DNA of 32,537 nucleotides from Ministeria vibrans ATCC 50519 (taxonomy: Eukaryota > Protista > Filasterea), in NCBI GenBank assembly GCA_943704425.1, contig CALSCP010000425.1, positions 74,917-107,453 on the forward strand. The letters run 5' to 3'. This document shows, piece after piece, positions 1 through 32,537 of this stretch. The notes beneath the pieces are model-generated. The model made no database searches, was not told the DNA's origin, and saw nothing but the letters and a program-made list of their open reading frames with translations. The translations under genes and the position numbers were made by a program. Positions within the stretch are counted from its first letter, which is position 1, and the number at the start of each line of letters is the position of its first letter.

Positions 1-54
1 GTGGGCCAATTGGATAAGTCGTATTGTTTTGACTGACGTTGGTTTGTTTTTTAG

Positions 55-2910
55 ACCAAGTCTCCTGCGTCTCGTCACTCGCATGCTCGTCCACGCCGTC
101 CAATGGAGTCTGCGAGTAGGTCAAGCAAGCGCCATTGCAAGTCCTTCCAGCAGCGCGACATGACTCTAGCGACCATTCCGAGCAGTGCTGTTGACACTCC
201 AGTCGAAAAAGGAAACTCCGCACCTGTGTTCGTCCTTGCCATCTCTCCACACGTCAATTCAGGAAAGTCAACTCTGTTGAACACTCTTGTTTCCGACGAC
301 ATTACTATTGGTCTCTCGTACATCTCCCTTCACGACCATCTTCCCCGAAAAATTGTTCCCACCCGTCTCTCGTCTGCTGGTAAAATCAAATAGTGCACTC
401 CAAACTTTTCGTCTCTCACAATCTCTCGCTCGTGTAGCCTCTTTGATTTCTCATGCTCAACTATTTTTAAACTCGGATTGTTGGACTGTACTGGTCGTCG
501 TCAATGCTCGTGCCCTCCGCAACAACTGCCAGTCTGATCTTGAATACGATGCCCTTGCCAGTCTGTGCCAGACCGTCTCCTCAGCCTGCAAGTGCCACCC
601 ACACGTCTTGAACTCGCGCGTCGTCCTTGTCGCCACCCACATTGACCTTTACCCCCTGCCCATCGAAGCGTCTTCTCGTCTGCGTGACGCTCTCCACCCC
701 ATTCTGCCGTTTCTAGTGCGTCCAATCGAAACGCTCGGAGCTGACGGTCTCTTCTTTCCCGTCAGCTGCATCACCGGTCAAGGAGTCGATACGCTCCGTC
801 ATGCTCTGCTTCAAACCCCCTCTTCTTCACTGAAATCACGCCATTTAGCGTCCGTTTCCGAGGCGCTTCGATGCGATACCGATTTACCCCTCATTTGCAC
901 CGTTTCGAATTTCACCGCATTGTGCAGCGCCCATGCTGCGTTTCAAAGAAATTCCCGAGGCGGAAGCAGTGTGCCGCTTGACGCACGGGTTCTTGTTGAG
1001 CACCAGGAACGCAGTCAGTGTGCCGTTGTGTGGCATGCCGACGGTCAAGGGCCACTGACTCTCTCCGATCTCATTGTTGTGCAACCCCGACGCCTCATCG
1101 CTGCACTTGATCTTCTCTACGCAACGGTTTTCGGGCTGGCACAGTCGCGCCATTGGTGGAACACGGCCATTGGCGCTGCGTTTGCTGTCAACGAAATGCG
1201 CACGAGCCGTCTCTTGTCCGACATGAAACACTATCAGCGCTGTCCCGAAGAGGGTCTCCCGCGCGAACTAGCCTGGCTTCTCTGGAGCGTCGCCCCACAC
1301 CTCCCTCAGGTGCAGCAGTGCTTCTTCCCCGACAAAAGCTGTCCTTCTGCCCTTTCCGACATCTTGAATCCTCTGACGCTGCTCAACTTTGTGTACACCC
1401 GTGGCGAGCGTCTCTTCGTGCCGCAGCTACTGCCCACCGACGCCCCGTTCCTCCGTGAGATTCCGCGCGCCAGCAGCATCCAACTGCTTCTCTATCGCAC
1501 CTGCGACTCCACCATTCTGCCTGTCTCGCGTGCACTATTTCATTGTGTTCTCGTGCAGCTCTGGCACGAACTCAACCCAAGCAGTGGTGTGCTTCGAGCG
1601 ACGCAGACGTCGTCGAGTCTCATGACGCTGCCCTTGACATCCTCGTCAACCACCACGCGCTCCGTCCAGGTGCGTCTGAGTCTGGACGAGTCCAGTGCCG
1701 CGCTTCGTCTCGAAGTGTACGCTTCAGAGGTCTCGGCGCGCTGCGTGCGCGACGTCATTACATTCATCACGGACCAGGTGTGTGTAGAGACACAGCATGT
1801 GCAGCACGGCTGGCACGGCCAAGTCCTCGCGGTGCCCGTGCACCCGCACGATCTCACCCAGCCTGTGTTTGACCCTGCTCACGTTGTGCGCGCTCCTGAA
1901 GACTATCGCCAGCGGGACCGAATTGAACGGGTGCTTTTGTCGCACTCTGCAACCCAATGTAACCACAACATTCTGCATTGGTGGTCTCGAGCAAGTAAGA
2001 AAAACAGAAAAAGACATTATTGTTATTAATTGTATTGCTTTTGTTTTTGTCTTGTTTTTTTTTTTTTTTGCTGCTGCGCTGCTGCATAGCTGTCGGAGCG
2101 TACAAACATGCATCTGCGCTGATTATAGGTGTGAGTCGGTATGCGGCTACGGGTAATCCGTGTCTGCAGGCACTGCCGGATCTTCCAGGGGTTCAGGCGA
2201 GTGCGAGACTGCTGGGTCGCCTGTACACCGAGCGCGAGTGGGCGACCGTGGGAGTGGTCGTGGATGACCCATATTTGGGAGAGAGTGAGGTTACGCGAAA
2301 ATATGTGCGTGGCGTGGTATCGCAAATGGCGCAGGAGATGCGAGCGAGAAAGGCTGATGAAAAGGACACGCTGCTGGTGGTGCATCTGCTGGGTCATGGT
2401 GATGGCAGTGGTGGACTGCTACTCAGCGACGCAGGTGAAGTCTCCGATGGAGGTGCTTCTACTGGTTCATTTGGTTTGGACGAGTTGCGTGAGCTGCTTG
2501 AGGATGAGACGGTGGGCTGGAAAGGCTGCAATGTGTTAGTCGTGAGCGATATTTGCGAGGGAGAGATGGTCGCACGTGTCTCGCGGGAGTCAGACGACAC
2601 GACTGAGGCTGTGCCTGGCTATGCGCGACAGTGCATGCACTCGTCGTTGTCCTTTGATACCTATTTGCAGCACAATAAGCGCTACACGCGAATGACTTCC
2701 CTCTGGTGGAGTGCGCTGCAGCAGCAGAGGGCCTTTCGCGTGGGTGAATCCCTTCTGAGTGCTGCAGAGCTGTGTCGTCGTCTGACGCTGATGGACCCGG
2801 CCTTTGAGGAACATCTAGCAATGAGCCGCATCTGGGACTCGTGGTTGTCTGGCGAGACCTCCAACGCTGGCGACATTCTACTTGACAGACCCGAAAAAGA
2901 AGAACAATAA
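55..2910 (+). CDS. Roc-COR GTPase-like protein fused to a C-terminal caspase/metacaspase-like (peptidase C14) domain; exons 55(or ATG 103)-379, 438-1994, 2090-2910; likely continues upstream of the window
   Basis: Roc motifs: P-loop-like VNSGKSTLL, G2-like ITIGL, HAQLFL, G4 VVLVATHID, G5 FPVSCITGQGVDTLR. COR-like motifs LIVVQPRRLI and LFVPQLLP. GT-AG introns 380-437 and 1995-2089 join ORFs 103/287/2020 in frame. Caspase motifs: ALIIGVSRY, LPDLPG, VVHLLGHG (His 2395-2397), VLVVSDIC (Cys 2554-2556). A branch-point-like CTGAC (33-37) and poly-T+AG acceptor (53-54) lie upstream, in frame with ATG 103. Confidence 0.8.
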
Positions 2911-2998
2911 AAAAATAATAATAATAATTATTATTATTTTATTTTGTTCAAAATTTAATACGTCCTTTCAAAACACAAGAAAACAATAATAATAATAA

Positions 2999-3030
<32 letters not shown>

Positions 3031-3357
3031 CTTTGAGACAATTATGCACATTTTTGTGACAATATTAATGCTGACGAAATGCCATAATGAAATGGTTATA
3101 CTAATAAGAATGATCATTTTGAATAATGATTGTCGTGTGTACCCTATTAATTGTGTTGTGTCTTCACGAGTGTCTGTTGTGTGAGCCTTAAGGACGGACT
3201 GCGCGACTAAGGCACTGCATGCTGGTTAATAACTTAATGTCAAGTTTGACAAGTTAACGTATATTGTAAATTATAACTAGAAATGTTTCCGAAGAATAAT
3301 GAGAACCAAAACTCACTATTATTTTGAAATTAATTCTTTTCCTGCTGTCTTTTGGTG

Positions 3358-3372
3358 GTTACCCCTGGCAAC
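3358..3372. promoter_or_regulatory. RFX X-box-like motif GTTACC-CCT-GGCAAC upstream of CAMSAP
   Basis: Matches the GTNRCC-N(0-3)-RGYAAC consensus and lies about 40 nt upstream of the CAMSAP ATG (3414), at the edge of an AT-rich spacer. Confidence 0.55.
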
Positions 3373-3413
3373 GCCGTCTACATTGAGAGGGGCCGCCTCA
3401 GCTGGATCTGCTT

Positions 3414-6291
3414 ATGTCTCGTCAACGACCGTCGTCGGGTGTTGCGCCAAGTAGTCTACAGGTATCGTTTGGAGTGTGGGTAGTAGTACGGAGGAAGAGC
3501 AAGTGTAATTTGGAAATTCAAACTCGCGTCTCACAAACCGGGACGCTTCCTCGTGAGAGTGAATGGACCAGATCACTTGTGTTGCCGTTTGGGCTGTTCT
3601 CACGACCCCCCTGTCGCCCTCGCCCCTTCTCCCGCGCGCAGGGCAAGGTGCATGCGTCGTTGTCATGGCTCCTGCGTCTCGTCGCCCGCAACAAGCCCCC
3701 GGCGAGCGTTGTGCCTGATATGGACGCGGCACTCGACAAATGCGCTGGCGGGCACGATGCGGTGGCGCATCCCATGACGCGCAAACTCTTGTCGTCCGGC
3801 AAAGTGTACCGACTTGCGACAACCATCATTTTCAATCGCCAACCGTCCACCTCGAAGAAGGCAGCCTCGCCTGTCGACGAAATGACCGCCGTCTTGGGCT
3901 TTCTCTCGGCCGCCGGGTTTCGCGTGGTCGACGGTAATGGCTATGTGGACGCACGGGAGCTGGCCATGGCCTCGCCCTTTGTGGAGACCGCCCACATTGC
4001 GCTCATGGACTCGCTCATGGCGGCCTATGTCGCCTCGCTTGTCACGGTGCCTGCCGTTCTTGCTGCTGCAGAGTAAGAACAACAAGGGTTGCTTTTTTGT
4101 TGGGATACAATAGACTAAACAGGGAGAGTTGTAGGAACATTGAGACGACGGCTAAAAGTGCTTCGCTGCGACCATCAGAGGTTCAACTGGGCGCTGCCTT
4201 TGTTGTGTGGCTCAACGCCATTTCCACGCGTGTCTCTCGCTCGTTGGGCACACAGCTGGATAGTGGTTCCGTTGGGATGGTGCGTCGCACTCTGCCCTTC
4301 ATGGCAGAGTTGGTGCGCGATCTTGGAGACGGGCGGGTTCTGGCGACCCTCGTTGCGTACTACGTTCCTGACGTGCTCCCACTACGCGCACTGCGTTTGG
4401 AGAACCACCTGTCGGTTGATGATGCGCTGTACAACCTTGATTTAGTGCGGTGGACATGCCAGCGGCTCAACGTCGACTTTCCCTTTGCACTCGAGGACAT
4501 TGTGTACGCAAATGGGGATTTGCGTCTCAATCTTATGGTGTTCCTCGCCGATCTGTTTGTACTGCTTGAGATGGTCGATCTTGACGACCGTCTCGAGTTG
4601 GGTACGGCTGCTGCAAGTGTGGCACGACGAAGTGCCGAAGTTGTACCACATCAGCAACAACGGCAGAAGCAGTCGCAGGGAGTGGAACCCAATGCTGAAG
4701 CGGACGAAGAGGCAAAGCTGGCACGCAAGAACCAAGAAGAAGGGCAGCGCATGCTTGAGTGGCTGTCAAGTCTGGGAGAAACTGGACGTGCGCGTGGCGG
4801 TGGTAGCGCTGCTGTGGGTGTGAGTCCGTTGATTTCGAAGCAAGCGAATGTGCTGGTGCGACAACTAGCCCAACGACGCAAAGAGATTGAGCATTCGGCT
4901 GTGTCGCGCAGACAGGCCCAGGAAAGGGTTGCTCGCCGAGTTCTAGAGATGGTGTTGGGTCAGAAGAGCACAAACAAAGAGTTCACAACAAAAAAGGAGT
5001 TCACAGTGACTGAGTCGTCACCGCCCGTGGCACAAGCGGCGGGTGTCTCAAGCGTGTCTGAGCCCCAGGTGGCATCTTCTCAGGGGGCAGGCATCTCATG
5101 CGCATCTCAGCCCCACTCGCCATTTTCCTCCACTCAAATCAACCCCCGCTCAGTGGTCTCCCCTTCTGCTGCATCCCATCCTGTCACGCTTGCTCAGGTG
5201 ACATCACTTGTTGCATCTCCTCCCGTCACAATTGCCCAGCCGGGTTCGCCTTCGCTGCCTTCCTCTTCTGTTGCATCTCTCTCTATAGCAATCAAGTCGA
5301 CTCAGTCACCATTGCCGTTGAGCTCTCCTCCCCCAAGCCACTCACAGACAGCAACGGTCATCCTTTCACATTCACACACTCCGCCCGCCGACACACCCTC
5401 ATCTCCCGCCGCTCCCCTCTCGTCGCCTCTTTCGTCCCCCACTGCCGCTCGGCCCCGCGTCATTGACATTCCTCTCCCGGCCTCTTCATCCACCTCTGCA
5501 TCGAATAGTGGAGCCCGTTCGCGCGCGGGATACTTTGTCATTGGCGAGACGGTAGAGAGCGAACGCCTCAGCAAACGCAAGCAGCAGTTTATTGAGCAGC
5601 GCCAGCGTGAGATCCAAGAGGAGCGCGACCGTCAGCGAGAGCGACGCAATCTTGTTGAGAAACAACCCGCTCCCGTGAAAAGGTACAAAAAAAAATGAAT
5701 GAGAATAGAGATAGTAGAGTCTCATTGGTTTTGTGCAGTGCTCCGTCTCCTGTCAAACCAGCTGTGCGTGCTCCCATCCCCATTGTACGCAGCACTCCAG
5801 GGCGCTCTGCTCCAGTCAAGTCTGCTTCACTCCAGTCGACGCCCCAGCGACGCCCCGCCGTCATGTCCACCACCCCTCGTCTCAAGATGCAGCCGTCCTC
5901 GTCAGGTCCTCCGCTGCCGCCCACACGCCGCAAGAGTAACCGCAACATTCTGCGCAATGCCATCCTTCACACGTGTCTCTCGGGTCCTGTCAATGGCGCA
6001 CTTCAAAAAGAGGTTCTGGCACGTCTAGACGAGGCACGCGCCGATCAGTGTCTGATTCTGTTTCGCGACACGCGAGGCTTTAAGTTTCGCGCCCTCTATG
6101 TGTACAAACACGAGACGGGTGCACTTGTCAAATTGTGCGGTGTGGGCCCCGCAACCGTCGCCCCCGATGCGATTGTCGCGTTCTACAAGTATGACACAGG
6201 TGATCGGTCTTTCAGGCCTATGCAAGTGTCCGAAATTAATCAGGGTATCGATGCGTTTGCCCTGGAACCGTCGCTGTGGGGTAGAAGATAG
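3414..6291 (+). CDS. CAMSAP: CAMSAP/patronin microtubule minus-end binding protein (CH domain, coiled coils, CKK domain); introns 4073-4134, 5683-5738 and probably 3462-3641
   Basis: N-terminal GKVHASLSWLL and HIALMDSLMAAY; CH domain RDLGDGRVLATLVAYYVP...SVDDALYNLDLV...FALEDIVY...NLMVFLADLF; CKK domain KSNRNILRNAILHTCLSGPVN...LILFRD...FRALY...FYKYDTGDRSF...IDAF. The GT-AG introns restore frame across ORFs 3414/4097/5695. Confidence 0.92.
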
Positions 6292-7579
6292 AGACGTTGT
6301 TTGGAATACCACGTGTAATACAAGACTATAATTAGCGTAATTTTTCATTTTAACAGTTGCTTTGTTTTGAAAAAGTATCAATAATTGCTTTTGCCCTAGG
6401 ACTTCCAAAATATATATATATTCACTTTAAGCTGGTGCACCATAAGAGGCAATGTAAGGATTGAAAAAGTCAGGAGATGACCAAATTTGGCACAACACTA
6501 ATATCAACTTTCATCCTAGGTTTTCCACAAAAAAAACTAATATCAACTTATCAGTATCAGCATTTAACCAACGACACGTTTAATCAGATAACAGGCTCCT
6601 CTTATGTGTTTCTTAGAAACAAATGAAACCTTTAGGTGACTTTTAGAGGCGGAGGCGATTGTTTTTGAAACAATTGAAACTCAAAATAAGCTGTACTTTA
6701 TATTATAACAATATTTTCGCCATGTATATGTTAATTCGCTTGTGCAGCATTGAAATATAATATGTCGTGCGAAATTCAAATGTAAATCAATAGTGACAAG
6801 AAACAGATGTACAGCGAAAACTGTAAATTTATTTGAATATTTGAGATTTTCCGGTGTGAGTCCGACGATAAGGGCGCCTTTGAGAGCTGATATGCCATCC
6901 AAACACAACACGTCAAGGCTTAAATAGGCGAGACGGCGGACGAGTTAGCAAATAGGGGGTTGCCAGTTGAGTTGAGTGCACATTAAAATACCTTCAGGTT
7001 GATAAAGTTGAAGGCGAGAGAGACCAAGACGAAAGGTCGTTGGCGGTGAGGAAAAAACCCGTGCAGAAGGGGGGCTGAAGCGGGTGGTAAAGGTTTTTTT
7101 TGGGAAGTAGGTGCTGTTTGTGGACTTTCCTCTGTGATTACAACTTCATTACAACCGAGTCGCGACAAAGCTAGAATTATACACGACAATTGAATTTCGA
7201 CGAATGAAGCGAATGGATCAGGGCAAACTGGTGGGGGCAATCAGTGATCAATTTGGTCACGGGCAATTGAGCGAAGGGTGACTAACCAGGTTGTCTTGTA
7301 CAATGAAGCTTTTGCCCAAGGGAGTTCCAAAAAAACGCCAATAAAAGCTGACGCAATTTCAGGTTTGTACTACAATGCTGTATTGTTCAATAGCCAGCAT
7401 TCCCAACGCACCCATACTTCTCATTTCACAATCCACTTTTGGTTTGGTTTCTAAATATTTTACATACAAGTCGATTTTTCTCACTTGTTGGAAACGCAAA
7501 ACGCAAACATCACTTCTCCTCCATGGAAACATAATCCGCCGCGGAGGGGCCTCACAGAGTGCCGTGACACAAAGTGTTA

Positions 7580-7581
<2 letters not shown>

Positions 7582-7669
<88 letters not shown>
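7582..7669. repeat. (CT)n microsatellite, about 44 units
   Basis: Directly visible. It ends in ...CTAG, resembling intronic polypyrimidine tracts elsewhere in the window. Confidence 0.95.
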
Positions 7670-7670
<1 letters not shown>

Positions 7671-8333
7671 GGAACATCATTGCCCGCATTCCCGTTCTTG
7701 CTTGATGGCGTGGTTGTGGTCGCTTTGTTGTTATGGTGTTACGCACCTCTGTCAGCGGAATGTGTTGGCCTGCCACACCGTCGCGCGTCGGGAATGCTGA
7801 GACGGAGGCCCACCATGCCTCGGCGGATGCTGGCGGTGCCCGTGACAAGTGCGTTGTAGCAGAGCAACAGCTCAGCGCGGGTCGTACATTCTGTCATTGA
7901 GTGGCGATGGACTTGTAGGCTCCACCTAACCCACCACTCCATCACTGACTGCCTTCCCGGCACCCTGACCAGCTTGCCGTTCTTGACTTGATCTTAGAGC
8001 AGCACCCGTCTCAGCTGGCATTGGATACGAAGCGTCTTAACCAGGTGATGAGGCTGGACAGGAACAGCCCTGACAGCGCATTTATTCTCGATGTGCGTTC
8101 CAAATCGTGTGCAACAGCGCGTCAATGAGTTAGCTTTTGAGTGAATGGGTTCAATCACCTTTGAATCGTGCATATTTCGCGCTGTCCGTCCCCTAATCTC
8201 AATGTCATTGTCATAGCTTTTACATAGTCACAGCGTCTTTACCGGCCTACATCGGCCACACCAAGGGAATAACTCCAAACAAATCATCTAATCTATTTAT
8301 CCAAACTAATTTATATTGCAGTTCTTTCATGAT

Positions 8334-11300
8334 ATGATCGTGATTCTCCTCCTCCTCCTCATCACTCCCTACTCCCACTGCACCCCTCTCAACACATTCT
8401 CGGCGGTCAGCCCTGTCCCGTTCACGCCGCTGGGCCGCGATGGGTCTGCGGCCGCCTTGCTCAGCGACGACTTACTCGCCGTGTTCGGAGGGCTTGCAGG
8501 CACCACCACGCCCTACCGAGGCTCAACCCTGTGTGCCGGAGACCCCGACGCGACCCCCGGAACGCCCGTGATCAGCAACGAAACGCTGTTTTTCCGGCTG
8601 CGCAAGCAACAGTGGACGCGACTCGGCAGCACGTCCAACGCCACCGCCCCGCCCGCTCTCTGGCTGGGGTCCAGCGTAGCCCTGCCTGCAGCGTCGCCCC
8701 TCTTCGATTTGCTTGTCTTTGGCGGGATTACATGCGGCCAGCGTCTGTCTGGGGCCTTTTGGCGACTGTCCTTTCGTGGCGATGCACAATTCCACTGGAC
8801 GAATCTCGACAGTGCACTCTTACCCCCACCGCGAAATACAGCCGCGTTCTTCCGTGTTCTCGACCAGCATGCGCTTCTCTTTTGGGGCATGGGATCCTCC
8901 ACCACACAGCCTGTCTATCCACTTCCATTGCTCGACGATTATTGGTTGTGGAATTCGACATCGTCCTCTTGGACGGAACTCGAGCTGGAAGCGGGCACGA
9001 CGCCTCTGGCACCTCTCTTGTCGAGTGGCATCGTCGCACTCAACGACACCACTCTCGTTGTTTGCACAGGCACTCGTGCAGATGGCTCCTTTGTGCCCGA
9101 CGTGTACTACCTGCAGCTCATTGGTGAACACCCGCGCGTTCGCTTCACCTTCCTTGCGCGTGTCGCACTACCGCCCTTTTCGTACAGCGCCGCCATTTAT
9201 GTACCACCCACAAACAGTCTGTTTACCATGGCACAGCCCACCATTACGTATGCTGCCGCCTCCGAGACGCTCTTCGATACGGCGGCACTCTACTTGAATA
9301 CCTACGCAGTGAACCTCAGCGACTTTTCCGTGCACTCTCAGTCCACTGTCAACAATCTTAACTCGCGCACCAACCCAGCCATGGTGTACTCCTCACAGCT
9401 GAACAGCGCCATTCTCTTTGGTGGACTCTTTGTCGGCGGACTGGGCTCTGGTGTCCTCACGGCAGACGTGGAGCTTTTCTCCTTTGATACCCACTTGTAT
9501 ACTATCGTCGTACAAAACACATAATCTGTTGACACACATTTTTTATTTATAGGTGGTCTCCTTTGCGTGTCGTGGCTGGTCCCGCCACCTTTTCAGGTGC
9601 TTCCTTTGCGACGTTGCCCGCTTTGCATGACATTGTGGTGTACGGTGGCGACGGACAGATTGCGGGTGCGAGTGAGGCGGAAATGTGGCGCCTGACACAA
9701 GAAGGCAGTGCAAGTGGCGAGCCCGTCTGGTTCAATGTGCCCCTCATCAATGCACCCCCCGAGGGACGCACTTCGTCTAGCATGACACTGGTTGGACCGG
9801 ACAATGGTGATGGTTCGATGACTCTGCTTCTTTTTGGTGGCTATTTTCAACGCGCACGACTCACTCCGCCGCAATTTTCACTTTTTGTCAACTCTCTCTT
9901 TCGTGTCACGCTACAGCCTGACTTTGCTACGTACGAACTTGTTGCTCCTCAGAGCACCGTTATACCCTCTCCACGTGCTTTTATGAGCATTGTCACGATT
10001 CCAAGTAGCGATCCTGCCTGTGTGCTTCTTCATGGCGGACAATACGCCCTCAACTACTCGGAATCCATTGTTAACATTGAGTCCATTGCGCGCTTCCTCT
10101 ACAACGACACCTGGCTCTACTGCGACACAACACTCGAATGGACACTGCTGACGATGTCTGGACCGCGCGTGTCCGAGTACCTCATGGTGGCTCCGAGTGC
10201 GACGGAAGCAGTGCTTTTTGGCGGGAGTGAACCTGTCGTTGAGAGAAACTCAGACGGGCCGTATCACCAACTGCGCACGACCAATGCACTGTGGCACTTT
10301 GATCTGAACACGCGCGTGTGGCGCAACATTACATCTCTATCGCGTGGACCCTTACCCGGTCCGCGTATGAGCGGTGTGGTGGCTCTGGCGGGTCAGCGTA
10401 TGCTCATTGCGGGCGGTGTTGCCTCGGCGATGCCCACCTTTCTCGCTTTGCCTCATCTTTACTCAGACCTCTGGTCGCTTTTTCTACCCACATACCAATG
10501 GACGCAACTTAAAGCGGTTTCCGATGGGGCTCAGACAGGATTTCAGTCCGTGATCTTTGGGTCATGGCTCGCAAACGCATCGTCAACTCTCTTCATCCAA
10601 TGCCAGTCAAACCCGCACTTGGCCGTGTCTGTCTCGCCCGGATGCAGTGCGGGCCAGTTTTCCTCGTTGTTTCTCGACCACGCATGTCAACTGTGCCCAC
10701 ATGGCACCTACGCCAACACAACGGGCGCTACCGAGTGTGTTTCATGCCCAGCACTCACAAGCACTCCTCGCGAGGGTGCAGTATCGGTGATCGAGTGCAC
10801 TGTGTGCGTTGATGATGCGTGCTCGGGACACGGACACTGCGCAGTGCTTGCCACATCGTTTACCGTTGAGTGCACATGCAATGCGCTATACTTTTCAAGT
10901 GACCGCTGTCGCACACCGTGGGGCGCCGTTATTCTTGCAAGTGTAGGTGTCGCTGTGATTCTCCTGGGTGCCGTGGTGTGTTTCCAGCGCCGTTCCCGTC
11001 GCTTTGAGCATCTCAAGGAACACGCCGAGTTTCTCAAGGAACACACTGAACTGCTACTCCACGACCGAAATGAGCAAGTGGAGGCACTTGAGAGCACCTG
11101 GCGCATCTCCTACGCTGATCTGGCGAGTCTTGAGCGGCTCTCGGCCGGTGCCTTTGGTGAGGTCTTTGCCGGTGTGTGGTGTGGCCGTCCGGTCGCTGTC
11201 AAGTTTTTACAGGAGGCAGTCTGCGAGTCCGATCATTTGTCGTTGGATGAGTTTCAGCGTGAAATCACCTTTTTGCGCAGCATCCGACATGCGCACATTG

Positions 11301-12146
11301 TGTTTTTTTACGGTGCGGGGACTGTTCCCGCGACCGCTGTGCCCTTTCTCGTGACGGAACTGCTTTCCGAGGGGAGTCTGCGTGCGTTGCTGAGCGACCA
11401 AACGAAAACGGTGCTGTCGACGGCACAGCGACGTGCCTTTGCCATGCACATTGCCGATGCCATGTGCCACTTGCACTCGCTCGATCTGCTTCATCGCGAT
11501 CTCAAGTGCGACAATGTGTTTGTCACGCGCGTTCATGCCAGTGCGGCGTCGCCGACGGTTGCTGTGCCCCTTGTTGCCAAAGTGGGAGATTTTGGTTGTT
11601 CAACGCTCGTTGGTGGGATTCGCGCGAGCGTCACTGCTGGATTGCGCCAGACGAAGCAATCGAGTGGTGGGGGCGACGCAACGCAGATGGTACTCACCCG
11701 TCGAGTGGGCACTCTGCTTTGGCAAGCGCCTGAGTTGCTGCGTGGCGAGCGCGATTACACCTTTCCTGTCGACGTGTAAGTGGGAGGAGAAGAGAAAGTG
11801 TTCTTGCAATGTTCTGATTTGATTTTGATATCATAATATTATTATGATTGTATATTATTATAATATTATTATAATTATTAATTTGTTTAGGTATAGTTTT
11901 GGAGTGATTTTGTGGGAGCTTGTGACGCGTCGGGTGCCGTACGAAGGGATGTTTGAGACGGTGTGGTCACTGGAGGAGTTTGTGCTTGCTGGTGGACGAC
12001 CGTCGGATGTCGACTGTCCCGTGCCACTGCGGCGCCTCATGGAGCAGTGCTGGTGTGACATGGCCCGTGAGCGTCTGACGTTCAAGGAGATTGTTGAAGC
12101 GTTGCGTTTGCCGTGGGACCACGAGTCTGATCATGTCGTGTTGTAA
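8334..12146 (+). CDS. Single-pass receptor kinase: signal peptide, many Kelch repeats, Cys-rich (GCC2/GCC3-like) module, EGF-like domain, TM helix, TKL-group kinase; introns 9497-9552 and 11776-11890
   Basis: Signal peptide MIVILLLLLITPYSHC; repeated Kelch motifs (VFGG, LFGG, VYGG, LHGG, IAGG followed by W); CQLCPHGTY...CVSCP; CSGHGHC...CTCN...C; TM WGAVILASVGVAVILLGAVVCF then QRRSRR; kinase motifs GAFGEV, VAVK, HRDLKCDN, DFG, GTLLWQAPE, DV|YSFGVILWE. Confidence 0.9.
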
Positions 12147-12326
12147 GTTGTTGTAAAGTATATAATATAACTTGTGGTGTGCTAGCAAAGGAATCATCAT
12201 TAGTCACTAGTCAGTCATTTGTTCCGGTTGTGTTCTTTCGTCACTAATTATTTCTTCTTTTGATATTCGATGATTTCGATCGTGTCATCGATGATCGATC
12301 GAGCATATTTTTTTTTCTTTGCTGTT

Positions 12327-15274
12327 ATGGCGGATGAGGTCTCCACCGTGAGCTTGGACGTGTATGACCAGGATGAACTTGAAGAACAAGTCAATCACAA
12401 CGTACGGTTCCCAAAATGTTCAGTGTCGTTTCGTTTCTCAACGAATGGTTTTCTTTTTGGCAGTTTGATCTGCAGTTCTGGGCGGAGGAGCGCAAGACGC
12501 TTGGGAAGCAGTTGGCAGGCGCTCAACGGGACATTTCACGGTTCAAAGAGGAGATGGTGTCTTTGCGGCGCATTCGACGCGAGCAGGAACGGAGCGGCGA
12601 CGATGCCGAGCGCACCTGCCGCGCCCTGGCCGAGAAGGTGCGCGCCAGGCCCCACGCCCGCCTGTGACGACCCCTTGTTGAGTGTTTGTGTGTAGAAAAG
12701 CCAAGTGAAGGTGCTTGAGGAGCTCGTTACGGAGGCAAAGGAGCGCTTGGCAAAGGGACCCAATGCCGACGAAAGTGGTATATGCAACTCATAGCTCATT
12801 GTGTCTCAGACGCGTTTTGCAGAGGAAACTGAACGTGCGCGACTTATTCGCACCGGTGCATTGACTCCCTTTGGCTCGAGGGTTGTACCGCAGCGAGCTG
12901 CAGCCGCACACGCGTCAGCAGCGACAACGACAACCAGATCGGAGGCACCGCCTAGAGTCCCTGACCATTCACGATCCAAGCGAGTTCCTCGTCGCAAGCG
13001 CATGGTTGTTGATGACGACGANNNNNNNNAGAAGAAGAAGAAGAAGAAGAAGAAGAAGACGAAGGCGAAATAATGAGCGAGCCAAGTGTGTCCGCGTTGC
13101 GGGGCCAGACGAAGCGCCACCAAGAGGACGACTACTTTGAAAAGCGGTACACTGATCGTTTAAAGGTGTGGGCGCGAGCGCGACAGCAGGAACGTGCCGA
13201 GGCGGACCCGGACGCTGGGCGAGTGAAATTGCTCGACGAGGAGTTTGTAGAGTCAGCAAGCGGCTCGCACGAACTCGAAGGGGGCCTGCGTGTGCCGCGC
13301 GAGCTGTGGGACCGCCTATTCCCCTACCAAAAGACGGCGGTGCAGTGGTACTGGGAGTTGCATCGGCAAGGCACCGGTGGCATTTTGGGCGACGAAATGG
13401 GTTTGGGCAAGACAGTGCAGACGATTGCATTTCTTGCGGCATTGCGCTTCTCGCGAGTGGGCGTGAGTCGACGACGACAGGTGTCGCTTGATATAAGTCG
13501 ACGTCGACATGTACAGGAGTTTCAACAGCATGAGTTGGGAGCCGTGTTGATTGTGTGTCCCGCGACCGTGATGGCCCAGTGGGTGGGCGAGTTGCACACC
13601 TGGTGGCCACCATTTCGCGTGTGTGTGCTGCACACGACTGGCTCGTCGGCATCGCGTGTGTCGCGCAGCGACATTGTGAAGCAGGCGATTCGCGGCGCAT
13701 GGGTTGTGCTGACGACCTACCAGGCACTGCAACATGCCGAGGTCACTGCGGCCCCCTGGGCCTACGTGGTGCTCGATGAGGGCCACAAGATTCGCAATCC
13801 CGACGCCAACATCACTCTTGCGTGCAAGAACGTCGACACACCCCACCGCATCATCCTGTCGGGCTCGCCCATTCAAAACAACCTCAAAGAGCTCTGGTCG
13901 CTCTTTGACTTTGTCTATCCGGGTCGTCTCGGCACTCTTCCGGTCTTTCTCAGCGAATTCGCCGTGCCTATCAACCAGGGCGGGTTTGCCAATGCGTCGC
14001 TTGTGCAAGTTCAGACTGCCTACAAGTGTGCCTGTGTCCTCCGTGACGCCGTTCAGCCGTACCTCTTGCGTCGTCTCAAGGCTGACGTCAAGTTGGATCT
14101 GCCCGAAAAGAGAGAACAGGTAAATTTTTCTTTTACTTTTATCGTGCGCCTCTCTTATTTTTATTCTTGGTTTTTTGTCTCGTTTATTCCCTCTTTTTTT
14201 CTCTCTTTCCTCTTTATAGGTAATCTTTTGTCGACTTTCGCCGCAACAACGGGAATATTACGAGAAATTTCTGGGCTCGCGTGAAGTGTCTGAGATTCTG
14301 CAAGGGCGCATCAAGGTGTTTATGGGCATCACGACATTGCGGAAGATTTGCAATCACCCGCATTTGCTGGAGAAGAATCGCGACGAGGCGTTCAAGGGAG
14401 ACGTGTGGTTAGAGAAGAAGCGGAAGCGGAGCAAGCGGGAGGCGGAGGCTGAGGAGGAGGAGGAAGGGTATGGTGGGGTGAACGGGTGGCTGGGCCGTAG
14501 ACCGGGAGATTTGTGTTTGGATTCGGATGAGGAGGAGGAGTACCGACGACGAAAGAGGGGGGGGCGCAAGTGGGGAGATTGGAAGTTGAGTGGCAAGATG
14601 CTAGTGGTTGATTCCCTGGTGCGCAGTTGGGTGAGCGAGGGACATCGTGCGCTCATCTTTTCGCAGTCGGTGCGCATGTTGGACATTCTTGAGCGGTACC
14701 TGAGCGAATCGCATATTTCGTATCTGCGCATGGACGGAAGCACGACAATTGGGTCGCGCCAACAGCTTATTGCGCAGTACAACGGTGACACGTCCATTTT
14801 TGCCTTTCTGCTTACCACTCGTGTCGGTGGGCTCGGCATCAATCTTACCGGTGCTGATCGTGTGCTCATCTACGACCCCGACTGGAACCCCTCCACTGAT
14901 ATTCAAGTAGGATTTTTGATTTTTTTGTGTGTGTGATTTTGTTTAAAAGAGTCAGAGAGAGAGAGAGAGTGTGTGTGTGTGTGAGTGTGCGAATTGTATG
15001 CAGAGTGAATGAGCAGATTTTTTTTCTGAAGTGTGAGAGTGCCTTTACAAACGACTAAAATTCTCTCGCCTACTTGTGGTTTAGGCGCGCGAACGAGCTT
15101 GGCGGATTGGCCAACAGCGACCCGTGACCATTTTCCGGCTGCTCACTGCAGGAACGATTGAGGAGAAGATTTACCATCGACAGATTTTCAAACAGTTTCT
15201 GACCAATCGCATTTTGAAGAATCCAAAGCAAAGGAGATTTTTCAAGGTATGTTAATTAATAATAAATTTATTGA

Positions 15275-15363
<89 letters not shown>

Positions 15364-15716
15364 GAGTAGAGTGTTTTTGTTTTGAGTGTAGTCGAATGAT
15401 CTCCATGAGCTGTTTACGTTGGATTCTGGAAGCAAAGGAGACACTGAGACGGGGGCGCTGTTTGGAGGAGCAGCACAGCCGAAGGAGGAGAAGGAAGGCG
15501 AGAGACGGAAGAGGAAGAGAGAGGAGAGAGAGGAAAAGGAAGGAAACGATGACGATGACAACGAAGAAGGAGAAGGGGGTGGAGAAGAAAGAGAGACGGA
15601 GAGGAAGCGACGCGTGAAGGCAAAGGATGATGCGATATTGAGGGAGTTGCTGAGGAACAATCGAGGGGTATCGAAAGACCAATTGTCGTGTTTATCTTAA
15701 TTCATTCTGTTTTTTC

Positions 15717-15747
<31 letters not shown>

Positions 15748-16380
15748 AGGCACATAGTGCACTTGAACACGATGTGATTATGAGTGCATCGCATGCAGAC
15801 CACGCACTGATTGCGCACGAGGCGACGCAAGTGGCACAGAAGGCGGCTGAACGGCTGCGGGAGAGTCGGCGGGCCGTGTTGTTTGGGCGTGATGAAGAAG
15901 CACGGGGGGTAGGGGTGACATGGACTGGACGCAGTGGAAGTGCAGGGCGGTTTGGGGCGAGCAGGGGTGGTGGCGCGATTGGTAGCGGTGGTGGTGCGAG
16001 TGGGAGTGGCGCATTGTTGGCCAAAGTGCGCGCACGACAGAGCAGCAATGCAATGGCCACCCAGCGCGCAACAGACCTCACCGAGAGTGATCGAATGGTG
16101 CTCTTGCGCGACCTTACGAGCTATTTGCAGGGAGTGCGAGGCACTGCGACCACTGACCAGCTTATCAGTCGCTTTCAGGCGCGTGTGCCTCCCGGCCAGT
16201 CTCTCGTCTTTAAGGCGCTTCTCAAAGTACTGAACTAGAGAGCTGCATATACATATATATAATATACGTGTGTGTGCGCGAGTGTCTGTGATTGTGTTCT
16301 AAGTGAACGCTTTTGTTGTATAGGAAGTTGCGACTTTTGATAAGAAGAAGCGACTGTGGAATCTGAAGGAAGGCCTATAA
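12327..16380 (+). CDS. ERCC6: ERCC6/CSB (Rad26) SNF2-family transcription-coupled repair ATPase, multi-exon, spanning an N gap
   Basis: CSB-specific motifs [102 protein letters not shown]|[14 protein letters not shown], and a C-terminal winged-helix ending ...FKALLK|[18 protein letters not shown] (TAA 16378-16380). Confidence 0.95.
13022..13058. other. Assembly gap (8 N) followed by a (GAA)n run encoding the acidic tract of CSB
   Basis: N's at 13022-13029. The frame after the gap reads EEEE...DEGEIMSEP into ORF 13073, so the apparent frameshift most likely comes from an arbitrary gap length. Confidence 0.85.
15278..15362. repeat. (GT)n microsatellite in an ERCC6 intron
   Basis: Directly visible. 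A shorter (GT)n occurs at about 15718-15744 in the next intron. Confidence 0.95.
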
Positions 16381-16424
16381 AACCGTTAATAATAAGTATA
16401 ATAGAGAATATTTATTGTATGATA

Positions 16425-16457
<33 letters not shown>

Positions 16458-16566
16458 GACACTATTTCGAATACTAATAATTTTGTTCGACTTGAAACAT
16501 TCAACATAAGACCATGATCAGGAAAAAAAAAAACCAAAAAAATATTACTACAAAACATGTCATTCA

Positions 16567-17261
16567 TCAAATGAGCTTCCGCTCCTGGAGCACAGCCTTG
16601 AGCTGGGCATACGCCTGGTCCAGGTTGTCGTTGACCAGCACGGCATGGAAGGCCCCCTCTTCGGCGCTGTACTTCATTTCCTCGACAGCCGTGTCCAGTC
16701 GCAGCTTAAGCGACTGCTCTGTCTCCGTTCCGCGTTTCATCAGTCGCTCTTTGAGCGCCTCAATCGACGGCGGCTGCACAAACACATAGGTGGGGCTGAT
16801 CTCAGACGACTTCTTGATGGTGCGCACGCCCTGCGCGTCAATGTCCAGCACGCAGACGAGATTGCGGTTGAGGACATCGTGCACCGCCGAGAAACTCGTG
16901 CCGTACAGGTTCCCACTGAAGCAGGCGCTCTCAATGAACATGCCGGCCGCGACATTGGCCTTCATCGTCTCCACATCGACAAAATGGTACTCGCGGCCGT
17001 CCTCTTCGCCTGCGCGAGGCGATCGCGTTGTGTCTACGCAGCGCAACTGTGTCACGCCGTCACGGCAAAAAGAAGGCGAAACTTACGGGAAACGGAGAAG
17101 CCAAAGACACCCGGGTGCTCCTCAAAGAGCTTCTTCAGTATGGTGGACTTGCCGACGCCCGAGGGGCCGCAGATGACAAAGACTACAAAGGGATTGTCAG
17201 TTGGCGCGCTCGACAGCACTGCGGCGTGCTTGCCTCTGCTTGCGGCTGCTTCTTGAGCCAT
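16567..17261 (-). CDS. GUK1: Guanylate kinase; intron 17034-17086
   Basis: [17 protein letters not shown]|[70 protein letters not shown]. Confidence 0.96.
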
Positions 17262-17623
17262 GGTGCGTGTGAACAGGGAGGTGCAGGTGCGGCTTGAAGC
17301 GTGGACACGGAGCGCCCTTGTGCAGACTGACAGGAGCGGCGTCGTGAAAATTGTGACTGAGAAATGAGTTAATCATTAGTGACTCACGATGAGTTTGTAA
17401 TCAGTGTTAAAAATAGAAACATGACATTTCGAATTTGGGTCAATTCCGACTGATTGCAGTTGCACGTGGTCTGTCTTGAATTTTCTTGAATTCTTGATTG
17501 TCTTCTGAGTCTGGATATCAGGAATAGATCACAATTTAAAAATCAGACAAATTTCGTCGACAAACAAACGATTCATCAATCCACGTCCAAACACAAAAGA
17601 TTGTTTCATTCCTCCATCTCTCT

Positions 17624-20284
17624 CTACAAACAGTCCTCAACACAGACAAACGCGGCCTTTCCAATATTGACACGAAGCATCTCGTCGAGTGTGACTTTGG
17701 TGTGTCGCGCAATACGTTCAAGCGCACTCGTTCGACTCAGACCCAAAGACCCTAAGCATATATATTATTCGGCGATTCTGTCCAGTGTGTTCTCTCTCAC
17801 ATACCCAAAATGGCGGAATTGAGTTGGTCTGCAATTGGTTCTCTCTGCTTAGGGTCAAGCAAATGAGCCATTGGACTTTGGTACGGATCAGAATACGCTA
17901 AAAGAGAGTACGCATCCTAAACATAAAGAAACAAGGCGATAAAGAAACAAAGCGTTAAAGAAACAAAGGGTTAAAGAAACAAAGGGTTAAAGAAACAAAG
18001 GGTTAAAGAAACAAAGGAATAAAGAAACAAACGAATAAAATAAAAACAAAATACAATTAAAATAAATTACTGACATTCAGCAGAGTCTTATTGGCCTGAG
18101 CAGTGACTGGATCTGCGCTGCTGCCCCTCTCAAACAGTTCCCTCAATCGCATTCCACACTCCAAAACCTAAACATTTTGTCAAATGTCAGTACACGCTTG
18201 AAAAACAAGTAAAAAGTTTTTGTGAAACGGACTGTGTTAACATGTGATTCTGCGTTTTCAGGCGATTTTCGCGCAATGAGCTCAATAAACACCCGACAGT
18301 GCAATTGGAAAAGCAGTGAATGGTCTACTGTCTCACTCGTGCCCGTCAACACTCCCTAAAACCCAATAATTCATCATTTTGTTTTGGTCTTTGGAAATTA
18401 TTGGGCTTTACCGGAAAATGTTCGTTTGTGACCGCAATCGCTCGTTCGATATTTCCTTCTAAGATACTCTTCCGGATTTCTAAAACAAGTTCATTTTAAT
18501 TTCAGTTCAATTTTTGGAATAATCACACTCGACCATAATGTTGTTTTTGTTTCACGTTTCATCTCAATTAGTCACAGTCAAACACACATACACAAATCAA
18601 TTAATTATATATATATATATATACCTTTTCTGGGATCAATCGAGAGAGCAGAAGGCGGCAACTGCGCATCAGTTGCGCTGGCAAAGACCCGTACGGTCTC
18701 ACTGAATCCATTGTGCGCCAAATACGACTCAACCACTTTCGACATAATCCCTATCAATAAAATGGGGATTATTACAATGAGGATCAAAGGCACTCACTTC
18801 AGAGAGAAGTGTCACTTGGTACACAAGCAAAATACAATCAAAATAAAAATACAAAAGAAACATGAACATGAAACACTCAAAGAGAAGCACAATAAGACAA
18901 TTGACAATTTTGCACGACACAAACAACGAATCGCATGACACCACAAAGAATCCACTAAGATACACACAGCGAACAAAATGCATTAGCGTCGTACCTTGCA
19001 CCGACCGGTCTCTCCCAAACACGCCAGCTAGACTCTGCGCATAAATTGCACTCTGCACTTTCCCTCTCATCTCCCCAATCAGTCCCGATATGTCATACTT
19101 GAACGCCCGTTCCCCAAAATTCCCCTAAAAATCATCATTAATTCACAAAAAAAAGATTACTACCACTCTCTATAATTTAAGTCACAATAATAATAATTAT
19201 TAATATTAGTTCAGCATAAATTCAACACGTCAAAGAACTCCAATAACATTAATAATTTTCTTACTTCGACAATTTCTCCGCACGTTCTCATTCCCACACA
19301 CGGAAACAAGTTAGGCATCAGATTGCGAAAGGCAGTGCCCAACAATACTCCGTTCTTCGTGTAAAAACACGAATTGTCCACAAAATTCACTCCGCACCCA
19401 ATTGTGTCGTTGGTCGTAAATTGCGGCCCAAATGCATTTCCTATCATATTTTTTCGGGTCAATACACATTCCATTATATGTATATATGTTGTGGGCTGCC
19501 TGACCTGTTGATGAAGCGTGAAAGGCGTTTCCGTCGTCGCCATGGTAGCCGTAGCTGTTCTCTTCCCAGCCGGGAAGTCTGTTGAGTGACGCAGATTGAG
19601 TGCACAGTCCAATTCCAATGTAGCCGTGTCGTCCGCGGTTGAGCACCGTCACTTCAAAGTAGAACAGGCCGCAGGAGGACGGGATGGGGTGGTTGCCGCG
19701 TGCACATGCTGCGTCCATGTCGCTCTTGCCGGCTCCTGAGAGAGAGAGATGAGAGAGAGAGAGTGAAACGATTAATGGTCCGTTTCTGGGGGTCTCATAC
19801 TCCTCGTCGCGCTACTGTGTTTGTACCATTGTAGTGGACTCGAAGGGTGCCGTGTGACAGGTCGAGGTGGTTAAACTTGTCTTTTGGGTTGAACCCTAAA
19901 CGATACAAAAATGTCTTGTCAGAGACGAAACGAACCAGAATCGACAATGCACAAAACGAAGGCATCTGACGCCTCAAGGACGGCTGGAGAAGACCAGCAC
20001 ATGTACGTATGCGACCAATCAACGCACAGCAGCGGTCAATATTAGGCCAAAGAGAACGAAAGGGCAAAAGAGAAACGTTTGACGCCAATTCGACGAATTC
20101 CATCGACCTCTCGCGGCCCTGTCGCACCCCCAGCAAGCAGCAAACAGCAACATCCAGCCCTGCGCGGGAGTGGGTGGGGTGTGAGAGTGGCGCAGTGCGC
20201 TGTACCGGTCGGAAGAGGCGTCACGGCCGGATCCAGCTCGGGATAGAGCGTTTTCTGTAGCGCCGTGTAGCGAGGGGGCTCCAT
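17624..20284 (-). CDS. RANBP9: Ran-binding protein 9/10 (Gid1/RanBPM; SPRY-LisH-CTLH-CRA), CTLH/GID E3 complex scaffold, multi-exon
   Basis: [70 protein letters not shown], Lis[28 protein letters not shown]...[32 protein letters not shown]...[15 protein letters not shown]-terminus [13 protein letters not shown] (stop 17624-17626). Confidence 0.93.
17924..18035. repeat. 16-bp minisatellite (TAAAGAAACAAAGGGT-like, about 7 copies) in a RanBP9 intron
   Basis: Units start at about 17924, 17940, 17956, 17972, 17988, 18004 and 18020. Confidence 0.85.
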
Positions 20285-20425
20285 ATCAAGCGGAGCCAAA
20301 GCAAAGGAGAACACTAACAAAAAGATGTGAAAGAAACTGAAAAATAGTGAAAATCATAATCATTCGTCATCTTTTTAGATCAGTGAAAAGCAGAATAGGA
20401 TATTTAACTCATTACCTTTCCTGAA
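20285..20425. promoter_or_regulatory. Probable bidirectional promoter between divergent RanBP9 and TFIP11
   Basis: Only 141 nt of AT-rich sequence separates the two divergent start codons (20284 on -, 20426 on +). Confidence 0.6.
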
Positions 20426-22938
20426 ATGGACTCCGATACAGAGTTCGTGCCACACGAGGTGCTTCAGGAGCTGAGACGCAAGCGGCCGCGCCGGGGCCAG
20501 TCGCGCGACCAGCGAATGCTCGGCGTGTTCTCGCGCGACGACGACGACGACGACGGTGGTGGGTATGGCGGGGCGGGGCTGGGCATGGGCCGCGGTGGCG
20601 ACAGTAGCAGTGACGATGGCGACGCTGGCGAGTACGCGGCGGCCCCGGCTTCGGCTGCAGCGGCAGCAGGAGCACCGCGTTCAAAGTTCGTCGCTGCAAC
20701 GACCACTGCTCCCTCCAGCGGCAACGGCAGCGACAAGCCTGCCAAGCGAAGCACCGGGGGTGGCAGCACGTCTCGCAGAAAAGATGACAGTGCTGGCGGC
20801 GTCGTTGCGGCGGCCAAGTGGGAGAAACACACAAAGGGAGTCGGTTCGAAACTGCTGGCGAAAATGGGGTACACTGGTGGCGGTCTGGGGCGCGAAAGAA
20901 CAGGCATTGCGTCCGCGATCGAAGTCAAGCTGCGTCCGGCACGCGCTGGGCTTGGTGCAGCAGGCGACGAACGCACCAAGAGCGAAGTAAACTCAGAATG
21001 TACTACAGACAAATGACAGAGCGTGACACCATTTTTTCTTCTTCTTTTTTGCAGCGACGTGCCGCTCGACCGGGCAGCGACGACGAGCGAGAAGAAGAGT
21101 TTCAAGACGAACTGGCGACGTTGCGTAGCACCGGACGAGTAGGAGGCAGCAGCGGCGAACGTCGACACAAGCAGAAGATCTCATTTCGCAGTGCAGCGAG
21201 CGTCGCGGCCGAAGCAGCCGGTCAGCCGTCGGCTGTTGCGTCGTCCATCTCCTCTTCGACGCCGCTCATTGACATGTCGGCGCCTGGTGGTGCGCGTGTG
21301 CTCTCGGGCTACGACAACATTGCAACGATGACGGCACAGCAACAGCAGCAGGCACTGCAGGAGAGCAGTACGGGCGAGGTGAGTCGTTCCGTTCCCGAAC
21401 TCGTACACAACCTGCGATTGCTTGTGGACCTTGCCGAACACGACGTGCAACAGTTGGGACGTCGTATTCGTGCCGATCGCGACGCCATGGTAGCGACTCG
21501 TGCGCAGCTGGAGCGGGCCACAACCAAGGCAGAGAGTGAGACGGCACGACTCGACCGAGTCGAGGAGGTCCAGAAACTACTGCACATGTGCAGTGAGCGT
21601 GATCTCAGTGCCACAGCTCTGTACGAGTTGTGCCAGCTGTTGCAATCGCGCTACCCCGAAGAGTATCGTGTGCTCGACGTGAAGCGGGTTGTGTTGGCAC
21701 TGGTGGTGGCGCGTGAGCAACGCGACATGAGCCAGTGGTCGCCGTTGGAAGAGCCCGCAGAGCACATTGCACGCTGGCGACGCTGGCGGAGTGTGTTGGA
21801 CAACGATCGCAATTGCATTGTGGTGCCGGAGAGTAGTAGAAATGGCACAGTCAGTAGTGAGGGTGATGGTGATGGCGAGGGAGGGGAAGGGGACACGACG
21901 GAGACGGTGTACGCCTTGTTGGCCTGGCACGTCTGGTTTCCACTGGTGCGACCTGCGCTTACGGCATGTTCGACGCGCGATGGGCGTGCTGCCGTGCTGC
22001 TGGAACACTGGGTGGAGGTGGTGCCGCTGTGGATCGGAGTGCTCTGTGCGGAAATCGTGTGTCCAAAGTTGGAGAAGGCAGTGGAGCTGTGGAGTGCCCA
22101 GACCAGCGCGGAGGGCACGCCCGACTGGCTGTTGGCCTGGCTGCCACTGCTGGGCGACCGACTGCCACTCAAAACGGTTGCAAGGAAGCTTGCCAATGCG
22201 TTGCTGGAGTGCCCTCTGGGCGATGCGGATGCGGTTGCCTCAGTGTTGCCATGGAAACAGGTGTTCAGTCGTCGTGACATGAGTTCTCTTGTGCGTGTGA
22301 TTGTGCCTCGCTTGCAAATGGAGCTCACGGAAATGGATGTGAGTCCTGCCTCGCGCGATCTTTCGCCCTTTCGCTGGCTTCTCAAATGGCTTCCGGTCAT
22401 TGGCCAGCGTCAAGTGGTCTCTCTGCTCGACGAATCATTCTTCCCGCGCTTTCTCGCTGTGCTCGCACACTGGCTCCAGCAGCCACAGGTCGACTATGAC
22501 CAAGTCACCCGCTGGTTCCTCGACTGGAAAGCCGTCTTTCCGGACTCGCTTCTCAGCCACGAGCGGATCAAGCAGTACTTCACTCGCGCACTGGACCTTA
22601 TGAACCGCGCAGTGGACCCCGACGCCGCAATGCCCGAGCCCACTGAACCTCCACCCTCGCGAACTTCACTCGCACCGACCGCTTTCACACATCCATCGAC
22701 CGCCATGGCTTCGTTCCGCGACACAGTGCAGTCGCTCGCAGATGCACACGGGCTGCTCTTCATGCCCTTACCCAACCGTCGCCAAGACGGCCATCAAGTC
22801 TTCTCGCTCGGCTCGGGCGCCACCGCCCGTTCTCTTCTGCTCTATCTCGATCGAGCCGTTGCCTTTGTCTACTCCTCCGATCGCAGAAAGTGGCTACCCA
22901 CCCCACTTGACAAGCTCATCGACTTGGCCTCTGTATAG
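20426..22938 (+). CDS. TFIP11: Tuftelin-interacting protein 11 (Ntr1/Spp382; G-patch plus GCFC), spliceosome disassembly factor; intron 20987-21054
   Basis: N-terminal QSRDQRMLGVF; G-patch WEKHTKGVGSKLLAKMGYTGGGLG...IEVKLRP...GLG; VPELVHNLRLLVD; FFPRFLAVLAHWL..VDYDQVTRWFLDWK; F.RALDLMNRAV. Confidence 0.94.
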
Positions 22939-23766
22939 TGCAAGATTATTTTTATTCTTTCATTCTTTCGCCCACTGGAGAAAATTCTCTCGGCACCCTC
23001 TGGTGCTCATACAGAATACCCAATTCTCTCTCAATCGCGCTCTCACCCTTTCCCTCTCGCAACATTGCACTCCGCACACACTCACTGTACACACTCTTCC
23101 AGGTCGATGCCAACACAGTGCCAGTGAACTCGGAAGAGTGACATCGGCGTAAGTGTTTCCGCAGACTGCCGGCCGTTGACACTGAGTGCGAGCAGATGGC
23201 ACATCGAGTGCGATACACACTCAGCACATGAAAAAAACGCACCAACGTCACTCGGCGGATCCGTCCGACATCATCAGTTCCATGTTGGAGGCGTATGCCC
23301 GGCCCGCTGCCACAGCGACACGCTCCTACGGTTCGCTCATGCGAAAACAAAAACAATTGTCATTTCGTCTCTCTGACTTACTTTGAAGTTTGAACTTACT
23401 TCTTCTATTTACTGTCTCTTACCTCTTCTGATATTATTTTTACTCTCTGATGCCGAAAAGGCCAACCAACGGCCAACGAGTCCTTACTCCTGTTAACTTG
23501 GAGGTCTGACTGGAGAAGGATCACTTTGATCAACATTAGTTTGGTCACGATCAGAATCAATCAATTATTGAATGCCCGTATTGCCTGAATTCCGTTGACC
23601 GTTTAATGTGTAATTGTGTATATGAATGTAATTTGGGCCTTGGGGTTATTATCATTATCATTCTTTTTATTCTCAATTCCGAGGGATATTCATTAATAAT
23701 TATTCTCCTCGAATCTCGATCTCGATCACTATTCACCGGAACTCGGCAGTCGGCACTCCTTTTACG

Positions 23767-24574
23767 ATGTCGCACATTATCACTCCGGCGAATCAAAAGA
23801 GACTCACGAACATTGCGATCGTGCGATACAAACGCAGTGGGCTTCGCTTTGAAGTCGCTTGCTACAAGAACAAAGTTGTCGGATGGCGTTCGGGCGTGTA
23901 AGTGACACACTGAGTGTGTTGTGTGTGTGTGTGTGTCTGTGTGCTCCTTTGCGTCTGTCGTGTTGTTGCATGGTGGGTGTGTGTGCTAGGCGCGAAGGGG
24001 CGTTGCTTGAAGCGCAGTGTGTCGGTCGCTCTTGCGTAATCCTCTTTGTCGTCCGTTTTGCAGAGAGAAAGATATTGACGAAGTGCTTCAAACGCACACA
24101 GTCTTCACCAACGTGGGCAAAGGTACGGGGCGGGGAGCAGGGTTGGCACGATGTGTGTGTATTGCGCAAGGAGTGACGCCAGAGACGTAGGTCAGAGCGC
24201 CAAACGGGATGATCTCGTCAAGGCATTTGGGACAGCCGATCAAGATGTGATCTGTCGACAGGTGATGCGCGCCGTCGAGAGTGTCTGCGCCAGTACTAAT
24301 CATGTGTGTGCGTCTCTCTCTCTATCACTTTGTCTCTTTATCACTTTGTCTCTCTATCACTTTGTCTCTCTATCACTTTGTCTCTCTATCACTTTGTCTC
24401 TCTATCACTTTGTCTCTCTATCAATTTGTCTCTCTATCACTTTGTCTCTCTATCACTTTGTCTCTCTATCACTTTGTCTCTCTATCAATTTGTCTCTCTA
24501 TCACTTTGTCTCTCTATCACTTTGTCTCTCTATCACTTTGTCTCTCTATCACTTTGTCTCTCTATTACTTTGTT

Positions 24575-24635
<61 letters not shown>

Positions 24636-25359
24636 CTTTGTTTTTTTTCTCCCTCCTTTCTGTCTGTCTGTCTGTCTCTCTCTGGTAGATTCTGGCCAAG
24701 GGAGACTTGCAAGTGTCGGAGAAGGAGCGAGCGGAACATCTGGAGTCGATGTATAAGGAAATCGCTGCAATTGTCGCTGAGAAGTGTGTCAATCGCGAAA
24801 CCAATCGGCCGTACCCCATGTCAGTCATTGGTACTATTGATGAATGAGAGCGAGCGTGGTGAGAGAGTGCTTTATTGAGTGTGTGTGTGTGTGTTGTGTG
24901 ATTGGGTGTAGAGCGAGCAATGCGCGAAGAACTGCACTACTCCGTCAAACCGACTCGAAACAGCAAGCAACAAGTACGAATGGGATGAACTGAATCTGTG
25001 GAGATATAATGTATGGGTCCGTTTAGGCATTGGAAGTGATCAAAGGACTTGAGAGTGTGATGAGCATTCGACGGGCGCAAATGGTGATTCTGATTGGAGT
25101 GCCAAGAGAGAGCGCAAAGCGGGTGCAGGAGCGACTTGCTGGGCTGTTGGGGGATGGAGGTGCTAGTGGTAGCAGTGAGGGGACGAGTGAGAGTGAGAGT
25201 GTGACGTGGGTTGCGGGGGAATGTGAGATTCGCTCGTTGGTTGACCCCGGTCGGTTTGCGGCGGTGGAGGAGACGGTTCGTAATGAGACCAAAGGGAAAG
25301 GTCGCGTGGAGGTGATGAGCTGGAAGAATGCGGAGGAGGGAGACAGTGAGTTGGAGTGA
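23767..25359 (+). CDS. SBDS: Ribosome maturation factor SBDS (Sdo1), 6 exons
   Basis: [44 protein letters not shown]|[32 protein letters not shown]|[14 protein letters not shown]...[16 protein letters not shown]...KQQ|ALEVIK...RAQM...VDPGRF. Not captured as one ORF because of introns. Confidence 0.95.
24321..24640. repeat. 16-bp minisatellite TCTATCACTTTGTCTC (16 copies, 24321-24576) followed by (CT)n, in an SBDS intron
   Basis: Directly visible. It generates the spurious SLSLYHFV-repeat ORFs. Confidence 0.93.
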
Positions 25360-25517
25360 GTGTGTATGAGAGAGAAAGAGAGAGGAGAGATAGAGAAACA
25401 AACAAAGAGAAAGCTGTTAAACTATACAATCTGAATAAGAAAATTAATTAATTATTAATAATAATAATAATAATAATAATTATGGTTAATATTAATTTAA
25501 TTATATTCATCTGTGAT

Positions 25518-28101
25518 ATGTCCTTGTTACACACACTGGTGTGCATATCGGCTGTGATGGCAGTGTGCCAGGGAACGTGTCTCAACGGCGGCACTCTGCT
25601 GCCCTCCGCCCTGTACGCCCCGCCAGCCCTCGCCCGCCGCTCTCCTCACCCCTCCTGTCTTCCCTTCCCATTGCCAGATGTCAGTGCGCTTCCGGGTACA
25701 CCGGGAGCGTCTGTGAGACGCCCTTTCACATCGAACTCCTCTCATTCAATGGTGTTGTGTCGATTTTTGATGTGACCACTGTGACCAGTGCGCTGACCGC
25801 CGTTGTCTCCGGCTCCGTTGCGGACGTAGAAGTGACGATCAAGTCTCTCACCCACTCGTAAGCAGCCCTCTTTATACTCTCTTCTGTGTGTGAATTGCTT
25901 TTTCTGTATAGTTACATTGGTGACTTGAAGTTATCGCTCATTTCACCTTCTCTCACGAGCGTCACGCTTATCGAGGAGCGCGGTGGAGGCAGCAACAACC
26001 TTATTGATGTGACCTTCACTTCTTCTACGACGCGCACTCTTGCTGGGTGAGTGTAGCAAACCTGATCTCTGACTGAGTGTTGACTGATCGTCCGAACTCC
26101 CCGCAGTGCGACTGTTCCCTACTCTGGCTCCTATCAGCCCGAGCAATCATTTTCAGCGTTTACCGGCGAGCAATCTGCTGGAATATGGACGCTAGAAATC
26201 AGCGATGTGGCGCTTCAAGATCAAGTAAGAACTCAACACTATTTTGTTCACTGATCAACACATTCCTCTTGTGACTTTCAGGGCCAGCTGAGAGAATACT
26301 CGATCACTATCACGTCCTACGAGGATAGAGACCCCTGCGCATCGTCACCGTGTACCAACAGTGGCACATGCGTTGCCGCGACAGGCGTCCAGTACACCTG
26401 CCAGTGCGCTGTTCACTTCTCTGGCTCCAATTGCGAATTTGTCGACGCGTGCGTGCCAAACCCATGTCAGGGGCTCTCGTCGTGCTCAGGAATTGACGCT
26501 ACTGGCAACCCCATCTGCTCCTGTGCGATTGGGCGCACAGGAGCTCTTTGTGAAACAGACACCAGTGCGTGTGATTCGTCTCCCTGCCACTCAACCTCAA
26601 CCTGTCAAGCACTCTCTGATCTCTCCTTTTCGTGCATTTGCACTGCTTCCTCCTCCGGCACACTCTGTGACATCCAGTGTGGCTGTCTCAATGGTGGCTC
26701 TTGCTCTCTCGTCGACTCACAGTCGGTCTGTGACTGTCCCGCCGGCTACTCCGGCCCGGTTTGTGAATCGTCTGTTCATATTTATACGGACACGATCGCT
26801 TCGCAATCTACCCGTTACCCTATTGCGGACTACTCGACAGTCGTTATTCCGCTCAATATAATCGAGTCTGGTTATATCATTGGAGTCACAGTAAGACTTT
26901 AAATCTGACCCGAATAAGATTCTCTCTCTTCTTTCTTATTTCCTCTCTTTTTAGGTGTTAGTGTCTATTTCTCACACTTTCACTAGTGATTTATCAATTT
27001 ATCTCGAAAGTCCAGACGGAACTTCCGTAAGCATGCCATTTTTTTAAAAACAATAACAGTTTCTTAACTCACTTAATCATTTTGTTCTTTCTCCCTTCTC
27101 TACTCTATTCTTTTTTTCCTTCTCACTACTCTATTTTTTTTTTCCTTCTCACTCCATCACTTTGTTCTTTCTCCCTTTCTCTATCTACTCTTTATTTCTG
27201 TAGATACGATTAGCAAATGGAGTTGGCGGATCAGGAAACAATTTTGATCGCACTGTACGAACGAATCAGTTTATCTCATATCCACGCACAATGTTTGACG
27301 ACTGTGCCGTTCTTTTTTTGTTTTTTTTATGTTTAGATCTTCAATGACTATGCGAGTCAAACGATTTCAAGCGGACAAGCGCCTTTTCGTGGAGAGTTTA
27401 AACCTACCCAGTCAATGGGAGTGTTTGTGTGCCAAGCAGGAGTGAGCTCAGTGGGACAGTGGGAAGTGCGGGTGCAAGACGCAGTGGGAGGGGATGAGGG
27501 GCAGGTGACGCTGGTTGAGCTGGTGTTGGAGTTGGTGGAAAATGTGCCGTTTGCACAGTGTTCATCGTTCAAGCGGACTGTGCCCTTTCCGCTGTTGAGC
27601 AGTGGGCTATCGAATGCGGGTGGGAATGGGGGTGGGAGTGGGAGTGTGGTGGGGATTGTGGTGGGGGTTTTGGTGGGGATGTGTGTGGCGACCATTCTGG
27701 TTTTACTGTATGTGCGAATGAGGAAGCAGAGGCGTGCGACTGCACTTGCACACTACTCGAACAGCACCATCACAACAGCAGAAGCACCGCCTACGAACCA
27801 CTCCCATCCCACTGAACCGACTGCCTTGGAATTGGAATTGGAAGTGGAAGCACCCGATTCCTTTGGAGTGGCCTCTGCTACTGCTCCTCCGTCCTATGTC
27901 GCTGCAGCTCACTCTGACCATCCCATAATTAGTCCCGTTGTCTCTCCAGTGCCCTCTCACGCACGAATGAGTAATCTGATGAGCGACAACACGGACCACA
28001 ACATCGATGGAGATCATGACGAGGAGTTGGATGATACAATGTTGCCCAGTTACGATGAGCTTTTTGAGGAAAGGACTGACGAAACGTTCTCACATGTGTA
28101 A
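25518..28101 (+). CDS. Single-pass membrane protein A: signal peptide, truncated EGF, P-domain 1, 4 EGF, P-domain 2, TM, tail with PPSY/LPSY
   Basis: Spliced P-domain 1 VEVTIKSLTHS|YIGDLKLSLISPS..VTLIEERGGGSNNLIDVTF..PYSGSYQPEQSFSAFTGEQSAGIWTLEISD..DQ|GQLREYSITI; P-domain 2 ISHTFTSDLSIYLESPDGT..GGSGNNF..APFRGEFKP..GQWEVRVQDAVGGDEG; EGFs such as CASSPCTNSGTC; TM VVGIVVGVLVGMCVATILVLLYV then RMRK. Confidence 0.85.
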
Positions 28102-28470
28102 CATTAAAAACTTTATGTGAATAGAATTACTTTTTAATTTTGTTTCATTCGTTGTTCATTTTTATATTTTTAAGTGCACCCTATCGTTTCGATATGAGTC
28201 AATGATAGAAGCGTTGGGGTTTATTACTCTTTGTGTGTGTGTGTGTGTGTGAATAATCTGCCTTTAAATCCTAACTATTATTATTACTTATTAGAAATCA
28301 ATGAAGTGAAACGTCAAACGTTTACTCAACAGATAAAAGTTACAATGTATAACAATACAATTATTTTAATATTATTTTAATAAGTTGTCGCTTTTGAAAT
28401 CACTTTGAAACTTAATACCGTCTTCCGATCTCTGAGACAGTCTGACTATTTTTTTGACCACAAATCCGCT

Positions 28471-29578
28471 ATGCGCCTCCGCCTGCTTTGCGCCCTGTCT
28501 CTGTTATCAGTGTGCCAAGCAGCGTGCATGAATGGAGGCGTGAGCTCTGGTGGTGGAACGTACGAGACAGACATTCAGACAAAAAACACACTGAGAGGGA
28601 CAAGACACGGCGACTCACCCCTCGCACGCATCCCCCGCAGGTGCAGCTGTCCCGTGCGGTACACCGGCAGCGAGTGCGAGTCGTTTCTGGGCGCAGAGAC
28701 GCTGGCGTTTGCCGGTGACGTTGCGCTCGACGACGCCCAGACGACAGCGAGCACTCTCGACGCGCTGCTCCCTGGCCAGATCACCGACGTCGCCGTCACC
28801 ATTGTCGACCTTGCCCACGCGTAAGTTGATTCTGCTTCCGACCCGCTTTTCGCAGTCCGATGGGAATTTTCGCAGTTATTTTTGTGCGGTGGTCGACCTG
28901 ACATGAACCATGTCGCCATGGCTGCCAGCGCGACTTGCATTGCATCGCAAAGTATGCACGTGCCGCTGGATCAACGCCTGTGCGTCGTTCTGGGGTCCTT
29001 TCAGATCGTTGTTCGCGAAAACAACCTACACATCATATTGTACCAAGTTCCATAACGTCTTTTTCTTTTTCCTTCCCATCAGATCACTCGGCGAACTGAG
29101 TCTTGAGCTGATCTCACCGGAAGGGACCGCTGTTGCACTGATCACCCAACGCGGTGCTTCTGCACAGAATCTGTACAACGTCACATTCACATCGAGTGCC
29201 GCACGTCTCATCTCAAAGTACAAGGCAGTTGAGGCCGTCTCTTGACTGACTTGTGAACTGCTTTCCTTTGATAGTGCCACTGCGCCCTTTTCGGGGGATT
29301 ACCAGCCGGAGTCATCACTTTCCATTCTCAATGGTGAAAATCCCGTTGGCGATTGGATTCTACAAATCACCGACTCTGCCGCAGGAAACACTGTACGATA
29401 AAAAGAACACGACAGAGAGAGAGAGAGAGAGAGGGAGAGGGAGAGGGAGAGAGAGAGGGAGAGGGAGAGAGAGAGGAGGGAGAAAGAAACAAAGTGATAG
29501 AGAGAGAAATGAGAAACGTAGTGCAAGAGAGAGGTAAAGGAAGGAGAAAAAAACAAAACAAGGGAGAGTGGAGGGAGA

Positions 29579-29618
<40 letters not shown>

Positions 29619-31649
29619 AGGGGGAAAGAGTGATACATGGAATCATGGAAAAATAATTAGTTGTAGCTAAGGGGGTTTTTTTGGCAGGGCCACCTGAGGA
29701 TGTACACAATAAGCATTACGAGTGACGCGCGCGACCATTGTGCGTCATCACCGTGTGCCAATGGGGCAGCGTGCACGAGCACGTTTCAGGAGACGTACGC
29801 TTGTAACTGCTCGAGTGGGTATGTGGGTGCACAGTGTACTCTGGTGGATCCGTGTCTGTCTAGTCCGTGTGTGGGTGAGGCGAGTTGCTATGGCGACACA
29901 GTCGATGGGAGTCCAACGTGTTCGTGTCCTTCTGGTTTCACTGGCGCTCTCTGTGAATCTGAGCTGGACCCGTGTGCATCGAACCCCTGTGCATTTTCAT
30001 CGACGTGCCTGCGCCACAATGGCACACACTACACCTGTGTGTGTACAATGGGATTCTCGGGTCCCACTTGTGCACTTGACACGAATGAATGTGCATCGAG
30101 TCCCTGTCACTCCACTGCCACCTGTGCGACTCCCACTGCAAACTCATTCACTTGTCTGTGCCCGGCCACACAGACAGGCCCTCTCTGCGAAACCACCATT
30201 GATCATTGCGACTCATCTCCTTGTCAAAACGATGGAACGTGCTCTAGTTTTCTTTCCACTCAAATTGTCTGTCAGTGCTCCCAAAATTTTACTGGTTCCC
30301 TCTGCGAAACAAGTCTTCTTCCTGTCTTTGCCACATCGATTGTCACAGTCACTCCTCCTCCCTCTTATCCGATTCAAGACCACACCATAACCACTCTTAC
30401 TTTATCGAATCCCATTGGATCTTTTATTCGCGGACTGACAGTAAGTGAATACTTTCAATGCATACATTGCGTGATCATTGTGTGCGTAGATTCAAGTGAG
30501 TCTCACTCACTCTTACACTGGCGATTTAAAAATTTCTGTGAAGAGTCCCGGAGGGATTGAAGTAAGTGTTTACACTGTGTGAATATTTTGACTGAGTACG
30601 TGTTTGAGTTTGACATAATCAAGTAGTTTGAGTTTTTTTTTGGTTTGTACTAATCTCTCTTTTTCATCAGCGCACTCTGTTTAATCGTCGTGGCTCAAGT
30701 GGAAATAACCTCGATCAAACGGTAACTCCAAAAGTGCCCTTGTCACTTGGATTTCCTTTCACACATCTCGTTTACTTTCTTCTAGGTGTTCAGCGATTTA
30801 GCAGCCAATCCGATTTCCAGTGGCAGCGCACCGTTTCTCGGAGTGTTCCGTCCCGAGCAGCCACTGAGTGTGTACTACTGCGATGCGGATGCCAAAGGGG
30901 ATTGGGCAGTGCTTGTGCGTGACTTGGCGGCTGGCGATTCGGGGGAGGTGACGGAAGTGCAGTGTGTGTGGGAGTTGGTGGCCAATGTGAATGCGACAGA
31001 ATGTCTTGCCTTGGTTGCAACTGAACCCTTTTTGGACTCGGGCGGTTCTACCGGTCGCTCAAGTCTCCTCTCTCCCTCCGTGATTGCATTTATTTCCATT
31101 GTCTCACTGGTTGTGTTCTACTACGTTGTCAAGGCCTGTGCACGCTCAGGGATACTGCGTGGCACCCATGCATCGTCATCGCCATCGTACAACCCAAACG
31201 CGTTTCAACTGAACGAGCTGGACTTGACGAACCCAACGAATACGAATAATAATAATAATAGCAACAACAACAACAACAATAATAATAATAACACGGCTGT
31301 GTTTGATTTCAATAACATTCCTCCGCCCGCTCCAATGGGACTGGAGCATTTGCCGCACGGTGCTCCGCCCGCCTACACACGCACTCCTACTGCCACGGAG
31401 GTTGTGCCGCCGCCACAAATGAGCCCACCAACCGTGGTAGGACACAGTACCGTGCTTGTGCTTGAGCCCACTGTGAACACTGAGACGCCCCTGACGGAGC
31501 TGGTTATGTCCAACACTGTCCCCACCGCTGAAGAAGCGCCACTCAACAATGCTGATGATGAGGATGAGTTGCCCGCCTACGACGACCTTTTCAGTGCAGC
31601 TGAAGCTCCCCCGCCAGTGCCGAATGAGCAGGGCGAGAGCAATGCCTGA
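28471..31649 (+). CDS. Single-pass membrane protein B, tandem paralog of A: signal peptide, truncated EGF, P-domain 1, 5 EGF, P-domain 2, TM, tail with poly-Asn and PPAY/LPAY
   Basis: MRLRLLCALSLLSVCQA; P-domain LAHA|SLGELSLELISPEGTAVALITQRG..APFSGDYQPE..NGENPVGDWILQITD; five C-x-S-x-P-C EGFs in 29730-30310; second P-domain HSYTGDLKISVKSPGG..APFLGVFRPEQPLS..GDWAVLVRDLAAGDSG; TM VIAFISIVSLVVFYYVV. Intron positions match gene A. Confidence 0.85.
29411..29620. repeat. (GA)n and purine-rich repeats in an intron of receptor B, including one reverse-oriented copy of the 16-bp intronic unit
   Basis: GA runs at about 29413-29480 and 29584-29615; AGAAACAAAGTGATAGAGAGA near 29485-29505. Confidence 0.85.
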
Positions 31650-32276
31650 GGGAACACATTAAGAGACAGAGAGTATCCTGTACCATATTATTAATAATAA
31701 CTATTGCAACTTATTCATGTGAACATAAAACAACCGAGTATAACGGTGATGGAATCGGCTGCTATGAGAACATAGCGGGAGGTGGAATTTTTGATTGTCG
31801 GATACCGCTTTTCGTTGATCGCCCGATCACTCGTGTTAGTGTTGAGTCCATTGCAGCGGAGTAATAAAGGACTCGCCCAATTTTCCTTTCAGATCTAGAG
31901 AGACATAAAAGACACTGTATTCACCGGCTGGCTTCGGACTGGCTTCTCCCACTCGAGCACACAAACACGATCGCTCTGTTGCGGCGACAGACACGTTGTC
32001 ATGCGCATTGATTCCGACAAACTGCCAGGTATCTCAACGGGCGGTGGGTTCTTGAGAGGCCGGCGGTGTGAGTGGCCGACCGAGCGTAAGAACAAAGCTG
32101 TTTGTTTGCGTTGTCGCTTGTTTTTTAAAAATGGGTTCTTCTTCTTCTTTATAACGTATTAAAATTCTGATTATAAACGAGTTCTTCTTTTCTTTTATAT
32201 AACATAATTAAAAATTATTATTATGAGTTAAAATAATTCTGATTGTGAGCGTGCGGACACCTTCACATTGTGAGGA

Positions 32277-32537
32277 CTATGGCGTCGGTGTGTGCGTGGA
32301 AGCCGATGTGGGAGCGCTGACGACGCCATTGTCGTCGCGGTACAGCAGAATGTCGCCCTCGTTGGGCGGCTCGTCCCAATCACTCCAGATGCGACCTGCA
32401 AGAAGTGCCTGCTTCATGTCGGCGGGGGCCATCGCCTGCAGTCGTCGTCGTAGGTCGCGCACAGAGATGACAGTCTCGCCGGGCGCAAACCCTTCGTGTG
32501 TCGGTCCCAGTGCGCGCACCAGAAGCTCCGTCAGCTG
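32277..32537 (-). CDS. 3' end of a gene running off the window; C-terminus paralogous to the caspase-like tail of gene 1
   Basis: Open frame from 32537 to the stop at 32277: QLTELLVRAL..GFAPGETVISVRDLRRRLQAMAPA..LLAGRIWSDW..NEGDILLYR, compared with gene 1 RMTSLWWSAL..AFRVGESLLSAAELCRRLTLMDPA..LAMSRIWDSW..NAGDILLDR. Confidence 0.8.
   Translation of the reverse strand, partial: QLTELLVRALGPTHEGFAPGETVISVRDLRRRLQAMAPADMKQALLAGRIWSDWDEPPNEGDILLYRDDNGVVSAPTSASTHTPTP

Follow-up and report, generated by a model that had tools for sequence, protein, structure and literature searches.

A transcribed four-exon gene of Ministeria for a probable Roc-COR-caspase protein, a divergent member of a 35-45-copy family

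The window analysed here is a stretch of 32,537 nucleotides from Ministeria vibrans. Its positions 55-2910, together with a 72-nt exon on the small contig C1286, form one real, transcribed gene of four exons. Taking all results together, it is likely that this is a single expressed Roc-COR-caspase gene, that it is a divergent member of a family present in the same genome, and that its product would work as a proximity-gated protease switch. Beyond what the initial annotation had recognized, the window's copy is without a sensor domain, its GTPase motifs are degenerate, and it is the long-branch outlier of a family of 35-45 copies. The gene is composed of the following features (window coordinates unless stated otherwise).

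Exon 0 (upstream exon): on contig C1286, ending at L003:627 and followed by a GTAAGT donor; based on a transcript contig of run X5
1-54, + strand: 3' end of the intron between exons 0 and 1; pyrimidine tract, acceptor AG at 53-54
55-379, + strand: exon 1; N-terminal part rich in Ser and basic residues and probably disordered, followed by one-third of the putative Roc GTPase domain (its first)
380-437, + strand: intron 1; 58 nt, GT..AG, phase 1, donor GTAAAA at 380, acceptor AG at 436-437
438-1994, + strand: exon 2; remainder of Roc, then COR-A and COR-B, ending in CNHNILHWW
1995-2089, + strand: intron 2; 95 nt, GTAAGA..AG, phase 1, poly-T tract, acceptor AG at 2088-2089
2090-2910, + strand: exon 3; complete caspase-fold (Peptidase C14) domain, stop codon at 2908-2910
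2911-3040, + strand: 3' untranslated region; A-rich, with (AAT/ATT)n microsatellites, in which the transcript contigs break off

Splicing of the gene is seen in assembled contigs. In run X1 a single contig of 2672 nt covers 55-378, 437-1994 and 2090-2878, and in run X5 two contigs cover 55-378 joined to 437-1010 and 995-1994 joined to 2090-2892. The coordinates within these contigs are unbroken across both joints, which means that both introns had been removed in two independent studies, and none of the splice joints was present in the DNA-like run X16. The 378/437 joint, found in X1 as well as X5, skips 58 nt with GT..AG borders (cut +1). The joint table lists intron 1 alone, rows at 2026-2086 having been removed by the repeat filter, and the joint of intron 2 was taken from the table of contig pieces. 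Runs X1 and X5 are only guessed to be RNA and, being assembled contigs and not reads, give neither expression levels nor transcript ends; the contigs begin at 55 and stop at 2878-2892, the repeat at 2893-3038 being skipped. The two introns had been placed exactly by the initial annotation, at 380-437 and 1995-2089, and the check that it proposed across the 1994/2090 junction, run on the transcript contigs, gave a continuous joint in both X1 and X5. Intron 2 holds an in-frame stop (2027-2029) and separates COR from the protease domain. Also as anticipated, the frames join into one protein of at least 884 residues: from the ATG at 103 the exons contribute 277, 1557 and 818 nt (884 codons), and the reading frame including exon 0, which adds 24 codons, comprises 924 codons.

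Run X5 has 89 extra letters upstream of position 55, which map to C1286 and end at the GTAAGT donor. Positions 1-113 of this contig (minus strand) are identical to positions 1-113 of the window, and the contig bridges an assembly gap. The ATG of exon 0 is located 72 nt before the joint with exon 1 and is in frame with it; 90 nt further upstream the frame is closed by a TGA, with no AG between this stop and the ATG. C1286 is 3.1 kb long and the neighbouring gene is divergently oriented. The upstream stop and the divergent neighbour leave no space for an upstream sensor. An upstream LRR, ankyrin or TPR sensor had been expected, and this expectation failed for the window's copy: no N-terminal LRR or other sensor domain was found on inspection of exon 0, C1286 and the flanking gene, and the P-loop is preceded by ∼75 non-repeat residues. 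The encoded protein would be cytosolic and 924 residues long (884 if translation starts at the ATG at 103), with a short disordered N-terminus followed by a Roc GTPase, COR and a caspase-fold cysteine protease.

Exon 3 matched Pfam PF00656 (Peptidase_C14) with 25.8 bits against a cut-off of 21.4 (E 1e-5). Its AF2 model (pLDDT 85.5, pTM 0.88) was aligned by VIA-align to caspases, MALT1 and metacaspase-4 with Z values of 16-18, the highest being those for caspase-4 and MALT1 (18.0; rmsd 3.2 over 205 residues) and the value for metacaspase-4 being 16.8. Foldseek returned 281 matches below 1e-3, and all of the matches listed were of caspase, paracaspase or bacterial caspase type. In the translation of 2092-2907, the catalytic His is His102, which ends strand 93-103 within HLLGHG, and the catalytic Cys is Cys155, which ends strand 147-155 within SDICEGE. 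Among 21 paralogues GHG is invariant and the Cys nearly so; the Cys is followed by EGE in the window's copy versus NSG in the family. A profile of the family aligned the His and the Cys to HYSGHG and DSCHSG of Arabidopsis metacaspase-4 (E 0.0035). These results and the model indicate that exon 3 is a caspase-fold protease domain with a retained His-Cys pair, for which proteolytic activity is predicted. The best NCBIfam match, which was sub-threshold, was 'caspase, EACC1-associated type', and in the ESM Atlas exon 3 lies next to bacterial caspase proteins that are short and stand alone. The peptidase C14 fold with an intact His-Cys pair had been proposed in the initial annotation and is borne out; the motifs ALIIGVSRY, LPDLPG, GHG and DIC are all present in exon 3, and all claimed coordinates were found in the sequence.

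The GTPase domain is split by intron 1. Exon 1 carries the P-loop (G1), which is PHVNSGKST and has Pro where the first Gly would be, and at the G3 position there is LSSA at the end of the exon, or SSAA across the intron, so that DxxG is lost. Exon 2 supplies the switch II region, G4 (ATHID) and a G5-like SCITGQG, its Roc part corresponding to about residues 1-130 of the exon translation. Hence, the window's copy has G4 and lacks canonical G1 (GxxxxGK[ST]) and G3, whereas paralogues read GATEAGKT, DFAG and GTHLD at G1, G3 and G4 (the last within VGTHLD) and also have ESMYDSLPALFMG..VFDLS. The G motifs of the window's copy were placed by hand against the paralogues; MAFFT misaligned exon 1 and misplaced the P-loop. 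Judged from these motifs, the GTPase of the window's copy is degenerate, with G3 DxxG lost and an atypical G1, and it would probably bind nucleotide without normal hydrolysis. Profile searches gave the window's Roc part sub-threshold P-loop matches to GTPase families only, and paralogues reached 26.4 and 26.1 bits with Pfam Roc, for which the cut-off is 27. When the family profile was compared with the PDB, only Roc chains of LRRK2 matched, weakly (E 0.14-0.5), in an alignment that shows only the stretch after DFAG; DFAG, switch II and GTHLD of the paralogues resemble the motifs of LRRK2. Models were built per exon (exons 2 and 3), hence Roc is partial in the exon 2 model. Residues 1-130 of that model matched Ras-like GTPases with Z values of 6.4-7.1 in VIA-align, superposing on the C-terminal two-thirds of these proteins and on Roc in 3dpu, 6hlu and the LRRKs.

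The COR-A and COR-B region extends over about residues 133-518 of the exon 2 translation and ends in CNHNILHWW. The AF2 model of exon 2 has a mean pLDDT of 66, with values of 70-92 in the C-terminal third and below 50 for about one-fifth of the residues. In Foldseek, each of its 24 best matches is a Roco protein of bacterial, archaeal or animal origin; the matches include 6hlu (E 2.9e-7) and 3dpt (E 6.7e-5) as well as 3dpu, LRRK1 and LRRK2. In VIA-align the best match was the COR-only structure 3dpt_B of Chlorobium tepidum, with Z 13.1 and rmsd 4.5 over 270 of 299 residues (model residues 133-518), followed by 3dpu_B at Z 12.6, against a background of about 7. Owing to a different orientation of the domains, global TM-scores with Roco structures stay low, at 0.24-0.40. 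Pfam COR models did not match the exon 2 part or any of seven long open frames taken from paralogues. Aligned with the paralogues, the window's copy retains many invariant COR positions. By fold, not by sequence, a putative COR domain thus lies directly C-terminal to Roc, and fold, motifs and paralogues support a Roc-COR identity of the region. Of the three profile matches foreseen in the initial annotation, Peptidase_C14 was recovered, Roc was reached sub-threshold only and COR was not; its Roc-COR assignment stands on the structural comparisons, the motifs and the paralogues.

About 35-45 Roc-COR-caspase loci are present in the genome, 35 of which have a near-full-length caspase domain. Regions resembling exon 2 and exon 3 are adjacent and on the same strand at dozens of loci, and the Roc-COR-caspase core and the two intron positions are common to the family. 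Intron 1, just after G3, is at the same place as the break between open frames in the paralogues. Sensor repeats (WD40, LRR or TPR) are present in other members; WD40 was found upstream of one paralogue and TPR in another. The Roc-COR part of the window's copy is 28-33% identical to the family, versus 49-99% among the other members, and its terminal branch in the family tree measures 1.88 versus a median of 0.24. On these sequence comparisons the window's copy is the long-branch, highly divergent, sensor-less outlier of the family. Long single open frames across the domains in paralogues were not counted as independent evidence for the fusion: several of them consist of N, and others probably contain stop-free in-frame introns (donor-like GGTAAG codons, T-rich ends).

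Outside the genome, word-indexed searches with exon 2, its 580-residue frame and the caspase part of paralogue L032 matched nothing, which says little because the database did not return the query itself either and is evidently without the organism. A full HMMER search with exon 2, covering 1.84 billion representative proteins, gave three matches only. Two of these are from ENA metagenome assemblies, P0003 and P0001, the latter almost the same in sequence as paralogues from this genome. The third, a PKD-repeat protein, was rejected, its score being the sum of twelve chance repeats of 31% identity. These searches yielded no homologues of exon 2 outside the organism. The PADLOC defence models gave no match. 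A scan of bacterial genomes with the caspase alignment produced one remote match, a Streptomyces caspase-STAND-WD40 protein of 27% identity, and no evidence of recent transfer.

In Roco proteins, the Roc-COR tandem is a nucleotide-dependent dimerisation switch. The tandem described here may act in the same way; dimerisation would bring two C-terminal protease domains together, which would be activated by induced proximity. The family could then be a set of proteins that combine sensor, switch and executioner on one chain and serve immunity or regulated cell death, and within it the sensor-less copy of the window might be constitutive, or a partner or regulator of sensor-bearing paralogues. A more specific role, which we think rather unlikely, would be that of a common helper or brake of the family, supplying or blocking the second protease domain via COR heterodimers. 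If true, the family would be a network of GTPase-based immune receptors in a unicellular eukaryote, with parallels to plant sensor/helper NLR networks and to the caspase-8/cFLIP pair.

Possible, though not what we expect, is that the window's copy is a pseudo-enzyme, an expressed but catalytically silent decoy or regulator like cFLIP to caspase-8, that would modulate sensor-bearing paralogues by pairing with them, via COR or via the protease domain, and would not cut substrates itself. The lost DxxG at G3, the replaced first Gly of the P-loop, the absence of a sensor, EGE instead of the family's NSG after the catalytic Cys and the very long branch would all be in line with this; however, the His-Cys pair, the P-loop Lys-Ser, G4 THxD and many invariant COR positions are retained, and the protease model is confident and complete. 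Being the most divergent member, with degenerate GTPase motifs and no sensor, the copy might also be a paralogue in decay, still transcribed but on the way to a pseudogene and without a function of its own. This is improbable for a reading frame of 924 codons that is open across four exons with canonical splice sites, that is found spliced in transcript assemblies of at least two studies, and that encodes conserved core structural and catalytic residues and gives good fold models.

Two other alternatives concern the architecture itself. We regard as very improbable that the middle region is an unrelated helical/beta domain after a generic Ras-like GTPase, in which case the protein would not be a Roco protein. 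The missing Pfam COR match, the failure to find homologues outside the organism and a pLDDT below 50 for about one-fifth of the model would agree with this, but not the Z value of 13.1 with the COR-only crystal structure 3dpt, well above background, nor the best Foldseek matches, all of them Roco proteins. There is hardly any likelihood left for two separate genes, the first encoding Roc-COR and terminating at the 2027-2029 stop, the second (2090-2910) encoding a caspase-like protein by itself, with an assembly artefact as the cause of the apparent join; this alternative is already largely refuted. Coding-strand GC skew changes sign, from values of about -0.14 to -0.21 for exons 1 and 2 to +0.20 for exon 3, the runs are contigs only guessed to be RNA, and stand-alone bacterial caspase proteins are the ESM Atlas neighbours of exon 3; yet contigs of two studies skip exactly 1995-2089 at GT..AG with the frame kept, which the DNA-like run does not, and the same adjacency and break recur at dozens of paralogous loci.

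Interest in Roco proteins stems mainly from LRRK2, and the way in which Roc-COR controls the output domain is still debated. If the single-gene, proximity-gated switch is correct, a natural family with a caspase-fold output would offer a simple read-out, cleavage, for the Roc-COR switch. The window's copy would be a natural minimal version, without sensor and DxxG, with which the contributions of the sensor and of GTP hydrolysis could be addressed. In addition, the family would provide bacterial defence proteins, so far only predicted, with a counterpart in eukaryotes. Provided that the host is unicellular and closely related to animals, the large Roco-caspase repertoire would bear on the pre-animal origin of NTPase-driven caspase activation and innate immunity.

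Chlorobium tepidum Roco (3dpt, 3dpu, 6hlu), a model for GTP-dependent dimerisation through COR, is the best structural match of the COR region at ∼10% sequence identity; it has an N-terminal LRR and no protease. The animal proteins LRRK2, LRRK1, DAPK1 and MFHAS1 share the Roc-COR tandem fold. In place of their kinase or death domains, the output domain here is a cysteine protease; ankyrin and armadillo repeats are absent, and the window's copy is without DxxG. Roc-COR-caspase proteins have been predicted in bacteria as LRR-AP-GTPase(Roc)-COR-effector conflict systems (Kaur, Iyer, Burroughs, Aravind, eLife 2021; PMC8195603), and these caspase systems are themselves only predicted and uncharacterised. 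The likeness consists in Roc-COR and, C-terminal to it on the same chain, a caspase-type effector, in the large number of paralogues in a genome, in the sensor repeats that most family members have, and in a Ministeria protease that is nearest to bacterial-type caspase domains. On the other hand, the gene described here is eukaryotic with spliceosomal introns, the window's copy has a degenerate GTPase and no LRR or other sensor, its paralogues use WD40 or TPR besides LRR, and no close bacterial relative was found. Because the host is a eukaryote, the family would be an analogue or descendant of the bacterial conflict systems, not a member. The architecture is not unique, with 35-45 genes in this genome and the bacterial prediction of 2021; no report of a eukaryotic Roc-COR-caspase was found in the literature searched.

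APAF-1/caspase-9, NLRs/caspase-1 and bacterial or fungal STAND-caspase proteins likewise use an NTPase switch to activate a caspase-fold protease by proximity. The likeness to the apoptosome and inflammasome is one of mode of working, not of membership: a Ras-like GTPase with COR would here take the place of the STAND ATPase as the switch, and switch and protease are on one chain, not brought together via CARD or death domains. As to metacaspases and orthocaspases, the family's HxxGHG and DxC[HN]SG align, weakly, to Arabidopsis metacaspase-4, whereas the window's copy has DICEGE, and the top Foldseek match of exon 3 is the orthocaspase GSU0716 of Geobacter.

The initial annotation had proposed that three open frames in window 55-2910 are joined by splicing into one protein, a Roc-COR switch with a C-terminal caspase-like protease. 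The two introns, both of phase 1, have the following borders:

380-437, + strand: intron 1, donor GT at 380 and acceptor AG at 436-437
1995-2089, + strand: intron 2, donor GTAAGA at 1995, long T tract and acceptor AG at 2088-2089

Joined, the open frames give 884 codons from the ATG at 103 to the stop at 2908-2910. Assembled contigs of four public runs were then mapped to window 1-3400. The RNA nature of two runs from separate studies, X1 and X5, is a guess, and their contigs carry neither expression levels nor transcript ends. A single 2672-nt contig of X1 covers 55-378, 437-1994 and 2090-2878, and its own coordinates are continuous across the joints. X5 contributes one contig on 55-378 and 437-1010, and a second one on 995-1994 and 2090-2892. 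The intron 2 joint was taken from the table of contig pieces, as the joint table shows intron 1 only after a repeat filter removed rows 2026-2086. Neither joint was present in the DNA-like run X16. Together with the sequence, the contigs of these two independent data sets bear out the proposed joining and show that both introns are spliced out exactly as predicted.

The X1 and X5 contigs start at window position 55, directly after an AG at 53-54. X5 contains 89 extra letters that map to another contig of the genome, C1286 (3.1 kb; 3146 nt). This contig carries window 1-113 unchanged at its end and bridges a run of N immediately upstream of window position 1. This overlap and the run of N indicate that the assembly was broken within the first intron of the gene, the upstream exon and promoter region being carried by C1286. 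A GTAAGT donor closes the upstream exon, whose ATG, 72 nt ahead of the joint, shares its frame with window 55 onward; hence, the reading frame becomes 72 + 325 + 1557 + 818 nt, or 924 codons. An in-frame TGA lies 90 nt upstream of this ATG with no AG between them in the C1286 sequence, and a small gene is present farther upstream on the opposite strand:

L053:1224-1532 (L053 is a stretch of C1286), + strand: 103-residue open frame, acidic and basic, opposite in strand to the upstream exon and about 500 nt upstream of it

Given this TGA and the opposite gene, there is no room for the upstream LRR, ankyrin or TPR sensor that had been anticipated; the P-loop is preceded by about 75 Ser- and basic-rich residues. 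The small open frame gave no Pfam match. A (CT)n tract lies between it and the upstream exon, and this region is possibly a bidirectional promoter.

Exon 3 encodes a peptidase C14 domain by sequence as well as by fold. It contains the motifs ALIIGVSRY, LPDLPG, GHG and DIC and scores 25.8 bits with Pfam Peptidase_C14 (cut-off 21.4). Its top NCBIfam match, below threshold, is the bacterial "caspase, EACC1-associated type", and its closest ESM Atlas clusters consist of short bacterial proteins with a caspase domain. A model based on an alignment with 20 paralogues reaches high confidence (pLDDT 85.5, pTM 0.88), and its Foldseek matches include GSU0716, MALT1, caspases 1/3/4/7/8/9, CED-3 and metacaspase-4; VIA-align superpositions reach Z 16-18 with an rmsd of about 3.2 over some 200 residues. 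In agreement with the predicted His-Cys pair, His102 and Cys155 (numbered in the translation of 2092-2907) are located at the ends of the two central strands, and the family profile pairs both with the catalytic motifs of Arabidopsis metacaspase-4. Among the Roc-COR-caspase genes of this genome, GHG does not vary and the catalytic Cys is nearly invariant; after the Cys, this copy has EGE versus NSG in the family.

Profile searches had been expected to recover Roc, COR and Peptidase_C14. Only the last was recovered, as exon 2 has no match in Pfam or NCBIfam; Roc-COR was recognized at the level of fold. Searches with exon 2 gave almost no relatives in large protein libraries but dozens in its own genome. 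A model from an alignment with 21 relatives has a pLDDT of 66 (70-92 in the C-terminal third), and all 24 of its 24 best Foldseek matches are Roco proteins, among them C. tepidum Roco (6hlu, E 2.9e-7; 3dpu; COR-only 3dpt, E 6.7e-5), LRRK1, LRRK2 and M. barkeri Roco2. The top VIA-align match of model residues 133-518 is COR-only 3dpt (Z 13.1 with a background of about Z 7, rmsd 4.5, 270/299 residues), and residues 1-130 match the C-terminal two-thirds of Ras-like GTPases in superposition. Paralogues display, in order, GATEAGKT, DFAG, a break of the frame, ESMYDSLPALFMGSESVYVLVFDLS and VGTHLD; the last three motifs resemble G3, switch II and G4 of LRRK2. Two paralogues score just below the Pfam Roc cut-off of 27 (26.4 and 26.1 bits). 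Against PDB the family profile matches LRRK2 Roc chains alone, weakly, and this alignment covers only the stretch after DFAG. Intron 1 divides the Roc domain, and searches and models were run exon by exon. Mainly on fold and family evidence, the modeled exon 2 product is thus assigned to Roc-COR.

In hand alignments to paralogues the canonical G motifs (G1, G3, G4) are not all retained in this copy. Its P-loop, PHVNSGKST, has Pro for the first Gly, and the G3 position, split by intron 1, reads SSAA versus DFAG in paralogues; G4 is retained as ATHID. The long disordered G2-G3 insert of the paralogues is absent. Roc-COR identity to paralogues is 28-33%, versus 49-99% among the paralogues themselves, and in the protease tree its terminal branch is 1.88 versus a median of 0.24. 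Nevertheless, it conserves the catalytic pair and many COR positions that are invariant.

Dozens of loci have an exon-2-like region and, next to it on the same strand at a distance of 70-110 nt, an exon-3-like region. We counted 35 protease loci of near-full length, besides fragments at the ends of contigs; some of the loci may be allelic contigs. The open-frame breaks after DFAG and between COR and protease recur in paralogues. Particular members or neighbors are:

L041:1434-5717 (contig C2371), + strand: paralogue with 8-10 TPR_12/TPR_10 repeats between COR-like region and caspase domain
L032:3-1931 (contig C2822), + strand: 643-residue open frame with NB-ARC (Pfam E 6e-9), directly upstream of a Roc-COR-caspase paralogue on the same strand
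window 32331-32498, - strand: about 57 C-terminal residues (E 2e-4) of another family caspase domain, whose gene would continue beyond the window end

In the first of these, the sensor thus follows the switch instead of preceding it. The NB-ARC frame could be an adjoining NLR-like gene or a piece of one giant fusion. On an ENA metagenome scaffold of 5539 nt, which includes a copy nearly identical to a paralogue, open frames for WD40, Roc, COR and caspase follow one another; that environmental sample therefore contained this organism or one very closely related to it. Long single open frames across paralogue domains were rejected as proof of fusion, since they are partly runs of N; the remaining ones probably contain stop-free in-frame introns (donor-like GGTAAG codons, T-rich ends).

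Characterized Roco proteins dimerize via COR, the nucleotide state of Roc altering the dimer, and induced proximity is a common activation route of caspase-fold proteases. Based on these two properties we propose that the Roc-COR-caspase chain would be a nucleotide-gated, dimerization-activated protease, working like the switch of Roco proteins and resembling the apoptosome in its protease-activator mode. Lacking sensor and DxxG, this copy would probably bind nucleotide without normal hydrolysis, and may function constitutively, or else as a partner or regulator of its paralogues. An immune or cell-death repertoire would fit the size and diversity of the family and its swappable sensor repeats. 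Such a reading has also been proposed for bacterial LRR-Roc-COR-effector proteins, which include caspase among their effectors (PMC8195603); unlike those, this copy has no LRR. No eukaryotic Roc-COR-caspase was reported in the literature searched, this bacterial prediction (PMC8195603) being the sole precedent found. What is added here is a divergent, sensor-less family member with direct splice evidence.

Within the gene, a two-base variant at window 2610-2611 (TG to CT, silent in an Ala codon and replacing Val by Leu), present at about half depth in a DNA-like run as well as in one transcript assembly, is probably allelic. Other runs have single differences at 1299 and 2808. Despite the one transcript, coding-strand GC skew (window 1-3000) changes sign, being about -0.14 to -0.21 across exons 1-2 and +0.20 for exon 3. 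This may be due to differing amino-acid composition or to the protease exon having an origin of its own.

What the first reader, a model, noticed from the sequence alone, without database searches (positions are those of the whole stretch)
32277..32537. Second, divergent copy of the caspase-like C-terminus about 29 kb away on the opposite strand
Seen: the truncated right-edge ORF aligns by eye with the last 70 or so residues of gene 1, sharing the pattern T.L...AL....F..GE...S...L.RRL..M.PA.....L...RIW..W....N.GDILL.R. The protein-level divergence indicates an old paralog rather than an assembly duplicate. Inference: there is a locally clustered family of caspase-like effectors with a distinctive RIWxxW...NxGDILL C-terminal signature. 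The second gene may carry a Roc-COR or a different sensor, the mix-and-match pattern typical of immune gene families.
Basis: partly seen in the sequence, partly recalled or inferred. Interest (0 to 1): 0.8.

Follow-up and report, generated by a model that had tools for sequence, protein, structure and literature searches.

The report
Cut-off copy of Roco-caspase gene
The short reading frame at the right edge is the last 86 codons of one more member of a roughly 50-copy family of GTPase-switch-plus-caspase-like-protease genes, cut off by the end of the contig, and its "signature" tail is the final third of the protease fold, not an extra module.

Summary
The minus-strand frame at 32280-32537 aligns with the C-terminus of gene 1 (45% identity over 53 residues, E 4e-10; z about 15 against shuffles).

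The frame is incomplete because contig C425 ends at window base 32537. It is 90-92% identical in protein to five paralogues elsewhere in this 29.7-Mb intron-bearing eukaryotic genome (81% and 85% to two more). The two complete, ungapped ones encode WD40 blades, a Roc-COR GTPase and a caspase-like last exon.

A confident model of that exon matches MALT1, metacaspases and caspase-9 over its whole length (Z 18-19). So the tail is helices alpha4 and alpha5, strand beta6 (GRIW) and a closing strand (GDILL) of the caspase fold. The core of the motif also ends bacterial-type caspase domains; only the two tryptophans are family-specific.

Local clustering is weak: 6 close pairs against 2.5-4.1 expected. 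Mix-and-match has real support. One paralogue carries a Roc-COR part 97-100% identical to its neighbour, joined to a caspase exon only 45-65% identical.

The upstream part of this copy cannot be read. This scan has already reported the family several times on other DNA of the genome. This item adds one truncated member and an anatomy of the tail.

The parts
32280..32537 (-). Last 86 codons of the final (caspase-like) exon of a Roco-caspase paralogue. The 5' part of the exon and the rest of the gene are missing because contig C425 ends at 32537.
   Evidence: Open frame. 90.7% protein identity to residues 207-292 of the complete C1443 exon. dN/dS 0.17-0.35 against the nearest paralogues.
32277..32279 (-). 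Stop codon (TAG), at the same place as in the closest paralogues.
32376..32396 (-). GRIWSDW: corresponds to strand beta6 of the caspase fold (residues 243-248 of the model of the closest complete paralogue).
   Evidence: Alignment A1; model secondary structure; DNA conserved at 79-81% even in distant paralogues.
32337..32363 (-). NEGDILLYR: turn plus closing beta-strand. N, G and D are invariant in the family.
   Evidence: The same G-D-hydrophobic ending occurs in bacterial-type caspase domains.
32412..32537 (-). Region corresponding to helix alpha4 (TELLVRALG), a short strand (ISV) and helix alpha5 (RDLRRRLQAM) of the caspase fold.
31854..32276 (-). 3' flank (probable 3' UTR and downstream DNA) shared at about 77% identity with the C1443 and C1080 copies. 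This marks a segmental duplication that included the flank.
   Evidence: blastn, window 31854-32537 against L009 and L010.
2090..2910 (+). Comparator: the caspase-like last exon of gene 1. Its tail, aligned to the right-edge copy, lies at 2734-2889. It is preceded by a phase-1 intron at 1995-2089, at the same position as in all paralogues examined.
   Evidence: (PF00656, 25.5 bits). Exon borders are inferred from the conserved GTAAGA...AG; I have no RNA evidence.

Best explanation
The right-edge frame is the 3' end of the last exon of a further member of a roughly 50-copy gene family in this small eukaryotic genome. The assembly broke inside a repeated gene, so only the last 86 codons are present.

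Family members encode, in one chain, a repeat sensor (WD40 blades in the closest complete copies), a Roc-COR (Roco, LRRK2-type) GTPase and a C-terminal caspase-like cysteine protease.

The conserved tail is the C-terminal third of that protease fold. It comprises helices alpha4 and alpha5, strand beta6 (GRIW) and a closing strand (GDILL).

Inferred mechanism (not shown): ligand binding by the sensor shifts the nucleotide and oligomer state of Roc-COR. That brings two protease domains together along the beta6 edge, which is the dimer interface in caspases and MALT1. The His-Cys dyad then becomes active. Cleavage is probably after basic residues, because the D-x-C motif is of the metacaspase/paracaspase type.
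For: Shown for this copy:
- Significant homology to gene 1's tail.
- 90-92% protein and 92-94% DNA identity to five paralogues (81% and 85% protein to two more).
- Stop codon at the family position, and dN/dS 0.17-0.35.
- A 420-bp 3' flank shared with two complete copies.
- The contig ends at 32537.

Shown for the family:
- Every fetched locus that reaches far enough upstream (20 contigs, plus COR only on 4 more) has the order Roc exon, COR exon, short phase-1 intron, caspase exon.
- PF00656 scores above its gathering cut-off.
- The caspase-exon model has pLDDT 87.5 and pTM 0.89. It aligns over residues 1-272 with MALT1 (Z 19.3), metacaspase 4 (Z 19.2) and caspase-9 (Z 18.0).
- His103 and Cys155 sit at the ends of strands beta3 and beta4 and are kept in all complete copies.
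- The middle-exon model (pLDDT 86.3) has Roco proteins alone as its top 28 Foldseek hits (C. tepidum Roco E 3.5e-8, LRRK1, LRRK2, an isolated COR domain).
- WD40 (PF00400, E 2e-10 to 1e-7) is found on exon pieces upstream of Roc in the two closest complete copies.
Against: - Nothing upstream of residue 207 of this copy can be read, so its catalytic dyad, Roc-COR and sensor are inferred by proxy.
- Recombinant paralogues exist, so the proxy can mislead.
- Pfam finds no COR and only a sub-threshold Roc.
- I obtained no RNA or protein evidence for this copy.
- The activation mechanism is pure inference.
Confidence: 0.8

Rival explanations
1. The fragment is a dead relic: a pseudogene remnant holding only the 3' end of the exon, and not a gene cut by the assembly.
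For: The genome search lists several very short tail-only matches (C977, C1740 at both ends, C263, C2643:87181, C1887:18-110). The upstream part of this copy is unseen.
Against: - The frame is open for all 86 codons and stops at the family position.
- dN/dS is 0.17-0.35.
- The break coincides exactly with the contig end.
- Most of the short tail-only matches also sit within about 140 bases of contig ends. At least ten other contig-terminal copies likewise keep only the 3' part. This pattern points to assembly breaks in repeated DNA.
Confidence: 0.1
2. It is an allelic or assembly duplicate (haplotig) of another contig's copy, for example C1291 or C1441:102 kb.
For: 92-94% DNA identity to those copies. 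Both it and C1291 lie at contig ends.
Against: - 6-8% nucleotide divergence with dS 0.13-0.22.
- Homology with C1441 and C1291 stops 15-40 bases past the stop codon.
- The flank it does share (with C1443 and C1080) is only 77% identical.
- No contig overlaps the window end at 100% identity.
Confidence: 0.04
3. It is a family member with a different front end from its closest relatives: another sensor, or none, as a result of recombination.
For: - L018 joins a Roc-COR part 97-100% identical to its neighbour L011 to a caspase exon only 45-65% identical.
- L027 has LRR and NB-ARC frames upstream.
- Gene 1 shows only about 60 codons (from the first Met) before its P-loop and no WD40 within the window.
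Against: All complete members of the young subclade that could be read (C1443, C1080) have WD40-Roc-COR. The shared 3' flank ties this copy to those two.
Confidence: 0.15

Closest known systems
Bacterial LRR / AP-GTPase (Roc) / COR proteins with variable C-terminal effectors including caspase, predicted computationally by Kaur, Iyer, Burroughs and Aravind, eLife 2021 (PMC8195603)
   Same: [quoted passage not shown]
   Different: This family is eukaryotic and intron-bearing. The closest copies have WD40 instead of LRR. The family has about 50 paralogues. The caspase domain is only distantly related to any bacterial one (best E about 1e-11).
Metazoan and Dictyostelium Roco proteins (LRRK2, LRRK1, DAPK1) and the C. 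tepidum Roco protein
   Same: Roc-COR fold. The top 28 Foldseek hits are Roco proteins only. The profile's best PDB sequence hits are LRRK2 Roc domains (E 0.02-0.15).
   Different: The output domain is a caspase-like protease, not a kinase or death domain. The Pfam Roc match is below threshold and Pfam COR gives no match.
MALT1 paracaspase, metacaspases and bacterial orthocaspases (Peptidase C14, clan CD)
   Same: - Whole-domain structural match, Z 18-19.
- His-Gly and D-x-C-x-S-G active-site motifs.
- The ending G-[KR]-I ... N/D-x-G-D-hydrophobic is shared with bacterial-type domains.
   Different: - The Pfam C14 model matches only the first 140 of its 233 positions.
- The two tail tryptophans (RIWxxW) are family-specific.
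- The domain is fused in cis to a GTPase switch.
Apaf-1 apoptosome and NLR/STAND receptors
   Same: The same logic: repeat sensor, nucleotide switch, caspase output.
   Different: The switch is a Roc GTPase with COR, not a STAND ATPase. The protease is in the same chain and is not recruited through CARD. Analogy only.

Membership tests
Peptidase C14 / caspase-hemoglobinase fold | Alpha/beta caspase fold covering the whole domain, including the C-terminal (small-subunit-equivalent) part | tested here: met
   Tested on the closest complete paralogue (L011:7064-7918, 92% identical to the fragment). Model pLDDT 87.5. VIA-align Z 19.3 with MALT1 (model residues 5-272) and Z 18.0 with caspase-9 (model 1-268 to chain 142-403). 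The fragment corresponds to model residues 200-285.
Peptidase C14 / caspase-hemoglobinase fold | Catalytic His and Cys at the ends of strands beta3 and beta4 | not testable with these tools
   For this copy the contig ends before those residues. In all complete paralogues examined H103 and C155 are present.
Peptidase C14 / caspase-hemoglobinase fold | Pfam PF00656 match above the gathering score | tested here: inconclusive
   The 86-residue fragment alone gives no Pfam hit. Complete paralogues score 27.9-40.8 bits and gene 1 scores 25.5 bits, against a cut-off of 21.4.
True caspases (C14A) | P1-Asp specificity pocket (Arg/Gln/Arg) and QACxG motif | tested here: not met
   The active-site motif is D-F-C-N-S-G, of metacaspase/paracaspase type, in all copies. 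The specificity itself was not tested.
Roco proteins | Roc G domain directly followed by COR | tested here: met
   Tested on paralogue L009. A P-loop exon is followed by an exon whose model (pLDDT 86.3) aligns over 512-570 columns with C. tepidum Roco, LRRK1 and LRRK2, and with an isolated COR domain, 3dpt. Pfam Roc is only E 0.011 and Pfam COR gives no hit. For the right-edge copy itself this is not testable, because the sequence is missing.
WD40-Roc-COR-caspase paralogue family of this genome | Caspase-like last exon with the family tail, stop codon at the family position, and homology to other copies | tested here: met
WD40-Roc-COR-caspase paralogue family of this genome | WD40 blades upstream of Roc | not testable with these tools
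   Missing for this copy. Present in the closest complete copies, L009 and L010 (PF00400, E 2e-10 to 1e-7).
NLR / STAND receptors | NACHT or NB-ARC ATPase as the central switch | tested here: not met
   The central module is Roc-COR. NB-ARC was seen only in a frame upstream of one paralogue, L027.

The most novel reading that the evidence does not exclude
The family is a GTPase-switched repertoire of immune or cell-death receptors, analogous to NLRs, in a unicellular eukaryote. Earlier notes of this scan call the organism Ministeria vibrans, a close relative of animals; I did not test that. The repertoire is diversified by recombination that grafts sensor-switch modules onto different protease exons. 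The invariant tail is the beta6 interface through which proximity-induced dimerisation fires the protease.
Probability: 0.3. Interest if true: 0.75.

Novelty: new variant of a known kind. Interest (0 to 1): 0.42.

Why it matters
On its own this item is one more, truncated, member of a gene family that this scan has already reported several times on other DNA of the same genome.

What it adds:
1. The "signature" tail is explained. It is the conserved end of the caspase fold, with an ancient core shared with bacterial caspase-like domains.
2. There is direct evidence that paralogues exchange their Roc-COR parts by recombination at the border of the protease exon.
3. The family is dispersed through the genome, not tightly clustered.

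In the papers I could search, a Roc-COR switch joined to a caspase-like protease is only predicted, and only in bacteria (PMC8195603). If the eukaryotic family works as a receptor repertoire, it would be a third kind of nucleotide-switched death or immune receptor beside NLRs and the apoptosome.

Tried and rejected
Attempts to read beyond 32537:
- The contig ends there.
- No other contig overlaps the last 138 bases at 100% identity.
- A copy-specific 35-mer has no exact match in the JGI metagenome collection.

Family sampling:
Only about 25 of the roughly 50 loci were analysed in detail.
- The 1.5 kb upstream of gene 1 reads N.

Searches with no result:
- Pfam on the fragment alone: no hit.
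- Pfam on the 586-residue middle frame: no COR.
- phmmer against PDB sequences: nothing.
- Word search with the 896-residue open frame of L012, given unchanged by reference and scored on its caspase part: no hit.

Readings rejected:
- A trypanosomatid-like intronless gene array was my first impression from the long frames and pyrimidine tracts. I rejected it once conserved GTAAGA...AG introns were seen.
- The tail as an independent C-terminal domain.
- An assembly duplicate.

Every search and fold was run exon by exon, by reference.

Full report
**Observation.** The minus strand of window 32280-32537 is an open frame of 86 codons that ends at a TAG (32277-32279).
- BLASTP against the frame that holds gene 1's caspase-like domain (2020-2910, +) aligns tail to tail: 24/53 identical, E 4e-10.
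- The local alignment score is 96. For 2000 shuffles of the fragment it is 28.0 +/- 4.4, with a maximum of 57 (z 15.3).
- The frame is truncated because window base 32537 is the last base of contig C425 of a 29.7-Mb, 2860-contig assembly.

**What kind of genome.**
- Conserved short introns with GTAAGA donors and AG acceptors interrupt the genes, and a neighbouring pyruvate kinase gene is split. This is a small intron-bearing eukaryote.
- Earlier notes of this scan name it Ministeria vibrans. I did not test that.
- The contig is not human.

**A dispersed family.**
- A six-frame search of the genome with the complete caspase-like exon of a paralogue finds 65 matches, about 50 distinct loci on about 45 contigs.
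- The right-edge fragment is 90.7% identical in protein to residues 207-292 of the C1443 copy. Gene 1 is only about 41% identical to that copy.
- In a maximum-likelihood tree of 24 complete exons, gene 1 is the most divergent member (end branch 2.2). The copies most similar to the fragment (C1443, C1080, C985, C1441 at 102 kb) form a young, well-supported subclade.
- Against those copies the fragment shows 86-94% DNA identity, dS 0.13-0.37 and dN/dS 0.17-0.35. That is consistent with purifying selection and rules out an assembly duplicate.
- The 420 bases downstream of the stop codon are shared at about 77% identity with C1443 and C1080. Homology with C1441 and C1291 ends 15-40 bases after the stop.

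**Architecture by proxy.**
- The fetched loci that extend upstream (on 20 contigs) show a P-loop (Roc) exon, a roughly 560-codon exon and then the caspase-like last exon; four more contigs show the COR exon but no Roc match, and on C2637 (L031) only the caspase exon matched although 5 kb lie upstream.
- The last two exons are separated by a phase-1 intron, 57 nt in the closest copies. It lies at the same position in gene 1, where it is 95 nt long (window 1995-2089).
Each exon was searched and folded by reference.
- Roc-COR evidence:
  - Pfam sees only a sub-threshold Roc match and no COR.
  - A profile of 16 middle exons has LRRK2 Roc domains as its seven best PDB sequence hits, although weakly (E 0.02-0.15).
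  - The AlphaFold model of that exon (pLDDT 86.3, pTM 0.83) has Roco proteins alone as its top 28 Foldseek hits. These are C. tepidum LRR-Roc-COR (E 3.5e-8, 517 columns), LRRK1, LRRK2, M. barkeri Roco2 and an isolated COR domain.
  - The Roc-COR assignment is therefore met structurally.
- Sensor evidence: upstream of Roc, the two closest complete copies carry at least five one-blade exons that match WD40 (PF00400, E 2e-10 to 1e-7).
- The most likely full form of the right-edge gene is therefore WD40-Roc-COR-caspase. This is an inference by proxy.

**What the tail is.**
- The alignment of 28 caspase-like exons puts all ten invariant columns in the last 85 residues (T202, A208, L209, F216, L228, R248, W253, N258, G260, D261).
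- The model of the exon (pLDDT 87.5, pTM 0.89) is a single domain.
- VIA-align matches:
  - MALT1 paracaspase: Z 19.3, model residues 5-272.
  - Arabidopsis metacaspase 4: Z 19.2.
  - Caspase-9: Z 18.0, model 1-268 onto chain 142-403, so including the small-subunit region.
- The fragment corresponds to helix alpha4 (200-209), a short strand, helix alpha5 (225-235), strand beta6 (243-248, GRIW) and a closing strand (263-265, ILL).
- The "signature" is thus the C-terminal third of the caspase fold and not an appended module.
- His103 (in H-L-I-G-H-G) and Cys155 (in D-F-C-N-S-G) follow strands beta3 and beta4 and are present in all complete copies.
- The D-x-C-x-S-G form resembles metacaspases and paracaspases, not true caspases. 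That suggests cleavage after basic residues (inference from established knowledge of those families).

**Relatives outside the genome.**
- A word search with the exon finds 12 proteins, all on short metagenome contigs. Several are near-identical to copies of this genome.
- A profile search of 1.84 billion representatives finds 10 hits below 1e-30, all 137-415 residues long on short contigs (most under 300), then a gap to generic caspase-domain proteins at E 1e-11 and weaker.
- Those I scanned have bacterial-type architectures: TPR-caspase, STAND-kinase-caspase, caspase-nSTAND1-WD40 and CHAT-caspase. None has Roc-COR.
- Aligned with family members, several of them end with G-[KR]-I ... N/D-x-G-D-[FIV]-x-F.
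- So the core of the tail motif is old, and the two tryptophans are the family's own.
- In the literature I could search, LRR-Roc-COR proteins with a caspase in the effector position are predicted in bacteria (PMC8195603). I found no report of a eukaryotic one.

**Clustering and mix-and-match.**
- Six pairs of copies lie within 50 kb of each other (three on C1441, and one each on C883, C1339 and C425).
- Random placement predicts 4.1 pairs if contig ends are ignored, and about 2.5 if they are allowed for (P 0.23 and 0.04). The test is approximate, because only 24 contig lengths were known.
- The clustered copies belong to different clades. Local clustering is therefore weak.
- Recombination is clear. 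L018 (C1441 at 52 kb) is 97-100% identical in DNA to L011 (same contig, 50 kb away) through COR and the intron. It then drops to 45-65% about 40-80 bases into the caspase exon, where it instead resembles L025 and L020.
- One paralogue (L027, C2822) has long same-strand frames with LRR and Roc/NB-ARC matches upstream.
- Gene 1 shows about 60 codons between its first Met and its P-loop (about 76 in the open frame) and no WD40 in the window. The DNA upstream of the window reads N.

**Mechanism (inferred).**
- In caspases and MALT1 the beta6 edge is the dimer interface, and activation is by induced proximity.
- Roco proteins change oligomeric state with the nucleotide bound.
- I therefore propose that the sensor controls Roc-COR, which controls pairing of the protease domains through the invariant tail. 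None of this is shown.

**Verdict.** This is a real, truncated member of a Roco-caspase family. The scan has reported the family repeatedly on other DNA of this genome. Interest is moderate for this item, and higher for the family.

Noticed in passing
L018:1790-1830 (G000 C1441, about 52.4 kb), compared with L011 (C1441, about 102 kb): Recombinant paralogue. Roc, COR and the intron are 97-100% identical to a copy 50 kb away on the same contig. The caspase exon beyond its first 40-80 bases is only 45-65% identical to that copy and groups with another clade (L025, L020).
   Followed up: yes
L027:513-9876 (G000 C2822): Three long same-strand frames in a row: 1077 aa with LRR_8; 950 aa with weak Roc, NB-ARC and DUF7779; and 1044 aa with Roc-COR-caspase. 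This is either one giant Roco-plus-NLR-like gene or two adjacent receptor genes.
   Followed up: partly
Contig ends: C523, C1291, C304, C926, C2159, C1606, C1455, C977, C1740 (both ends), C1887:18-110, and the window end: At least eleven copies cut by contig ends all keep the 3' part of the caspase exon. None keeps only the 5' part. C1740 carries about 100 bases of tail-coding DNA, inverted, at both ends. This looks like assembly breaks at conserved or repeated family DNA.
   Followed up: partly
window 1-113: 100% identical to C1286:1-113 on the minus strand (C1286's first 113 bases, inverted); the match runs to the window's first base, so it may extend further into C425.
   Followed up: no
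window 55-390 (+): Gene 1 appears to start inside the window. There are about 60 codons between the first Met (about 76 in the open frame) and a P-loop that reads S-P-H-V-N-S-G-K-S-T, and no WD40 is visible. The 1.5 kb upstream reads N, so a sensor-less Roc-COR-caspase cannot be confirmed.
   Followed up: partly
P0001 (292 aa, on a 1581-bp contig): This public protein is 96% identical to L011. Its first 70 residues read like the C1443 copy and the rest like the C1441 copy. It may be another recombinant, or a paralogue absent from this assembly.
   Followed up: no
L011:867-2171 (G000 C1441): A pyruvate kinase gene split by introns lies directly upstream of a Roco-caspase copy. Long runs of N occur between them.
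   Followed up: no
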